From positions 779 through 64,778 of IMG/VR virus record IMGVR_UViG_3300015063_000001: a DNA stretch of 64,000 nucleotides, one strand, 5' to 3'. A program made the position numbers and the translations under genes. This DNA comes from a virus. The notes under the pieces are model-generated. The model did not search any database. It worked only from the letters and a program-made list of their open reading frames with translations, and was not told where the DNA came from. Below, one piece after another: positions 1-64,000 of the stretch (within the stretch, counting starts at the first letter, position 1; every line of letters starts with the position of its first letter).

Positions 1-144
1 CTGATAGCGGTCGGTGTCCCCGAAAGCCGCGTAAAGGGCGCATATTTCTACGTCGCCCTGAATCGACTGCACGAGCATAACCGAATCACGATGTACGACG
101 ATGGAACCGTGGGAAAAGTTTTAGAGGCGTCTTCTGACGCCTAA
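1..144 (+). CDS. 3' end of a hypothetical protein, truncated by the window edge
   Basis: Frame 1 is open from base 1 to TAA at 142-144 (LIAVGVPESRVKGAYFY...LEASSDA*). Confidence 0.45.
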   Translation: MIAVGVPESRVKGAYFYVALNRLHEHNRITMYDDGTVGKVLEASSDA

Positions 145-394
145 ACGAAAAACCGGGGCCACTTTGGACCCCGGCGTTCTCGAACCAAGTGTAACAGCCC
201 CCTGGCAGGGGCTCGAAAGGTAGGTGGTACATGACATAGCACCAGACCCCCGAAGGGGCCCCGGTCTCGCGCAAGCGGGGCCGGGCGCTTCCTGTCCATT
301 ACATATAACCTATTGGCCGAATTGTCAATTTCGGAGAAACGCGAGCCCGCACAAGGACTTGGGCGAGTGATAGTTTTTGGCCATTTGAATGATA

Positions 395-420
395 ATAATG
401 CTTGACCGCTCAAGTATAAT
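395..420 (+). promoter_or_regulatory. imperfect inverted repeat (possible transposase operator) overlapping a TATAAT box
   Basis: ATAATGCTTGA-ccgc-TCAAGTATAAT, ending 16 nt before the transposase ATG. Confidence 0.4.
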
Positions 421-436
421 GATGCATATTATGGCC

Positions 437-1303
437 ATGAACAAATTGGACCGCGAGACCCGCACCCAAATCCTCACCCTGCTTTGCGAGGGCATGAGCA
501 TCCGCGCCATTACGCGCACGCTTGGCGTCGGCAAAAACACGGTCGCCCGATTGCTGGTCGATGCCGGTGTTGCCTGCGCTGCTTATCAGGACAGAGTCCT
601 GCGCAACCTTCCCTGCAAACGTGTCCAGGTCGATGAGATTTGGAGCTTCGTCTATGCGAAGCAGGCGCACGTAGGCAGCGCCAAAGCCGCCCCAGGTACT
701 GCTGGCGACATCTGGACGTGGACGGCGATCTGCGCCGATACCAAGTTGTTGGCGAGCTTCTATATCGGTGATCGCGGCTATGGCTGCGCCAGTGCGTTCA
801 TTGGTGACTTGAAAGAGCGCCTCGCTAATCGCATCCAGCTAACCAGCGACGGCCACCGCTCGTATCTCGTCGCGGTCGAGGAAGCGTTCGGCGGGGATGT
901 GGACTACGCGATGCTCGCAAAAATTTACGGCAATGAGCCGCAGGGTGAAAAGCGTTACAGCCCCGCCGTCTGTCTTGGTGCCGAGAAAAAGATTATCAGT
1001 GGCAGCCCTGACCCGAAGCACATCAGCACGTCCTACGCTGAGCGCGCGAACCTAACCATGCGGATGCACATGCGCCGCTTCACGCGACTAACAAATGCAT
1101 TCTCTAAGAGACTGGAGAACCACGTTTGCGCCATCGCGCTCCATGCCATGTTCTACAATTTTGTTCGCATTCATCAGACGTTGAAAATCACTCCGGCAAT
1201 GGCTGCTGGCGTAACTAAGCGACTTTGGGAAATGTCCGATGTGGTCGATATGATCGACGCTTGGGAATTTCGACAGGAGCGCCAAAGGCGTATTGCCGCT
1301 TAA
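437..1303 (+). CDS. IS1-family DDE transposase, single ORF
   Basis: N-terminal HTH (LLCEGMSIRAITRTLGVGKNTV). Catalytic-type motifs VQVDEIWSFV, LTSDGHRSY and TSYAERANLTMRMHMRRFTRLTNAFSK. Start chosen at MNKL. Confidence 0.85.
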   Translation: MNKLDRETRTQILTLLCEGMSIRAITRTLGVGKNTVARLLVDAGVACAAYQDRVLRNLPCKRVQVDEIWSFVYAKQAHVGSAKAAPGTAGDIWTWTAICADTKLLASFYIGDRGYGCASAFIGDLKERLANRIQLTSDGHRSYLVAVEEAFGGDVDYAMLAKIYGNEPQGEKRYSPAVCLGAEKKIISGSPDPKHISTSYAERANLTMRMHMRRFTRLTNAFSKRLENHVCAIALHAMFYNFVRIHQTLKITPAMAAGVTKRLWEMSDVVDMIDAWEFRQERQRRIAA

Positions 1304-1328
1304 CATCAATAATTACGATACTTTCTGG

Positions 1329-2048
1329 CTATGAGAGGTCTATAGGATGAAAATAGACGCCTTTGAGGTAGCCGAATGGCTCCATGAAAACTTCGACCGT
1401 GCCTTTCTGTGTCAAATCAAACTGTTCTTCTCCTGGAAGCCCATATTTAATTTTTATATCCATTTTCCCGTCAAGATCATCACAAACAGAGTTTTTCATA
1501 TCTATTCTGCCGTCATGAACCCACATTGTCGTATGTGGGTGAATTATCGTTGGCGGCCTTGGATATTTCACGCGCGGCGGCTCGACACCTTCAATCTCGG
1601 TTTGAGCGTCTTCGACAATTATTGAGATCGGAAAACTAGCCCGATTCAATATTTCAATTCCAAGTTGGCCGTGAACAAAATGGCGAAACGCAGGAACGGC
1701 TGGCGTGCCTCTTTTTGGGGTGGCGCGCTCTTGGTGGCGGTTTGGCGGCGTGATTGGAACCAGGTCATAGTTGAATAGTGTTTTGGTTATTTGAAGCTTG
1801 TTGAGCGGGTTTTTACGTTCGAGATACATGCTGGCGGTCAACATTCCGGCTGACACAGCCATAAAAGTTAATGCTGTAGCCATGACAATCCACATCAGCG
1901 GCACACCGCCCAGCCATCCTGAGAGGGCCGTAGTCACGGTTGCAACCGTGGGCCAGAACAGCGTGCGGAAAAACTCCGCCTGAATGATCGTATGGATTGT
2001 TTCGATATGGCCGATCCATTCGAGGACTTTTTGTACCCGCTTGAGCAT
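1329..2048 (-). CDS. hypothetical membrane-anchored protein, probable IS passenger gene
   Basis: 239-aa ORF with two hydrophobic segments near the N-terminus. AT-richer than the phage backbone and convergent with the transposase. Confidence 0.65.
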   Translation of the reverse strand: MLKRVQKVLEWIGHIETIHTIIQAEFFRTLFWPTVATVTTALSGWLGGVPLMWIVMATALTFMAVSAGMLTASMYLERKNPLNKLQITKTLFNYDLVPITPPNRHQERATPKRGTPAVPAFRHFVHGQLGIEILNRASFPISIIVEDAQTEIEGVEPPRVKYPRPPTIIHPHTTMWVHDGRIDMKNSVCDDLDGKMDIKIKYGLPGEEQFDLTQKGTVEVFMEPFGYLKGVYFHPIDLS

Positions 2049-2181
2049 GGATGATTCTCCTCTTCCAACAGTACCTCGGAAAGAGGTTCCCGCAGAACGG
2101 GTAAAAACCGTCCTGGAAAGCCGTCGTCGCTATGTCGATCTGCCTTATTCATGCGGACCCACTACCACACTCTGCGCAGGC

Positions 2182-2211
2182 TTGACACCCCGGCTCCACC
2201 GGCAGCATAAT
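2182..2211 (+). promoter_or_regulatory. sigma70-like promoter upstream of terS
   Basis: TTGACA-N18-CATAAT, followed by the hairpin TCTGAG-ca-CTCAGA. Confidence 0.6.
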
Positions 2212-2454
2212 TCTGAGCACTCAGACTTGGGAACGCTTTAACCGCCCCCAACCAAAGAGGCCAGACATGACGCCGCGCGGAGCAAAGTCCGCACCGTAAT
2301 CCGGCAGGCACCAGAACCATCATCAATCTTGAACCCCATATTAGCGGCTCTGGCGCCCCCCGTCAGGGCCGCTCCCATTTCAAGACCAGCATTGCGAAAC
2401 CACACAAATCACGGCATATTCCAGCCCGGTTTCATCTTCGCGCCGAAGACAGAC

Positions 2455-3114
2455 ATGGCCAAACTCCGCAAGCTCACAAAAAAACAGATCAGAGACGCCG
2501 CCGATCGCGCGGAGGGAAAGGCCACGCCGCCCGACGACGCCGATGCTCCCGTCATGGGCCGCCCGTCCGAATATAACGACGCATTCGCCGAGCAAGCCCG
2601 ACAAATGTACGAACACGGTGCGACAGATGCCGAAGTAGCTGATTTCTTTAGCGTTTCCGTCAGGACAATTCAGAGATGGGCGCATAAGTACCCGCTTTTC
2701 TGTCTTTCCCTAAAAGCAGGGAAGGTTGCGGCGGATGATCGCGTCGAGCGAAGCCTGTTTCATAAGGCAAATGGCTACACCTACGAGGCGGAGGAAGTCT
2801 TCCAATATCAAGGCCAAATCGTCCGCGCGAAGGTGGTGAAGCACGTCCCGCCTGATTCCACGGCCATGATCTTCTGGCTGAAAAACCGGCGCCCTGCGGA
2901 ATGGCGCGATCGGCATGAGATCGATCACAGCGGCAAGATAACCCATGAAAATCGGCCTGCAGCGGAAGTATGGGCTGAGATCGTCGGGGAAATGACTAAG
3001 CTCGGCGTTACGGCTGAAATGCTGGCGTTGCCCGAGCCGGCGCCGCCCATGGTCGACGTCAGCCCAGGCGTTGCCAACCGGCCGAACGGCAAGGGCGATA
3101 AAACCAAGCATTAG
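2455..3114 (+). CDS. terS: terminase small subunit (HTH type)
   Basis: GRPSEY...GATDAEVADFFSVSVRTIQRW...ADDRVERSLFHKANGY...PPDSTAMIFWLKNRRP is typical of phage HTH small terminases. Start taken at ATG 2455. Confidence 0.8.
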   Translation: MAKLRKLTKKQIRDAADRAEGKATPPDDADAPVMGRPSEYNDAFAEQARQMYEHGATDAEVADFFSVSVRTIQRWAHKYPLFCLSLKAGKVAADDRVERSLFHKANGYTYEAEEVFQYQGQIVRAKVVKHVPPDSTAMIFWLKNRRPAEWRDRHEIDHSGKITHENRPAAEVWAEIVGEMTKLGVTAEMLALPEPAPPMVDVSPGVANRPNGKGDKTKH

Positions 3115-3151
3115 GGCTTGCAAATTGTCCAAAAATGTCCAGAATAGTCGA

Positions 3152-3454
3152 ATGGGACTTGGCCCCAAGGAATCTCAGCGACGGGCATTGAGGGAAGCGC
3201 GAGCGTGCCATTCACCATCAGAATCTCCCGTTGCCACAAAGGGCACGAACTCACCGTCCACGCCAACCCGATTAACGATGACGAAATCAATCTCACTTGG
3301 ATCTGCGAAGAGTGCGCGACCGCGCGGCAGACCTCTAAAGAGCCAGAAGTCCCTGAGCTACGAGGCAACAAAACCGTGGGAGGCGGAAGGGATGAGTCGC
3401 GCGACCTGGTACGCACGGAAGAAGAAACGAAGCTCCACCACGTCTATGAGCTAA
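3152..3454 (+). CDS. small basic protein with a C-terminal KPW..GMSRATWY HTH-like motif
   Basis: C-terminus RGRPLKSQKSLSYEATKPWEAEGMSRATWYARKK, paralogous to 8218-8382. Confidence 0.6.
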   Translation: MGLGPKESQRRALREARACHSPSESPVATKGTNSPSTPTRLTMTKSISLGSAKSARPRGRPLKSQKSLSYEATKPWEAEGMSRATWYARKKKRSSTTSMS

Positions 3455-3723
3455 TTGATGGAAGAAGCGACTGTGTGTTTTACGTCGGAGTAACGATGAA
3501 CCCGAACGGTCGATTTTATGATCACGGCGCGCCAAACAGTCCCAGTGCCGCGTTCCCACGGATTCAAGAGATTCGGCAGTGTGGTGCCAAATATCGCATG
3601 CAAATTGTAGCCTCTTTTAGTGACCGGAGAAGAGCCGAAGCCTACGAAGCGTTGCTTATTTCCGGAACAGTAGGCGTTGTTAATCGAGCAACACCACCAT
3701 TGCGGTCGGTTGCCGCTATTTGA
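3205..3723 (+). CDS. GIY-YIG endonuclease with N-terminal Cys/His zinc-finger-like motif
   Basis: VYELIDGRSDCVFYVGVTMNPNGRFYDH...AEAYEALLI...N; N-terminal CHKGH...CEEC. Confidence 0.65.
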   Translation: MPFTIRISRCHKGHELTVHANPINDDEINLTWICEECATARQTSKEPEVPELRGNKTVGGGRDESRDLVRTEEETKLHHVYELIDGRSDCVFYVGVTMNPNGRFYDHGAPNSPSAAFPRIQEIRQCGAKYRMQIVASFSDRRRAEAYEALLISGTVGVVNRATPPLRSVAAI

Positions 3724-3738
3724 GAAAGGACTCCACCT

Positions 3739-4053
3739 ATGTACCGACAAGGCGACGTTTTGATTATCCCCGTTGGCTCTATCCCCGAGGCTGTCGAGCC
3801 GGTCGAGCGCGAGCAAGGCCGCGTAATTCTCGCTCACGGCGAAGTCACCGGCCATGCCCACGCGATCAAGGACAAGCGCGCAGCGTTGTTCCGCGATCCA
3901 AAACTAGCGGCTATTTTCATGCTCGTCACTGGTGATGAGCCGGTTGCGCTAGAACACGACGAGCATGACACGATCAGCGTGCCGCCAGGCAATTACCGCA
4001 TTATCCGTCAGCGTGAGTATGCTCCAGAAGGCCTGCGCAATGTTGCCGACTAA
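3739..4053 (+). CDS. conserved phage protein (RQGDVL...GHxH...HDEH), usual partner of DUF6745-type genes
   Basis: SD AAGGA upstream; motifs MYRQGDVL, LAHGEVTGHAH, LEHDEHDTI.VPPGNY.I.RQREY. Confidence 0.85.
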   Translation: MYRQGDVLIIPVGSIPEAVEPVEREQGRVILAHGEVTGHAHAIKDKRAALFRDPKLAAIFMLVTGDEPVALEHDEHDTISVPPGNYRIIRQREYAPEGLRNVAD

Positions 4054-4858
4054 GCTCCCTACCGTTGAGGAATTGCAGCGCCGTCACGCGGCGGCCTGTG
4101 ATCTCAAACAGCCGGTAAATCAAGAAAAAATTAAAATTGCCTTGACCGAATGGTGCTCCCAAATTGGGGCGCCGAAGGATACGAAGATCACCTTCGTATC
4201 TTCTGGGGAGGAGATTAAAATAGCCGCCAGGGCCGCCAGGGCCACCAGGGCCGCCAGGGCCACCAGGGACGCCAGGGCCGCCTGGGCCGCCAGGGCCGCC
4301 TGGGCCACCAGGGACGCCAGGGCCGCCTGGGCCGCCTGGGCCACCAGGGACGCCAGGGCCGCCTGGGCCGCCTGGGACGCCAGGGCCGCCTGGGACGCCT
4401 CTTGGATTTCGATTACCGCCATCGGCGCGGTTTCAGTCGGCGATGAAAAGCTAGCGCGGGTCTGGCTTCCTATTCTTGAAGCCTTTGAAGCAGGCGCATT
4501 TGCCTTTTTTGTGACTGACGCTGAAATATTTGTTTCGACTATTCCTGCAAAGGTAAGCGTTGACGAACAACGCCGCCTACATTGCGCTGATGGTCCAGCA
4601 TTTGTTTGGATGAACGATGTTGTCGATCATTACTGGCACGGCGTCTACGTTCAACCTTACATCATCACGTCGCCAAACAAAATAACCGTGAAGAAGATCG
4701 ACGCAGAAAAGAATGCCGAAGTTCGCCGTGTCATGATTGATCGGTACCGACACGCCGATGAAATCAAGGGCGCTGCTGCATATATTCGTGATGCTGGCGG
4801 CAAGCGTCTCGATCACGATGAGAGGTTCGGTACGCTTTGGCATCGCGATGCGGATTGA
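4040..4858 (+). CDS. DUF6745-like protein with Ala/Trp/Arg repeat, apparently C-terminally truncated
   Basis: RLHCADGPAF.W...YWHGV.V...I..EKNAEVRRVMIDRY. Ends shortly after GTLWHRD. Confidence 0.7.
   Translation: MLPTKLPTVEELQRRHAAACDLKQPVNQEKIKIALTEWCSQIGAPKDTKITFVSSGEEIKIAARAARATRAARATRDARAAWAARAAWATRDARAAWAAWATRDARAAWAAWDARAAWDASWISITAIGAVSVGDEKLARVWLPILEAFEAGAFAFFVTDAEIFVSTIPAKVSVDEQRRLHCADGPAFVWMNDVVDHYWHGVYVQPYIITSPNKITVKKIDAEKNAEVRRVMIDRYRHADEIKGAAAYIRDAGGKRLDHDERFGTLWHRDAD
4226..4396 (+). repeat. 19 tandem 9-bp units RCCWGGGMC, in frame (A/T-R/W-A/D)
   Basis: Counted unit by unit: gccagggcc, accagggcc, accagggac, gcctgggcc, gcctgggac. Confidence 0.95.
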
Positions 4859-5081
4859 ACCATATTCGAGGGGCGGCCAAATTGGATTTGTTGTCCATGC
4901 CGAGAATGAAACAGATCGTGCGCTGCTCGGGCTCGTGACTAGCGGCGAATACCTGGAAGGTAAGGAATTTAGGCTCCACGGCTCAACCTACTCATGCGAC
5001 GTCAGCGCGACGACGAGCTTTAATTTTGGTTGGGTCGATGTCGCCCCGCGCGCGGCAATCAGAAAGGCTAAACGAAAATGA
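4848..5081 (+). CDS. hypothetical protein
   Basis: MRIEPYSRGGQIGFVVHAENETDRALL...; overlaps the upstream stop and is coupled (ATGA) to the next gene. Confidence 0.55.
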   Translation: MRIEPYSRGGQIGFVVHAENETDRALLGLVTSGEYLEGKEFRLHGSTYSCDVSATTSFNFGWVDVAPRAAIRKAKRK

Positions 5082-5293
5082 GCACCACCGACAACGGCGG
5101 CCCTGCATTCCCTGTAGGGCTAGGAACTCAGCGGGACCCACTCACGTCCAGCACCGGCCTGACGCTGCGGGACTGGTTCGCAGGTCGAGTGGTGTCTTGC
5201 ATAGCGGACGCGGTAAGTGATCCCGACGAAGTAGCACGACAGTCCTACGAGATTGCCGATTCGATGCTAGCGGAGAGGACAAGGGGCGGATAA
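5078..5293 (+). CDS. conserved phage hypothetical protein (GGPAFP...TLRDWFA family)
   Basis: Motifs DNGGPAFP, GLTLRDWFAG, VARQSYEIADSML. Confidence 0.8.
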   Translation: MSTTDNGGPAFPVGLGTQRDPLTSSTGLTLRDWFAGRVVSCIADAVSDPDEVARQSYEIADSMLAERTRGG

Positions 5294-5322
5294 CGGCGCG
5301 CTGAATTTCTTCTGCCTACCCC

Positions 5323-5351
5323 TTGCAATCAGTGCCAAATGGTGCCATCTT
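5323..5351 (+). promoter_or_regulatory. promoter/operator copy 1 (TTGCAA-N3-GTGCCA-N4-GTGCCA)
   Basis: TTGCAAtcaGTGCCAaatgGTGCCAtctt, followed by SD GAGGGG and ATG 5373. Confidence 0.7.
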
Positions 5352-5372
5352 CCTTTTGAAAGAGGGGAAGTC

Positions 5373-6323
5373 ATGGACCTGGATTTCACCAAGCAATACC
5401 TGACCAGCGCACAGTTTGATCGGCTGGCGGCCGCGGTCGCAAAGCTCGAAGCGGGGATTGCCGCCGGCGCGGTCCGGAACGTGGACCTGACCGAAGCAAA
5501 GTTCACCATCAACCGGCGGATTGAGGAAATTGTTGAGACCCGGAAAGAATACGGGTCCCGCCACGTCGGCGGGGTTTCTGCCTTGAACCCAGCGATCAAG
5601 GAGGCAAAAAACAACTTCGGCCGCCATGCACTGCTTACCTCGTTGCTGCCTTTCCGGGACCTCTTAGAAGCGGCAAAGCCGCTAGTGGTCAAGCGCGGCC
5701 AGGGGCCGAAGGTGCCGACGAAGCGCGAGCTCGAGCGCTCGGCCCACACAATGACCTGCCAGTGCTGCGAACGCCAGATCTACGCGAACACCGGAACCAT
5801 CGCGCACCACGGCTACGAGCGGCCCGGCCACGGCTGGCAGACCTCGAGTTGCTTCGGCGCCAAGCGGTTGCCCTTCGAGGTGGACCGCGCCGCCCTGGGT
5901 GAAATGATTGTCTTCCTGCGCCACAGGCTGAAAGACCAGCGGGCCCACCGCAAGGCGATCGCGGACGAAATGCAGCCGATTGTCTTCGGGTACGCGGTCC
6001 AGTTCATCGGGCCGGTGCGGTACTACAACTTTGCGGCCCCAAGCTGGAGCCGGGAAAAGTGGCCGACGGTTCAACTCTGGTTCGATGTCACGCGGGAATC
6101 ATTCGACGAATTTAAGGCCGGTGTCGGGAGCGGATCGACCTACGGCGACGACTACGAGGATTACAAGGCCAAGCACGTCGCCCACCTTGATCGCCAGATC
6201 GCGGACCTGGTCAAGCACATCGCCTACGAGCAGGGTCGCTTCGACGGGTGGAAGCAGACGCACGAACGCTGCGGCGACGAGTGGATAAATCTGGCGCCAG
6301 CTATTGCAAACGGTGCCAAATAG
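5373..6323 (+). CDS. hypothetical phage protein with Cys/His motif
   Basis: 316 aa with strong SD; TCQCCE...IAHHGYERPGHGWQTSSCFG. Confidence 0.85.
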   Translation: MDLDFTKQYLTSAQFDRLAAAVAKLEAGIAAGAVRNVDLTEAKFTINRRIEEIVETRKEYGSRHVGGVSALNPAIKEAKNNFGRHALLTSLLPFRDLLEAAKPLVVKRGQGPKVPTKRELERSAHTMTCQCCERQIYANTGTIAHHGYERPGHGWQTSSCFGAKRLPFEVDRAALGEMIVFLRHRLKDQRAHRKAIADEMQPIVFGYAVQFIGPVRYYNFAAPSWSREKWPTVQLWFDVTRESFDEFKAGVGSGSTYGDDYEDYKAKHVAHLDRQIADLVKHIAYEQGRFDGWKQTHERCGDEWINLAPAIANGAK

Positions 6324-6334
6324 TGCCATATCTT
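6304..6334 (+). promoter_or_regulatory. promoter/operator copy 2
   Basis: TTGCAAacgGTGCCAaataGTGCCAtatctt, followed by SD AAGGAG and ATG 6355. Confidence 0.7.
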
Positions 6335-6354
6335 CTTTGAAGGAGAAGCACCAC

Positions 6355-6594
6355 ATGACCTCCAAGAAGCCCAAAAACTGGCTGGTTCTGTTCCAGCCGC
6401 TCAATTCGATCACGGTCGACACAATCAAGGTGATTGATTCCTGGTCCACCACCAACGGCACGAAGGCCGGCGCGGTCGCCACTATGAAGGCGAATATGCT
6501 CGAATACGGGGCCAAATACGGGGATGGCACAGTGCGGTTGGTCCAGAACGACTACGGCTGGCGATTGGCTCAGCCGAAGGCGGTCGCGGCATGA
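6355..6594 (+). CDS. hypothetical protein
   Basis: SD AAGGAG; GC3-rich codons; ATGA coupling to the next ORF. Confidence 0.75.
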   Translation: MTSKKPKNWLVLFQPLNSITVDTIKVIDSWSTTNGTKAGAVATMKANMLEYGAKYGDGTVRLVQNDYGWRLAQPKAVAA

Positions 6595-6839
6595 ACAACC
6601 CAGCCGAAGACCTCAACGACTCGCTCGACGATCTCTTGGCCTCGCCGGTGACGACGCCGAAGACCCCGCCGGCCAGCTACAACGGCGGCCTGCCAGAAGC
6701 CAAGCCATACGAGCAGCCGTGCCCGAAATGCCGTGGCTCCGGCGTCTGGCGCCCTGCCGGCCGGTTCGGCGGGATGTCGAGCTATGGTGGCGGCGGAACC
6801 TGCTTCAAGTGCAAGGGTAGCGGCAAGCTTGTGAGGTAA
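6591..6839 (+). CDS. small protein with DnaJ-type zinc-finger pair
   Basis: CPKCRGSG and CFKCKGSG. Confidence 0.7.
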   Translation: MNNPAEDLNDSLDDLLASPVTTPKTPPASYNGGLPEAKPYEQPCPKCRGSGVWRPAGRFGGMSSYGGGGTCFKCKGSGKLVR

Positions 6840-6850
6840 TCACGCGCCGC

Positions 6851-6880
6851 TTGTCAGCGGTGCCAAACTGTGCCAGTCTT
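6851..6880 (+). promoter_or_regulatory. promoter/operator copy 3
   Basis: TTGTCAgcgGTGCCAaactGTGCCAgtctt, followed by SD AGGAGG and TTG 6897. Confidence 0.7.
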
Positions 6881-6896
6881 GGGCTAGGAGGACGCC

Positions 6897-7289
6897 TTGA
6901 TACCAACAACGCGAGCGCAGAGGCGGATTTTAGAGGCTACCAATAGGAAGCAGCCGGAAGCTCTCGCGCAGCTCCCACGGTCCGCGTGGCCCGACACTTA
7001 TCGGCCGCCAGGCATCAAAGAGGTTTGGCGTTCGCGTGGGTTTTTGGTTCAGGTATTTAATGAGCCGTCTGGAATCGAGCGGTTATCGGTGTGTCGGACC
7101 TCGGTCCAGAATGGCGAGTGGGTTTCTGAAATAACGTGGGATGAGCTTCAACGCATCAAGCGCGAATGTGGTCGCGGCGACAAGGATGCAGTCGAGCTTT
7201 ACCCGGCTGACGCTGATGTGGTGAACGTAGCAAACATGCGGCATCTTTGGATCGTTGATCCATCCGTCGTCGCATTCAAGTGGAAATAG
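6897..7289 (+). CDS. conserved phage hypothetical protein
   Basis: SD AGGAGG; motif ITWDELQRIKRECGRGDKDAVELYPADADVVNVANMRHLW seen in phage proteins. Confidence 0.8.
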   Translation: MIPTTRAQRRILEATNRKQPEALAQLPRSAWPDTYRPPGIKEVWRSRGFLVQVFNEPSGIERLSVCRTSVQNGEWVSEITWDELQRIKRECGRGDKDAVELYPADADVVNVANMRHLWIVDPSVVAFKWK

Positions 7290-7293
7290 CCCG

Positions 7294-7626
7294 ATGGTCG
7301 ATGAAAAGCTTCTAGCCAAAGTCTTCCGCGCCGCCGCAGACGGATACGACCGCTTTCCGAACGGCACGACAATGGCCCGTTCTGACGCCGCTTCAATCGT
7401 GGCCACCGCAAGAGCCTTCCGCGCTATTGCGGACGTGCTCGACCAATTTGCTAAAGCTGAAACTGAGATGCAACAAGGGAGACCACACATGAACAATCAC
7501 GACCGGCTTATCGGTGAATATTTCACCAAGCATCCTGGGGCGACGTATCGGGAGGCGTTCGTGAACACCTCCGAGGCCGCCTGGGCCGCGCATATGGACA
7601 AGCAGAAGGCCGGGCAGGGCGTATGA
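7294..7626 (+). CDS. hypothetical protein (possible internal start at MNNH)
   Basis: Open frame with an internal SD AGGGAG before MNNHDRL. Confidence 0.6.
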   Translation: MVDEKLLAKVFRAAADGYDRFPNGTTMARSDAASIVATARAFRAIADVLDQFAKAETEMQQGRPHMNNHDRLIGEYFTKHPGATYREAFVNTSEAAWAAHMDKQKAGQGV

Positions 7627-7778
7627 AAATACTTATTGCCACGGCCATTTGTTTGGCGGCTTTGCCGGCGATCGCTGCCGAGCCGCTGACGCTCAACGAT
7701 CTTCCTTCGGTGCTTTCCACCATCCAGCGATGCAAGGATGGGCGCTCGTTGATTGGGGTAGCCACCACCACATGCTAA
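7623..7778 (+). CDS. small protein with signal peptide
   Basis: MKILIATAICLAALPAIAAEPLTLNDL...TC*, 51 aa, read manually; ATGA overlap with the upstream stop. Confidence 0.55.
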   Translation: MKILIATAICLAALPAIAAEPLTLNDLPSVLSTIQRCKDGRSLIGVATTTC

Positions 7779-7982
7779 TTGGCGCACGCGAACGTGTGGG
7801 CGTCTGTCCACGGATCGCCGTTGGAAATAACGATCTTCTACGAAGTGGAAGGCCTCAAGATTTACGCCAGGGGTCAGACCGTCCAGGCCGCTGTTCGTGA
7901 TCTCGCAGCCAAGATCAATAGCGCGTCTGCCGCCGGGAAGCGCACACTCGATGCGGTCACGCCGCTGTTGCCGACTAACTAG
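7779..7982 (+). CDS. hypothetical protein
   Basis: Tightly packed ORF filling the gap between its neighbours. Confidence 0.45.
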   Translation: MAHANVWASVHGSPLEITIFYEVEGLKIYARGQTVQAAVRDLAAKINSASAAGKRTLDAVTPLLPTN

Positions 7983-7984
7983 GG

Positions 7985-8221
7985 ATGCCGATGAAAACGT
8001 ATAGCGACTCGTCCGGCCTGCATACTGGCTTTCCAGCTAGCGCTAGGCCTAGCATCCAGGACAACCATATCGACGGCCCGCTCCTGTATTTCCGCGACGG
8101 CCAACTGCACTGGCTGACATGGCGGGAGCGCGTCCAGTACGCCCTCGGCCTAACCAATGCTGAGAAGCTGGAGCGGAAGCACCGGCCGAACCTCATGCGT
8201 ATCCTTGGAACTGTCCGATGA
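7985..8221 (+). CDS. hypothetical protein
   Basis: GC3-rich codons; coupled to the next ORF. Confidence 0.65.
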   Translation: MPMKTYSDSSGLHTGFPASARPSIQDNHIDGPLLYFRDGQLHWLTWRERVQYALGLTNAEKLERKHRPNLMRILGTVR

Positions 8222-8382
8222 GCAAGCGCAAGGCAAAGTCGACCGAGCCCGCCCGGCGCCGCGGTCGCCCGCTGGCGTCACAGGCCCATTTGTCGATCGA
8301 GCGGCGGAAGCCGTGGGTCGCCGCCGGCATGTCGCGCCGAACCTGGTACCGCAGGCAGGCCGAAAAGCTGAGCGGGAAATGA
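8218..8382 (+). CDS. small basic protein with KPW..GMSRRTWY HTH-like motif
   Basis: Manual translation MSKRKAKSTEPARRRGRPLASQAHLSIERRKPWVAAGMSRRTWYRRQAEKLSGK*; ATGA overlaps at both ends. Confidence 0.75.
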   Translation: MSKRKAKSTEPARRRGRPLASQAHLSIERRKPWVAAGMSRRTWYRRQAEKLSGK

Positions 8383-8675
8383 ACATGATCGAGCGCGTAG
8401 CGCGGGCTATCTGCAAAAGCCATGGCGGCGACCCCGACATGATCGTGGCTGGTGGCGAGCCTATACGGTGCCCGAATAACACCTACCTGGCCCCTCAGGA
8501 CGATGGCAAATTGAATGTGTTTCCGTTGTGGCACACTTACGCGATTGATGCTCTTGAAGCCGTTAGGGCAATGCGAGAGCCGACCAAAGAAATGGTCGAT
8601 GCTGGTTATACCATCTTCATCGGCCCATGCGAAAATGTCTGGCAGGCGATGATCGACGAGGCGTTGAAAGGGTAG
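8379..8675 (+). CDS. conserved phage hypothetical protein
   Basis: MNMIERVARAIC...AMREPTKEMVDAG...WQAMIDEAL is a common phage motif. Confidence 0.8.
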   Translation: MNMIERVARAICKSHGGDPDMIVAGGEPIRCPNNTYLAPQDDGKLNVFPLWHTYAIDALEAVRAMREPTKEMVDAGYTIFIGPCENVWQAMIDEALKG

Positions 8676-8678
8676 AAG

Positions 8679-8909
8679 ATGGCAACAGAAGCCGATCTGA
8701 CATTCTCCATCGCCAAGCTTGAACTATCGCCTGGCGATATCCTAGTGGTGAAGCATCCTCCGGACTATCCGAAGGGCCTGGTGGCGGACGGCTGCCAAAT
8801 GCTGAGCGGAATGGTTCCGGCCGGCGTCAAGGTTCTGGTTCTCCCGCCCAACGTCGACCTGTCAGTTCTCACAAAAGCGGAGATCGAGGCAAAGGAGATT
8901 GTGCCATGA
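8679..8909 (+). CDS. hypothetical protein
   Basis: SD-like AGGG upstream; LELSPGDILVV motif. Confidence 0.7.
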   Translation: MATEADLTFSIAKLELSPGDILVVKHPPDYPKGLVADGCQMLSGMVPAGVKVLVLPPNVDLSVLTKAEIEAKEIVP

Positions 8910-9187
8910 GTAGGGAAAATACCATCATACAAGAAAAATGGCGGCAAATAGTAACCCAACTTGGGGAAAATATTTACGGATCGCTGAACACTCCAGAGAT
9001 GATCGGGACCAATCTCGAGACGGGGTATTTGCTAATGTTTTTCAACGCCACAAACCATAATGGCAAAGCAACGGTTATTTCGTCAGAGACAGACAGAACA
9101 AGACTAAAAACGTTGCTGGAATGCGCAATCAAGGAAGTGAATGGGCCAAAGGCAACGATAGTTGAACCTGACAAATTCTCTAACTAA
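8906..9187 (+). CDS. hypothetical protein (AT-richer)
   Basis: ATGA-coupled ORF, 93 aa. Confidence 0.65.
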   Translation: MSRENTIIQEKWRQIVTQLGENIYGSLNTPEMIGTNLETGYLLMFFNATNHNGKATVISSETDRTRLKTLLECAIKEVNGPKATIVEPDKFSN

Positions 9188-9202
9188 CATCGGGGTAGTG
9201 CC

Positions 9203-9427
9203 ATGAGTGCGTTCCAGAATATGCTAGCCGACCGGATCGAGAAGTGTCTGCCGCCGGCAGACGCGCCGCACATCCCGCCAATCGATATCTATCGCATGGT
9301 GGATATCGGCTCGCCGGTCACCACGCGCCACGTCCTGCGGATGATGGAAGCCGCCGGCCGCGCGAGCTCGATTATCGTCAAAGGCCGCAACGGCATGCCG
9401 GCGAAGCACTGGCGAAAGCCAAAGTAG
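9203..9427 (+). CDS. hypothetical protein, possible winged helix
   Basis: 74 aa, GC3-rich. Confidence 0.65.
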   Translation: MSAFQNMLADRIEKCLPPADAPHIPPIDIYRMVDIGSPVTTRHVLRMMEAAGRASSIIVKGRNGMPAKHWRKPK

Positions 9428-9436
9428 GGACAGATC

Positions 9437-9625
9437 ATGACAACCGATGAACTCAAGGCGGCCTTCCCGGAAGGCTCAGTAGTCCTGCTGAAATCCGGCT
9501 CGCCCACCATGACAGTCGAGTGGGTTCGTAACGACGGGTTTGTTTCAGTTGCTTGGTTTAATGAACGCGAACTGATGCGCGATGCGTTCGACGCGAGCGA
9601 TTTAATCGTAGTCCACAAGGACTGA
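9437..9625 (+). CDS. DUF2158/YodC-like small protein
   Basis: GSVVLLKSGSPTMTVEWV...VAWFNE...DAF. Confidence 0.75.
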   Translation: MTTDELKAAFPEGSVVLLKSGSPTMTVEWVRNDGFVSVAWFNERELMRDAFDASDLIVVHKD

Positions 9626-9640
9626 AAACAGGAACCACCA

Positions 9641-10180
9641 ATGTCCTCAGTCACAGTAGACCTGGAAGACCTCAAGGCGCTTGTGTTCTACACCGGCGTT
9701 ATCAAGACGATCGAGGGCGTGTTGGCGTCACACCGGGCCGACCCATTTGTGCCGCCCGTCCTCGAGATTACCGCCGCGCACGATCGCCTTGCTGCGGCAA
9801 TGCGGAACGCCGAGCGGTCGACCGCCGACACGTTGATCGCGTGGGATGGCGAGCTCGACGCCGAAGAAACGCGGCTGCTCCGCGTGATCGATGAGGATGG
9901 CACTATGACACTGACCAGGGACGAAAAGGCGCCGGAGCCTGGTGAGCCGATGTCTGTTGCCGATCGCCTCGCGGCTAAGGGCTGCGTCATCATCGGCCAG
10001 CTTGTGAAGGGTATCCTATGGGCCGGCGATAAGCAGCCGACACTGGTGCCGGACCCGAGCGGCTTCCCGGTCAAGATCACGGGCCGCGGCCGGGAGAAAC
10101 TGGCGAAGATCAATCTCAACGTGAAATACAAGAAAACAGACGGGGCGATGAAAGACGCCCTTATAAATGAAGATCGATGA
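9641..10180 (+). CDS. hypothetical protein
   Basis: SD AGGA; 179 aa; GC3-rich. Confidence 0.75.
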   Translation: MSSVTVDLEDLKALVFYTGVIKTIEGVLASHRADPFVPPVLEITAAHDRLAAAMRNAERSTADTLIAWDGELDAEETRLLRVIDEDGTMTLTRDEKAPEPGEPMSVADRLAAKGCVIIGQLVKGILWAGDKQPTLVPDPSGFPVKITGRGREKLAKINLNVKYKKTDGAMKDALINEDR

Positions 10181-10214
10181 CCGGGAATGGCAGGATCCCT
10201 ACGGAGATCGGTTC

Positions 10215-10331
10215 ATGAACGATCTCGCCTACGGCCAAGGCGATGCCAGGTATTCAGGCGGTCTGTGGTGGCTTATTCCGGTTGTCCTGGTGCTCTACGC
10301 GGTCGGCGCATGGTATGGGCTGTATGACTGA
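10215..10331 (+). CDS. small single-pass membrane protein
   Basis: SD GGAG; MNDLAYGQGDARYSGGLWWLIPVVLVLYAVGAWYGLYD* (manual translation). Confidence 0.45.
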   Translation: MNDLAYGQGDARYSGGLWWLIPVVLVLYAVGAWYGLYD

Positions 10332-10497
10332 GCAACAAGACTTAGAACTGCCAAACGTTACCATCCTAACCGTCGCCACCTTCGACGACGAGATTCAGTA
10401 TGGTTTTAACAATCTGTGGATTGCGGTAAAGCGCAGCCCGCCATCTCCGGTCTATGAAAGACCGAAGATGTGGTGCGTGATTACAGAAAGCGAATGA
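10324..10497 (+). CDS. hypothetical protein
   Basis: MTEQQDLELPNVTIL...; overlaps the previous stop. Confidence 0.45.
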   Translation: MTEQQDLELPNVTILTVATFDDEIQYGFNNLWIAVKRSPPSPVYERPKMWCVITESE

Positions 10498-10506
10498 CCT
10501 CAGAAA

Positions 10507-10749
10507 TCAGGCCAACATGGGGAAGGCAGCCATCCCGAGCCGTAGCGTGTTGACGTGAATGCCGGCCATCCCGAGAAGGATCATCAGTATCCAAAGAACA
10601 ATAATCACCATAATGACGACCATGAGCACGCGGATAATGGTGCGGAACGGTTCGGCAAGAGGGACAAGAGCTAGAAGCTGCTGCGCGCCCCACCAAATGA
10701 CACCGAGAATGATACATGCGAATATGATTCCGATCAGCGTGCCAATCAT
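10507..10749 (-). CDS. two-helix integral membrane protein
   Basis: SD GGAG on the minus strand; MIGTLIGIIFACIILGVIWW...LAEPFRTIIRVLMVVIMVIIVLWIL. Confidence 0.75.
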   Translation of the reverse strand: MIGTLIGIIFACIILGVIWWGAQQLLALVPLAEPFRTIIRVLMVVIMVIIVLWILMILLGMAGIHVNTLRLGMAAFPMLA

Positions 10750-10912
10750 CGGTATCTCCATGATGAAACCTTGCCTCTAGCGGAACAATGCCGCGAATGC
10801 TAAAAAGTTCCATGGGTGTTAAACGGGCGTAAGGTGGACGGTCAACGCGGCGATTTTCCCGGTTTCCCGCCGCGGCACAACGAAACGGCAGACGAGGATC
10901 TGGCACTTTCCC

Positions 10913-11353
10913 ATGGCTATTAGAGAGATTATCCAAGGGCCGGACGACCGGCTACTGCAACCGTCCGCTCCGGTCGGTGAACTGACGGCCGACGTCCGGC
11001 GCGTCATCGATGATTTGATCGATACCAGATATCTAGGCCGTGGCGCCGCCTTAGCCGCGGTGCAAATCGGTGAACATATCCGCGTGGTGGTGACGGACCC
11101 AAAGCTGTTCTACGGCTTTAAGGGGATGATTAACCCGGAGATCATCAACCGCGGGAAGCAGATTGTCGAAGCGCTGGAGGGCTGCATGTCGATCCGGCAT
11201 GGGCGGCTGCGGTTCAAGGTGAAGCGCAACCAAGTCGTCACCATTAAATTCCGCGGCCTGGACGGCGGCGAGCACACCATAGTCGCCAAGGGCATGCCAG
11301 CGCGCCTCGCGCAGCACGAAATAGACCACCTCGACGGGAAGCTGATCGCGTGA
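10913..11353 (+). CDS. def: peptide deformylase
   Basis: Three PDF motifs: GAALAAVQIG, EGCMSI, QHEIDHLDG. Confidence 0.92.
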   Translation: MAIREIIQGPDDRLLQPSAPVGELTADVRRVIDDLIDTRYLGRGAALAAVQIGEHIRVVVTDPKLFYGFKGMINPEIINRGKQIVEALEGCMSIRHGRLRFKVKRNQVVTIKFRGLDGGEHTIVAKGMPARLAQHEIDHLDGKLIA

Positions 11354-11525
11354 CGAAAGGCAGCGAGACACAACATCAACAGCCGCTCACTATAGAATAT
11401 CTTATTTTGTCATTTGACAGGTACGAGCGCGCCTATCGTGATAGTATGTTTCAGGCGATGAACAACAATCTTTTCAGCAACAATCCAGGCGAGATTGAGC
11501 GCTGGGTTGACGATGGCGGCCGTGA

Positions 11526-13250
11526 ATGACGATCTCCGCCCCAGCCATAGCCAAGATAATTCCGGCCGAACGCCTCGCCGCCCTGCAGGCGATGGTCGCG
11601 GAATACAGTATCGCGGAAGAGCGGGAGCGCTGCGAAGACAACCTCTTGGAGTTTGTCCAAGGTGCATGGTCGAGCATTGATAGCGGAGAATTTGTATCAT
11701 CGTGGACATTGGGCGCCATGTGCGACCATCTGGAGGCATTAACTCTAGGGCATATCCCTAGACTCCTTATCAACGTGCCCCCAAGGTGCTCTAAGACGAG
11801 CTTGGTTTCTATTATTTATCCGGCATGGACTTGGGCGAGATCGGAAATATCATTTCTGAGCGGGCCACAGGTGCGGTTCCTCTGCGCCAGCTATAACCAT
11901 TCGCTGTCATTGGACAGTTCAAATAAATCACGTCGATTGTTGTTCAGTCCTTGGTTTCAAAAGTTATGGGCTGGCAAAATCATTCTACAGGCAGACCAAA
12001 ATACCAAAGCCGCATTTGATAATACTTCCGGCGGATCACGCATTACAACCTCTGTTGGAGGCAGTCTTATCGGGCTTGGCGGAGATATTCTTATTGGAGA
12101 TGATTTAAATAATACCGAACAGGTTGAATCTGAGGCTGACAGAACAAAGGTTGCAAGCTTCTGGAATGAATTTCACTCCACCCGTCTCAATGATCCGAAG
12201 CGAAGCGCCATAATCGTCGTGCAGCAAAGATTGCATGAAAGTGACGTTAGCGGAATGATACTCGATAGCGATGAGGATTGGACGCATCTTTGCTTGCCCA
12301 TGAGGCACGATGAACAGCGGCATTGCGTAACGGTTAGGCTCCCGCAATACGACAGTGATGAACCGTGGCAAGATCCTCGCACCAAAGAAGGCGAGTTGAT
12401 GTGGCCGGAACGGTTCGGCGAAATAGAAGTGCGGAAACTCGAGGCCGCACTCGGTCCCATAATGGCGAGCGGCCGGCTGCAGCAGTCACCGTCCCCGAAA
12501 GGCGGCGGCATTCTGAAGCGGGACTGGTGGCAACCATGGGACCAGGAGGAAGCCAAGCTCTACGGCCTGGAATGGTCCGGCGCCCTCAAGGAGTTTCCGC
12601 AGTTCGATCTCGTCGTCGGAAGCCTGGATACGTCCTACGGCGAAAAGCAGGAGAACGATTACAACGCATTGACGATCTGGGGTATCTGGATCGACCGCAA
12701 TAAAAACCGGCGCGCAATGCTGATGTTCGGCTGGCAGAAGCGGTTGCCACTCCACGGCAAAGTAGTCTCGGCTTATCCGACTGAGGCCAAGGTTAATTTC
12801 GAGCAGCGCCAGCGCGAGGCGTGGGGTCTAGTAGAATGGGTTGCTGACACCTGCAAGCGATACAAGGTGCGGCGCCTGTTGATCGAAGACAAAACCCGCG
12901 GTCGCGACGTTGCCAACGAAATCAATCGCCTCTACGCTCGGGAAAATTGGGGCGTCGAACTGATTAACCCGGTTGGGGATAAAGTCTCACGCACACATTC
13001 GATCGTGCCACTGTTTACCGACGGCGCTATCTGGGCACCTGACACACGATGGGCCGAAACGATTATCCAGCAATGTCAAAGCTTCCCGAAAGCGGATCAC
13101 GACGATCTTCATGATACGGTAACCCAGTACCTTAACTGGGCGCGTGATGGTGGGTTGCTGGTGCGCGCCGATGAGATGAGCGCGAGCATGCAGGAAGAGG
13201 CGGCCTACAAGCCGCAGGGGCAGTCGGTCGCGAGCATGTACGGGGTTTGA
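11526..13250 (+). CDS. terL: terminase large subunit
   Basis: Walker A region INVPPRCSKT, Walker B LIGDD, coupling motif VQQRLHESD, nuclease GSLDTSY and C-terminal FPKADHDDLHD. Confidence 0.95.
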   Translation: MTISAPAIAKIIPAERLAALQAMVAEYSIAEERERCEDNLLEFVQGAWSSIDSGEFVSSWTLGAMCDHLEALTLGHIPRLLINVPPRCSKTSLVSIIYPAWTWARSEISFLSGPQVRFLCASYNHSLSLDSSNKSRRLLFSPWFQKLWAGKIILQADQNTKAAFDNTSGGSRITTSVGGSLIGLGGDILIGDDLNNTEQVESEADRTKVASFWNEFHSTRLNDPKRSAIIVVQQRLHESDVSGMILDSDEDWTHLCLPMRHDEQRHCVTVRLPQYDSDEPWQDPRTKEGELMWPERFGEIEVRKLEAALGPIMASGRLQQSPSPKGGGILKRDWWQPWDQEEAKLYGLEWSGALKEFPQFDLVVGSLDTSYGEKQENDYNALTIWGIWIDRNKNRRAMLMFGWQKRLPLHGKVVSAYPTEAKVNFEQRQREAWGLVEWVADTCKRYKVRRLLIEDKTRGRDVANEINRLYARENWGVELINPVGDKVSRTHSIVPLFTDGAIWAPDTRWAETIIQQCQSFPKADHDDLHDTVTQYLNWARDGGLLVRADEMSASMQEEAAYKPQGQSVASMYGV

Positions 13251-13492
13251 TGATGGCGATCTCGGTTGGTCAGGTGCGAGACCTTTTGCTTCCTGGTCTT
13301 CGGGGCCATGCGATAACTTATGAAGCCATAGACGTTGCCCTCTATAGGGCGGCCTTTGATTTCACTCCTGCGGCCCCGCATATCTGGGTGCCTAAGCTAA
13401 CGGTGCCTGAGATCGCGGTTGCCACGGTTGGTGGTTTGCTGATCCGCAACCCGGTTGTCACCCGTCGTTTCTGGTCGGGGTGGTTATCGTAA
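13250..13492 (+). CDS. small protein whose N-terminus resembles the major capsid N-terminus
   Basis: TGATG coupling to terL; MAISVGQVRDLLLPGLRG versus capsid MAINVTAIRDLLLPGLRG. Confidence 0.8.
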   Translation: MMAISVGQVRDLLLPGLRGHAITYEAIDVALYRAAFDFTPAAPHIWVPKLTVPEIAVATVGGLLIRNPVVTRRFWSGWLS

Positions 13493-13690
13493 ATGGCCCG
13501 CTCGATCATGTGGCGCGTCCGCGTGAAGCGCGCGGTAGAGGACTGGGTCGAGGTGCCGGCACTCTCCGGCGCTGTGGCCGAGATCGAAGCGGCAAAGCTT
13601 CCGGGGGTAATCAGCGTGTTTGGAAAGTCTGCGGTTCGTGGGGACGAGGAAGCCGCGCCGAACCGGCCGGCTGGCGTCCGAGAGGAATAG
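13493..13690 (+). CDS. hypothetical protein
   Basis: Abuts the previous stop; 65 aa. Confidence 0.65.
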   Translation: MARSIMWRVRVKRAVEDWVEVPALSGAVAEIEAAKLPGVISVFGKSAVRGDEEAAPNRPAGVREE

Positions 13691-13693
13691 GCG

Positions 13694-13936
13694 ATGGGCT
13701 TAAATAGCGACGTCAAACCGATCGGACGCACGTCACGTTCTTTGATTTCTGGCATGTCCGAAAGAAATCGAATGGTGTTAAATCTTAGAGAAAGCGGAAT
13801 GTCGTATCGGCGTATATCCGATACAGTCTCGCGGCGGTGGCCGGATCTGCACATCTCGCGTGAGCAAGTAAGGCGGGTCATCAGGTTTTGGAAAGATGAC
13901 GTACCAGTGAAAACCAGCAAAGGAATCTCGCAATGA
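13694..13936 (+). CDS. HTH DNA-binding protein
   Basis: RNRMVLNLRESGMSYRRIS...HISREQVRRVI. Confidence 0.6.
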   Translation: MGLNSDVKPIGRTSRSLISGMSERNRMVLNLRESGMSYRRISDTVSRRWPDLHISREQVRRVIRFWKDDVPVKTSKGISQ

Positions 13937-14220
13937 GCGTCAACAACGGCGCGTCGGCCCTGCCGCCGCTCGCTATCGGCAATCCCTGCGTCCAGCTTTT
14001 GGAGCAACTGTTGGCCGAGGTGAGGGCCGGCAAGATTACGTCTGTGGCGGTCGTAGGTATTACGCCGACAGCCGGCGCCGCGGCGATCTGGGCTGGCGCA
14101 CAGATTGGCGAACTCTACGTTGGAACCGGCATGCTGAGCCGGCGCATGCTGGCCGCCATCGAGGGCCAGCCGGCGCAGCCCGCGCGGTCGTCGATCATCC
14201 CGGCCCGCTTCCAGGGATAA
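13933..14220 (+). CDS. hypothetical protein
   Basis: SD AAGGA; ATGA overlap. Confidence 0.75.
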   Translation: MSVNNGASALPPLAIGNPCVQLLEQLLAEVRAGKITSVAVVGITPTAGAAAIWAGAQIGELYVGTGMLSRRMLAAIEGQPAQPARSSIIPARFQG

Positions 14221-14223
14221 CCA

Positions 14224-14397
14224 ATGGGCCGGCCGCGCAGTCCGTGCCAGGAGTGCGGACGGCCGGTGGTGACGTTTAGGCGCGGCCGCGTTGTCAGGCC
14301 CAGGGAAGATCATGACCTCTGCCTGAAATGCTGGCGCGCATCGCGCGAACGAGAGCAACAATCTCAAATAGTGGATAGAGACGATGATCCTAAATAG
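14224..14397 (+). CDS. small zinc-finger protein
   Basis: Manual translation MGRPRSPCQECGRPVV...DLCLKCWRASRE...*. Confidence 0.5.
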   Translation: MGRPRSPCQECGRPVVTFRRGRVVRPREDHDLCLKCWRASREREQQSQIVDRDDDPK

Positions 14398-15103
14398 TTC
14401 TGCTGAGAAAATGTGCTATACGTGTTCAAGGGTTCTCTCTTTAGATAATTTTCATAAAGATCGCTCGCATAAGGATGGTCTTCGTACCAAATGCATGGAA
14501 TGTGTCTTTGAATACAATCACGCTAGGAAAGACAGATTTAGTGCCTTGGCTCGGTTCAATAGGAAAAGTAGGAAACAGTTTTTTGAAGACAGAAAATGTG
14601 ATACCTGCGGGACTATATTTAGTCCCGTCAGTCCAATTCAAATTTATTGCAGTGTGAAGTGCAGAGGTAGTTCTGTTAACGCGAAAGAATACTCAAAACA
14701 AAGACGACGTTCATATATCGAAGAAGGTAAATGTATTATCTGCGCCAAGCAGATAGATGGCGGTGGCCATAAAAATAAATGCTCAGTATGCGCGGAAAAG
14801 AGCCGCATTGCCTCAAGGGATTTTTACAGAGATCAAAGAGTAAAAGTTCTTTTGATGTACGGAGGAAAGTGTGTCTGTTGTGGTGAAGCAGAGTTGAACT
14901 TTCTATCTCTCGACCATATAAATAATGATGGTGCGGCCCATAGAAAACTAGTGAGGGCTGGAAGCCAGATGAATAAATATGTGCTTAAAAATCACCCAAA
15001 GGACATCCAAATTCTCTGCTTTAATTGTAACATGGCAAAAGGATTCTTTGGCATTTGTCCGCATCAAAGACCAAAACCGAAGTTAGTTTGCGAGGAAGCC
15101 TAG
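14384..15103 (+). CDS. HNH homing endonuclease with multiple zinc ribbons
   Basis: YGGKCVCCGE...LSLDHINNDG...QILCFNCNMAK; several CxxC pairs; AT-rich. Confidence 0.85.
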   Translation: MILNSSAEKMCYTCSRVLSLDNFHKDRSHKDGLRTKCMECVFEYNHARKDRFSALARFNRKSRKQFFEDRKCDTCGTIFSPVSPIQIYCSVKCRGSSVNAKEYSKQRRRSYIEEGKCIICAKQIDGGGHKNKCSVCAEKSRIASRDFYRDQRVKVLLMYGGKCVCCGEAELNFLSLDHINNDGAAHRKLVRAGSQMNKYVLKNHPKDIQILCFNCNMAKGFFGICPHQRPKPKLVCEEA

Positions 15104-15106
15104 GCC

Positions 15107-15328
15107 ATGAAGAGAACGCCAGTGAAAAGTAGTAATATCAGTGAGGTTGGATTCGACCCTGATACCAGTACGCTTGCTGTTTTGTATAAAAACGGCACCC
15201 TCTATCACTACGCCGGCGTCGACGCCGACAAACACGCCGCTCTGTTAAAGGCCCCCTCGATTGGCGGGTTTGTTCATGCTAACGTAAAAGGCGTGCACAA
15301 ACACACCAAGGTTGATTCGGGAACCTGA
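15107..15328 (+). CDS. KTSC domain protein
   Basis: VKSSNISEVGFDPDTSTLAVLYKNGTLYHYAGV...APSIGGF. Confidence 0.9.
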   Translation: MKRTPVKSSNISEVGFDPDTSTLAVLYKNGTLYHYAGVDADKHAALLKAPSIGGFVHANVKGVHKHTKVDSGT

Positions 15329-17817
15329 TGGCGAACGTCTTTCCGCTTGATACCGGCCAGAATTACCGCAAGCAGGAAGGCCCCGAGCCGGTGCAGGGCC
15401 ACGACATCACGATTATTACGGATGGTCCGGCCGGCCCGCAGTTCGACCAGGAAACCAACACGACCCAGATCGACTTGCCGGATGGCAGCGTCCAGATCAG
15501 CTTTGGACCGCCTCAGAAGCCCAAGAAACAGAACGATTTTGCCGACAACCTGGCCGAAGACCTAACGGATTCCGAGCTAAGCGCGATCGTCGAACGGCTG
15601 CTCCGCGGCATCGAACAGGACAGCCAGACCAGATCGGCGTGGCTGGAAAATATGAGTTCCGGCATTTCGTTGCTCGGGCTCGAGGTCAAGACGCCGCGCG
15701 GCGCCGCAGCGAGCGGGGCGACCCCGGCCGAAGGCGTTTCCACCGTCGACCATCCCCTGCTGCTCGAGGCTGTTCTGAGGTTCCAGGCCAACGCCCGCGG
15801 CGAATTGCTGCCGAGCGATGGGCCGGTCAAGGTCAGGAACGACGGCGCCGACGACTCGCTCGCGGCCAGACTGGCGCTGGCGCTGGAAAAAGACCTGAAC
15901 CACTACCTCACCAAGACGGCCAAGGAATACTACCCCGACACCGACAAAATGCTGCTGATGCTGGGGTTCTGCGGGATATCGTTTAAGAAGGGCTACCACG
16001 ACCCGATCAAGCGCCGTCCGGTCATCGCCTCGATCGACGCCAAGGATTTGATTGTCAGTAACGCGGCGACCGACATCGACGGCGCCGGCCGCGTCACCCA
16101 CAGGATTATGATGCGGCCGAGCGTGCTGAAACGCATGCAGCTTTTAGGCGCCTACCTCAACATCAATCTGCCGGCACAGGGGACGCCAGCCACGCCGAAC
16201 GCGGTGGATGCCGCAATCGGCCGTGTCCAGGGCATCGCGCCGCCGACTTACATCGAGCAGGACGACCAGGACCGCGAAATCTACGAGTGCTATTGCGAAA
16301 TCGACGTCCCCGGCTTCGAGCACACACTGAAAGACGAGAAGACCGGTGATGTGACCGACACCGGCCTGCCGCTGCCGTACAAGGTGACGATCGACAAGGA
16401 CGCCCGCAAGATATTGGAGATACGGCGGAATTGGGTCGAAGACGACGAGTTCTGCATGCCACGGAACCGGATCGTGGCCTATATCTTCATTCCAGGCCTT
16501 GGCTTCTACGGCATCGGCCTGCTGAACATCCTCGGCAATGCGACGAAGGCGGTCACCGCAGCGTGGCGCCTCATGATCGACGCCGGCATGTTCGCCAACT
16601 TCCCCGGCTTCTTGTATTTGAAATCATTGGCGAAACAGCTAACGAATCAGTTCCGGATCCCGCCTGGCGGCGGCATGCCGATCGACACAGTCGGCAACGA
16701 CATCCGAGCGTCTGTGATGCCGCTGCCATACAAAGACCCGTCTGCGGTATTCATACAACTCATTGATAACATTGCAACAACTGCGCAGCGCGTCGGCGGC
16801 ACGGCGGAATTGCAGATCGGAGAGGGCAAGCAGGATGCCCCGGTCGGCACCACCTTGGCGATGATCGAGCAGGCCACGAAATTGATGTCGGCCGTGCATA
16901 AGCGGCTGCACCATGCCCAGGGCGAAGAGTTCAGTATTTTGAAGGAGATGCTGGCCGAGGACCCGGAAGCGCTGTGGCGCCATAACAAGAAAAGCAAGGT
17001 GCTAGCGCTATTGATCGAACAGGCCGGCGGAACGGACGTCGTCGCACAAGAGCAGGCCGCCGAAGTCAAGCATCGCGCCCTATTCCTTGAAGCCTTGGCG
17101 GATTGCGAGTTGGTCCCGCGCGCTGACCCGAACACGTCGAGCCAGACCGAGCGCTATCTCAAGGTTGTGGCGATGCGGCAAATGGCTCAGACAAATCAAA
17201 GCATCGATCTCGACGCCGTCGACAAGCGCGCCTTCCAGGTCATGGGTGTGGATGACGGCGACAGCCTATTCAAGCAGGCTGCGGTCGGCCCGGCCGCGCC
17301 GGACCCGAACGCAATTACCGCACAGGCCACGCTTATCGCCGCGCAGGCGAGGCTCCAGGACAGCCAGACAAAGGCGAAGACGGCCGAGTTCGACGCGCAA
17401 AACAATCAAAGCAACCTGCAGACCAAGAAGGAAATCGCGGCGCTTGGCGTCTCGAAAGAGTTGATAATTCACCAAGCCGATCAACAGCATGCCGACCAGT
17501 TGCAGGCCGCCGCGAACTCGCATCGATCCGCCGATCGGGTTCATAAACTGGCTTTGGCGACGGCCGGCCACAGAGCGAATGCTCACGCCGCCGCCGCGGA
17601 TCGCGCGCACGCCCTGCACCAAACCGGCCTAGGAATAGCGCATAAGGTCGTCGCCGCCGGCGCCGATCAAGCGCATCAAGCCGAGCAATCAGGACTGGCG
17701 CGGACACACGACGCCGCGCTCAGCGGTCTTGATAACTTGCACGAAGCCAATCAGAATGCGCTCGATCGCTCGCATGATTCGGCCACGCCGCCGGGATCTG
17801 GGATTGCACCTTCATGA
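15328..17817 (+). CDS. portal protein (P22-like, with long C-terminal helical extension)
   Basis: 829 aa downstream of terL; FDDNLA-type start, HPLLLEAVLRFQA, FIPGLGFYGIGL, VGTTLAMIEQ, MSAVHKRLH. Confidence 0.9.
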   Translation: MANVFPLDTGQNYRKQEGPEPVQGHDITIITDGPAGPQFDQETNTTQIDLPDGSVQISFGPPQKPKKQNDFADNLAEDLTDSELSAIVERLLRGIEQDSQTRSAWLENMSSGISLLGLEVKTPRGAAASGATPAEGVSTVDHPLLLEAVLRFQANARGELLPSDGPVKVRNDGADDSLAARLALALEKDLNHYLTKTAKEYYPDTDKMLLMLGFCGISFKKGYHDPIKRRPVIASIDAKDLIVSNAATDIDGAGRVTHRIMMRPSVLKRMQLLGAYLNINLPAQGTPATPNAVDAAIGRVQGIAPPTYIEQDDQDREIYECYCEIDVPGFEHTLKDEKTGDVTDTGLPLPYKVTIDKDARKILEIRRNWVEDDEFCMPRNRIVAYIFIPGLGFYGIGLLNILGNATKAVTAAWRLMIDAGMFANFPGFLYLKSLAKQLTNQFRIPPGGGMPIDTVGNDIRASVMPLPYKDPSAVFIQLIDNIATTAQRVGGTAELQIGEGKQDAPVGTTLAMIEQATKLMSAVHKRLHHAQGEEFSILKEMLAEDPEALWRHNKKSKVLALLIEQAGGTDVVAQEQAAEVKHRALFLEALADCELVPRADPNTSSQTERYLKVVAMRQMAQTNQSIDLDAVDKRAFQVMGVDDGDSLFKQAAVGPAAPDPNAITAQATLIAAQARLQDSQTKAKTAEFDAQNNQSNLQTKKEIAALGVSKELIIHQADQQHADQLQAAANSHRSADRVHKLALATAGHRANAHAAAADRAHALHQTGLGIAHKVVAAGADQAHQAEQSGLARTHDAALSGLDNLHEANQNALDRSHDSATPPGSGIAPS

Positions 17818-18200
17818 CTTATCCAGAAAAGTTTGCGAGCTACAAGCACCAGCCGAAGTTTCTTGACCGCGCGATGGCGGAAGAGAAGCGCGCCGATGGC
17901 GGTAAGGTCTGGCCGCAGACGGAAACCACGGACGAAGAAATGCACCGGCACGCCGACATGATCAGCGCCGCCAATACGCAGCGCGACAACGCCGACGCCG
18001 AACCAGTTGTTGTGACCGATCCAGACTATGATCGATTTGACCGCAATCGGTCGGGCCCCGCCTATTCCAAAGGGTCGCAAGGCGCTCTTCAAGAAGAGAT
18101 GGAGTCCGTGCGTTCGTCAAAGGCGATGAACCAGTCAGGCAGGAATGCCGGCCAAGGCCCTACACGCCGCAGAGCGGCCAATCCAAACGAAGGAGACTGA
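17814..18200 (+). CDS. putative internal head protein (KRADGGKV motif)
   Basis: ATGA-coupled to portal; low complexity. Confidence 0.65.
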   Translation: MTYPEKFASYKHQPKFLDRAMAEEKRADGGKVWPQTETTDEEMHRHADMISAANTQRDNADAEPVVVTDPDYDRFDRNRSGPAYSKGSQGALQEEMESVRSSKAMNQSGRNAGQGPTRRRAANPNEGD

Positions 18201-18202
18201 TC

Positions 18203-19018
18203 GTGGCACATCCGATGAAAAAGGCCGGCGTTGAGGGGCACAACGCAAAGCTCAAGAGGATGACGGAAGACTACGGCTCCGCCGACCCGTCGATGAACAA
18301 GCTCGCGCCCGACGACCTCCTGAAAAACGAAGGGCCGGAAGATGCCGTCGGTTTTGGCAGCGATGCCAGCGCGCCGACCGCGCGCGCCGATCGCGCCGGC
18401 CGCGGGCGCCGCACCACGGCCGCCAATCCGGTTTCGACCTATCGCAAGGGCGGCAGGGTCAAGCGCGCCGATGGCGGCGACGTCTCCGCGATTGAGATGG
18501 CCAACAAAAACCAGGCCTCGGCAAAGCCGATGGAGCGCGCCCGTGGCGGCCGCGCCAAACACAAAGGCACCAACGTCAACGTCATCGTGGCGCCGCAGGG
18601 CGGCACCGGTGCCGCGCCGCCGCCCCCGATGCCGCCGCTTGGCGGCCCCGGCGGTCCGCCGCCAATGATGCCGCCGAAGCCGCCGATGGGCGCCATGCCT
18701 CCGGGTGGACCGCCTCCTGGAATGCCGATGGCGATGGGTGCCCCTGGCGGGGTTCCCCCTGGAATTATGCCCCCTCGTAAGAGGGGTGGCCGCGTCAAGC
18801 ATGCTGACGAAGCCGAAGACAAGGCGCTGATCCAGAAAACCTTGAAGGACGAAGGTCTGATTCGCTCCGACAAGGCGGAAAAGCTGGAAGGCCGCGCCCG
18901 CGGCGGCAAGATCACCAGCATTCACGACATGACCGCCGGCAGCATGAGTGGGCCCGGCCGAATCGAAAAAGCCGAACTGCAAAAGAATGTTGGTCGCAAG
19001 GCGCCACAGGCGGTCTAG
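18203..19018 (+). CDS. Pro/Gly/Met-rich putative internal head protein with several basic-GG motifs
   Basis: SD AAGGAG upstream; YRKGG, KRADGG, RARGG, RKRGG, RARGG. Confidence 0.8.
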   Translation: MAHPMKKAGVEGHNAKLKRMTEDYGSADPSMNKLAPDDLLKNEGPEDAVGFGSDASAPTARADRAGRGRRTTAANPVSTYRKGGRVKRADGGDVSAIEMANKNQASAKPMERARGGRAKHKGTNVNVIVAPQGGTGAAPPPPMPPLGGPGGPPPMMPPKPPMGAMPPGGPPPGMPMAMGAPGGVPPGIMPPRKRGGRVKHADEAEDKALIQKTLKDEGLIRSDKAEKLEGRARGGKITSIHDMTAGSMSGPGRIEKAELQKNVGRKAPQAV

Positions 19019-19020
19019 TT

Positions 19021-19572
19021 TTGTCAGGTCTCGATCAGGACACTTTGCGCGCGTTGGTTCATTATGAGCCAACGACAGGCGTTTTTACGTGGCTGCCGCG
19101 CAAGCCGATTAGCAAGAGCGTGAAGATGTGGAATGGAAAGTTTGCGAATAAGCCGATAACCATTCTCGACTCATACGGCTATATCCAGATCAACATCACG
19201 ATAAATGGTGTTGCAAAACACTATAAGGGCCATCGCCTCGCGTGGCTCTACGTTTATGGGGAGCATCCAAAGTCTGAAATTGACCACGTCAATCAGATAA
19301 GGACCGATAACAGAATATCGAATTTGCGGTTGGCGTCGAAAGCCGAAAATCAATACAATGTTACGCAGCCGCGTAAGCATAATATGAGCGGCGAGAAGGG
19401 GGTCAAATGGTGCCCCAGAGACAATAATTACATGGCCAGAATCGTTGCCGGCGGAAAGGAAATTTATCTTGGGAAATTCAAAGATATTGAATCCGCCAAG
19501 GCAGCGTATAGCGCTGCGCATATTAGATACGCGAAGCAGTTTTCGCCTTATTTGAATGAGGCGGCAGCATGA
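19021..19572 (+). CDS. HNH homing endonuclease with AP2 domain
   Basis: HRLAWLYVYG...IDHVNQIRTDNRISNLRLA; AP2-like SGEKGVKW...YLGKFKD. Confidence 0.9.
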   Translation: MSGLDQDTLRALVHYEPTTGVFTWLPRKPISKSVKMWNGKFANKPITILDSYGYIQINITINGVAKHYKGHRLAWLYVYGEHPKSEIDHVNQIRTDNRISNLRLASKAENQYNVTQPRKHNMSGEKGVKWCPRDNNYMARIVAGGKEIYLGKFKDIESAKAAYSAAHIRYAKQFSPYLNEAAA

Positions 19573-19799
19573 ACGAATCAATCATAGACCCATTTCACAA
19601 AAGCCTTCATGCGGTGCTCGTCGATGACATCGACAAGCGCATGGTGTCGTTGGCGGAAGGCTCGGCGGCAACTTTTGACGCCTACCAATACCAGACCGGC
19701 TATATTCAAGCCCTCAACGCCGTCGTAGCAAAGTGCCTCGAACTGGAACATGAGCGCTACGGGGCTCGGCCCGGCGCTGACGAACAACAGCAAGCGTAA
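19569..19799 (+). CDS. hypothetical head-region protein
   Basis: SD GAGG; ATGA overlap. Confidence 0.75.
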   Translation: MNESIIDPFHKSLHAVLVDDIDKRMVSLAEGSAATFDAYQYQTGYIQALNAVVAKCLELEHERYGARPGADEQQQA

Positions 19800-19811
19800 G
19801 GAAAGTCTCGC

Positions 19812-20219
19812 ATGCCGCCGATGTTGATGACGCACACCACCGACCCGCGCGACGATATCTACAAAAAGATTGGAATGAAGCGGGATCTGACAATCCCCGG
19901 CTTTTACTTGTACGGCAACCGGGTTTTGATCGGCATCTATCTGCGGCCGGAAAAAACAAAATCTGGCATCATCCTTTCCGACCAGACCCGCGATGAAGAC
20001 AAGCATCAAGGCAAAGCCGGTATCGTTCTCGCGATGGGTCATTCAGCCTTCAAATCCGACGATCATTTCAGTTTTGGGCCAGACGAATTGAAGGTCGGTG
20101 ACTGGATCATGCTGTTTGTATCACATGGCTTGAAATGTGCCGTGAACGGGCAGGAATGCCGCATCATTCGCGACCAAGACATCACCATGAAAATTCCGGC
20201 GCCTGACGCCGTATTCTAA
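19812..20219 (+). CDS. groES: GroES-like co-chaperonin
   Basis: GNRVLI..EKTKSGIILSD...GIVLAMG...KVGDWI...GQECRIIRDQDI. Confidence 0.8.
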   Translation: MPPMLMTHTTDPRDDIYKKIGMKRDLTIPGFYLYGNRVLIGIYLRPEKTKSGIILSDQTRDEDKHQGKAGIVLAMGHSAFKSDDHFSFGPDELKVGDWIMLFVSHGLKCAVNGQECRIIRDQDITMKIPAPDAVF

Positions 20220-20236
20220 TACGAGGGGAAATACCA

Positions 20237-21289
20237 ATGGCTGACAATGACGCGACCGTTACCGTGGAAGACGAGGCTGTTGTCACGGTCGACGTGACGG
20301 ATCATCCCGAGCTCGCCGCCGCCGTCGATAACGAAATTGAAGCCGCTCCGGCGCCGAAACCGGCGAAGGAAAGGGCTGCGAAGGCTTCCGGCGCCGTCGA
20401 TGAGGCCGCGGCCGCGCTTATCAAGACGGCTGACGACGCCCGTATTGCTGCCCTGGCAACGGCCGAAGCCGAGCGCCAGCGCGCGAACAACGCCGAGCGG
20501 ATCGCCACGCAGCGGGCCACCGAAGCGGAAGGCTACCGCGGCCAGGCGGAAGAGCAGCAACTCACAATCCTGACAAACGGCATCGACAGCGCGAAGCGCG
20601 AGGTTGCGTCCGCAAAGCAGGACTGGCGGAATGCCCAGGAAGCCGGTGATTTCGACAAGGCGGCGGATGCGCAGGAGCGTCTAGCGAAGGGTGCCGCCGC
20701 CGTCGATCGGCTGGAGGCGGCCAAGGCCGAGTTTGACGCGGCGCCGAAAAAGCCGACAGCCGAGGGGCGTGTCGAAGCGGCACCGGTGCCGCAGCAGGTA
20801 TCGGCGTTCGAGCGCTACGTCTCCGGCTTCCCGCCGCAGGCACAGGCGTGGCTCCGTTCCCATCCGGAATGCGTCCCGCCGCAGGTTGGCGGCAACCCCA
20901 CCAAAAACGCCGCGATGATGAAGGGCCATTACGCCGCGCTCGAGCAGAATATTGTGGAAGGCAGCCCGGACTATTTCCGCGTCATCGAAGAGACCACCGG
21001 GTACCGGGCGCCGGTTTCCGCCGCCGCTCAAGTCACTCAGGCCGGCGAAGAGCCAGCCCCGAAGCCTGCCCAGCGCCGGCAGGTACAGCCATCGGCGCCG
21101 GTCAGTCGTGACCCGCCGGCCGGCCCCGGCGTACCGCGCACGACGCGGTCTGTCTCGCTGAACCCGGAGCAGCAGGCGACCGCGAAGTTCTCCTTCCCGC
21201 ACCTACCACCGCAACAGGCGTTTGCCGAATACGCCAAGAATCTGATCGAACTCGAGGCCGAAGGTAAGCTCGGCCGGACCAGCCATTAA
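20237..21289 (+). CDS. head scaffolding protein
   Basis: SD GAGGGA; Ala/Glu-rich coiled coil; lies between portal and capsid. Confidence 0.7.
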   Translation: MADNDATVTVEDEAVVTVDVTDHPELAAAVDNEIEAAPAPKPAKERAAKASGAVDEAAAALIKTADDARIAALATAEAERQRANNAERIATQRATEAEGYRGQAEEQQLTILTNGIDSAKREVASAKQDWRNAQEAGDFDKAADAQERLAKGAAAVDRLEAAKAEFDAAPKKPTAEGRVEAAPVPQQVSAFERYVSGFPPQAQAWLRSHPECVPPQVGGNPTKNAAMMKGHYAALEQNIVEGSPDYFRVIEETTGYRAPVSAAAQVTQAGEEPAPKPAQRRQVQPSAPVSRDPPAGPGVPRTTRSVSLNPEQQATAKFSFPHLPPQQAFAEYAKNLIELEAEGKLGRTSH

Positions 21290-21300
21290 GGACCAGACCT

Positions 21301-21873
21301 ATGACCACACAGAATCAAGCCCAAGCCCCCCGCCCCGCCCGCGTCCCGCGCGCGCCGCGCGCCGCGGTTCGTACCGCCGAGCACCAGCCGGATTCCAGCG
21401 AAATGGAGCGCGAGCCGGAGCGCGAAGCAGCGCACACCGCGCCGCGCGCCAGAACCAGGCAGCGCCGGTCCGAGATCAACAACGACCCGTATGCCGTTCC
21501 GCTCGATGAAATTCCGGAAGGCTCGAGCTACGAGTGGAAGCGGCTTTCCAATATCGGCGAGGAAAACCCGTTCTACATCGCGGAAATGCGGCGCCAGGGG
21601 TGGGAGCCGGTCGACCCGAAGCGCCATCCGAACTGGGTGCCGCCTGGCTACAATCTGCCGACGATCGTCAAGGGCGGCCTGATTCTGATGGAACGCCCGA
21701 TCGAACTGACGAAGGAAGCCCAGGCCGAGCAGCGCGTGTTGTCGCGGCGCCAGATGGTCGAGGCCGAACAGCGTCTCGGCATGACGCCGAAGGATACGCT
21801 GACCCGGCAGCACACCGGCGTCGAGCCCCGCGTCGAGAAACAAATGATGCGGCCGGTCCCGATCGAAGAGTAA
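21301..21873 (+). CDS. conserved head-module protein
   Basis: PEGSSYEWKR...RQGWEPV...GGLILMERP, recurrent upstream of capsid genes in related podoviruses. Confidence 0.75.
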   Translation: MTTQNQAQAPRPARVPRAPRAAVRTAEHQPDSSEMEREPEREAAHTAPRARTRQRRSEINNDPYAVPLDEIPEGSSYEWKRLSNIGEENPFYIAEMRRQGWEPVDPKRHPNWVPPGYNLPTIVKGGLILMERPIELTKEAQAEQRVLSRRQMVEAEQRLGMTPKDTLTRQHTGVEPRVEKQMMRPVPIEE

Positions 21874-21899
21874 TCGACGTGAACTTGTAGAATTGGAAA

Positions 21900-23078
21900 A
21901 TGTTTCTGAACTATAAATATCGGCTCATACCAAACAAGCGCCAGCATAGGGCGCTTGCGGATATCTGTGAGTCTCAGCGGCAACTCTACAACGCCGCACT
22001 TGAGGAAAGAATCGACTGCTATCGCAAGACTGGCAAAGGCCGTTCCTACTTCGATCAATGCAAGGCCGTGACAGAGTGTCGTCACGCCTTGCCAGAGATG
22101 GGTGCATTGCCGGCCAATCTCCAGCGGTGGACGCTAAAGCGTTTGGACGACGCTTATGCTGGGTTCTTCCGCCGCTGCAAGACAAACGGCAAAGCTGGAT
22201 TTCCGCGCTTTCGCGGTAAGGGCTGGTGGAGCAGTTTCGGGTTTGCCACGTTCAGTGGCGTCGAGTTTGACGGTAAGCGGCTTCGTTTCAAGGGATTTCC
22301 AGGCGGCTTGCGCGTTCATATCTGCCGTCCGCTTCCACAGGATTGTAGAATAACATCCTGCGTTTTCAACCGCGACCACAAAGGCTGGAACGTCTGTTTC
22401 CAGATCGAGGTCGCGGCGGCAGAGAAAAAGGCGATTGCAAGCGAGGTCGGCATCGACGTCGGGCTTATCGCTTTCGCCTACCAAAGCGACGGCGTTGCAA
22501 TTCCTGCACCGCAGTTTGCGCGGCGCGCTGAGCGTGAAATGCGCCGTAGACAGCGCGCTTTGGCCCGCTGCAAAAATGGCTCCAACTGCCGCAAGAAGGC
22601 GAAGGAGCGCGTCGCCCGTCTGCACCGCAAGATCGTTAATGTTCGCACCACTTGGCTGCATCAGCAGTCGGCGCGCATCGTAAATTCATACGATTTAATC
22701 GCCGTTGAAGATTTGAAAGTCGCCAATATGGTTAGGAATGGCCATTTGGCGCGTTCAATATCCGATGCGTCGTGGTCTACTTTCACAAATATGCTGTCCT
22801 ATAAAGCTGAAAAGGCTGGTGGGACCTTCGTGAAGGTTGACCCAAGGATGACTTCGCAAATCTGTTCTGGCTGCGGAGTGGTTGTGAAAAAGGGCTTGGC
22901 TGATCGGGTGCATTCGTGCCCTGATTGCGGACTAACTCTTGATCGCGATCACAACGCGGCGATAAACATTTTGCACCGGGCTGGGAATCGTCCGGGGGCC
23001 GCTAACGTGATCCAAGTTTGGGATGAGCGTTGGCCCGGAAACATGCCAGAGGCTCCCGCAAGGGGGCGAGTGGTATAA
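21900..23078 (+). mobile_element. tnpB: TnpB RNA-guided endonuclease (IS200/IS605 superfamily), no tnpA nearby
   Basis: N-terminal YKYRLIPN; GFPRFR; RuvC GIDVG, AVEDL and DRDHNAAINI; zinc finger CSGCG...CPDCG. Confidence 0.92.
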
Positions 23079-23365
23079 TTTCCAACACAAAGCCAAGCCG
23101 CAGCGTCTTACGAAAGCCGGTATGCACTTGGCTTTCTGCGTCCGACTACGAAATATTTGCCAGCTTGGCCAGAGCGAACAATGTCACCGTCGCAATGTAT
23201 ATGCGCGGGATAATCGTCGACGCGATCGCCGACGAGACCAAAACCTTAAACGTGCCGCGCGCAGCATCTTGTCAAATCGCTACAGGTTGCGGTATTACTG
23301 ATTCACCGATACCAGCATTGCGCGCCGCAAGTGCTGATGGGCTGATCGCCTCGCGCCGAGATTGA
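23030..23365 (+). CDS. ribbon-helix-helix-like protein; start uncertain, overlaps the tnpB 3' end
   Basis: RKPVCTWLSASDYEIFASLARANNVTVAMYMRGIIVDAI fits a beta-helix-helix CopG pattern. Confidence 0.45.
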   Translation: MARKHARGSRKGASGIISNTKPSRSVLRKPVCTWLSASDYEIFASLARANNVTVAMYMRGIIVDAIADETKTLNVPRAASCQIATGCGITDSPIPALRAASADGLIASRRD

Positions 23366-23447
23366 TCGCCAACGCGGACCCGCCAAGCCCGAGCCGGGCA
23401 GAGGCAAAATCCAAAACCAAGTGATGGCTTCCGCGCGCCGTGGAAGC
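23313..23447 (+). ncRNA. candidate structured leader with three hairpins sharing a G-CGC-C triloop
   Basis: Hairpins at 23313-23336, 23344-23367 and 23427-23447, paired by hand. Confidence 0.5.
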
Positions 23448-23539
23448 GGAACCTCTAGGTCGATCTGCGCCGTACCGGCACAGGGACGCCAAGACTGAGG
23501 CTACTGCGCGCTTTCATAGCTGCGCGAGGGAGATTGAAA

Positions 23540-24175
23540 TTGGCAAACACGCTTGCACCCTTCGGCTTCGTCCAGGTCGGCACAGCTTCCGGCCCCCCGA
23601 ATTTTGCACGGGCTGGTAGCCCGTCGCCTTACAAGATCGCCGCCGGCTTCACCACCGCGATTTACTTCGGTGACGCCGTCAGAATGTGGGTGTCTGGCGA
23701 CTCCGGCACCTCATCGGCTGGCTACATCACGCCTTGGGTCGTCGCCGACGGCGGCTCGGCCACCAAAATCCTGGCCGGCATCTTCCTGGGGTGCGAATAT
23801 TATTCAACGGGCCAACGCAAGACGGTCTGGAACAACTACTGGCCCGGTTCGGACGCCACTGGCGACGTGACCGCCTTCGTCTGCGACGATCCGCAGTCAC
23901 AATGGATGGTCCAGGCCGGCACCGCTGCCGTTCCGATCACCGCCGCCTCGATCGGCGCCAACGCCGATATCATCACCACACCGGTCGGCAACACGACCAC
24001 CGGCATCTCCGGCATGACTCTGGGTGTCCCGACGACCACGGTCACGCTGCCGTTCAAGGTGGTCAACCTTGTGCAGTCGCCTCCGGGTGTCAACGGCCGC
24101 GACGTCGCGACGGCGTACAACAACGTCATCGTCGCATTCAACAACCAGATCTACAAAGCCGGCTTGGGGGTCTAA
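23540..24175 (+). CDS. minor capsid / head decoration protein
   Basis: SD GAGGGAG plus TTG; MANTLAPFGF start and immediate pre-capsid position; strongly GC3-biased. Confidence 0.75.
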   Translation: MANTLAPFGFVQVGTASGPPNFARAGSPSPYKIAAGFTTAIYFGDAVRMWVSGDSGTSSAGYITPWVVADGGSATKILAGIFLGCEYYSTGQRKTVWNNYWPGSDATGDVTAFVCDDPQSQWMVQAGTAAVPITAASIGANADIITTPVGNTTTGISGMTLGVPTTTVTLPFKVVNLVQSPPGVNGRDVATAYNNVIVAFNNQIYKAGLGV

Positions 24176-24178
24176 ACC

Positions 24179-25105
24179 ATGGCAATCAACGTCACAGCCA
24201 TTCGTGATCTCCTTCTCCCTGGTCTCCGTGGGGTCACCGGCGAATACAAGCAGTGGGCCTCGATCTGGCCGAAACTGTTCGACCAGGGCAAGTCCGAAAT
24301 GGCGCAGGAGCGCACCGCTTCCATGCGGTTCCTCCCGCTGGCGCAACTCAAGTCGGACGGTGGTCAGACTTTCTTCGACAACGGCAGCGGTGAGGCTTTC
24401 GTCTACAACCAGCTTCACACCGGCATCGGCCTTGGTTACGCGATCACCCGCAACACGATCGCGGACAATCTCTACAAGGCGCAGTTCCGGCCGTCGAACC
24501 TCGGCCTGCAGCGCAGCTTCGCGCAGACCAAGGAAATCTACGCCGCGGCGGTGTTCAACAACGCCACGACCTACGACAGCACGGTTGGCGGCGATGGTGT
24601 CGCGCTTCTGAGCACCGCGCACCCACTGCCGTCCGGCGGCTCGGGCCCGGCGACTTGGGCGAACGCGCCGACGACCAACGTGGACCTCAACGAGTCGAGC
24701 CTGCTCAACGGCATGATCTCGATCCAGACCGGGTTCTACGACAACGCTGGTCTCCGCATGATGGCGACCGGCAAGACGCTGGTCATTCATCCGAACAACG
24801 AGCCGGTCGCGCTGCGCCTGCTCCGCGCCGAGCGCCGGCCCGGCACTGCGATGAACGACCCGAACGTGATCCCGATCACGGCCGGCGGCGTCACCGAATA
24901 CGTCAAGGACGTGTTCTTCACCTCGCCGTACCCCTGGTACATCAAGACCGACCAGCCCGGCCTGCTATACCTCGAGCGCGAACCGTTCGAGATTGATATG
25001 CAGGTCGACTTCACCACGGACAACCTGCTGGTGAAGGCCTGGGAAAGATACTCGTTTAATTATAACGATCCCCGCAGTTTATGGGGTTCCTCTCCCACGT
25101 CTTAA
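24179..25105 (+). CDS. major capsid protein (Mu gpT-like)
   Basis: 308 aa; very strong codon bias; GLGYAITR..IADNLY, GGDGVALLSTAHP, DFTTDN..KAWERYSF. Confidence 0.9.
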   Translation: MAINVTAIRDLLLPGLRGVTGEYKQWASIWPKLFDQGKSEMAQERTASMRFLPLAQLKSDGGQTFFDNGSGEAFVYNQLHTGIGLGYAITRNTIADNLYKAQFRPSNLGLQRSFAQTKEIYAAAVFNNATTYDSTVGGDGVALLSTAHPLPSGGSGPATWANAPTTNVDLNESSLLNGMISIQTGFYDNAGLRMMATGKTLVIHPNNEPVALRLLRAERRPGTAMNDPNVIPITAGGVTEYVKDVFFTSPYPWYIKTDQPGLLYLEREPFEIDMQVDFTTDNLLVKAWERYSFNYNDPRSLWGSSPTS

Positions 25106-25114
25106 CTGATATAG

Positions 25115-25143
25115 TGCCCCGGTCTTCAACAGGAGATCGGGCA
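25115..25143 (+). promoter_or_regulatory. hairpin partly occluding the SD of the downstream endonuclease
   Basis: TGCCC(C)GGTCT-tcaacagg-AGATCGGGCA; AGGAG at 25131-25135; ATG at 25145. Confidence 0.6.
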
Positions 25144-25144
25144 A

Positions 25145-25885
25145 ATGAAAAAGGCGAAATACGAGAGCGGTATTCCTGGTGTGTATTGGGATAAGTCGCA
25201 CAACTCTTGGAGAGTTAATCTAGAGAGCGGCGGCAAGAAAACGTACCTAGGCCGCCGTAAGACTCTCGAAGAGGCGACAAAGTTAAGGTTGGATGCCGAG
25301 GTCGGTATCCTGCCAACGGATGAGGAAAAGAAGTCACGGCTTTTCGACAAGATGGCCCGCATAAGGATGCGAGCGGTTTGGAGAGAGGCGACGAATGGCG
25401 ATCACGGTTGGAAGTCGTTTGATGATTTTGTGATTAGCGTTGGCGATCGACCGAAAGTTGAGCGCCGGTTAGTTGCAAAGGACGAAAGCCGACCCATTGG
25501 GCCAGATAACTTCCAGTGGGTTCGACCGAGATACGACCATCAAACTAAGGAGGGTCGTAGCGAATACCAGAAGGCTCATAGGATGGCGAACCCTATGAGT
25601 TACCGAGACGGAGAATTTAGGAGACGGTTTGGTATAACTCTCGCTGACTACCAAGCCAAGTTTGTAGAGCAAAAGGGTGTGTGTGCAATCTGCAGTAAGC
25701 CAGAGAGTGGCACGAGAAACGGAGTTACTCGCTGGCTTTGTGTAGATCATAACCACGATACGGATGCGGTTCGTGGTTTGCTGTGCACCAACTGTAATGT
25801 CGCCGTCGGTATGATGTTCGAGAATCGGGATATCCTGCGGTCTGCGATTTCGTACTTAGAGAAGTGGGACTGTGTTGAAGCCTAA
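25145..25885 (+). CDS. endonuclease VII-family homing endonuclease with AP2-like N-terminus
   Basis: FGITLADY...QKGVCAICS...VDHNHDTDAVRGLLCTNCN. Confidence 0.9.
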   Translation: MKKAKYESGIPGVYWDKSHNSWRVNLESGGKKTYLGRRKTLEEATKLRLDAEVGILPTDEEKKSRLFDKMARIRMRAVWREATNGDHGWKSFDDFVISVGDRPKVERRLVAKDESRPIGPDNFQWVRPRYDHQTKEGRSEYQKAHRMANPMSYRDGEFRRRFGITLADYQAKFVEQKGVCAICSKPESGTRNGVTRWLCVDHNHDTDAVRGLLCTNCNVAVGMMFENRDILRSAISYLEKWDCVEA

Positions 25886-25930
25886 CCCCGGAGATCGGCG
25901 CGGGAAAACGCCGGATGAAAGGAAGCTAAA

Positions 25931-26878
25931 ATGGGTCTCAATTCCACGGCTGGTCAGAACGTCGCGAATCAGTTCGGAATGTCGCTTTTCGGCGTTGCCG
26001 GTATTGCGCCGTTCACTGGCAATTTCTTCTGGGTCGATGAGACCTATGGCTCCGATGGCAACACCGGTGGCCCGGAGGATCCGCTCAAGACTCTTGCGCA
26101 AGCCCACTCCAATTGCTTGGCCGGGAACAACGACGTTGTTTTCTTGAGCGGCACCGCTCACACGGCGGCGACAATCGCCTGGTCGAAGAACAACACCCAC
26201 CTGATCGCCCTTACGGCGCCGTCACAGAACAGCCGGGGGAGGATTTCCCAGACCGGCTCGACTGTGTTTTCGCCACTGGTCAATGTCACCGCGCAAGGCT
26301 GCATTTTCCGCGATCTCGGCACGTTCCACGGCTTTGCTGACGCCTCGACCCAGATCTGCTGGGTGGAAAACGGCGGCCGCAACTCGTACCAGAACGTTCA
26401 GTTCCTCGGCGGTGGCAATGCGACGGCGGCGGCGCAGGCCGGCATGCGGTCGCTTACCATCAACGGTGCTGGTGAGAACGATTTTATCGACTGCACCTTC
26501 GGTCTGGATACCGTCGTCCGCGCCACAAACGCCAATGCTACTCTTGAGTTCTTGGGCGGCGTGCAGCGCAACAAGTTCATCCGTCCTATTTTCCAGATGG
26601 ATAGCTCGCTCGCGACCAACGTTCACATCAAGGCTGCCGCGTCGGCGGTCGACCGCAGCCAGTATATGTATGATCCGATCTTCTCGAATGCCGTCGATAG
26701 CGGTGGCACAACTCTGAACGCGGCTATTCTCTGGGACGCGGCGGCTGGCGGCAATCTCATTATCGCCGGCAACGGCATTAGCGTCGGCGCTACGGCGATC
26801 GCTGTCGCTGGCCCGGTCTACGTTAACGGCGCGGTGCCGGTGGCGACGACCTCGAATATCGGCATCAAGGCAACCTGA
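25931..26878 (+). CDS. virion protein with probable right-handed beta-helix
   Basis: FWVDETYGSDGNTGGPEDPLKTLAQA...NDVVFL resembles pectate-lyase-like starts. Confidence 0.65.
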   Translation: MGLNSTAGQNVANQFGMSLFGVAGIAPFTGNFFWVDETYGSDGNTGGPEDPLKTLAQAHSNCLAGNNDVVFLSGTAHTAATIAWSKNNTHLIALTAPSQNSRGRISQTGSTVFSPLVNVTAQGCIFRDLGTFHGFADASTQICWVENGGRNSYQNVQFLGGGNATAAAQAGMRSLTINGAGENDFIDCTFGLDTVVRATNANATLEFLGGVQRNKFIRPIFQMDSSLATNVHIKAAASAVDRSQYMYDPIFSNAVDSGGTTLNAAILWDAAAGGNLIIAGNGISVGATAIAVAGPVYVNGAVPVATTSNIGIKAT

Positions 26879-26944
26879 TAACCTAATCGCGAGTAGGCAA
26901 ACTCTCGCGGCCGAGCCCACGGATCAGGGTGAAGGGAACTGAAT

Positions 26945-27235
26945 ATGTCGAGAGCGAGACACGCGAAGCGGGCCATGGGCGGCAAGGCGGTAGCCTACGC
27001 CGGCGGCGATTCCAACGTCATGAAGGAAGCCGAAGAGCGCAAGCGCGGCGGCAAAGTCAAAGTGGAAGGCGAGGGCGAAAAGGCCAAGGCCCGCCATGAT
27101 CGTCCGAAGCGCGCCAAGGGCGGGCGGGTGAAGGGTGCTGGGATTGGCGCGAATCTAACCCCGCTCTCGACGGCGGCTAAGATTCACGAAGTTACCAAAG
27201 GCGAAGAGCAGCCGGACGCCGACAAGGACGAGTAG
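26945..27235 (+). CDS. small basic protein with three basic-GG motifs
   Basis: KRAMGG, RKRGGKV, KRAKGGRV; SD AAGGGA. Confidence 0.75.
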   Translation: MSRARHAKRAMGGKAVAYAGGDSNVMKEAEERKRGGKVKVEGEGEKAKARHDRPKRAKGGRVKGAGIGANLTPLSTAAKIHEVTKGEEQPDADKDE

Positions 27236-27480
27236 TGGCGAGGCTCACCGCGAAGACACGAAACAGGCTCCCGGACTCCGCGTTCGCGGGGCCTGATCGT
27301 TCTTACCCGGTGAACAACGCCAGCCACGCCAGAAACGCCTTGGCTCGAGCGGCGCAGAATGCGTCTCCCGAGTTGGACGCCAAGATCAAAGCAAAGGTTC
27401 GCCGCCGGTTCCCTAATATCAAGGTCGAGGGCGAATCCTCAAAACCGCGGGCTGATCGGGCATCGCGCAAAAGGGACTGA
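27235..27480 (+). CDS. small conserved phage head protein
   Basis: LTAKTRNRLPDSAFAGPDRSYPVNNASHARNALAR, a recurrent phage motif. Confidence 0.75.
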   Translation: MARLTAKTRNRLPDSAFAGPDRSYPVNNASHARNALARAAQNASPELDAKIKAKVRRRFPNIKVEGESSKPRADRASRKRD

Positions 27481-27489
27481 GGTGCGCGC

Positions 27490-28155
27490 ATGGCCTTCCC
27501 AAAAGTCTTCACGAAGCAGCTAGCCGCCGCTTCCTCCAATTCCATAGCCCTCTCTCAATCGCCAGGCACAGCCAGTCTCACCCTTAACGGGGCTGCTGTT
27601 TCTGGCGGCGTGGCTACGATCGACGCCGCGACTGCCGCCAATTCCGCAGTCGGCCGACGTGTTATCATCACGTCAGGCGGCAACGATTCCGGCATCAATT
27701 GGACGGTTGTTGGGACGGGCCCATCTGGCTCGGCCATTAGCGACACCTTTGCCGGCAGCAACGGCGGTGCCGCGCAATCCAACCTAGACTTTGTGACGGT
27801 TTCGAGCATCACGCCGAGTGCGGCTGTGGCCACAACGGCTATTGCCGGGACCAATGGTGTCGGTTCCTCTCAATGGTGGCCGCTGAACTGGGATGTGACG
27901 TCGGTAATGAACGTCGGGTATGCGGTCGAGGTAGTTTCCGGGGCCGTGAACTTCACCATTCAGCACACCTACGACGACCCTAACAATCTTTTGGGCGGGT
28001 CTCTTTTCCCGCTTGCATTTAATAGCCCTGTTGTCGCCGCCGCGACCGCGAATGCGGATGGCATTTACACCGGTCCTATCGCCGCCATTCGCGTGCTGAT
28101 AAATTCCGGCGCCGGCGAAATCAGGGTTCGTGTTCTGCAATCTGGCATCGGGTGA
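27490..28155 (+). CDS. virion structural protein
   Basis: SD GAGG; Ala/Gly/Ser/Thr-rich beta protein. Confidence 0.75.
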   Translation: MAFPKVFTKQLAAASSNSIALSQSPGTASLTLNGAAVSGGVATIDAATAANSAVGRRVIITSGGNDSGINWTVVGTGPSGSAISDTFAGSNGGAAQSNLDFVTVSSITPSAAVATTAIAGTNGVGSSQWWPLNWDVTSVMNVGYAVEVVSGAVNFTIQHTYDDPNNLLGGSLFPLAFNSPVVAAATANADGIYTGPIAAIRVLINSGAGEIRVRVLQSGIG

Positions 28156-28159
28156 TTGA

Positions 28160-28498
28160 ATGTACTCATACCCGAATGTCTCGCTAGGTGCGGTCGGAAG
28201 CTCAGATGCAATTGTTCCGTACAGCACGCGCGGCGTCCAGATAGGCCAGTTGGTCGCACAGCCGATCACCGGGCTCGGCATGATCTGCAAGGTGTCGGCC
28301 GGGGCCTCTCTGACATACACCGTGCAGATCACCGGCGACGATCCAAACAACATTGTTAATTGGATCGACCACGATTTTCTGCGGAATTTGACGGCGAGTC
28401 AGTACGGACAAGTCATCTATCCGGTTTCTGCGATTAGGCTCAACGTGACGGTCTGGGCCAGCGGGACGGTCAACATGGGAACGGTGCAATGGCCTTAA
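28160..28498 (+). CDS. virion structural protein
   Basis: 112 aa; its C-terminal half resembles that of the previous protein (TYTVQ.T.DDPN...SAIRLNV). Confidence 0.7.
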   Translation: MYSYPNVSLGAVGSSDAIVPYSTRGVQIGQLVAQPITGLGMICKVSAGASLTYTVQITGDDPNNIVNWIDHDFLRNLTASQYGQVIYPVSAIRLNVTVWASGTVNMGTVQWP

Positions 28499-29643
28499 AA
28501 TCAATCGCTCGAATTTTGGTTGTTGCGATGGCGCTCAATTCTGCGGCCTACGGGCAATCGGCGCAGCCGGTTATCCCGCTAGTCGCGAACGCGGCGGTGA
28601 GTGCCACAAACCCAATGCCGGTGACGCCCATATCCGGCGGCACGGCACAAGACGTCAACATCACGAAAATTCTAGGTGCGGCACCGAGTCTGACTAACCC
28701 GCTGTTTGTGTCGCCGGCTACTGGCGCGACGTTCCCGGTCAGCGCGGCATCGCTGCCGCTGCCTGCCTTGGCTGCGACCTCCACGCTTCAAACTAGCGGC
28801 GCACAGAAAACCCAGATCGTTAACGGCTCCGGCAACGTCATTGGGGCCACGTCAAACGCCTTGGACGTGAATATCAAGTCTGGTTTTGGAACGACCATTG
28901 CCGTTACGCAATCCACTACGCCGTGGATCGTGGCTGGCGGCGGCACGGCTGGAACGGCGGCAACTGGCGTCGTGACCGTTCAAGGCATTGCGTCCATGAC
29001 GCCCTTGCTCGCCACGGCGACGTTGAACCAGGGCGGCACGGTTCTTAGCGCCACGAACGGGATTTTCAGCAACGTTCTGCAGGGCAATGCTGTGCTGTCA
29101 GCGACGAACGGGCTTTATTCAAACCTTGTGCAAGGCAACGTCGCTTTGTCGGCAACGAATGGCCTGTACTCAAATCTCTTGCAGGGCAACGCGGTCATAT
29201 CCGCAACCAACGGCCTGTACGGCAATATCCTGCAAGGCAACGCAGTTCTCTCGACGAGCAATCCGATTTTCATTACTGGCACTGGCACGGCTGGAAGCGC
29301 GGCGACGAACCCAATAACGGTGCAGGGCATCACCTCGATGACGCCGCTTTTGGTCACGCCGTCAAATCCTATAGGCATCACGCCGACAGATCGCACAATT
29401 ACATCGGCAACCGGATCGTCGCAAACCGTCGCCGCCTCAAATGCCTCCAGACATAGTTTGATTATCCAGAACACCGGCAACGCAAACTGCGGCATTAATC
29501 CAACCGGAGGCACAGCTTCTATCGGTGGGGCTGGTACTTTGACGCTGGTTCCGAACGGTAGTTATCAGCCTCGCATCCCAACACTAACCGCAATTACGGC
29601 GATTTGCACCGCAGGCCAACCGCTCTATGCAGAGGAAAACTAA
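28489..29643 (+). CDS. fibre-like protein with signal peptide and 17-aa repeats
   Basis: MALKSIARILVVAMALNSAAYG/Q; Thr/Gly/Asn-rich. Confidence 0.75.
   Translation: MALKSIARILVVAMALNSAAYGQSAQPVIPLVANAAVSATNPMPVTPISGGTAQDVNITKILGAAPSLTNPLFVSPATGATFPVSAASLPLPALAATSTLQTSGAQKTQIVNGSGNVIGATSNALDVNIKSGFGTTIAVTQSTTPWIVAGGGTAGTAATGVVTVQGIASMTPLLATATLNQGGTVLSATNGIFSNVLQGNAVLSATNGLYSNLVQGNVALSATNGLYSNLLQGNAVISATNGLYGNILQGNAVLSTSNPIFITGTGTAGSAATNPITVQGITSMTPLLVTPSNPIGITPTDRTITSATGSSQTVAASNASRHSLIIQNTGNANCGINPTGGTASIGGAGTLTLVPNGSYQPRIPTLTAITAICTAGQPLYAEEN
29029..29283 (+). repeat. five tandem 51-bp units (QGNAVLSATNGLYSNLL-like)
   Basis: Units start at 29029, 29080, 29131, 29182 and 29233. Confidence 0.9.
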
Positions 29644-29644
29644 C

Positions 29645-30283
29645 ATGCGTATTGCAGTAATCATTGCAACACTGCTTTGGTCGTCGCTTGCATTTGGGCA
29701 GGGGATTAATAATCCGTGCGGAAATACCGCAACGTCAACTGTTCCTGGCTGCGTCAAGCCTGACGGCACGACGATTACGAATACGGCGGGGGCGATCAGC
29801 GTCACCAATCCGGCAACTACCGTTGGTACGGCTACGGTTGGGCAAATTCCGGGGACGACAACCAATGACGATGCCGGGGTAGGAAAGGTAGGTGAATTTC
29901 TTTCCACCACAGTCACAAGTGGTTCGGCTGTCGCACTTACAAGCGGTGTGCCTATAACAATCGTAAGCAAAGCATTTACCGCAGGGGATTGGGATTTAAC
30001 TTGTGACCTATACTCTATTCCAGCCGCTTCTACCGTCGCGGGCACTTGGTATTCGAGTATTTCTTTGGTAACGAATACACTCGATGTCTCACCAGGAGCG
30101 CTTCAAACATATTTGGTAGGTTCTGCTGGCGCAACCCCCGCAGGGGGATATTTTACTATGCACATAGGCCCTTTTCGTGCGTCACTAAGCGGGACGACTA
30201 CTTATTACTGCGTAACGCAACAGGGTTTTTCAGTAAGCACTAGCTCCGCATACGGCATCATTCGTGGTCGTCGCGTTAGATAA
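29645..30283 (+). CDS. fibre/spike-like protein with signal peptide
   Basis: MRIAVIIATLLWSSLAFG/Q; GTTTNDDAGVGKVGEF and GIIRGRRVR* are typical of phage fibre C-terminal domains. Confidence 0.75.
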   Translation: MRIAVIIATLLWSSLAFGQGINNPCGNTATSTVPGCVKPDGTTITNTAGAISVTNPATTVGTATVGQIPGTTTNDDAGVGKVGEFLSTTVTSGSAVALTSGVPITIVSKAFTAGDWDLTCDLYSIPAASTVAGTWYSSISLVTNTLDVSPGALQTYLVGSAGATPAGGYFTMHIGPFRASLSGTTTYYCVTQQGFSVSTSSAYGIIRGRRVR

Positions 30284-30466
30284 TTTGAAAAATTATGAAT
30301 TATGGAAGTAGCGCGGCAATGGAAGTCGAAAATAAACCAGGCGAGATGAGGACCGGCGGATGTCCGCCACTTTGAATTTGTATGGCAACATCAGGAACGT
30401 AAGGTGATCGGGGTCTCAAGCACATATGGTTTTTTGCCGCCACACCAAGCGCCGCGCGCCGCGCCC

Positions 30467-31270
30467 ATGTGTGAGGCGGTTGTTTCTGTTGTTGTCTACA
30501 TGGCGACCAATCTTACAAATGGCAAAAAATATATAGGCGTCACTAAGACGACCTTAGAAAAGAGGTCTCAGCAACATTTTGCGAAGGCCGCCAACGGTAG
30601 CAAATATAAATTTCATTGCGCTATCAGAAAATACGGTCGCGGCTCTTTTAAGTTCGAGGTCTTACATACGTTGTATGATTATAGAGAAGCGCTCCAATGC
30701 GAGATAGAGACAATTGATTGCATAAAACCAGAATATAATTCTACCAAGGGCGGCGAGGGTGTTGTCGGGATGTTCATATCTGACGAACATCGACGCGCGG
30801 TGTCAGAGGCCAATATAGGAAACCGATATTGGGTTGGCAAAAAACATCGCCCAGAAAGCATTGAAAAAATGCGGCTAGCCCGTACTGGGACTGATGGATA
30901 TTGGAAGGGCAAAAAACGCCCACCCATCTCGGCTGAAACATCAGCCAAATTAAAGGAAAACCATCCTCGGTATTGGCTTGGTAAAAAAAGAGACAGGGCC
31001 ACTGTAGACAAAATGTTAGCAACTAGAGCCGGAACGCCAACGCACGAAAATAGCATAAAAGCCCTTATTGAAAACCATTCCGTTGGGGTAGATGCGTCTG
31101 CAAAGAAACGCAGAAAAGAAATTGTATGCCTAGACGACGGAATGATCTTTTCGTGCGCTAGAGAGGCGGCTCAGCACTATGGATTAAATTGGAGAAGTGT
31201 GCACAAGGCAATTCGTCATCCGCATAAATTGCACGGGCTGTCCTTTAGATACGAATTAGACAATGGCTAA
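30467..31270 (+). CDS. GIY-YIG homing endonuclease with NUMOD3 repeats
   Basis: VYMATNLTNGKKYIGVT...R..QH; KKHRPESIEKMR; start uncertain. Confidence 0.9.
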   Translation: MCEAVVSVVVYMATNLTNGKKYIGVTKTTLEKRSQQHFAKAANGSKYKFHCAIRKYGRGSFKFEVLHTLYDYREALQCEIETIDCIKPEYNSTKGGEGVVGMFISDEHRRAVSEANIGNRYWVGKKHRPESIEKMRLARTGTDGYWKGKKRPPISAETSAKLKENHPRYWLGKKRDRATVDKMLATRAGTPTHENSIKALIENHSVGVDASAKKRRKEIVCLDDGMIFSCAREAAQHYGLNWRSVHKAIRHPHKLHGLSFRYELDNG

Positions 31271-31946
31271 TACTAGCAACACATACAATTACAACCCGAT
31301 CCTCGGCAGTCTGTTTCTGACTGCGTTTTCGCGCATCCAGGTCAAGCGGACTGAACTGTCTCCGCAGCATATCGAGGACGCCAAGAACGAAGCCAACCTT
31401 CTCCAACAGTCGTGGCTCAATGACGGCCTGACACTTTGGACGGTCGATCTGCAGACAGTGCCTCTTGTCGCCGGTACCGCGACCTACAATGTCCCGACCA
31501 ATACCGTCATGGTGCTCGATCTCTATATCAGCATAAACGGCGGCTCCAACCGGCTCATCCTTCCGTTCTCGCGAACGGATTTCGCCTCGCTGGCAAACCC
31601 AACTCAGACTGGTTTCCCGACAAGCTTTTGGTTCGATCGCGTCGTCACTCCGACGCTGACTCTGTGGCCCGTGCCGGACGGCAACGCCACTTACGTCATG
31701 AACTACTACCGCTATCGGATTATGCAGGACGCCGTCGCCGCCAACGGCGGGCAGCCGGAGATCCCGTACCTTTGGGGTGATGCCTACGTCGCCGCCCTGG
31801 CACACCGTCTTTCGCGGAGCTACGCGCCGGCGCTCGAGGCAATCCGTAAAGCCGATGCGACCGAGGCTTATGCGCTGGCATCAAAGCAGGGGACAGAGAA
31901 CGTACCATTATACCTATCGTGCGGCCTTAGCGGTTATTATAGATGA
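31263..31946 (+). CDS. head-tail adaptor protein
   Basis: NEANLL...W.NDG.TLWT; G.P..FWFDR...LWPVPD; conserved podovirus position. Confidence 0.8.
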   Translation: MANTSNTYNYNPILGSLFLTAFSRIQVKRTELSPQHIEDAKNEANLLQQSWLNDGLTLWTVDLQTVPLVAGTATYNVPTNTVMVLDLYISINGGSNRLILPFSRTDFASLANPTQTGFPTSFWFDRVVTPTLTLWPVPDGNATYVMNYYRYRIMQDAVAANGGQPEIPYLWGDAYVAALAHRLSRSYAPALEAIRKADATEAYALASKQGTENVPLYLSCGLSGYYR

Positions 31947-32965
31947 AAACAGAAAAGTCATTCATCATTTACCTAGCGACGAACACCGTTAACGGAAAAC
32001 GGTACGTTGGCGCGACACGCAAAGGAATAGAGGGCCGGAGTCGGCAACATTTTAAGGATGCTCAGAGGAAGGGAAAGACACGTGATTGTCCTCGTTTCTA
32101 TGACGCCATTCGCAAGCATGGCCAAGATGCGTTTGAGTGGACAACATTGGCAACTCTGCCAACGTCAGAGGAAATGTACAAAGAGGAAGAGCGGCTAATC
32201 GCTTTGCTGAAACCAGAATACAATATTGCTTCCGGCGGTCTGGTCTTTATCTCTAAAGAAAAGCAAGCGCAGTTTTCTGCGTCCGGTGCGCAACGGAACA
32301 GTAAGCCTGTTATCTGTTTGAACGACGGATCCGTTTACCCAAGCGCGGCAGCGGCAGCGCTCGCCTATGGCATGGATAGGCACAACCTGGCCGATATCTG
32401 TAATAGAGAAAGTATTGCGAGGAACGGTCTATCGTTTTCTTTCATCATCGGGCCAATGACCGAGGCCGAGCGCGAGGTAATTTTCAGAGAACGGAAAGAA
32501 CGCAAGGCTGCGGCAGAATTAGCTAGAATAAAAAAGACAACCGGAACCATAAGCCGCCCCGTAACCGATCTGAATACTGGTGTGATATATACAAGCGCGA
32601 CAGCCGCCGATAGAGTTCTTAATCTTGTTGTTGGGACAGCGGAGGCTTGTTGCAGAAGGGGAAGAGCGACAAGGCGTGGTGAATGCTTTGCGTTCGGTCA
32701 ATTGTCCGAACCTGAAAGACTCCGCCTCTTGGCACTGGCAATAGAAAATAGGAGAGCCATCGATACTTCGTGGAAACAAAACCTTTCAAAGAGGCGCCGT
32801 CTCAGGCCAGCACAGCTGGTTAGATGTGACACTTATGGTATAACATTTAGCAGCGCTGAGGCCGCAGAAATTGAATATTGTATAGCGGCCAATTCAATCA
32901 GGGAGTCGTGCTCTGGTAGAGACACAATGGTTTTCGGTCTTAAGTTTTCATACGTGGAAGATTGA
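31943..32965 (+). CDS. GIY-YIG homing endonuclease with repeated NUMOD1/IENR1-like modules
   Basis: IYLATNTVNGKRYVGAT...R..QH; repeated PVICLNDG.VYPSA modules. Confidence 0.9.
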   Translation: MKTEKSFIIYLATNTVNGKRYVGATRKGIEGRSRQHFKDAQRKGKTRDCPRFYDAIRKHGQDAFEWTTLATLPTSEEMYKEEERLIALLKPEYNIASGGLVFISKEKQAQFSASGAQRNSKPVICLNDGSVYPSAAAAALAYGMDRHNLADICNRESIARNGLSFSFIIGPMTEAEREVIFRERKERKAAAELARIKKTTGTISRPVTDLNTGVIYTSATAADRVLNLVVGTAEACCRRGRATRRGECFAFGQLSEPERLRLLALAIENRRAIDTSWKQNLSKRRRLRPAQLVRCDTYGITFSSAEAAEIEYCIAANSIRESCSGRDTMVFGLKFSYVED

Positions 32966-32967
32966 GC

Positions 32968-33378
32968 ATGAGACCTCACGGAAAATACGCCAGAGTAAAT
33001 GACCACAATCCGGAAAACTTTGCGCAATGCGATCGGTGCGGATTCTGGCGTTCCGGATCGGATCTGATTTGGCAGATAGACTGGGCAGGGACGAGACTTT
33101 ATAACAAGCGCATATTGGTTTGCTCGGACCGCTGCTTCGACACGCCGCAAGAGCAGCTCCGATCGCTGGTTTTGCCTCCTGACCCCTTGCCTGTCCTAAA
33201 CGCGAGAGAACCTAACTTCGCTTACGAAGAGCAGACGGTTTTGATTGCTCAATTCGGTGGAACTGATAGTCTTGCCTCTCCGAATGCGCAGCCTCCTTGG
33301 GCGGCCGGTCCTCAGTTGATGTTGTGTGATCAAAGCGGAGAAATTCCGCTTGTGCTGCAATACCTGACATCATCGTGA
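32968..33378 (+). CDS. conserved zinc-binding morphogenesis-region protein
   Basis: AQCDRCGF...LVCSDRCFDTPQEQL. Confidence 0.8.
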   Translation: MRPHGKYARVNDHNPENFAQCDRCGFWRSGSDLIWQIDWAGTRLYNKRILVCSDRCFDTPQEQLRSLVLPPDPLPVLNAREPNFAYEEQTVLIAQFGGTDSLASPNAQPPWAAGPQLMLCDQSGEIPLVLQYLTSS

Positions 33379-33385
33379 GATTTGA

Positions 33386-33865
33386 ATGACCGTCCCTGTT
33401 GATGGCAGATTAACTAGTTTGGATCTACTGAACATTGCCTTGGCCGGCGATGAGGTGATGTACATTGTTTCGCCTGGGAATGCTGCGCAAGGCAATAGCT
33501 ATCGGGTAACAACGTCTGTTCTGGCTGCTTTCTTCGCCGCCTTCCCGGCCTTAAACACTACGATAATTACGGCCGGTGCAACGCTGGCGAGTCCGTATCA
33601 GGTCGAAACGACCGATACGCGGATATTGTTCAATAAGACGCTGAGCTCGGACAGTTACGCTGTGTTGCCGCTTTCTGGATCGATGGCGTCTCCTGGGGGG
33701 GTTTTGTTTAAGGACCTCAAGGGCGATGCCGGCACGCATCCGATAACGGTTACTTTTACCGGCGGTCAGTTGTGCGATGGTTTGTCGCAAGTGCAAATCG
33801 CAAGCGCCTATGGTTCCTTTACGATAAATCCGATTCCTGGAGGCAGCGGGTGGTTTCTTTCATGA
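33386..33865 (+). CDS. tail/fibre-associated protein
   Basis: 159 aa; beta-rich C-terminus (KDLKGDAGTHPITV). Confidence 0.75.
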   Translation: MTVPVDGRLTSLDLLNIALAGDEVMYIVSPGNAAQGNSYRVTTSVLAAFFAAFPALNTTIITAGATLASPYQVETTDTRILFNKTLSSDSYAVLPLSGSMASPGGVLFKDLKGDAGTHPITVTFTGGQLCDGLSQVQIASAYGSFTINPIPGGSGWFLS

Positions 33866-36800
33866 CCAAAACTAGGTCAATCATCTTCGCCGCTGTGGCG
33901 GCGTTTATGTTCCCCGTCGTCGCGCAAGCTGACTGCAGCGGGCAGTATGCTGCCGGCCAGGTCTGCGGCAATTCCGGCGCGGCATTAGGTCTCCCGACCG
34001 CCCAGGGCCTAAGCCCGATCCTCGATCGTAACTTTGGCGCCCCTTCCGCGCAAGGAACGATGCTCAATCGTGGCGCGTCGTTGTGGTCTGCGACACCAAC
34101 TCCGGTTTTGGGCATCGCCGGCGCGACTGACGGAACGCTTGGGCTGGCGGCGATCGGCGGCGGCGTAACGACAATTAAAGGATCCGCGGCGAGCAACTAC
34201 ACGTTCAAACTGCCTTCGTCCGGAGGGACGAGTGGATATTTTTTGACAACGGATGGTGCTGGAAATACGTCTTGGGTTAGCGCGAGCGGCAGCGTTAGCA
34301 GTGTCGGGCTTGCTGCGCCCGGTGAGTTCACCGTTTCAGGATCGCCGGTTACTAATTCAGGAACACTAACCCTCACCAAAGCCACGCAAGTAAAAAACCT
34401 TGTATGGGCCGGTCCAACTACCGGCTCTGACGCGCAGCCGACATTCCGCGCGCTTGTCGGCGCCGATCTTCCTAATCCGTCAGCGTCTACGCTTGGCGGC
34501 ATCAGGTCTCTAGTTGCCGTCTCGCATCAGTGGATCAACGCGATATCGACATTGGGCGTGCCGTCGGCGACCCAGCCGGGGTTCAGTGATCTTTCGGGAA
34601 CGGTGGCTATTAGCCAGATCCAGCCCATCTCAAACAATACCGTTATTGGGAACAACACTGGCGCTACGGCGCCGCCGATCTTGCTCTCACCGTCGAACGT
34701 GCTCGACATTATCGGCGCTGTCCAGGGCGACGTGCTTTATCGGAACGCCTCTGCGTGGGTGGCGTTGGCCCCCGGCACAAACGGGCAAGTTCTGACGTCT
34801 AGTGGCGCCGCCGCTAATCCGACATGGACTACGGTTAGCGGCACCGGCACGGTTACCAATATCGCTACCGGAACAGGTCTTACTGGCGGCCCCATTACGG
34901 CAACGGGGACTATTTCCTTCGCCTCGATCGCGGATGGGAATGTTCTCGCCAACGTCAGCGGCGGAAGCGCTGCGCCAATAGCTAATACGCCAAGCGCCGT
35001 GCTCGACGTCATCGGAGCGGTACAAGGCGATGTTCTATATCGCGGCGTTTCGGCATGGCTTGCTCTTGCTCCAGGCGCAAGCGGACAGGTTCTCGCTACG
35101 CAAGGCGCTGGTGCTACCCCGCATTGGGTAACTCAAACAGCTTCGCAATGGACCACGACCGGATCGGATATTTATTACAACACCGGAAAGGTCGGCATTG
35201 GGAATACGGCTCCTACTGCATCGCTTACTGTTGGTCCCGTATTTGCGAACACGGCAACTTCCACAACGTTCACCACGAATGCCGGCGCGCTCGGTACGAC
35301 CGCGACGAATACGCTTCGCTTGGGAAGCCTAGGCTTCACCTCGACAAACGAAGACCATCTTGGGGTTATGGCCTATCGCACTGCGAACGGGTCAAGCCAT
35401 TTCACGACCGCGATCGGTCTTGGCGTCGACGTCGATAGCACGCCGTTTACTGTGGCGAATGGTCTTTGGTTCTACGATCAATCCGGATACGTCGGTCTAG
35501 GCGTAGCCATCCCGACCGCTCGGCTTTCTATCAACGATCCAACGTCGACCTACAATGGCGGCTTGGGAAATATTCTGATTACCAATTCGGCGGATACCAC
35601 GAAGCAACTCGGTATTGGCTACGACACGGCCCTAGGTGCGAACGGCTCTGGCTGGGTTCAGGCGACTAAGACTGGGGCTGCCTTTACGCCGTTTTTGCTT
35701 AACCCGAATGGCGGCAACGTCGGCGTCGGCACGACGGCCCCACTTGCGCGGTTTAGTGTCTACGATGCGACTGCGGCTTATAATGGTGGCGTCGGCAATA
35801 TTCTCATTACTAATTCTGCGGACAATAACAAGCAACTTGAAATTGGATACGACACTGCCCTTGGCGCCAACGGTTCCGGGTGGATACAAGCCATTAAGCT
35901 TGGAACGGCGTATACGCCATTGTTGCTCAATCCTACCGCAGGCAACGTAGGCATCGGCACTATTGCGCCGACTGAACAACTACACACGACCGGCGGCGTT
36001 CGTTTTGCGAGCTTCGGCCGTGGCAATGCCATTTTTAGCGATACTGGGAAAATTTTTTCGTCGCCCAATACTTACAATGTCATTGCATATGGGGCAAACA
36101 TCACTACGCCAGGATTCAATAATTATACCGCAATTCAAGGCGCTCTGACTGACGCGGCCAATGGTGGCACGGTTTATCTGCCATGCGGCAAATATCAAAT
36201 TGACGCCGAGCTAACTCTTACAATCGCAACTCATCGCTCCGTCACAATCCAGGGCGACGGGCAGGATTGCACAATTTTGTATTTTAGCGGCACAGACGGC
36301 ATATTCATAACGGCTGTAGATATTACTAGTTCATTTCATCTCAAGGGCATGTCTATTACTACAGGCAACATCAATGCTAATACTGGCGTCTATGCCACGC
36401 ATACTACTGGATGCAATCAATACCCCGGAACCAATCCTGAAAGCACTGTCGAAAACGTAACCTTCCGTGGAGATGATGGTTATCATCAGACGGAATATTG
36501 GAATATTGGATTAGAGGTTGTTGACATATCTAACGTCAACATAAACGGCTTTGCATTCCATGGTCCATCGGCGGGTACCTATGGCGGGACCGGACTTATC
36601 TTAACCGGAAGAAAGGCTGCTGGTAGTGGTAACGCTTGTAGTCCTGGTGCTGATATCGGCGCTGTCTACAGTATCGATAGTAGCATTATTTCGTCAGCCG
36701 CGAACGGGCTTGTTTATGGTGACGAAATCCAAGGCGTGACTATTTCAAATACAAACTTTCAATTCCTGAATAATCCAGGCGGCGGCATATATCATCATGG

Positions 36801-37263
36801 CGATGGCATCGTCGCCACCGGCACGAACATGGACCAGCTTGCCGTTGTTAACACCCAATTCGGGTCGCTCGATCACGGTATCTTGGCCAACAATACAAGC
36901 AACCCGATAAACTCTCTTTCTGTTTCTAACAGCCTATTTATTCTTTACGATGGGGCATATGGGCTCACCTTAAACAGTAGCCAGTTCACCGTTGTCGGAA
37001 ATGTGTTTACTAGCGGCTCCGGTGGCACAACGCTTTGGGGGATCGACGTTCTGAAATCTACTCAAGGCGTTATTACCGGGAACTCGTTCAACAGTTTGGC
37101 GATTGGCGTCAATCTTCGCTCGGGCGTCCCTGCCGCTTATGGGATAAGCGTGAAGAATAATACATGGTACAACAACACAATCGACGTACAGGATTGGGTT
37201 ACGGCGTACCATGTAAATAACGCTGGCACTGTCGCGAACAGCATCGGGACGGCATCGCCGTAA
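33862..37263 (+). CDS. tail fibre/tailspike with signal peptide, duplicated modules and C-terminal pectate-lyase-like depolymerase domain
   Basis: ATG 33862 is coupled to the upstream stop; repeated GDVLYR..W.ALAPG..GQVL and VGIGT.AP modules; YNVIAYGA...TAIQGAL...GGTVYLPCGKY. Confidence 0.85.
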   Translation: MTKTRSIIFAAVAAFMFPVVAQADCSGQYAAGQVCGNSGAALGLPTAQGLSPILDRNFGAPSAQGTMLNRGASLWSATPTPVLGIAGATDGTLGLAAIGGGVTTIKGSAASNYTFKLPSSGGTSGYFLTTDGAGNTSWVSASGSVSSVGLAAPGEFTVSGSPVTNSGTLTLTKATQVKNLVWAGPTTGSDAQPTFRALVGADLPNPSASTLGGIRSLVAVSHQWINAISTLGVPSATQPGFSDLSGTVAISQIQPISNNTVIGNNTGATAPPILLSPSNVLDIIGAVQGDVLYRNASAWVALAPGTNGQVLTSSGAAANPTWTTVSGTGTVTNIATGTGLTGGPITATGTISFASIADGNVLANVSGGSAAPIANTPSAVLDVIGAVQGDVLYRGVSAWLALAPGASGQVLATQGAGATPHWVTQTASQWTTTGSDIYYNTGKVGIGNTAPTASLTVGPVFANTATSTTFTTNAGALGTTATNTLRLGSLGFTSTNEDHLGVMAYRTANGSSHFTTAIGLGVDVDSTPFTVANGLWFYDQSGYVGLGVAIPTARLSINDPTSTYNGGLGNILITNSADTTKQLGIGYDTALGANGSGWVQATKTGAAFTPFLLNPNGGNVGVGTTAPLARFSVYDATAAYNGGVGNILITNSADNNKQLEIGYDTALGANGSGWIQAIKLGTAYTPLLLNPTAGNVGIGTIAPTEQLHTTGGVRFASFGRGNAIFSDTGKIFSSPNTYNVIAYGANITTPGFNNYTAIQGALTDAANGGTVYLPCGKYQIDAELTLTIATHRSVTIQGDGQDCTILYFSGTDGIFITAVDITSSFHLKGMSITTGNINANTGVYATHTTGCNQYPGTNPESTVENVTFRGDDGYHQTEYWNIGLEVVDISNVNINGFAFHGPSAGTYGGTGLILTGRKAAGSGNACSPGADIGAVYSIDSSIISSAANGLVYGDEIQGVTISNTNFQFLNNPGGGIYHHGDGIVATGTNMDQLAVVNTQFGSLDHGILANNTSNPINSLSVSNSLFILYDGAYGLTLNSSQFTVVGNVFTSGSGGTTLWGIDVLKSTQGVITGNSFNSLAIGVNLRSGVPAAYGISVKNNTWYNNTIDVQDWVTAYHVNNAGTVANSIGTASP
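35518..35973 (+). repeat. tandem 228-bp (76-aa) in-frame duplication in the tailspike
   Basis: YNGG.GNILITNSAD..KQL.IGYDTALGANGSGW.QA.K.G.A.TP.LLNP..GNVG occurs twice, 228 nt apart. Confidence 0.9.
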
Positions 37264-37277
37264 CACTTGAGGTTTCC

Positions 37278-37976
37278 TTGGACTACGCAGGCTTCGTAAC
37301 GACGCTGGCAAATATGTTGGTCATCCCGCCGACGGACGCGAACTATGTACAGGTTTTGCCGGCTATCATTACGGATGCCGAGCAGCGCCTTTACCGCGAG
37401 CTCGATCTGCTCTCGACCATCGTCCGGGATACGAGCGGAACGCTTACGGCCAATAGCCGGAATTTCACCTTCCCGCAGCATTTCGTGGTGTCGGAAAGCA
37501 TAAACGTTTTCACGCCAGCCGGCACGCAGACAAACCGCAATCAGCTTGTGCCGGTGACACGGGAGTTTCTTGACGCGATTTGGGCCAATGAGGCCTCGGC
37601 CACAACGCCGTCCGTCCCGACCTACTATGCGATGATAACCGACCAGACCATTATCGTCGGGCCACCGCCGGATGCGGCATATAAAGTCGAGGTCATCGGA
37701 ACGATTAGGCCAGCGCCGCTGAGCGCCGGCAATACGACAACGTACCTCTCGCTTTATTTGGCCGACCTGTTTTTGTGCGAGGCGCTTATTTTCGGCTACG
37801 GCTACTTGAAGGACTACGGCGCCGCTGTTGACGATCCGCAAAGTTCGGCATCATGGTCGGCGCATTACAAAGACTTGTGGCAGTCGGCCAACACCGAAGA
37901 AAACCGCAAGAAATACGCATCGCAGGCCTGGACGCCGAAGCAGCCGGCACCTCTCGCCACACCGCCAAGGGCATAA
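37278..37976 (+). CDS. second head-tail adaptor-like protein
   Basis: SD GAGG plus TTG; MDY...II..AEQRLYREL; P.YYA; VGPPPDAAY.VEV. Confidence 0.8.
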   Translation: MDYAGFVTTLANMLVIPPTDANYVQVLPAIITDAEQRLYRELDLLSTIVRDTSGTLTANSRNFTFPQHFVVSESINVFTPAGTQTNRNQLVPVTREFLDAIWANEASATTPSVPTYYAMITDQTIIVGPPPDAAYKVEVIGTIRPAPLSAGNTTTYLSLYLADLFLCEALIFGYGYLKDYGAAVDDPQSSASWSAHYKDLWQSANTEENRKKYASQAWTPKQPAPLATPPRA

Positions 37977-37979
37977 GAA

Positions 37980-38945
37980 ATGTCGGACCCGCAAACAACT
38001 TCGCTAGGCGCATATGTGCCCCCAACCGGCAGTGACGTGGGCACCTGGGCGTTCCCCGTCAACGCTAATACAAGTGTGATGGACAGCCTTGCGGCGAATG
38101 TTTTTACCATCCCGCTTTCAAACATTCCCGTCACTCTGACGACGCCGCCTAATTCCGGCTCTGCATGGGCGGGACCATACAGTGCCCAAAGCGCGGTCAT
38201 CCGCTTTACTGGGGTGCTGACTGCGGACGTGACCGTGACTCTCCCGAGGTCAGGATTTTTTATCGTCCAGAACAAATGCACGGTCGGCGCCTTCGTGGTC
38301 ATCTTGGCGTCGAGCGCGCCGGGTAATGTTATCTGCGCGCCGCCTGGGGAATCCATCCATGTGTTTTCCGATGGCGTGGATATGGAATACGTCGCGCTTG
38401 GCCGGATCAACGCCTATGAGGACTTTGCCGGAAGCACAGTTCCAAGGTGGATTACGGCCTGCACCATTCCGCCATATCTGAATTGCAATGGGGCCACGTT
38501 CAGCGGGACAACATATCCGAACACGGCGGCTTATCTCGGTGGCACGACACTGCCTGACGCGCGTGGCCGCACAAGGTTTGCTCTCAATCAAACCACCGGC
38601 CGCATAACGTTGGCTGCTGGGTTCGGCATTGATGGAAACACGCTCGCCGCCGCTGGCGGGTCCCAGACCCTTACGCAAGATTCTCTGCCAGCCGTATCTC
38701 CTACATTTACCGGATCATCATCTACCTTTAACTCAAATCAGGGCGATATTCTTAGAAACCCGAGCGGTTTCCAATCGGCTGGGTTCGCTGGCAATAGCGG
38801 GTTTGGTCTAGCGACCGGATACTTCGGTGGCTTTACGATACAAGTGACTGGTATCCCCAACGGCAACATAAGCGCACTTGGTAGCGGCGACAATTTCTTG
38901 CCGCCTGGATTTGTTGGTGGCTTGACCCTGATTCGTGCGGGGTAA
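37980..38945 (+). CDS. tail fibre protein with tail-collar-like domain
   Basis: YLNCNGATFSGTTYP...LGGTTLPDARGR. Confidence 0.8.
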   Translation: MSDPQTTSLGAYVPPTGSDVGTWAFPVNANTSVMDSLAANVFTIPLSNIPVTLTTPPNSGSAWAGPYSAQSAVIRFTGVLTADVTVTLPRSGFFIVQNKCTVGAFVVILASSAPGNVICAPPGESIHVFSDGVDMEYVALGRINAYEDFAGSTVPRWITACTIPPYLNCNGATFSGTTYPNTAAYLGGTTLPDARGRTRFALNQTTGRITLAAGFGIDGNTLAAAGGSQTLTQDSLPAVSPTFTGSSSTFNSNQGDILRNPSGFQSAGFAGNSGFGLATGYFGGFTIQVTGIPNGNISALGSGDNFLPPGFVGGLTLIRAG

Positions 38946-38948
38946 TTT

Positions 38949-40982
38949 ATGTTTGGGTCGCTATCTCTTACTCCAGGCCTGAACAGCGAACGCACGCCAA
39001 CTTTATTGCGAGCGGGCTATTCGCAAAGCAGCCTGATTAGATTCAAGGATGGGCTGGCGCAGAAATACGGCGGCTGGCTGAAGCTTTACAGCTATCCTGT
39101 GGCTGGCGTTCCGCGCGATCTTCACGCATGGGAAGACCTCAACAATAAAACGCATCTTGCGGTCGGAACGACCACGCAACTCGGCGTCATTACCGGAAAC
39201 TCCCTAAAGGACATAACCCCGCAAACCTTTATTTCTGATTTTACGCCTAATTTTTCGACGACAATAAATAGCCCTATTGTCGATATCGTCGACCACAACA
39301 TAGCGAACGTCACGCTGAACGACTCTGTATTTTTCAATACGCCGGTTTCGGTTGGTGGTCTTATTCTTGACGGCCTATATCCGATTACGGAAATAACGGG
39401 ACTTCACTCTTACCAAATCACTGCAGAAAAAAACGCGACCAGCACCACTAGCCCCGGTGTTATCCCTGTATTTACAACGACAGCCGGGAGCGCGACCGTC
39501 TCTGTCGCATTCCATGCCCACGGGCAAAGTCTTCCTTCAACGGTTGTTTTTGCTATTCCGACCACCGCCAACGGCGTAACGATAGACGCCGCCTATTCAA
39601 TCGCGACTATCGTGGACGCAGATACTTTCACGATTATAGCAAGCACTCAGGCCACAGCTAGTTCATCGTTCCCGATGAACGGCGGAAATGCGGAACTGGT
39701 CTATTACATTTCTTATGGACCGCCGCCCCTTGGCATTGGTTTTGGTCTCGGTGGTTTTGGCCTTGGCGGCTTTGGCACAGGCATCGTCCCGACCGACCAG
39801 ACCGGGACAGCAATCACCGCGACGGATTGGACAAGCGACAACTGGGGCGAAATCCTTGTCGCATGCCCACGCGGCGGCGGGATTTATTATTGGGACCCGA
39901 TCGGCGGGTTTGTTAATGCCTCTTTGGTTTCGAGCGGCCCTATATTCAATAACGGCATTTTCGTTTCAATGTCGCAACAGATCCTTGTTGCTTATGGGTC
40001 GACCGTTCATCAAGGCATAGGATACCAGCAACAGCCGCTTCTTGTGCAGTGGAGCGATGTCTCGAATTTCTTTGAATACCGCGCGATCGCGGCGACACAG
40101 GCAGGTAACTTTGTCATTCCGATTGGCTCCGCAATCATGGGCGGTATGGCTGTTTCAAATCAAAACCTTATTTGGACCGATCTGGACCTCTGGGCCATGT
40201 CTTATATCGGCCCTCCGAACGTATTCGGATTTAACAAGATCGGAGCCGGCGCCGGGCTTGTGTCTTCGCATGCGGCGCAGCAATTGCGCGGCAGTGTGTA
40301 TTGGATGGGCAGAACGAATTTCTATAGCTACACCAGTAGCGGCGCGAACGTGTTGCCGTGCCCGGTATGGGACGAGGTTTTCCAAAATCTCAATACGGCC
40401 TATCTACAAAATATCAGGTCAATGCCGAATACCCCATTCAATGAGGTGGGATGGCTTTATCCTAGTTCGGCGAGCACAAACGGCGAATGCGATAGCTATG
40501 TGAAATTCAACATTACCGATCCTGGCGCCCCGTGGGATTACGGTCCGATGCAGCGCTCGGCGTGGATCGATCAGACCGTACTGGGGATGCCAGTCGGGGC
40601 TTCGCCTTCTGGACTCATCTATCAGCACGAAACTACGCCTGACGCCGACGGGCAGCCATTGGTCGCATCGTTCACCACGGGTTTTTTCTATCTGGCGGAA
40701 GGCGAGGAATACGTATTCGTCGATCAAATTCTACCGGATTTCCGCTGGACGACCATTAACGGCGGCACGTCTGCTCAAATCCAGATATCGTTCAATGTTG
40801 TGAACTACCCAGGAGACACGCCGGTAGTCTACGGCCCCTACACTGTCACGCAAGCCAATCAGTACATAAGCACGCGGTTCCGTGGCAGGCTTGTGAGCAT
40901 CACGGTTTCATCGAGCGATGTCGGAAGTTTCTGGCGCTTAGGTAGCCCAAAAATCCGCATGGCCTCGGCAGGGAGACGGTAA
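38949..40982 (+). CDS. tail nozzle / head-closure protein (P22 gp10-like)
   Basis: PGLNSE.T...RFKDG..QKYGGW; beta-propeller-like body; DQILPDF; WRLG..R...GRR*. Confidence 0.8.
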   Translation: MFGSLSLTPGLNSERTPTLLRAGYSQSSLIRFKDGLAQKYGGWLKLYSYPVAGVPRDLHAWEDLNNKTHLAVGTTTQLGVITGNSLKDITPQTFISDFTPNFSTTINSPIVDIVDHNIANVTLNDSVFFNTPVSVGGLILDGLYPITEITGLHSYQITAEKNATSTTSPGVIPVFTTTAGSATVSVAFHAHGQSLPSTVVFAIPTTANGVTIDAAYSIATIVDADTFTIIASTQATASSSFPMNGGNAELVYYISYGPPPLGIGFGLGGFGLGGFGTGIVPTDQTGTAITATDWTSDNWGEILVACPRGGGIYYWDPIGGFVNASLVSSGPIFNNGIFVSMSQQILVAYGSTVHQGIGYQQQPLLVQWSDVSNFFEYRAIAATQAGNFVIPIGSAIMGGMAVSNQNLIWTDLDLWAMSYIGPPNVFGFNKIGAGAGLVSSHAAQQLRGSVYWMGRTNFYSYTSSGANVLPCPVWDEVFQNLNTAYLQNIRSMPNTPFNEVGWLYPSSASTNGECDSYVKFNITDPGAPWDYGPMQRSAWIDQTVLGMPVGASPSGLIYQHETTPDADGQPLVASFTTGFFYLAEGEEYVFVDQILPDFRWTTINGGTSAQIQISFNVVNYPGDTPVVYGPYTVTQANQYISTRFRGRLVSITVSSSDVGSFWRLGSPKIRMASAGRR

Positions 40983-40985
40983 AAG

Positions 40986-41456
40986 ATGGCACCGCCTAAA
41001 GATACGCGATCGATCAATGAAAGATTCGATTTATCATTCATTCCAGAGCCAAACTCTGGATGTTGGATATGGATGCGCGGAATTAGTAGCACTGGGTATG
41101 GCGCTTTTTGCATAGATGGGAAAACATATGGCGCTCATCGTATTTCTTATGAGCTTTATAAGGGCGCAATACCAATCAGGAAACAACTAGACCATCTTTG
41201 CAGAGTTCGATCCTGCGTTAATCCAGATCATTTAGAGATTGTCACACGTAAAGAAAATCTACGAAGAGGCGAGTCGTTTAGTGGGCTAAATTATAAGAAA
41301 ACCCACTGCATCCATGGGCACAAATTTTCTCGCGAAAACACTATATTTTATACAAAAAAGAATGGGGGCATATCTAGGCTATGTAGAAAATGCCGAGCAT
41401 GGCAATATTTAAACGTGGAAAAATTGGTCAGAGCCAATAAGAGGCGGGCACAATGA
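40986..41456 (+). CDS. HNH homing endonuclease with C-terminal zinc finger
   Basis: PEPNSGCWIW...AHRISYE...DHLCRVRSCVNPDHL; THCIHGH...CRKC. Confidence 0.92.
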   Translation: MAPPKDTRSINERFDLSFIPEPNSGCWIWMRGISSTGYGAFCIDGKTYGAHRISYELYKGAIPIRKQLDHLCRVRSCVNPDHLEIVTRKENLRRGESFSGLNYKKTHCIHGHKFSRENTIFYTKKNGGISRLCRKCRAWQYLNVEKLVRANKRRAQ

Positions 41457-41809
41457 GTATGGACCAATCAAACCAGGGCACCGCCGGCGTCACGGATGTT
41501 GTAACCGTTTTACAGCAAATTGCCCGCCAACTCGGCGGGTGGGTATTGGCATTTACCGGCAGAATTACGCAGGGGTCGTTTACGATGGCCGCCGCCGCCA
41601 CGACGGTAGTTCTCCAGCCGGCCGTGAAGGCAAATTCTAATATCTCTCTGACGGCTAAAAACGCCGCCGCCGGGACGCTTGTCGGAAGCGCCAAATCACC
41701 GTATGTTTCCGCTATCTCGCCGGGTGTGAGTTTCACGGTTGCGACCGCCAACGCGGCGGCTGCGGCCGGAACTGAGTTATTCGACTATCAGATCACCTCG
41801 ACGAGCTAG
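41453..41809 (+). CDS. virion structural protein
   Basis: ATGA overlap; Ala/Thr-rich beta protein. Confidence 0.7.
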   Translation: MSMDQSNQGTAGVTDVVTVLQQIARQLGGWVLAFTGRITQGSFTMAAAATTVVLQPAVKANSNISLTAKNAAAGTLVGSAKSPYVSAISPGVSFTVATANAAAAAGTELFDYQITSTS

Positions 41810-41815
41810 GGGCCG

Positions 41816-42979
41816 ATGCCTTTAATCCAAAGCGATAGCCGACCGGCCTTCAAAAGCAACCTTAAGGCTGAGCTCGCGGCCGGGAAACCAAGAGCGCAAT
41901 CTTTGGCGATCGCATTCGCGGTACAAAGGCGAAACCGCGCCCGTGGCGGCCCCGTTCGCGGCTATGACGGCGGCGGAATGGTTGGTCAGGATGGGTGGTC
42001 TGCCAACATGCGTCCGCCCGGCGCCTCGCCCGCCCCCACTGGGGTTGCCGGTCCCGTGCCGATGCCCATTGGCGCTCCGTCGCAAAACATGCCGCAAATG
42101 CCGCCCCCTGCCCCGTCAGGTCCTATGCCGGTGGGACAGCCACAAAACACGACGGCGATGGGCCCTGTGCCTATGCCAACCGGTGCCCCTAGCAGCGTAA
42201 TGCCGCCGTTTCCGCCCAGCGGGGCAATGCCGAGCGTCCCGGTGCCGCCTATGCCAGTCGATGGGCCCAACGGGGTAATGCCGTCGGACCAACAGAAAAT
42301 GCTATTTCCCAGTTCTCCGGGTGGGGCACCTGGCCCTGGCGGCTCCAATGGGAATATGGCAACGCCTCAGTTGTCCGGCACATTTGGCGGGGTCGCCCCG
42401 CCAGTAGAACCAATGAACCGTCCGCTCATGAGCACGGGCGGCGCGCTCGAGCGCGCAAGCGGCGGGTTCAACATGGCAAAAGGGCCGCACATCTCGCCGC
42501 CATGGCAGCAAAGGAATGAAATCAGGGGGATGACGACCGGGCCGATTCTGAGTGCCGTCCCCGGCCGCACAGACCGGCATTCGGTTACCGTCCCTGGATC
42601 GTCATATGTTCTCCCAAGCCAGCATGTTGCATCGCTTGGCCAGGGCAATACAATAGCTGGATTCGCGTCACTAAACCATATGTTCGGCCCAGGCGGACCG
42701 TATGGGTCTCCGTCCATGAAAATATCTCATGGGTCTGGTGCCCCTCATCCTCCGCGCCCAATGAAATTTTCCGACGGAGGCAGTCGCGATGATGGTGTTG
42801 GAAAGCCAACACCGGTAATTTTGAGTGGTGGGGAGTTCGTCATCGACCCGGAATCGGTGAGGATGATCGGGAAAGGTAGCATCAAAGAAGGGCACAAGAT
42901 TCTTGACGCCTGGGTGATGTCAACAAGACGACGCGAGATAGCAACTCAAAAGAAACTGCCACCACCAGCTAAAAAGTGA
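41816..42979 (+). CDS. Pro/Gly/Met-rich internal virion protein with basic-GG motifs
   Basis: AFKSNLKAELAAGKP..Q.LAIA; RARGG, RASGG, FSDGG; GRTD...YVLP; LSGGEFVI.P. Confidence 0.8.
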   Translation: MPLIQSDSRPAFKSNLKAELAAGKPRAQSLAIAFAVQRRNRARGGPVRGYDGGGMVGQDGWSANMRPPGASPAPTGVAGPVPMPIGAPSQNMPQMPPPAPSGPMPVGQPQNTTAMGPVPMPTGAPSSVMPPFPPSGAMPSVPVPPMPVDGPNGVMPSDQQKMLFPSSPGGAPGPGGSNGNMATPQLSGTFGGVAPPVEPMNRPLMSTGGALERASGGFNMAKGPHISPPWQQRNEIRGMTTGPILSAVPGRTDRHSVTVPGSSYVLPSQHVASLGQGNTIAGFASLNHMFGPGGPYGSPSMKISHGSGAPHPPRPMKFSDGGSRDDGVGKPTPVILSGGEFVIDPESVRMIGKGSIKEGHKILDAWVMSTRRREIATQKKLPPPAKK

Positions 42980-43035
42980 TATGAATTAAACGAGGCCCGC
43001 TAAGCGCTTAGGACGCCGCGAGCCTCTAACCGACC

Positions 43036-43052
43036 GAACCGCAGGAGGGTTC
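43036..43052 (+). promoter_or_regulatory. hairpin enclosing the SD of the HNH gene
   Basis: GAACC-gcaggag-GGTTC immediately before ATG 43054. Confidence 0.5.
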
Positions 43053-43053
43053 A

Positions 43054-43716
43054 ATGGCTAAGAAAGAGCCTAAGCATGAAGTCGTTTCACGTAAAGAGGC
43101 AAAGCAAACTGGATCAAAATACTATTTTACTGGAAACCCATGCCCGCACGGGCATTTTGATTTGCGGTATGCTTCAAACTGTCGGTGCCTAGAATGCGCA
43201 AAAATAGCTAGCAAAATCTACTACGGAGTGGATAGGCCAAAGAACAAAGAAAAGATAAATGCAAAAAAGAGACGGCAGAATAGGACCACGCGAAAGGATT
43301 CGATAAGACGATGGAATAAATACTACAGCGAAAAAAACAAAGACAAAATACGTAATCGCAGCAAGCTGCGGTATGACAACAATAAAGAGAAACTCGGCAA
43401 AGAACGACGACTAGCATATGCTAAAAATCCAGAGAGATTTAATGTCCACGCAAGAAATCGAAAATCGCGCGTTCGCCATAGCGGAGGCGTCCATACAGAA
43501 ATTGACATTGCTGAAATACTTAAGGCCCAGAATGGGCGATGCGCTTATTGTCGCAAGAAAGTTAACCGCAGTTATCATGTCGATCATATCGTCGCTCTAT
43601 CGCGTGGTGGGACAAACGCCCGTGCCAATCTTCAAATTACGTGCCCTTCATGTAATAGACATAAACACGCCACCGACCCAATCGACTATGCTCGCAAACT
43701 AGGAATGCTGTTGTAA
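43054..43716 (+). CDS. HNH homing endonuclease
   Basis: YFTGNPCPHGH; QNGRCAYC...HVDHIVALSRGGTN..ANLQITCPSCN. Confidence 0.92.
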   Translation: MAKKEPKHEVVSRKEAKQTGSKYYFTGNPCPHGHFDLRYASNCRCLECAKIASKIYYGVDRPKNKEKINAKKRRQNRTTRKDSIRRWNKYYSEKNKDKIRNRSKLRYDNNKEKLGKERRLAYAKNPERFNVHARNRKSRVRHSGGVHTEIDIAEILKAQNGRCAYCRKKVNRSYHVDHIVALSRGGTNARANLQITCPSCNRHKHATDPIDYARKLGMLL

Positions 43717-43737
43717 CCAAACCGAGAGATTTGAACC

Positions 43738-44055
43738 ATGAAATCAACTGACGCCGTTGGAATCACCTTTGCGAACGCCGTTGTCGGCCGCGGCATTTTG
43801 AACGAGGTTGTGAACGTGAATTTGGCAGCGCTAAATTTCACGCCGACTGATGATGGCAAAGCCATCGACCCGGATCCTGTGATCGTCGCGCGCCTCCGGA
43901 TGGACGTGCCGTGTGCGAAACAGCTTCACGAAGCGCTCGGCCAGCTTTTGGAGATCATCGACCAGGCCAAGTCCGCTGCCGCCACCGGTGCAGCGCCGCC
44001 GCCCGCTGAAATCACCACCGATGCTCCGGCTCCCGACGCGAAAGCGATGAACTAA
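43738..44055 (+). CDS. hypothetical protein
   Basis: 105 aa; GC3-rich. Confidence 0.7.
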   Translation: MKSTDAVGITFANAVVGRGILNEVVNVNLAALNFTPTDDGKAIDPDPVIVARLRMDVPCAKQLHEALGQLLEIIDQAKSAAATGAAPPPAEITTDAPAPDAKAMN

Positions 44056-44059
44056 GCCA

Positions 44060-44620
44060 ATGGCCGAAACCGTCCGCATCGCAACAAAGGCAGACGAGCC
44101 GGAGATCATCCGGCTCCTGCATCTTATGCACGCGGAAGGCGGAATGTTGCCGCTCGATCTCGGTCGCGCCCGTGAAATGTTTGCTCAAGCGTTTGATCGC
44201 AAGGGCGGCATCATGGGCGTAATCGGCGGGCCTGGAAACATCAAGGCGATGATCTATCTGTTTATGTCGAAGTATTGGTACACCAACGCCGACCACTTGG
44301 AAGAGGTTTTCAACTTTGTCAGCCCTGAACATCGCAAGGCAGGCTACGGCAAAGACCTCATAGTGTTCGCAAAAGAATGCGCAGATAAAATATGCGTTCC
44401 TTTAGTGATCGGCGTTCTAACAAATCAGCGGATGGAAGAAAAGGTTAGGCTCTATCGGCGTGTTCTTGGGACGCCGTGCGGGGCCTTTTTCGTTTACGGC
44501 GCGAATTTTGCCAATCTTGAATTGTCGAATAACAAGTTCTGGAAAGACATTCTCGAAAGACAGCCAAAGCCTAAGAGTGCGAACGGTAGCGCGTCAGCAA
44601 CCCATAGGGCGGACGCATGA
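44060..44620 (+). CDS. GNAT-fold acetyltransferase-like protein (podovirus ejection module)
   Basis: FVSPEHRKAGYGKDLI acetyl-CoA-binding-like motif. Confidence 0.75.
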   Translation: MAETVRIATKADEPEIIRLLHLMHAEGGMLPLDLGRAREMFAQAFDRKGGIMGVIGGPGNIKAMIYLFMSKYWYTNADHLEEVFNFVSPEHRKAGYGKDLIVFAKECADKICVPLVIGVLTNQRMEEKVRLYRRVLGTPCGAFFVYGANFANLELSNNKFWKDILERQPKPKSANGSASATHRADA

Positions 44621-47600
44621 GCAAAAAAGGTTCACAGACCACAACTACCAGCAACTCGCCTGATCCGAATGCCTATCAGGCGTACCTCGATCTTTTGAAC
44701 CGCGCGCAAGGTGTCGCCGGGACCCCGTACCAATCTTATACCGGTGAGCTTGTTGCGCCGGTCAACGCGCAGCAATCCGCCGGCATTTCCGGCATCAACA
44801 ACTACGCCAATTTTGCGCAGCCATATATCCAGCAGGCCGCCGGGATGGCGACCGATGCTGCCAGTCCGATTACGGCGGCGCAGATCAGGCAGTACGAAAG
44901 CCCTTATACGCAGGACGTTGTTAACGCCACGCAAGCGCAGTTCAACAATCAGAACGCGCAGCAGATGCAGGGTGTTAAAGGCAACGCCATTGCGCAAGGC
45001 GCTCTTGGCGGGAATCGTGAGGCTGTTGCCGAGGCGGAAACCGCAAACCAGCAACAGCTTGCGCAGGCACCGGTCATCGCGAACCTGCGGAACCAGGGCT
45101 ACACCACCGGTCTCAACACGGCGCTTACCGAGCAGCAGCAGAGGGCGGCCGGCGCGTATTCGCTTGGCAATCTCGGGGTGTCTGGCCAGAACGCCGGGCT
45201 GACGGGGGCGAACGCCCAGGTCGGCGCCGGCACGCTGCAGCAAGGCACGCAGCAAGCCCAGGATGCCGCAAATTATCAGCAGTGGATGAATCAGCAGTCG
45301 TTCCCGTATCAGCAGGCGCAATGGCTTGCAGGTCTTACGACCGGGGTCGGAAGCCAGATGGGCGGGACCGGCTCGACGACTCAGCCGGGGCCAAGCGGCT
45401 TGAGCCAGCTTCTCGGCGCCGGCACCTCGGCGGCCGGCATTCTGGGCGGCACTGGTGCTTTTGGTTCGGCTGGCTGGCTTACCGCCTTGATGGCCCGTGG
45501 AGGGGCCGTCGGCCGCGCCAGCGGCGGCGTGGTGCCGGATCACGACACCCATACCATTCCAGAGCCGCACGAAACGCTCGTCGCTCAGCAACGCCAACTC
45601 GTCGCCGGCCATCGCCGCGCGCATATGTTCCCGCACGGCACCCCCGAGCTACCGCTTCCGCACGGCATGTCGCGCGTCGAGGCACACAGCGGCGTGTTCC
45701 ACTACAACCCCGACAAGGTTCATCCGGACCAAATCAGGATGCTTGCCGAGCACGGCCGCGAGAACGAATTGCTCGATCTCGGCCCAGTCTCGAAGGATGA
45801 AGTTCTGCACCGCCTCAATCGCGGCGAACTGCCGCTGGCGGTCGTGGAACGGCAACCGGACGGTACGGAAGTCCGTGCCGCTGCCGGCACGCATTTGACC
45901 GCGCACCATCAAGTTGCCGCGATGCAGCGGACGAAATCGCCTGGCAACCGCGTTCAGGTAGAGGACATTCACGAAACCATGGCCCGGCGCCTTCACCGCG
46001 CCGATGGCGGCCGCATTCAGCATTTCGACACCGGTGGCGGCGTAGCAGGCCTTGGCGACGGTGGCCCGATGTCGGGAATGCCGTACAGCGGCGCGCACGG
46101 TTGGATACCGCAGAACTCGATCTCGCGTGGCCCTGGGGCACCGCATCCTTCGGCTGGGGTCGCCAATCAGCAACCGTCTGCGGCCAAGATGGGTGAGCAG
46201 ATCGGGGCCATGGCGAAGGCGATCGCCGGCAATGGTCCAGGCCAGCCGATGAGCCTTGCCGCGCCGGGACAGAACGGGTTTGCGCCGTCGCCGGTCGGGG
46301 CTACGATGCCGATGGGTCTCGCGCCGCAAGCATTCTCTCCGACAGACATTTCCGGTAGCGCTGGAGCGGTCTACCGCCGTGGTGGTGCGGTTGGACGCTT
46401 CGCGTCAGGCGGTATCGCGAACCTCCCGGCCCATGATCGTATCATGGTGCCTCACGGTTACGCCGACGGCGGATCGCCGTATGACGACGGCATTCCGTTT
46501 GACCCGACGGCCGGCGGCATCGCGCCGGACCAGACGCAATTCAACGTCGACCCGGAAGTGAACGCGGTCACCAAGGATATTCTGCGGGCCGGCGCTCCGC
46601 TGCCGAAGTCAAACGGTTTCCATGACGCCGCCGGCGTTGCACCACCGCCTAAAGCTGACGTTGAGCCGCCGCGCGATGGCGCTTCCTTCTCGGATCGGTT
46701 CAATGGCGATGCGGCACCGCCTGCCAGCGGCATTGCAAACTTGACCCATGATGCCCCGCTCGACATGCCGCATTCGACTGGCTTCCAGGATCAAGGTCCG
46801 GCTGGTGATTCCGGCATCGGCGATCTGTCCCCGGCGCCGCTTCACATGCCACAGTCAGCCGGTTTTGCCGGGCCTGCACCGGTGGTCACCGGAACTGATG
46901 CCGTTCCGCCTGCCGCTGCGCGCAATCTCAGTTCGCCTACGGCCGGCTTTGCCGACAACATGGACAAGATTGCTGCGGCGCACCGCAGCATCGAAAGCAG
47001 CGGCAACTATCACGCGCTCGGGCCTATCAATCCGAAAACTGGCGATCGTGCCTATGGGGCCTATCAGGTCATGGGCGCCAATGTCCCTGTTTGGACGAAA
47101 GAAATTCTCGGCCACAGCCTGACGCCGTCGCAATTCCTTGCCAGCAAGGAAGCCCAGGACGCCGTCTACAAGGCGAAGATGGGCTCCTACATCAACCAAT
47201 TGGGCCTGCCCGGCGCCGTGCATGCTTGGCTTGGACCTGGCAAGAAAGATTTCACCGGCACGACCCAAGAGGATTACCTGCACCGGTTCCAGACCGCGCT
47301 CGGGATGGGGCCATCCGATGGCGTTGCCGGCGGTCACAGGCTGGCCGATGACAATTCGCGGCTGCCGCAGAACTCTACGCCGACGATCGGCAACAATTCG
47401 ACCGAACTATCGGCGCAGTCCCGTCAAGGCGTGGCACCACCTAGCGGAATCGATTGGTCGGCCAACGGTAAGCTTTGGCCGGCGCTGATTTCGGCCGGCT
47501 TCGGCATGATGGCGTCACGTTCGCCATTCCCCGGTGTCGCGATCGGCGAAGGCGGTCAGCAAGGCCTGCAGACCTATTCGACGCTGCGCCAGCAAGAGGC

Positions 47601-48339
47601 TCAGCGCGGGATGAAGCAGCAAGAAATCGATATGGAGGCGCGGAAGCTGGCGCAGGCCGCCGATATCGCCCAGCGTCCGTACAGCCAAATGACGGTGCAT
47701 CAAAAAGCAGAGGTCGAAGCCCTCGCTAATTACCGTCAAGGTATGCTCGATCGCGAGAACTCGACCTATCTCGGGCCGTCAGCGGATGGGACCGGGTCGT
47801 TGTTCCTCGATAAGAAGACCGGCACCGTTACGTCGAAACCTGTGCAGGTCGGCGCCAAGCCAGTCGGCGGCGCCACACTTTCTCTCGCGCGCGGTTTGAT
47901 GGAAGATAGGGAACGCCAGCGCGCGGCCGATCCAAGCCTGCCGGAACTGACGCTCGAGGAAGCCACGACGCTAGCCCACCGTGCGCCGAACGCCGACCAG
48001 GACACTATCCGGCGGCTGAATTTGGCTTCCAGTGCATGGAAGTCGTGGACGTCGAACCCGATCAATATGGGCAAAAAGAATGCTCCGGAGTCGACGCTCG
48101 ACTATTGGGAGCAGCGCTACGGTGTGAAGGCTGGCGCTCCGCCGAGCAGCGGCCGCGCGCCGGTAGCCCCACCACCGGCGGCACCGGCCGCGCCGGCACC
48201 ATCTGCTGCGGCCGCTCCGCCGCCCCGGCCGCCAAGCGTACCGGCAGACGCCAAACCGCAACGGAACAAAACCACCGGTGCGGTGCGTTGGTTGGCCGCC
48301 GATGGCTCGGTCTATTCTGCGGACGGCACGCGCCAATAG
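44617..48339 (+). CDS. DNA ejection/pilot protein with lytic transglycosylase-like domain
   Basis: Gln/Ala-rich helical N-terminus (GA.GG.RE.VAEAE); IESSGNY...AYGAYQVM..N...W; 1240 aa. Confidence 0.85.
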   Translation: MSKKGSQTTTTSNSPDPNAYQAYLDLLNRAQGVAGTPYQSYTGELVAPVNAQQSAGISGINNYANFAQPYIQQAAGMATDAASPITAAQIRQYESPYTQDVVNATQAQFNNQNAQQMQGVKGNAIAQGALGGNREAVAEAETANQQQLAQAPVIANLRNQGYTTGLNTALTEQQQRAAGAYSLGNLGVSGQNAGLTGANAQVGAGTLQQGTQQAQDAANYQQWMNQQSFPYQQAQWLAGLTTGVGSQMGGTGSTTQPGPSGLSQLLGAGTSAAGILGGTGAFGSAGWLTALMARGGAVGRASGGVVPDHDTHTIPEPHETLVAQQRQLVAGHRRAHMFPHGTPELPLPHGMSRVEAHSGVFHYNPDKVHPDQIRMLAEHGRENELLDLGPVSKDEVLHRLNRGELPLAVVERQPDGTEVRAAAGTHLTAHHQVAAMQRTKSPGNRVQVEDIHETMARRLHRADGGRIQHFDTGGGVAGLGDGGPMSGMPYSGAHGWIPQNSISRGPGAPHPSAGVANQQPSAAKMGEQIGAMAKAIAGNGPGQPMSLAAPGQNGFAPSPVGATMPMGLAPQAFSPTDISGSAGAVYRRGGAVGRFASGGIANLPAHDRIMVPHGYADGGSPYDDGIPFDPTAGGIAPDQTQFNVDPEVNAVTKDILRAGAPLPKSNGFHDAAGVAPPPKADVEPPRDGASFSDRFNGDAAPPASGIANLTHDAPLDMPHSTGFQDQGPAGDSGIGDLSPAPLHMPQSAGFAGPAPVVTGTDAVPPAAARNLSSPTAGFADNMDKIAAAHRSIESSGNYHALGPINPKTGDRAYGAYQVMGANVPVWTKEILGHSLTPSQFLASKEAQDAVYKAKMGSYINQLGLPGAVHAWLGPGKKDFTGTTQEDYLHRFQTALGMGPSDGVAGGHRLADDNSRLPQNSTPTIGNNSTELSAQSRQGVAPPSGIDWSANGKLWPALISAGFGMMASRSPFPGVAIGEGGQQGLQTYSTLRQQEAQRGMKQQEIDMEARKLAQAADIAQRPYSQMTVHQKAEVEALANYRQGMLDRENSTYLGPSADGTGSLFLDKKTGTVTSKPVQVGAKPVGGATLSLARGLMEDRERQRAADPSLPELTLEEATTLAHRAPNADQDTIRRLNLASSAWKSWTSNPINMGKKNAPESTLDYWEQRYGVKAGAPPSSGRAPVAPPPAAPAAPAPSAAAAPPPRPPSVPADAKPQRNKTTGAVRWLAADGSVYSADGTRQ

Positions 48340-48415
48340 CCTAAACAGCGCATTTTACCGAACCTCGGAAAACTGCTAGCCTTCCAAGTCTCGCGGCCCC
48401 GATCTGGAAGATTCG

Positions 48416-51400
48416 ATGGCATCCCTTGATGACAGTGGCGATTGGGAAGACGTGTCTTCCCCTACGCCGCCTTCTGGTCTCAGCGCTGCGGCGCCATCGC
48501 CCCAACCTGCCGCCGCGCCGGCACAGGCCAAGGCGCCGGCCGCACAGGTGGCCGGCGGCGACGAATGGGAGGATGTCCCGCAGTGGCGGGGGTATCTGCC
48601 TGTCGCCGCGTCCGCCGTGGCCCAAAGTGCCGTTTCCTCGACTGGGTCTCTGCTCGCCGGCCTACCGGAACTGAGCGGGGACTATAATACCAAATTGCTG
48701 GCGAACCTCGATCGCATCGACCGCGGCGAAAAAGTGCCGATGGCTGATGACCCGATCGGCTATCAGGACATGGATCCTGAAACCCGCAAGCACACCAGGG
48801 CTGACGTCGAGGCGGCAAAGGCGGCTTACAAGCCGCAGGAAACGATGCTCTACAAAGCCGGCCACGCGATTAAAGAGTTCGGGGAAAAGCAGTTCCCGAT
48901 GTCGCTGGACGAACAGAAGTCGATCACGGCACAGGCTGCCGGCGTAGTCGGCGGCATGGCACCTTACCTCGCCGCCGGCGCTGTGCTCGGCCCAGAAGCC
49001 GCCGTAGGTCTCGGTATGGCCGGCATGGGCCTTTCCAGTGCCCATGAACAGGCGGAAGCCGCTCGAGCGAAAAACGCCTCGCCGGAAGCGGTGGCCGAAG
49101 CCGCGCGCATGGGCTTCTACAGTGGTGCCGCCGCGGGCGCGGTGCCGCTGCATGCCGTGATGACGCCGGTCGAACGGCTGGCGCCTGGCATCGCGGATTG
49201 GGCGCGGGCGCGGCTTCAACATGCGGCGCAGACCGGCGTTGCCTTTGCCACGCTTGGCGAAGCGCAGACCTGGCTCGGTCAACAGATCGCACAGAATTTT
49301 TATGATCCGGAGGCCGGCTACTCGCTCGATATTCAGCGCGTGCTCGGCGGCCTGCTCGGTGGTGCCTTCCTGGGTGGTATGGGTCGTACACCGTATCGCG
49401 GTGCCGAACAGCCGGCCGCGGAGAAGCCGAATCAGCACTCCGATGCCATTCAGGATATTCTCGGTGGTGAACCGCCTGGACCGCCAGCACCTCCTGGTGC
49501 TCCCGCTGTGGAGCCTGGAGAGCGTCGGCCGTACCCGGCCGAAGATGACGTTTCAATTCTCGGTGGCGATCGGCCAACCGGCGTTCCAAATGTCGACGAC
49601 TACGTTGACCAGTCGATGCGTAACCTTCGCGCGACGTCGCGCACGGTTGCCGGAACGCTGGATACCTCGTCGACCCCAGGCAAGGAAGAGAAGCTTGTTG
49701 ATGGCCTGACGCCCAAGGCTGCCGCGACACAGGCCGCCTCAAATTACGAAGGCATCGTTCGCCGGCTGTACGATTACAAAGACGATATCCCGACCACCGG
49801 CCCGGAAATGGGGACGCTGGTTAATGACGTCGCCGTTGCTGTAAACAATGGCATCGTCAAGCCGGGCCAGTTGGAGCGCACGACCAACACAAAATTCCCG
49901 ATGCAGACCAGGGCGGAGGATCTTCCGATTGCCTATGGTCAATTCTCTCAGGAATTGGCCGAGCGCCTTTCAAACCCTGCTGCGGATCCGGTCGAGACCG
50001 CGGCATGGATTGAATGGCGCGCAAACATGCTGGACCATTTCTGGACGGATGGCGTCGGCAAAACGTCGAAGGCGCTGGCGGCGATTCCTTTGATGCGGAG
50101 CGGCTTGCCGCTTCCGATCTATCCGCCGATGAAAGACTTTGTTGCGTTCGCCAAGGAACAGCCGCGCGTTGATCCGCTTGAAGGTGGCGCGGCATATCTC
50201 GGGCCGGCGTGGGAAAAATTCAATGCGTTCTACCACGACATGGTTTACCCGCAGAAAAGCCTGCAGGCCGCGCTTGATCGTGGGGCGACCGCCGACGAGC
50301 TAAGTCAGCATCCCATGGTGCTCAATGCCGTGGCGGAAAACAGCAGTCGTGTTCCAACCGGAACACCGGAGGATTTCCAGAACCCGGAATGGCGCAGCCA
50401 GCGCGTTTACAACATTAGTGGTCAGCCCGTCAGGGGTTGGGATGCCGCTGTTTCTGCCCTGACGAATCAGGCCAGCGCATATTCCGGTGGTCAGGTCGAG
50501 CATGGGCGCCATGCCGTCATTGTGCTCGGGCCCCCGGCTGCAGGCAAGTCGTCCATTTCGGAACCTGTTGCGCGGAAATATCGGGCCGCGATCGTTGACC
50601 CCGACGACGCGAAAAAGATCATTCCTGAATATCACAACGGCCTCGGCACCAGTGCTGTGCATGAGGAAAGCTCTGAACTCGCGATCGACGTCCTTAAGAA
50701 CATTGCGCGCGACGGTGGCAACATCGTCTTGCCAAAAGTAGGAGCGAGTGCCGATGGCATAAAGAAACTGGTTAACCGCTTGAAACAGTTGGGGTATACG
50801 GTCGATATCGCCCATGTGGCGGCTACACCAGAGATTTCGGCCCGGCGGAACATCGCTAGATTTCTGAATACCGGACGGCTTGTTAAGCCAGAATATATCA
50901 CTGAGGTAGGTGACAAGCCGCGCAAAACGGCCTATATGTTAAGGGGAGATGCAAATGACTTCATTGACGCCGACACATCCAAAGGCCACTACGAACTCGT
51001 CGAAGGAAACGGGCCGCTCGCCGACATTTTCCGAGATGGAAGAAATTTCGGACAAGGCGCAGATTCGGGCACTGGACGAGCTCTTGGCCGAGCGGAATCA
51101 GAAAAAGGACTGACCGGGGAGCAGGTCCCCGGCATTCCTGAACATCGCGTGACCGCTGCCGACGGCACGGCTATCGATGTCGCGCCGATCGTTGTCGAGG
51201 CATCGAGTCTCAGGACCTCTCAGGATCCCGGCTACGATACCAGCCTGCAGCCGCGGCAGCGCGATCGAGCCGCCAGCCAGGCACAGGTCCGCGACATCGC
51301 CACCAATCTCGACCCAGAACGTCTTGGCTATTCGGCCGAGGCTGATCGCGGGGCGCCGATTGTCGGACCTGACGGCATGGTGGAAAGCGGCAACGGCCGT

Positions 51401-54400
51401 GTGCTCGCGCTCCGAAGCGTTTACGAGCAAGGCGGACCGCAGGCACAGGCCTATCGGGATTGGCTGACGCGCCAGGGCGTCGACGTCTCCGGCTATCAGA
51501 ACCCGGTTTTGGTCCGGAAGCGCGTCACGCCGATGTCGCCACAGGAGCGGCGGTCGTTCACGGTCGCCGCGAACCAGGCCTCAACGCTCAGTATGTCGGC
51601 GCCGGAACGGGCGATGGCCGATGCGCGGCTGATGGATGCGCGGTCGATCGGCTTAATACGCAACGCAGAAGATATCGGCGCCCCTGCAAATCGTGACTTT
51701 GTTCGGCGTTTCGTTTCGCTGTTGCCGCAGGCTGAACAGGGGGCGATGGCTGATGCGCGCGGCGCCTTGTCGGCGGAAGGTCTGGCGCGGGTGCGTAATG
51801 CTGTGCTCGCGAAGGCCTACGGCGATGCTAGCGTTTTGGCGCGCATTGCGGAGTCGACGCACGATGAAGTCCGGTCGATTTCCAACGCCTTAACTGCCGC
51901 GGCGCCTGAGTGGGCGCGGATGCGCTCCGAAGTCGAGGCCGGCCGCGTCCGGTCTGATATGGACGCCACCCCTGATCTGCTCGAGGCAGTAAAGCGCACC
52001 GCAGATATTCGCAGCCGTGGCGAAAAGCTTGAAAACTATTTGGCGCAGCAAGACGCCTTCGACAAGATGCCGGCGCAGGTCGAGGCATTCATGCGAATGT
52101 TCTACGACCCGAAGGGCAATCGGGCAGCGGCGGCGATGCGGATTGCCCGCGCGCTGCGGCTCTATGCTCAAGAGGCTGCAAAAGTTAATGCCGATGAAGG
52201 GCTTGGTTTAGGCTTGGTCCCGGTGAAGCCGCGCGATATAACGCGGCTCGCCCTAGAACGGGAGTGGGAAGATTATGAACCAGATGCGGGAGTTTCCGAC
52301 CGCGGCGGCCTTGGTGACCGCACGGGCGGCGAAGAAGCTGGCCGGGCAGTACGGGGACCTTGGCTTGGCGAGGGCCGCAAAGGATCTCGAGAAGAGGGCT
52401 ATGGAGGCGATCAAGAATCGGCAGTCCGTGCTCAGCGACCAGAGCGCCCATTCAGCCTCAAAAACCTAACGACCGTTCCTGGTGTTGAGCAAGTCGATCT
52501 TGCCGGCGGGAAAAAGGGCGATCAATACGTCTTCCCAGGCACCGAAAAGATTTCCGCGGCCGAGCTTATGCGCCGGCGCGCGGCGGAGCCGATGCGGCCG
52601 AAGGTCGAGCAGAACACTACCGCTAGTGGCCTGTTCGGCGATGGGGCACAACAGCTAAGCCTGCTCGATGCCGCGAGGAAGGCTGCCGCAGAGCCCGTTG
52701 ACAAAGGTCCCATTGTACCCCAAATAGAGGGAACGGAGGCTGCAAATGCAAGTCGCGGAGAACCCGAAAGCGGCGGCATACGCACAGGAACACAAGAGGT
52801 TCCTGGAGGAAAACCGGCCGGACGTGCTCGCCGGGCTACGCCGATCGGGCGACCTGAACAGCTATCTCTCTTCGGTGGGGGAGCAGGCGAGCGATCTGTT
52901 TTTGACGCTAATGATGCAGTACAAAAACAGCCCGGAAATACGGAAGCTCCCGCACCTGGCGCTAGTACAAGCGTTACAAAGCCGCCGGAGGGAAGCCGAC
53001 GAGTTGGTGAGGCACGACATAATCCACCAGCCGTTGAAGGACTGAACGAAGCGCAGACCAAGATTGCGCAGCGCTCCCGCTCGAATTACCGAATTACTGA
53101 TGCCGACAAGATTGGCGAAGGTGGCCCGCGCCAGAAGATTCGCGGCAACCTCGAGGCAATCCGTATCCTCAAGACCATTGAGGATGAAAACCGCGATGCC
53201 ACGCCTGGCGAAAAGGCAGCCCTTGTGCAGTACGTCGGCTGGGGCGCCTTCGCGCAAGATATGTTCGCGCCGCACAAGACGGAATTGAAAGCGGAACGCG
53301 ATACGCTGCGATCGCTGGTCACCGATGAAGAGTTCAACGCGGCTCGAGGGTCTACACTAAACGCGCATTTCACGTCGCCTGACGTCGTCCGCGGCATGTG
53401 GGATGCCATCAATCATCTCGGCTATGACGGCGGGATGGCGATCGAGCCGGCGGCCGGCGTCGGCCATTTCATCGGCATGATCCCGGATAAGGTGGCGCCG
53501 AAGACGGCTTGGACGGCGGTTGAGCTCGACCCGCTTACCGGCCGTATCGCAAAGGCGCTCTACGGAAACGCCGAAGTCAACGTTCACGGCTTTGAGGACT
53601 TGAAGCGGCCATCGAACTATTACGATCTCGCGATCTCGAACGTTCCGTTCGGCAATTACAATATTTCGGAAAAGCCGTATGGCTCGTTTCCGATCCATGA
53701 TTTCTTTTTCGTCAAATCGCTCGACAAGGTTCGGCCCGGTGGCGTCGTCGCATTTGTGACGTCGCGCTACAGCATGGACCGCGTCGACGCCAACACGCGC
53801 CGGCTACTCGGCAAGACGGCCGATCTGGTCGGGGCCATCCGGTTACCTGGCGGCAACAAGGGCGCCTTTGCCGGCAATGCCGGGACGCAAGTCACCACCG
53901 ACGTCATGTTTCTTCGCAAGAAGATTCCGGGCGAGGCGCCGTTCCCCGGCGCCAACTGGTTTGACCTGAAAGAAATCCAAACCCCGGACGGCCCGACGAA
54001 AATCAACGAATATTTTGCCGATCATCCTGAAATGATGCTTGGTGAAATGCGGTTGCAGAGCACCATGTACCGGGACAATGAACCGGTGCTTATTGGTGAC
54101 GCCGAAGGCCTGCAGGACAGGATTGCCGCCGCGGCGCAAAACATGCCGAAGGGCGCCTTTGTCGCTCGCGACACCCCGCCGCCGCCGCCTATCCACGGCA
54201 ACGATATCGCGGCCGGCATCAAGGATGGCGCCTTCTTCTTGCAGGACGGCAAGCTGCACCAGCGCCGCGAGGGGCAGGGCTTTGCTCATCCGCTCAACGC
54301 GGAGGACCACGACCGCGTTACGCGGCTCGTCGGCATGCGCGACGTCGTCAACGATCTGTTGGCGACACAGCTTGCCGGCGGTGAGAACTCGGCAGCGCAA

Positions 54401-57400
54401 GCCGAACATGGCCGCGCCAAGCTGCGGGATGCTTATGATGCCTTTGTCGCCAAACACGGGCCGATCAATAAGGAAGAGCGCACCGTAACCAGCCGGCTTA
54501 ACAAGCTTGGCGAACCGGTGACAATCACTCGGTATCCGAACATCGCTAAGTTCATGGCGGATCCTGACGCTTGGAAAGTTGCGGCGATCGAGAACTACGA
54601 CACCGAGACCGGAAAGGCGAAGCGGGCCGATATCCAGACCAAGGATGTCATCGACGCGCCGATGGAACGCCAGATCAACGGGCCGTCCGATGCTCTGGCG
54701 GCTTCGTTGGACTTCACCGGCGGCGTCGATCTCGACCACATCGCACAGTCTCTCAATTTACAGACGCAGGAAGACGTCGTTCGCCATCTTGGCGATTTGG
54801 TCTACCAGAACCCGGACGGCCGGAAATGGGAGACCGCCGATAGTTACCTGTCCGGCGACGTGGTCAAGAAGCTTGATGATGCCCGCGCCATCGCCGCCGA
54901 AGACACGTCGTATATGCGCAACGTGTCAGCGCTCGAAAAGGTCCAGCCGGAGCCGTTGACCGGCTCAGACATCACGGCGCAGTTCGGGGCGCCATGGGTT
55001 CCAGGCGACGTCTACGAAAGCTTCCTCAAGGAAATCGGCGGTCAGGGCGTCAAGGTCAAGCTGGTCCCGTTGACCGGGGAATGGCGGTCAAGCGCCACGA
55101 TGTATTCCCGCGATGCCAGAGCAAAATATGGAACGGATCGTGTTGAGACAGCAAAGATAGTCGATGCCGCCCTCAACAATAGGCAGATCACGGTTTGGGA
55201 TGAGCACAGCGATGGAAGCAAGTCAGTCAACGAAAAGTCTACCACGGAAGCCAGGGTTAAGACCGAACTGCTGAAAGAGACGTTCACCGGCGACCAGGAA
55301 CACGGCATCGACGGCTGGGTGTTCGCAGATCCGGAGCGCGGCCAACGGTTGGAGGCGATCTACAATCGCACATACAACAACCTTGTGCAGCGCAAGTTCG
55401 ACGGCACGCACCTGACGCTGCCTGGGCTCAATCCTGATTTCGCGACACGCCAGCACCGCAAGGATGCAGTTTGGCGGATCGTCCAGAACGGCAACACGTT
55501 GCTTGCACACGACGTCGGGACTGGAAAAACCGCGACAATGATTGCGGCGGCGATGGAGCAAAAAAGACTTGGCTTAATTAATAAGCCGATGATGGTTGTT
55601 CCAAATCATATGTTGGAACAGTTCTCGCGCGAGTTTATCCAGGCGTATCCAGACGCTAAGATTTTGGTCGCGCAAAAAGACGAGATGACCAGGGAGAACC
55701 GCAAGGCGTTTCTGGCGCGCGTGGCGTCCAACGATTGGGACAGCGTCATCATTACGCATGATGCCTTCGGTCGCATTAACATGGGGCAGGAGTTCCGCAG
55801 GGCCTTCATCCGCGACCAACTCGACGAATTGGATCGGGCCATTAAGGCGGAAGCCGCTGAAAGCGATAAGAAGTCGCCGACGGTAAAGAGCTTGGAAAAG
55901 GCAAAAAAGAAGCTGCAGGGGCGGCTTGAAAATTTGATGAATGAAGAGCGCAAGGATGCTGGGACCAATTTTGAAGAATCCGGCGTCGATAATCTCTTCA
56001 TCGATGAAGCGCATTGCTTCCCATACAATACGATGGTCCAGACAGATCGCGGTCCAATCAAAATTGGTGAGATCGTTGAGAGGCAACTATCGGTTTCTGT
56101 CGCCAGCATAGATCACCGGACCGGTCGCCTTATATGGAATCCGATCCACAATTATTGGCGGCACAATCGCGGCAATAAGCAGTTTGTGCTTGTAAAAACC
56201 GATAAATCTGACATACTTTGCACAGTCAATCATCGAGTATTTGTGGATGGGCGAGGGTATGTCAGGGCAGATGAAATCAAGCCGGGAGAGGCTTTGCGCG
56301 CTTTGCCAGAGGCCGTTTGTGCCAGCGTCGCGCGGCAGACTTGGGAATACCCAGAAGCATTGCTCGCGCCAGTGTGCGAAAACGGCAGCCAAGAAACTAG
56401 TAGAAAAGAATTGCGAACTGTGCGGCGAGCCGTTTCAGTTTCGCAGTTCTGGAAAGACGAACAACGACAAGCGACGGTTTTGCGGCAGTCCATGTGCGGC
56501 GTCATGGCGGATGGCGCAGCCTGGGCGGATGGAGAAGTCCGCGCCGATGTGGGCCGCTTCGCGGAAGAAATGGTTGGAGCCAGAATACAAGGCCATGATG
56601 GCGTCGGCATCATCAAAAAGAATGCTTGCCGACAACCCGATGTCAAACGCGGATATCCGGCAGAAAGTCAGCGTGTCGCTGAGCGGGCGGACTTTTCTAT
56701 CTCGCGGCGGCAACGGCCAGCCGACGAAGCCGCAGTTGCTACTGCATGGCTTGACCGGTCTTCCCATGGAATATGCAATACTGACGAAGCCAGTGCACGG
56801 TCGATTTCAGAGTCTGCCGCAATGCTACAAGGTGGATTTGGCGGACCCGGTGCGCAAGTTGGCTATAGAGGTGGACGGCAACAGCCATCGTTCTCGGAAA
56901 TGGAAGTTTCTGGACCGACGCAAGACAGAAATACTGAATGCGCTCGGGTGGTCAGTGTTGAGATTCTCGAACGAGGAAGTGATCGCGAACCCAGAACTGG
57001 TGGTTCAGAAGATAGCTTCGTTTATGATCTCGGCGTCGCCGGCGAGCACAATTATTTCGCCAATGGAGTCCTAGTCCACAACTCGTTCAAGAACCTAGCT
57101 TTTATAACTCGTATGCAGCGCGTCAAGGGCTTGGCGCAGGGTGATAGCCAGCGCGCCGAAGACCTGTTCCTCAAGATTCAATACTTGGAACAGAAGCGGC
57201 CGGGGCGAGCGGCGGTGTTTGCCACCGGGACGCCGGTCTCTAACACGATGGCCGAGCTTTGGACGATGCAGCGGTATTTGAACCTGCGTGCGTTGAAAGA
57301 GCGCGGACTGGATACGTTCGATTCCTGGGCTTCGACCTTCGGCCGCGTCGTCAACAATATGGAATTGTCGGCTGACGGTCGCACCTTCAAGGAGGTGTCG

Positions 57401-60400
57401 TCGTTCTCGAAGTTTGTCAACGTGCCGGAACTGGTGTCTCTGTATTCAGAGATCGCAGATACAAAAACGGCGGACATGCTGAAACTGCCGACGCCGGATG
57501 TCAAAACCCGCAGCGGGGCGCCCGGCATCGAGATCGTCCAGGCGGAGCCTTCTTCCCAGGAAGAAGCGCACATCCAGAAATTGGTCGAACTCGCGGAATC
57601 GCTCAAAGGCAAGCGCCCTGAAAAGGGCCAGCCGAACATGCTGAGCGTGGTGACGGAAGGCCGCAAGGTCGCCACCGATGGTCGGCTGATTTCGCCTGAT
57701 TTTGATTTCAACCCGCAGGGCAAGATCGCCCTGGGCGTCAACAATATCCATCGCATATGGGAAGAGGGCAACGCTGACCCGTCGGCGCCGAACAAGGTGC
57801 AGATGGTGTTCCTCGACATGGGCGTACCGAAGAGCAAGGCCGCGGCAAAGAAGAAGCCGGCTGACGTCGATCTCGAGGAAGGTGCCGACCCGGCACAGGA
57901 AGCGGCGCCGCGCATCGACCTGTACGCCGACATCAAGAAGCGCCTTGTCGACGCCGGCATCCCGGCGAAAGAGATCGCAGCAATTCATGACGCGACGGAC
58001 GACGACAAGAAGGCAAAACTGTTCCAGAAGGTCCGCAACGGTGAAGTCCGGGTTATCTTGGGATCATCCGGAAAGATGGGCGTCGGCACAAACGTCCAAG
58101 ACAAACTTATCGCGATGCACCACTTTGACGCACCGTGGAAGCCAGCGGATGTCACGCAGCGCGACGGCCGTATCGTGCGGCAAGGCAACAAGAATAAGGA
58201 CGTGCAGATCTACCGCTATGTCACGAAGCGCTCTTTCGACGCCTTCATGTGGCAGAAGCTTGACACCAAATCGAAGTTTATCGGGCAGGTTTTGTCGGGG
58301 GCGAAGGGCTCCCGCCACGCCGAAGACATCGACAACCCGCTGCCGGAAGCTGCGGAAATGAAGGCGGCCGCGTCTGGTGACCCGCGGATTATAGAGCACG
58401 CCGAACTCGATCGCCAGGTCCGCGCCTTGTCGGCGCAGCGTAGATCGTTTGACGCGACGAAATCGCGGGCGCAGTGGGAAACCGGAACGGCAAAAACCCG
58501 TATTCAGGGATACGAGGACGCATTGCCGAACGCCAAGGCCGATGCTGCCAGCGTGCAGGATTTGGCCGGCGACAAGTTTAGCGCTGAGCTCGGCGGCTCG
58601 GTGGTGACTGATCGCAAGGTGGCCGGGCAGGCAATCCTAGATCGGTTATTGGCTGTTGATGCCCGCACCTTCTACACGCCGAAGATTGTCACGCTCGGCA
58701 AGCTGTCCGGCTTCGATATGAACGTCGAACTGCGTGGCGGCTGGGATGGCTCGTCGGCCATTCTGCGGGCGCAGCCGTCACTCAAAGGCAAGAGCGGCTA
58801 CGGCACGCCGAACGATACGGTCATTAATGCGCAGACCGATCCCGGCGGCTTGATCCGCCGGTTTGAAAATATCCTCGGTAACATCCGGCAGAACCCGGAC
58901 CGGTTGGAACGCGAGTTGGCCGGCGAAAAGGACAGCGTTGCGAAACTCGAAAAGACCTTGGGCGAGACATGGCCGAAGGAAAATGATTACCGCGCCGCGC
59001 TGGATAAGCTTCATGCGCTGAGCGAGTCGTTGAAGGCGCCGAAGCATCCCGACGTCTTTACGGAAGAGGTGAAGGAGCGCCGCGGCGGCTGGGATCAGGC
59101 CGAAGGCCGCGACATGGGCCCGAAGCTTGGCGAGACCGCCGTTCGTATCGGGGCAAAAACGGAAGCCCATATCAAGCCGACCGAGCGCTACACGGCGGCT
59201 GAGAAAAAGATTGCCAACGCTGTTGCCGAGATCGGTCAGCGCATGGCGCCGCAGGCCGACGTCAGGGGCGCAGCCGCGCTCCGGCAGAACGGCAATCAGA
59301 TATGGGGTGCCTTCGTCAACAGCGAGGCCTTCCCGCACCTTGTCGCGTGGTCTCTCGAAAAGGGCAGTCCGGCCCAGATTGCCGGCACGGTGCGCCATGA
59401 AATTGTCCATCATCTCCGTGAGGCCGGTTTGATCCGTCCGAACGAATGGGCGGCATTACGCGATGCGGCGGTCAAGGATGACTGGCTCGGCAAGCATAAC
59501 ATCGAGGACCGCTATCCGGACCTTTCAATGGACCGCAAGGTGGAAGAAGCCGTTGCCGAACAGTTCTCAAAATGGCGCACTGAACGGTCGATCGAAAAGC
59601 CAGGCCTGATCCGGGACGCCTTCCAGCGGATCGAATTGCTGTTCCGCCGTGTGGCTGCGGCGGCGCGCAGCTTCATGGGCAAGGATGCCACCGCCAATGA
59701 CGTCTTCACTAGGATTGAAACCGGCGAAGTCGGCGCTCGCCATTCCGACCAGATCGAGGCGCAGAAGCGGTATTTGGCACAAGACAACCGCGAGGCCGCG
59801 CAGACGCCGGGCGAAGAGAACCGGAAGCGGCGCGAGTTTGCGCGCGGTTTGCCCGGCGCGGAGCCGACCATTCGTGATAGGATAGTGCAGGCTGCCGATG
59901 CTCTGCGGGCTAAGGCGGCCGAGTTCTCTGAGAAGATTGGCGTCGATCAAATCGTCCGTGACATGCAGATGCGCGTGGCGCCGATGGCGGCGCGTGACGC
60001 CACCGTGCAGTCCCGCGCGATCGCCAAGGAGTTCATCAACGCGCGCCGGCAATCCAGGCAATCCTGGAATGCCGCCGACAAATACATCATGGACAATTTC
60101 CCGCCGGAGCGCCGCAAGGCTATGTGGGATGCCGCTGACGAGCAAAGCGTTGCGATGCAGCGCGGCCGGTCGACGGTGGGGATCGGCCTCGACCGTCTGC
60201 CACCGGATGAACGGCGTGTTGTCGAAATGCTGCAGGCCCGTGGTGAGCGCAATCTGAAAGACGCCAACGATCTCGGTATGATCGAAAGCGAAGGCCTTCC
60301 GAGCTACGCGCCGCGCATGGTGGTCCGCATGGCGGAAGGCAAATACGAGCATGGGGCTGGCCCCGGTGCCGAAGTGGTTCGTGACGTCCGAACCTTGGCG

Positions 60401-63400
60401 CTCGCCAACGCACGGCTCGAAGACGCCATTGCGGCGCGGCGCCTTATCAACTCTATCGAGGAAGTCGGCAAAAGGAGTGGTAACCCGACCGTCAACGATG
60501 GCGGGGCTCCGACGCGCAAGATTGGTGCGGAAGGCCAAATCGCGAATGTTCTCGACCAGATCGGTCGCGGCGTCTCGACGTCGACGCCGCAGTTGAAGCA
60601 CCGCAAGTATCTGACGACGGAAGAAACCGAAGCGGCGGCCAATAAGGTTCCGGTGGCCGATAAGAATGCCCCGGATTGGTTCACGCTCAATCACCCGGCG
60701 TTTACGAAGCTTATGCCGCGCATGACCGACTCTGACCCGAAAACCTATCGGGATGCAGTCAAGCGCGTCAGCGGCATGACCGTCGAAAACAAGCAGGTCC
60801 CGGCCCGCGATGAAGACGGCAATATCATCTATGACCGCAAGCCGATTTACGTCCGGGCCGATTTCGAGGGTCCGCTTCGCGCCGTTCTTTCCAAGGACAC
60901 CGACCGCACCTACCGCGCCTTGATGGCCCTCAAGGGCAAGGTGATGTCGGTTATCATGATGTCGCCGCTTATCCACAATCAAGTGGAATGGGGCCGCGCG
61001 CTGCCGGTGGCACCTGGCAAGGTGGTCACGTTCCAGACCTATCTCGAGGGCAACAAGGTTGCCAACGATCCGAAACTTATGAACCGCGCCATTGCTGGTG
61101 GCGTCGTCCCGATCGGCGGACACGGCTATATGCAGGATATCGTGTCGATCGCGGAAGCGCCGACGGTGCGGCCTGGCCGGTCGTTGACGGCCAAGGGCTT
61201 GGGCTACGGCGCCGAAGGCCTCGGGTATCTGACGCGGCTTTATAACCCGCGCTCAGGCGCTAATGAAGTTCGCAATGCCGTCGATTGGTTCGGAAACGTT
61301 TGGCACAACCGGATGCTTTGGGACCGCATTCGTGACCTGCAAATGGGTCTGTGGTCGCACGTCAATGAAACTATGGTCGGTAAAGGATATGATCCTTATA
61401 GCGCCAACGTGGCGGCGGCACACTTTGCAAACCGATATGCCGGCGCACTGCCGATTGAAGCGATGTCTGGCATCGCCCGCGGCATTGCCAACGTCTTGCT
61501 GTTCTCGCGGAGCTTCACGCTCGGCAACCTAGGCGCCTACAAGGACGCCATCCTCGGGCTGCCGCGTGACGCACAGGCGATGATCCAGCAAAACGTCGGA
61601 TACGCCGAATTACAGAAGGTTCAGAGTTACGTGAAACGAAAGTCGCTGGCGATGCTGGCGATCGACGCCGGGCTTTATTACGCGACATTGTCGGCCCTGC
61701 AGAGCGCGTTCAACGTGGCCGGCGTCGGCCATACCGTCAGCACGCTCGGCGGCATGATTGCCGGCGGCGCCCTTGGCGGCAAAGGCGGCACGTTCGGCCG
61801 GTTGGCTGCGGCGGCGGGTATGGGCGCGGCCGGGTTCGGGCTTGCCAGCGTTCTCGGCGCGTCAAAGGGTACCCGCGATCTTGAGGACGAGCTCGGCCGG
61901 TACTGGACCAGGTTCTCCGATCTGCTTGGTCGTGTTGGCGAGCATCCGTTTGAAACGATTGGCAACCCGTTCAAGATGCTGGAGTCGCTCGGCTCGACTG
62001 CGGAAAATGAGCCCGGCAAGAAGAGCCGCCTGCTGATCGGCTACCAGCCTGACGGCACGGCGATCTACGCGCGCCTCGCGGTCGGCAAGGTCACAGAAGA
62101 GTTGATGGGCTACATGACCGAGCCGAACGAGATGCTTCATCGTAAGCTGAGCACCTTCGCCAGACCGTTGTCGCAACTTTATAATAACGACGCCGGCTTT
62201 GGGCATCCGGTGTATGACAAAAAAGCTGATACGCCGTACGCTGTCACGAAGAACATTATCAAAATTGCCGCCCTGATTGTCGGTGACCAGATACCGGTCG
62301 ACACCATCAAGGGTGCCATGGACTGGTACGGCGGCGGACCGGGCTCCGAAGTGTCTGGCATGAAGGCGATCGCGCCGTTCATCGGCACGACGATCTCAAA
62401 GGGCTTCCCTGGTGGGCCCGAGCTCGGCGTATTGCAGGACGCAAAGGATCGGCAGAAATACCGAGTGCAGGAAGCGTTGCCCGGCATCCGCGAGCAAATC
62501 AAAAAGGGCGATACCGAAGGCGCAGTAGCCAAGATGGAAGAACTGCATATCCCGCGCGGGCTGCAGGGCTACTACATTCGCACGACGCAAGACCCGGCAT
62601 CGCGGCTCTCCAAGCGCGAGATGCACGATTTCATGCAATACGCCTCGCCGGACGAACAGCGCGAGTATGAGAACACGCAGCGGAACAGGCCGACTACGGA
62701 CGGCTCGGCACCGAAGCGCGCCGATGGCGGAAAGGTGGAGGCTGACTACGACACCGCGCTAACGCCGGATGAAGAGGCAAGCTTCCAACAGTGGAAGGCG
62801 GACAATGCACCGCACGATTCTGGCGCGGACTATGACCTCCGTGGTGCGTTCAAGGCCGGCCTGTCGCCCGCCGCCGATGGTCATTGGGATGACACCTTCA
62901 AAAAGCCGAACCATCCGACTTTCAGCATCTATTCCAAATATGCGAAGGATCGGCCGGAGTTGGCCGGGACATGGAATGGCGATCAATACATCCCGCCCGT
63001 TCCTGCCCGCGCGCACGGCGGCCGCGTCGAGGCGGCAAACATCAATCACAATCCGACTGAGGCGCAGAAGCACGCCGGCAACTACGCAAAAGATCACGTA
63101 AGAATCCACGGCCACGACATCACCATCGAGAACGCCAAAGGCAAACGCCGGCACGGCGTTGGTCAAGACGGCAAGCCATGGTCCGCCGTGCTCGGGGCAC
63201 ACTACGGGTATTTTAAAAAATCTGAGGCCAGAGATGGCGATCATGTCGACTGCTACCTCGGCCCGCACATCAAGTCCCCGCACGTCTTTGCCATCGATCA
63301 AGTCGACCACAGGACCGGCAAATACGACGAAGCAAAAATCTGTCTTGGTTTCGCAAACGAAAAGCAGGCGTTGCGCGCCTATGAGGCCGGGTTCTCGGAT

Positions 63401-63520
63401 GGCAAAGGCCGCGATCGCATCGGCAAGGTGCACGCTATGACCGTGCCGCAGTTCCGCGCGTGGCTGAAACACGGCGATACAAAGCGGCCGTTCCGGCATG
63501 TGGAGACGGCCGAAACCTAA
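48416..63520 (+). CDS. giant (5034 aa) virion-associated polyvalent protein: Fic-like, zeta-toxin-like kinase, ddrB-ParB, N6-adenine methyltransferase plus SNF2 helicase (DarB-like, with intein), zincin metallopeptidase, InPase-like
   Basis: HFWTDGVGKTSK; GPPAAGKS; VESGNGR; EPAAGVG and NVPFG; HDVGTGKT and DEAH; RHEIVHH...EEAVA; PTEAQKHAGNY...DGDHVDCY. Confidence 0.92.
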   Translation: MASLDDSGDWEDVSSPTPPSGLSAAAPSPQPAAAPAQAKAPAAQVAGGDEWEDVPQWRGYLPVAASAVAQSAVSSTGSLLAGLPELSGDYNTKLLANLDRIDRGEKVPMADDPIGYQDMDPETRKHTRADVEAAKAAYKPQETMLYKAGHAIKEFGEKQFPMSLDEQKSITAQAAGVVGGMAPYLAAGAVLGPEAAVGLGMAGMGLSSAHEQAEAARAKNASPEAVAEAARMGFYSGAAAGAVPLHAVMTPVERLAPGIADWARARLQHAAQTGVAFATLGEAQTWLGQQIAQNFYDPEAGYSLDIQRVLGGLLGGAFLGGMGRTPYRGAEQPAAEKPNQHSDAIQDILGGEPPGPPAPPGAPAVEPGERRPYPAEDDVSILGGDRPTGVPNVDDYVDQSMRNLRATSRTVAGTLDTSSTPGKEEKLVDGLTPKAAATQAASNYEGIVRRLYDYKDDIPTTGPEMGTLVNDVAVAVNNGIVKPGQLERTTNTKFPMQTRAEDLPIAYGQFSQELAERLSNPAADPVETAAWIEWRANMLDHFWTDGVGKTSKALAAIPLMRSGLPLPIYPPMKDFVAFAKEQPRVDPLEGGAAYLGPAWEKFNAFYHDMVYPQKSLQAALDRGATADELSQHPMVLNAVAENSSRVPTGTPEDFQNPEWRSQRVYNISGQPVRGWDAAVSALTNQASAYSGGQVEHGRHAVIVLGPPAAGKSSISEPVARKYRAAIVDPDDAKKIIPEYHNGLGTSAVHEESSELAIDVLKNIARDGGNIVLPKVGASADGIKKLVNRLKQLGYTVDIAHVAATPEISARRNIARFLNTGRLVKPEYITEVGDKPRKTAYMLRGDANDFIDADTSKGHYELVEGNGPLADIFRDGRNFGQGADSGTGRALGRAESEKGLTGEQVPGIPEHRVTAADGTAIDVAPIVVEASSLRTSQDPGYDTSLQPRQRDRAASQAQVRDIATNLDPERLGYSAEADRGAPIVGPDGMVESGNGRVLALRSVYEQGGPQAQAYRDWLTRQGVDVSGYQNPVLVRKRVTPMSPQERRSFTVAANQASTLSMSAPERAMADARLMDARSIGLIRNAEDIGAPANRDFVRRFVSLLPQAEQGAMADARGALSAEGLARVRNAVLAKAYGDASVLARIAESTHDEVRSISNALTAAAPEWARMRSEVEAGRVRSDMDATPDLLEAVKRTADIRSRGEKLENYLAQQDAFDKMPAQVEAFMRMFYDPKGNRAAAAMRIARALRLYAQEAAKVNADEGLGLGLVPVKPRDITRLALEREWEDYEPDAGVSDRGGLGDRTGGEEAGRAVRGPWLGEGRKGSREEGYGGDQESAVRAQRPERPFSLKNLTTVPGVEQVDLAGGKKGDQYVFPGTEKISAAELMRRRAAEPMRPKVEQNTTASGLFGDGAQQLSLLDAARKAAAEPVDKGPIVPQIEGTEAANASRGEPESGGIRTGTQEVPGGKPAGRARRATPIGRPEQLSLFGGGAGERSVFDANDAVQKQPGNTEAPAPGASTSVTKPPEGSRRVGEARHNPPAVEGLNEAQTKIAQRSRSNYRITDADKIGEGGPRQKIRGNLEAIRILKTIEDENRDATPGEKAALVQYVGWGAFAQDMFAPHKTELKAERDTLRSLVTDEEFNAARGSTLNAHFTSPDVVRGMWDAINHLGYDGGMAIEPAAGVGHFIGMIPDKVAPKTAWTAVELDPLTGRIAKALYGNAEVNVHGFEDLKRPSNYYDLAISNVPFGNYNISEKPYGSFPIHDFFFVKSLDKVRPGGVVAFVTSRYSMDRVDANTRRLLGKTADLVGAIRLPGGNKGAFAGNAGTQVTTDVMFLRKKIPGEAPFPGANWFDLKEIQTPDGPTKINEYFADHPEMMLGEMRLQSTMYRDNEPVLIGDAEGLQDRIAAAAQNMPKGAFVARDTPPPPPIHGNDIAAGIKDGAFFLQDGKLHQRREGQGFAHPLNAEDHDRVTRLVGMRDVVNDLLATQLAGGENSAAQAEHGRAKLRDAYDAFVAKHGPINKEERTVTSRLNKLGEPVTITRYPNIAKFMADPDAWKVAAIENYDTETGKAKRADIQTKDVIDAPMERQINGPSDALAASLDFTGGVDLDHIAQSLNLQTQEDVVRHLGDLVYQNPDGRKWETADSYLSGDVVKKLDDARAIAAEDTSYMRNVSALEKVQPEPLTGSDITAQFGAPWVPGDVYESFLKEIGGQGVKVKLVPLTGEWRSSATMYSRDARAKYGTDRVETAKIVDAALNNRQITVWDEHSDGSKSVNEKSTTEARVKTELLKETFTGDQEHGIDGWVFADPERGQRLEAIYNRTYNNLVQRKFDGTHLTLPGLNPDFATRQHRKDAVWRIVQNGNTLLAHDVGTGKTATMIAAAMEQKRLGLINKPMMVVPNHMLEQFSREFIQAYPDAKILVAQKDEMTRENRKAFLARVASNDWDSVIITHDAFGRINMGQEFRRAFIRDQLDELDRAIKAEAAESDKKSPTVKSLEKAKKKLQGRLENLMNEERKDAGTNFEESGVDNLFIDEAHCFPYNTMVQTDRGPIKIGEIVERQLSVSVASIDHRTGRLIWNPIHNYWRHNRGNKQFVLVKTDKSDILCTVNHRVFVDGRGYVRADEIKPGEALRALPEAVCASVARQTWEYPEALLAPVCENGSQETSRKELRTVRRAVSVSQFWKDEQRQATVLRQSMCGVMADGAAWADGEVRADVGRFAEEMVGARIQGHDGVGIIKKNACRQPDVKRGYPAESQRVAERADFSISRRQRPADEAAVATAWLDRSSHGICNTDEASARSISESAAMLQGGFGGPGAQVGYRGGRQQPSFSEMEVSGPTQDRNTECARVVSVEILERGSDREPRTGGSEDSFVYDLGVAGEHNYFANGVLVHNSFKNLAFITRMQRVKGLAQGDSQRAEDLFLKIQYLEQKRPGRAAVFATGTPVSNTMAELWTMQRYLNLRALKERGLDTFDSWASTFGRVVNNMELSADGRTFKEVSSFSKFVNVPELVSLYSEIADTKTADMLKLPTPDVKTRSGAPGIEIVQAEPSSQEEAHIQKLVELAESLKGKRPEKGQPNMLSVVTEGRKVATDGRLISPDFDFNPQGKIALGVNNIHRIWEEGNADPSAPNKVQMVFLDMGVPKSKAAAKKKPADVDLEEGADPAQEAAPRIDLYADIKKRLVDAGIPAKEIAAIHDATDDDKKAKLFQKVRNGEVRVILGSSGKMGVGTNVQDKLIAMHHFDAPWKPADVTQRDGRIVRQGNKNKDVQIYRYVTKRSFDAFMWQKLDTKSKFIGQVLSGAKGSRHAEDIDNPLPEAAEMKAAASGDPRIIEHAELDRQVRALSAQRRSFDATKSRAQWETGTAKTRIQGYEDALPNAKADAASVQDLAGDKFSAELGGSVVTDRKVAGQAILDRLLAVDARTFYTPKIVTLGKLSGFDMNVELRGGWDGSSAILRAQPSLKGKSGYGTPNDTVINAQTDPGGLIRRFENILGNIRQNPDRLERELAGEKDSVAKLEKTLGETWPKENDYRAALDKLHALSESLKAPKHPDVFTEEVKERRGGWDQAEGRDMGPKLGETAVRIGAKTEAHIKPTERYTAAEKKIANAVAEIGQRMAPQADVRGAAALRQNGNQIWGAFVNSEAFPHLVAWSLEKGSPAQIAGTVRHEIVHHLREAGLIRPNEWAALRDAAVKDDWLGKHNIEDRYPDLSMDRKVEEAVAEQFSKWRTERSIEKPGLIRDAFQRIELLFRRVAAAARSFMGKDATANDVFTRIETGEVGARHSDQIEAQKRYLAQDNREAAQTPGEENRKRREFARGLPGAEPTIRDRIVQAADALRAKAAEFSEKIGVDQIVRDMQMRVAPMAARDATVQSRAIAKEFINARRQSRQSWNAADKYIMDNFPPERRKAMWDAADEQSVAMQRGRSTVGIGLDRLPPDERRVVEMLQARGERNLKDANDLGMIESEGLPSYAPRMVVRMAEGKYEHGAGPGAEVVRDVRTLALANARLEDAIAARRLINSIEEVGKRSGNPTVNDGGAPTRKIGAEGQIANVLDQIGRGVSTSTPQLKHRKYLTTEETEAAANKVPVADKNAPDWFTLNHPAFTKLMPRMTDSDPKTYRDAVKRVSGMTVENKQVPARDEDGNIIYDRKPIYVRADFEGPLRAVLSKDTDRTYRALMALKGKVMSVIMMSPLIHNQVEWGRALPVAPGKVVTFQTYLEGNKVANDPKLMNRAIAGGVVPIGGHGYMQDIVSIAEAPTVRPGRSLTAKGLGYGAEGLGYLTRLYNPRSGANEVRNAVDWFGNVWHNRMLWDRIRDLQMGLWSHVNETMVGKGYDPYSANVAAAHFANRYAGALPIEAMSGIARGIANVLLFSRSFTLGNLGAYKDAILGLPRDAQAMIQQNVGYAELQKVQSYVKRKSLAMLAIDAGLYYATLSALQSAFNVAGVGHTVSTLGGMIAGGALGGKGGTFGRLAAAAGMGAAGFGLASVLGASKGTRDLEDELGRYWTRFSDLLGRVGEHPFETIGNPFKMLESLGSTAENEPGKKSRLLIGYQPDGTAIYARLAVGKVTEELMGYMTEPNEMLHRKLSTFARPLSQLYNNDAGFGHPVYDKKADTPYAVTKNIIKIAALIVGDQIPVDTIKGAMDWYGGGPGSEVSGMKAIAPFIGTTISKGFPGGPELGVLQDAKDRQKYRVQEALPGIREQIKKGDTEGAVAKMEELHIPRGLQGYYIRTTQDPASRLSKREMHDFMQYASPDEQREYENTQRNRPTTDGSAPKRADGGKVEADYDTALTPDEEASFQQWKADNAPHDSGADYDLRGAFKAGLSPAADGHWDDTFKKPNHPTFSIYSKYAKDRPELAGTWNGDQYIPPVPARAHGGRVEAANINHNPTEAQKHAGNYAKDHVRIHGHDITIENAKGKRRHGVGQDGKPWSAVLGAHYGYFKKSEARDGDHVDCYLGPHIKSPHVFAIDQVDHRTGKYDEAKICLGFANEKQALRAYEAGFSDGKGRDRIGKVHAMTVPQFRAWLKHGDTKRPFRHVETAET
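50949..51113 (+). CDS. nested +1-frame ORF overlapping the end of the zeta domain (candidate antitoxin)
   Basis: SD AAGGGGAG before ATG 50949/50955; MQMTSLTPTHPKATTNSSKETGRSPTFSEMEEISDKAQIRALDELLAERNQKKD* (manual translation). Confidence 0.55.
   Translation: MQMTSLTPTHPKATTNSSKETGRSPTFSEMEEISDKAQIRALDELLAERNQKKD
52275..52469 (+). CDS. nested +1-frame ORF, small helical protein
   Basis: 53 of 64 codons end in G/C in this frame, versus about half in the host frame; GGAG upstream. Confidence 0.65.
   Translation: MNQMREFPTAAALVTARAAKKLAGQYGDLGLARAAKDLEKRAMEAIKNRQSVLSDQSAHSASKT
52746..53045 (+). CDS. nested +1-frame TnpV-like protein
   Basis: SD GGAGG with 6-nt spacer; Y...HKRFLEENRP...L..SGDL..YL..V.EQA...A.E.V..DII fits the TnpV pattern. 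Confidence 0.75.
   Translation: MQVAENPKAAAYAQEHKRFLEENRPDVLAGLRRSGDLNSYLSSVGEQASDLFLTLMMQYKNSPEIRKLPHLALVQALQSRRREADELVRHDIIHQPLKD
56015..57082 (+). mobile_element. class 1 intein (356 aa) inserted directly after the helicase DEAH motif
   Basis: Block A CFPYNTMV, block B CTVNH, block F VYDLGV...HNYFANG, block G VLVHN/S; removal restores IDEAH-SFKNL. Confidence 0.93.
56241..57074 (+). CDS. zinc-ribbon plus Vsr/DUF559-like endonuclease in the +1 frame, entirely inside the intein
   Basis: CALC, CSRQC, CELC, CGSPC; YKVDLAD...LAIEVDGNSH...DRRKTEILNALGWSVLRFSNEEV; alternative ATG starts at 56259 and 56271. Confidence 0.85.
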   Translation: MWMGEGMSGQMKSSRERLCALCQRPFVPASRGRLGNTQKHCSRQCAKTAAKKLVEKNCELCGEPFQFRSSGKTNNDKRRFCGSPCAASWRMAQPGRMEKSAPMWAASRKKWLEPEYKAMMASASSKRMLADNPMSNADIRQKVSVSLSGRTFLSRGGNGQPTKPQLLLHGLTGLPMEYAILTKPVHGRFQSLPQCYKVDLADPVRKLAIEVDGNSHRSRKWKFLDRRKTEILNALGWSVLRFSNEEVIANPELVVQKIASFMISASPASTIISPMES

Positions 63521-63615
63521 AACTGTGCCACGGACAGGGGTGCGGCCACGCGAGAAATAGGGTATTTGTCGGTTGTGATTCCGCGCCTTGTCCACCAGCG
63601 GTCAACGGGTAAATC

Positions 63616-64000
63616 GTGGCGATTTGGAAACCGATAGTCGGCCGATTTGTTGACCTCGCCGGATTTCAGGCGCACGTCGACGCGCTCAAATTCGACGGAT
63701 GGACGCCGGCCTTTGTCGTCGTCCACAACACCAGCGCGCCAACGCTGGCGAACTACGCAGAGTGGCGAGCGCATCCCGACAAGCACGGCAACTGGACGCC
63801 GGAGCAATGGGGCCGCAATCTCGCGAGCTATTATCAGGGGCAGGGCTGGAGCGCGGGGCCGCATGCGTTTGTCTGCCCGGACGGCATCCTGCTATTCACC
63901 CCATTTACGACGCCCGGCGTTCATTCGCCGTCCTGGAACCCCAGGACGTGGGGAGTCGAGACCGTCGGCGAGTTTGAGAGCGAGCAGTTTGATAACGGTG
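63616..64000 (+). CDS. endolysin, N-acetylmuramoyl-L-alanine amidase (partial, runs off the window)
   Basis: GTG start; VVVHNT, GWSAGPHAFV, GVHSPSWN, WGVETVGEF. Confidence 0.8.
   Translation, partial: MAIWKPIVGRFVDLAGFQAHVDALKFDGWTPAFVVVHNTSAPTLANYAEWRAHPDKHGNWTPEQWGRNLASYYQGQGWSAGPHAFVCPDGILLFTPFTTPGVHSPSWNPRTWGVETVGEFESEQFDNG

Follow-up and report, generated by a model that had tools for sequence, protein, structure and literature searches.

The intein and its host gene

The window analysed here is a stretch of 64,000 nucleotides from a metagenome-assembled viral contig, and all features described below lie on its plus strand. A polyvalent phage protein of 5034 aa is encoded by one continuous ORF (48416..63520), with Zeta-toxin-like kinase, ddrB-ParB, SNF2/ResIII helicase, Helicase_C and InPase modules. 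The DEAH codons of helicase motif II, or Walker B (GAT GAA GCG CAT, 56003..56014), form the N-extein junction and the left half of the putative homing site, and they are followed directly by the C1 codon (TGC, 56015) of an intein. The whole intein, from C1 to HN, takes up 356 host-frame codons (56015..57082). It terminates in VLVHN at 57082, where the end reads ...VYDLGVAGEHNYFANGVLVHN|S, and the next residue is the +1 extein nucleophile Ser (codon TCG, 57083..57085), the first residue of SFKNL. In relatives devoid of the intein, the junction is DE(A/S)H-(K/F/L)-FKNL. These empty alleles are found in relatives with 50-78% identity in the C-extein, and a relative with 85% identity has the intein.

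Three profiles recognize the splicing domain above their curated cut-offs, namely Pfam Intein_splicing PF14890 (49.4 bits vs 35.8), TIGR01445 intein_Nterm (38.9 vs 24.5), and TIGR01443 intein_Cterm (28.3 vs 15.6). In the alignment of 44 sequences (A2), C1 is invariant, as is H73 of the block B motif TVNH (residues 70-73), and T70 is at least 90% conserved. The intein end and the residue after it are (H/S)N|(C/S) throughout the family. The predicted Hint fold is complete from two separate parts: the N-terminal splicing region (residues 1-100, 56015..56314, pLDDT 92-98), which includes block B, and the C-terminal one (residues 305-356, 56927..57082), consisting of the strand RVVSVEILE and blocks F and G. 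This fold matches the Mtu RecA mini-intein (2imz/2in0) with Z 21 and rmsd 1.6-2.0 A over 136-138 of ~140 residues. Between the two parts, the host frame is a stop-free, off-frame reading of a nuclease gene (56342..56926, pLDDT 41-58), and the middle of the intein (~residues 110-300), with pLDDT values under 50, matched no other family in profile searches.

The N-terminal Cys nucleophile, the TxxH motif, the HN end followed by Ser, the profiles and the fold all place the element among the class 1 inteins. It departs from a canonical full-length intein in that its nuclease is in the +1 frame and its host-frame centre is disordered, without a family match. An intact nuclease ORF, a stop-free host frame and selection on the nuclease frame assign it to the non-canonical inteins with an alternative-frame endonuclease. 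It is not a fractured gene or a split intein, as the host frame is unbroken from 48416 to 63520. We infer that the intein splices, because its essential residues are intact, it is positioned inside DEAH, and viable cultured phages carry the same element in a helicase.

A nuclease gene in the +1 frame

The +1 frame contains an ORF of 277 codons (P0002, 56241..57074), the stop codon of which (TAG, 57072-57074) is located 8 nt before the end of the intein. Residues 19-85 (56295..56495) make up two zinc ribbons with four Cys pairs of the CxxC/CxxxC type (C19/C22, C41/C45, C58/C61, and C81/C85), and the zinc-ribbon family DUF2256 is matched at 25.9 bits vs 25. Residues 190-260 (56808..57020) constitute a DUF559/Vsr-like nuclease core of the EDxHD type, with a match to PF04480 (DUF559) of 51.8 bits against a cut-off of 20.6. 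Among 40 nuclease homologues D199, E210, D212, and H216 do not vary, and the conservation of D225 is at least 90%; these residues probably correspond to the published EDxHD positions. Such family-wide conservation of amino acids does not by itself prove that the copy in the window is an active enzyme.

The predicted fold of P0002 has a mean pLDDT of 88.8. The top solved structures retrieved by Foldseek were 3r3p (I-Bth0305I; TM by target 0.68), 3hrl (a DUF559 protein), and 1vsr (Vsr). By sequence, the DUF559 protein is the closer one (E 5e-5 for 3hrl vs a marginal E 0.93 for 3R3P). The homing endonuclease I-Bth0305I (2011, PMC3239194; PDB 3R3P), the best structural match of the nuclease domain, shares with P0002 a bipartite layout, in which a DNA-binding region at the N-terminus is combined with a Vsr-like core at the C-terminus, as well as conserved acidic and His residues. 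In contrast to P0002, it is encoded within a recA group I intron, and it lacks zinc ribbons but has NUMOD2/HTH motifs.

A preliminary description of this DNA, made from its letters, had read here a complete C...HN/S intein in the DEAH motif, central codons free of stops and of nuclease motifs, four CxxC/CxxxC motifs and a Vsr/DUF559-type nuclease in the +1 frame, and a nuclease stop that overlaps blocks F and G. The profiles, predicted folds and coordinates given above bear out each of these points. The NUMOD3-like helix of the same description was not recovered: residues 95-165 are a confidently predicted helical segment, but none of the Pfam NUMOD families matched them in searches up to E 10.

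The two frames bear different marks of selection. When the nuclease gene was resampled synonymously, 8-10 host-frame stops were expected and none is observed (P(0) <=5e-5). GC3 in the centre of the intein is 0.676 in the +1 frame and 0.489 in the host frame, and it is 0.698 in the exteins. At risky contexts, that is, nuclease third codon positions before a codon starting with AA, AG, or GA, T is found at none of the 67 positions of the window and at none of the 6783 family-wide, as opposed to 26.6% elsewhere. Substitutions in the family at nuclease codon positions 1, 2, and 3 amount to 5514, 4932, and 8935, and across the same bases the nuclease frame shows 65% amino-acid identity, as against 44% for the host frame. 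The differences between P0002 and its closest relative (L002) are distributed similarly (62, 66, and 128), which points to purifying selection along the P0002 lineage as well. These results support a separate gene in the +1 frame on which purifying selection acts.

The last ~49 nuclease codons (about 148 nt) overlap the Hint-C coding region and are dual-coded. Within this overlap, the third-position divergence drops from 0.43 to 0.31 and the host-frame identity rises up to 60%, indicating that both frames are constrained; the overlap may be what locks the register.

Related loci and the fixed register

Alignment-based scans of viral contigs recovered loci of the family, unlike a search of viral contigs with exact P0002 peptides, which gave no match. 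In total, 106 loci with the extended nuclease were found, 95 of which are distinct, in phages, bacteria and an archaeon. Among 1.84 billion representatives, 98 clusters at 50% identity match the nuclease at E <=1e-30. In every one of the 106 loci the nuclease gene is +1 to the host frame and is flanked by Hint N and Hint C matches; the other register was found in none. The host frame spans the nuclease gene in 102 loci, and the other four are interrupted by a contig end or a frameshift (L046). In this +1 register, host-frame stops can always be removed by synonymous changes, at no cost to the nuclease amino acids. In the alternative register, P0002 would be left with no fewer than 3 stops that cannot be avoided, with a family mean of 2.8.

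The insert is carried by 21 extein clusters, and throughout the family it is placed in the Walker B motif (motif II), the host proteins being helicases, a clamp loader or terminases. Among the other carriers are helicases of 700-1300 aa, a clamp-loader-type ATPase and terminases. The preliminary description had proposed that the arrangement uncouples homing from the making of the 5034-aa virion protein, a notion that finds no support, given the presence of the arrangement in these ordinary hosts. Two cultured phages share the arrangement, Vibrio CP-T1 (gp10) and Corynebacterium phi673 (gp43). In the annotations of both, the helicase is kept and the nuclease gene is missing, while in L003 and L004 the nuclease is called and the helicase truncated.

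Free-standing relatives of the nuclease exist in Massilia (L170, 52% identity) and in two more loci (L099 and L107). The invasion of a mini-intein by a free HEG, also put forward in the preliminary description, fits these genes as an origin. A local or recent event is not supported, since the +1 register is common to the 95 distinct loci, and the composite element most likely arrived in this phage as one unit, judging from that shared register. Degenerate relatives are present too, namely L169 with its frameshifts, L046, and L109, the host frame of which is broken. L109, on a contig of 0.7x coverage, may be a fractured version of the family. L169, with its protein P0031, was considered as an in-frame fusion of Hint-N and nuclease and rejected, as the contig shows several frame changes: the N-extein, the Hint-N plus nuclease, and the Hint-C are in three different frames. 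It is read as a degraded or error-prone MAG copy and not as a true in-frame form.

Expression, homing and known systems

The locus is very probably a composite mobile element, in which the insertion loop of a complete class 1 Hint domain is filled by a +1-frame zinc-ribbon/DUF559 homing endonuclease gene; the helical region of the nuclease presumably binds DNA, and the intein would be spliced out and the nuclease made separately for homing. Ribosomes on the giant host gene would pass straight through, adding ~200 unstructured residues between the Hint halves, and the splicing of the whole intein would then restore DEAH-SFKNL. The off-frame junk of the preliminary description is supported: the host-frame reading is an unstructured filler, and it would be removed together with the intein. 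The host frame would stay open purely through synonymous codon choice in the nuclease gene. The nuclease, produced most likely by internal initiation in the +1 frame, would cut intein-less alleles at the coding sequence of motif II, and repair of the cut allele would copy intein and nuclease gene together. Both the separate translation of P0002 and its cleavage of the empty allele are inferences.

The start codon is uncertain among TTG 56241, ATG 56247, ATG 56259, and ATG 56271. Conservation gives the best support to ATG 56259, the best candidate for internal initiation, and 26 of 94 loci have an ATG in this column. The family as a whole does not share a conserved start site. An ATG is located shortly upstream of the first CxxC in 84 of 91 loci (median 9.5 codons). 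The sole Shine-Dalgarno-like match is a GAGG, which precedes 56259 by 2 nt and 56271 by 14 nt. It is a poor Shine-Dalgarno for 56259 because a spacing of 2 nt is too close, and the remaining candidates have none at a useful spacing. No sigma-70-like promoter was found on the plus strand inside the intein. Internal initiation within the translated 15-kb ORF may be very inefficient. A hairpin of 56207-56221 with 56251-56266, which would sequester ATG 56259, is weak in the window (z -1.64). It was ruled out as a feature of the family, as the 26 loci sharing this ATG average z 0.03, with pairing not above the control window.

The lack of a good ribosome-binding site or promoter at any candidate start is also what would be seen in a relic, that is, a composite that came by homing, the nuclease of which is no longer expressed or active, so that the intein persists only through splicing. 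Decay after fixation is expected from the theory of the homing cycle, and the degenerate relatives L169, L046 and L109 exist. We consider a relic improbable, however. The 277-codon ORF is intact, with every family-invariant residue present, its fold is confidently predicted, its differences from L002 indicate purifying selection, and close relatives still offer intein-less targets.

A programmed +1 ribosomal frameshift, by which the nuclease would be fused to the N-extein and Hint-N with no need for internal initiation, is less probable still. The overlapping frames share a strand, the open nuclease frame reaches back to 56196, which is upstream of every start codon, and the SD-like support for the starts is poor. 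Against these stand the ATG kept just before the first zinc ribbon in 84 of 91 members, the absence of a conserved sequence or hairpin at a fixed site and of host-frame stops or known shift motifs, and the product itself, which would be a truncated fusion of 2600 aa without Hint-C.

Out-of-frame HNH insertions without splicing are known in phage methylases (ShiLan-type; Arsenault et al. 2025, PMC11855218), and like the present locus they combine an out-of-frame nuclease gene with a stop-free host ORF. They have no splicing domain, whereas the gene here lies between the parts of a complete Hint domain. A non-splicing insert of this type, tolerated as a loop of the helicase, is highly unlikely: the family retains C1, T70, H73, a penultimate His, a terminal Asn and a Ser/Cys at +1, the predicted Hint fold is complete, and 356 residues splitting the catalytic DEAH should abolish ATPase activity. 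Lastly, two compensating indels in a nuclease truly in frame could be imagined in a metagenome-assembled contig, but such an artefact of assembly or sequencing is already refuted for practical purposes by the same register in 95 distinct loci from independent assemblies and isolate genomes, the identical sequence with zero indels in the contigs of a second sample, and the P <=5e-5 for a host frame open by chance.

In the read and contig layout, parts of the stretch are without cover in X2 and X3, and these gaps carry no information. Of the sequencing runs listed for the stretch, none is recorded as RNA.

Out-of-frame intein endonucleases as a kind are already published, for other nucleases (Gorbalenya 1998; bioRxiv 10.1101/2025.01.02.630785; 10.64898/2026.09.14.751524), and recent preprints call them rare. 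Our literature search found no report combining this nuclease type, strand and register. The non-canonical inteins of actinobacteriophages, the homing endonucleases of which are out of frame or antisense (Gosselin, Arsenault & Gogarten, bioRxiv 10.1101/2025.01.02.630785), are similar in being contiguous, with the endonuclease gene between the splicing blocks in another frame; for them too, invasion by a free-standing HEG is the proposed origin, and their host-frame filler is spliced out. That study likewise reports a nuclease that is VSR-like and linked by HHpred to 3R3P. Its VSR-like genes, however, are antisense, its same-strand out-of-frame case is endonuclease VII-like, and its host genes encode polymerase, minor capsid, terminase and thymidylate synthase proteins. 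The element described here is on the same strand, in the +1 frame, of the zinc-ribbon plus DUF559 type, in the Walker B motif of helicases, and spread over many phyla.

A cyanobacterial dnaX intein has an out-of-frame LAGLIDADG endonuclease (Phillips, DeSimone & Gogarten, bioRxiv 10.64898/2026.09.14.751524), a case first noted, according to that preprint's citation, by Gorbalenya in 1998. As in our locus, the endonuclease is in an overlapping frame of an intein located just after the Walker B motif, the in-frame reading is disordered, the endonuclease frame is under purifying selection, and alleles that lack the intein coexist with others that have it. The dnaX case differs in its LAGLIDADG nuclease and its restriction to one host gene and phylum, and is called a rarity; the present family extends over 21 extein clusters and has a nuclease core dual-coded with Hint-C.

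In fractured genes, a free-standing Vsr-like or GIY-YIG HEG is placed between the halves of a split intein (Dassa et al. 2009, PMC2677866). The likeness consists of a Vsr-like nuclease on the same strand between the Hint-N and Hint-C coding regions. The overlap of the nuclease 3' end with Hint-C is 6-69 bp in fractured genes and about 148 nt here. Moreover, stops break the host frame of fractured genes and their intein works in trans; as the host frame is continuous here, splicing would be in cis.

Taken jointly, the results lead us to favour, with some reserve, a broader reading: this is perhaps the largest and oldest family of overlapping-gene inteins with a fixed register. Its nuclease would always be +1 to Hint, the register in which silent T-to-C changes remove every host-frame stop, and the nuclease core would be dual-coded with Hint-C. 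In phages, bacteria and archaea, the composite would move between P-loop NTPases that are unrelated to one another (SF2 helicases, clamp loaders, and terminases), each time into a Walker B motif, and it would escape annotation even in a classic phage like CP-T1. The family suggests that out-of-frame intein endonucleases can be widespread, and if the joint reading is true they are common, not rare. Gene callers systematically miss +1 intein nuclease genes; an annotation of the window should retain the 5034-aa ORF in one piece and include the +1 gene. The cultured carriers are systems in which splicing, internal initiation and homing are testable. The family provides a clean example from nature of dual coding over the long term, with a simple rule of the genetic code behind it, and it is relevant to the acquisition of endonucleases by inteins and to the origin of fractured genes.

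The intein and its off-frame nuclease

The intein (window 56015-57082, + strand) belongs to an 81.6-kb viral contig from a soil metagenome, and interrupts a host ORF which encodes a polyvalent phage protein of 5034 aa (48416-63520, +). According to Pfam, the N-terminal half of this protein contains a Zeta-toxin-like kinase (aa 700-831), a ddrB-ParB domain (aa 916-1036) and the SNF2/ResIII helicase which is split by the intein, and the C-terminal half contains Helicase_C and an InPase domain (about aa 4880-5020). This domain set of the giant ORF is a polyvalent-protein architecture.

The codons of helicase motif II (DEAH, 56003-56014, +) are directly 5′ of the insert, which has 356 codons, begins with Cys and ends in VLVHN, followed by SFKNL. 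It matches Intein_splicing of Pfam with 49.4 bits (cut-off 35.8), and its TIGR01445 and TIGR01443 matches both exceed the curated thresholds. In the AlphaFold2 model, the input of which included 43 host-frame homologues, pLDDT is 92-98 at residues 1-100 and 70-97 at residues 305-356 (with the exception of a short loop, 325-330), and it is 41-58 across approximately residues 110-300. When the confident parts are aligned with the Mtu RecA mini-intein, Z is 21 and the rmsd is 1.6-2.0 Å, over 136-138 of ~140 residues. Based on this pattern and alignment, the splicing domain is complete and the middle of the intein, read in the host frame, forms no folded domain. The complete intein which the preliminary description had placed in the DEAH motif is borne out by both the profile matches and the alignment of its Hint parts.

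The nuclease ORF of the +1 frame, P0002 (56241-57074, +), stops 8 nt short of the intein end. Its N-terminal part contains four Cys pairs, that is, two zinc ribbons (DUF2256 match of 25.9 bits, cut-off 25), followed by a confidently modeled helical region and a DUF559 nuclease core (51.8 bits, cut-off 20.6). The P0002 model, with 39 homologues in the input, has a mean pLDDT of 88.8, and the solved structures that resemble it most are I-Bth0305I (3r3p), which is a homing endonuclease, 3hrl, which is a DUF559 protein, and Vsr of E. coli. The GC3 of the intein center is 0.676 in the +1 frame versus 0.489 in the host frame (exteins 0.698), and thus tracks the +1 frame rather than the host frame. 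An off-frame nuclease with zinc ribbons and a DUF559 core within the intein is hence confirmed, but the NUMOD3-like helix that had also been proposed was not reproduced.

Constraint on the two reading frames

The host frame remains open across the whole nuclease gene. When the synonymous codons of this gene were resampled with the phage codon usage or, separately, its own codons were permuted, 8-10 host-frame stops were expected under both schemes versus 0 observed (P(0) ≤ 5e-5). The sole source of such stops is a nuclease codon ending in T before a codon starting with AA, AG or GA. In these risky contexts T is found in 0 of 67 cases in the window (other contexts 41/203) and in 0 of 6783 in the whole family (26.6% elsewhere). 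In another sample from this study, the contigs match the intein sequence exactly, with 0 indels. The open host frame is neither chance nor artefact.

In the recoding calculation, every family member can attain 0 host-frame stops in the +1 register; for P0002, the other register leaves at least 3 unavoidable stops (family mean 2.8). Since NNT and NNC are always synonymous, each host-frame stop in the +1 register could be cleared by a silent third-position change in the nuclease; this property of the genetic code would account for the use of +1.

Among 89 pairs of relatives, the differences at nuclease codon positions 1/2/3 are 5514/4932/8935, and over the same bases amino-acid identity amounts to 65% for the nuclease reading versus 44% for the host-frame reading. 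For the window and its relative L002 the respective differences are 62/66/128. In the dual-coded stretch of the nuclease C-terminus and Hint-C (about 56927-57074, +), third-position divergence is lower (0.31, down from 0.43) and host-frame identity higher (60%), with nuclease identity unchanged at 66%; therefore, both proteins are constrained in this segment. The bases that encode LGWSVLRF, the best-conserved motif of the nuclease, specify the Hint strand RVVSVEILE when translated in the host frame.

An ATG before the first CxxC is kept in 84 of 91 loci, at a median distance of 9.5 codons. The commonest ATG column (26/94 loci) corresponds to ATG 56259 of the window, which falls where the last Hint-N strands encode Gly-Tyr-Val. 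Candidate starts in the window have a poor Shine-Dalgarno context, and a search for a + strand promoter within the intein found none. A 10-bp inverted repeat at 56207-56266, TCTGACATAC ... GTATGTCAGG, could pair over ATG 56259 and the preceding GAGG, but as a conserved start hairpin it was rejected: its fold z-score in the window was -1.64 and the feature was not kept in relatives. With an ATG retained under these circumstances, internal initiation would be the likeliest route to the nuclease product, and synthesis of the nuclease as a frameshift fusion with the host protein is unlikely.

Distribution of the composite among Walker B motifs

Nuclease homologues number 178 at E ≤ 1e-5 in a 90%-clustered collection, and 98 clusters match at E ≤ 1e-30 among 1.84 billion 50%-identity representatives. 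Loci were drawn from metagenomes, IMG/VR and GTDB genomes. The extended architecture is present in 106 loci, of which 95 are distinct, and in every one the nuclease gene is +1 to the host ORF, with 0 cases of the other register. The host ORF spans the nuclease in 102 of them; the four exceptions are due to a contig end (L004, L035 and L074) or a frameshift close to where the intein ends (L046). Hint-N and Hint-C matches flank the nuclease in the host ORF wherever the contig includes those parts. Plain matches to DUF559 only have no host ORF spanning them.

The carriers include many phages, together with MAGs or isolates of Chloroflexota, Proteobacteria, Firmicutes, Acidobacteriota, Patescibacteria and Planctomycetota, and one Thermococci archaeon. 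Two cultured carriers were checked in detail, that is, Vibrio phage CP-T1 (NC_019457.1 6842-9823, gp10, labeled "putative helicase") and Corynebacterium phage phi673 (gp43, labeled "DNA helicase"), and the nuclease is unannotated in both. Further matches within helicase-type genes come from Pseudomonas MR14 and from a group of Vibrio lentus phages, the host gene being labeled "coil containing protein" in the latter. In two contigs (L003:394-1958 and L004:95-3216), the nuclease ORF was picked up by gene callers, which then began the helicase anew downstream and so shortened the host gene. Both contigs terminate near the 5′ side of the intein, possibly through assembly breaks at intein presence/absence polymorphisms.

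Every insert of the family is located at Walker B/motif II, with junctions after DE (DE|CH...), after DExH (DEAH|S, DEFH|C) or one residue further. The exteins form 21 clusters and include SNF2/HARP helicases, helicase-methylase fusions, a DNA_pol3_delta2-type clamp-loader ATPase (L062, L079, L090 and L095) and terminase large subunits (L055 and L069). Nuclease identities of 50-60% are seen between loci where extein identity is just 20-30% or the exteins are unalignable, which fits a composite that may move from one Walker B motif to another. The P-loop NTPase hosts other than helicases suggest extein switching via the common hhhhDE motif. Because ordinary-sized helicases, the clamp-loader-type ATPase and terminases carry the same arrangement, there is no support for the suggestion that it is tied to the 5034-aa virion protein. 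What the preliminary description observed stands, and its interpretation is supported in part.

Among the closest relatives of the window, intein presence is sporadic. It is present in L002 (85% C-extein identity), and L165 (78%), L166 and L167 (70%) and L168 (50%) are intein-less, with DE(A/S)H-(F/K/L)-FKNL. In a sequencing run of the source soil sample, a diverged, low-depth contig of 536 nt (X1 record 2) connects 55956 with 57085 via 60 replacement letters and is without exactly 1068 nt, the intein length. Since no other contig shows this and the shorter side of the join matches over just 22 bases, it is a weak hint that an intein-less relative may coexist in that sample.

Variant copies and relation to published systems

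In a MAG contig (L169:516-3606, JBIGLD010000963.1), the N-extein, Hint-N with the nuclease, and Hint-C with the C-extein occupy three frames and the first zinc ribbon is missing; either the copy is decaying or its assembly is error-prone. In a Lutibacter MAG (L109:1759-3396), Hint-N and Hint-C share a frame with stops between them and the nuclease gene lies amid them in +1. The copy resembles a fractured-gene (split-intein) variant of the family, on a contig whose coverage of 0.7x is too low to trust. A free-standing nuclease relative (52% identity, one zinc ribbon) is found outside any intein in a Massilia aurea contig (L170:3501-4160), within an integrative/mobilisable element that also encodes an integrase, Mob_Pre and a resolvase.

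Inteins with endonucleases in a different frame or on the opposite strand have been known since Gorbalenya 1998, as cited in bioRxiv 10.64898/2026.09.14.751524. The same source describes an out-of-frame LAGLIDADG gene in a cyanobacterial dnaX intein, whereas the present family has a zinc-ribbon/DUF559 nuclease. In actinophage inteins, an endonuclease VII-like gene is off-frame and VSR-like genes are antisense (bioRxiv 10.1101/2025.01.02.630785), in contrast to the same-strand, +1 DUF559 gene of this family. Vsr-like HEGs with a 3′ overlap lie between the halves of split inteins (PMC2677866), and I-Bth0305I defines the EDxHD family (PMC3239194). A full-text literature search on inteins and DUF559 yielded one paper, in which this arrangement is not described; no publication was found on contiguous Walker B inteins that contain a zinc-ribbon/DUF559 gene in the +1 frame of the same strand, and this form appears to be a new variant. 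The out-of-frame intein endonuclease being already known as a concept, the interest of the family lies in its size, its uniformity and its hidden nature.
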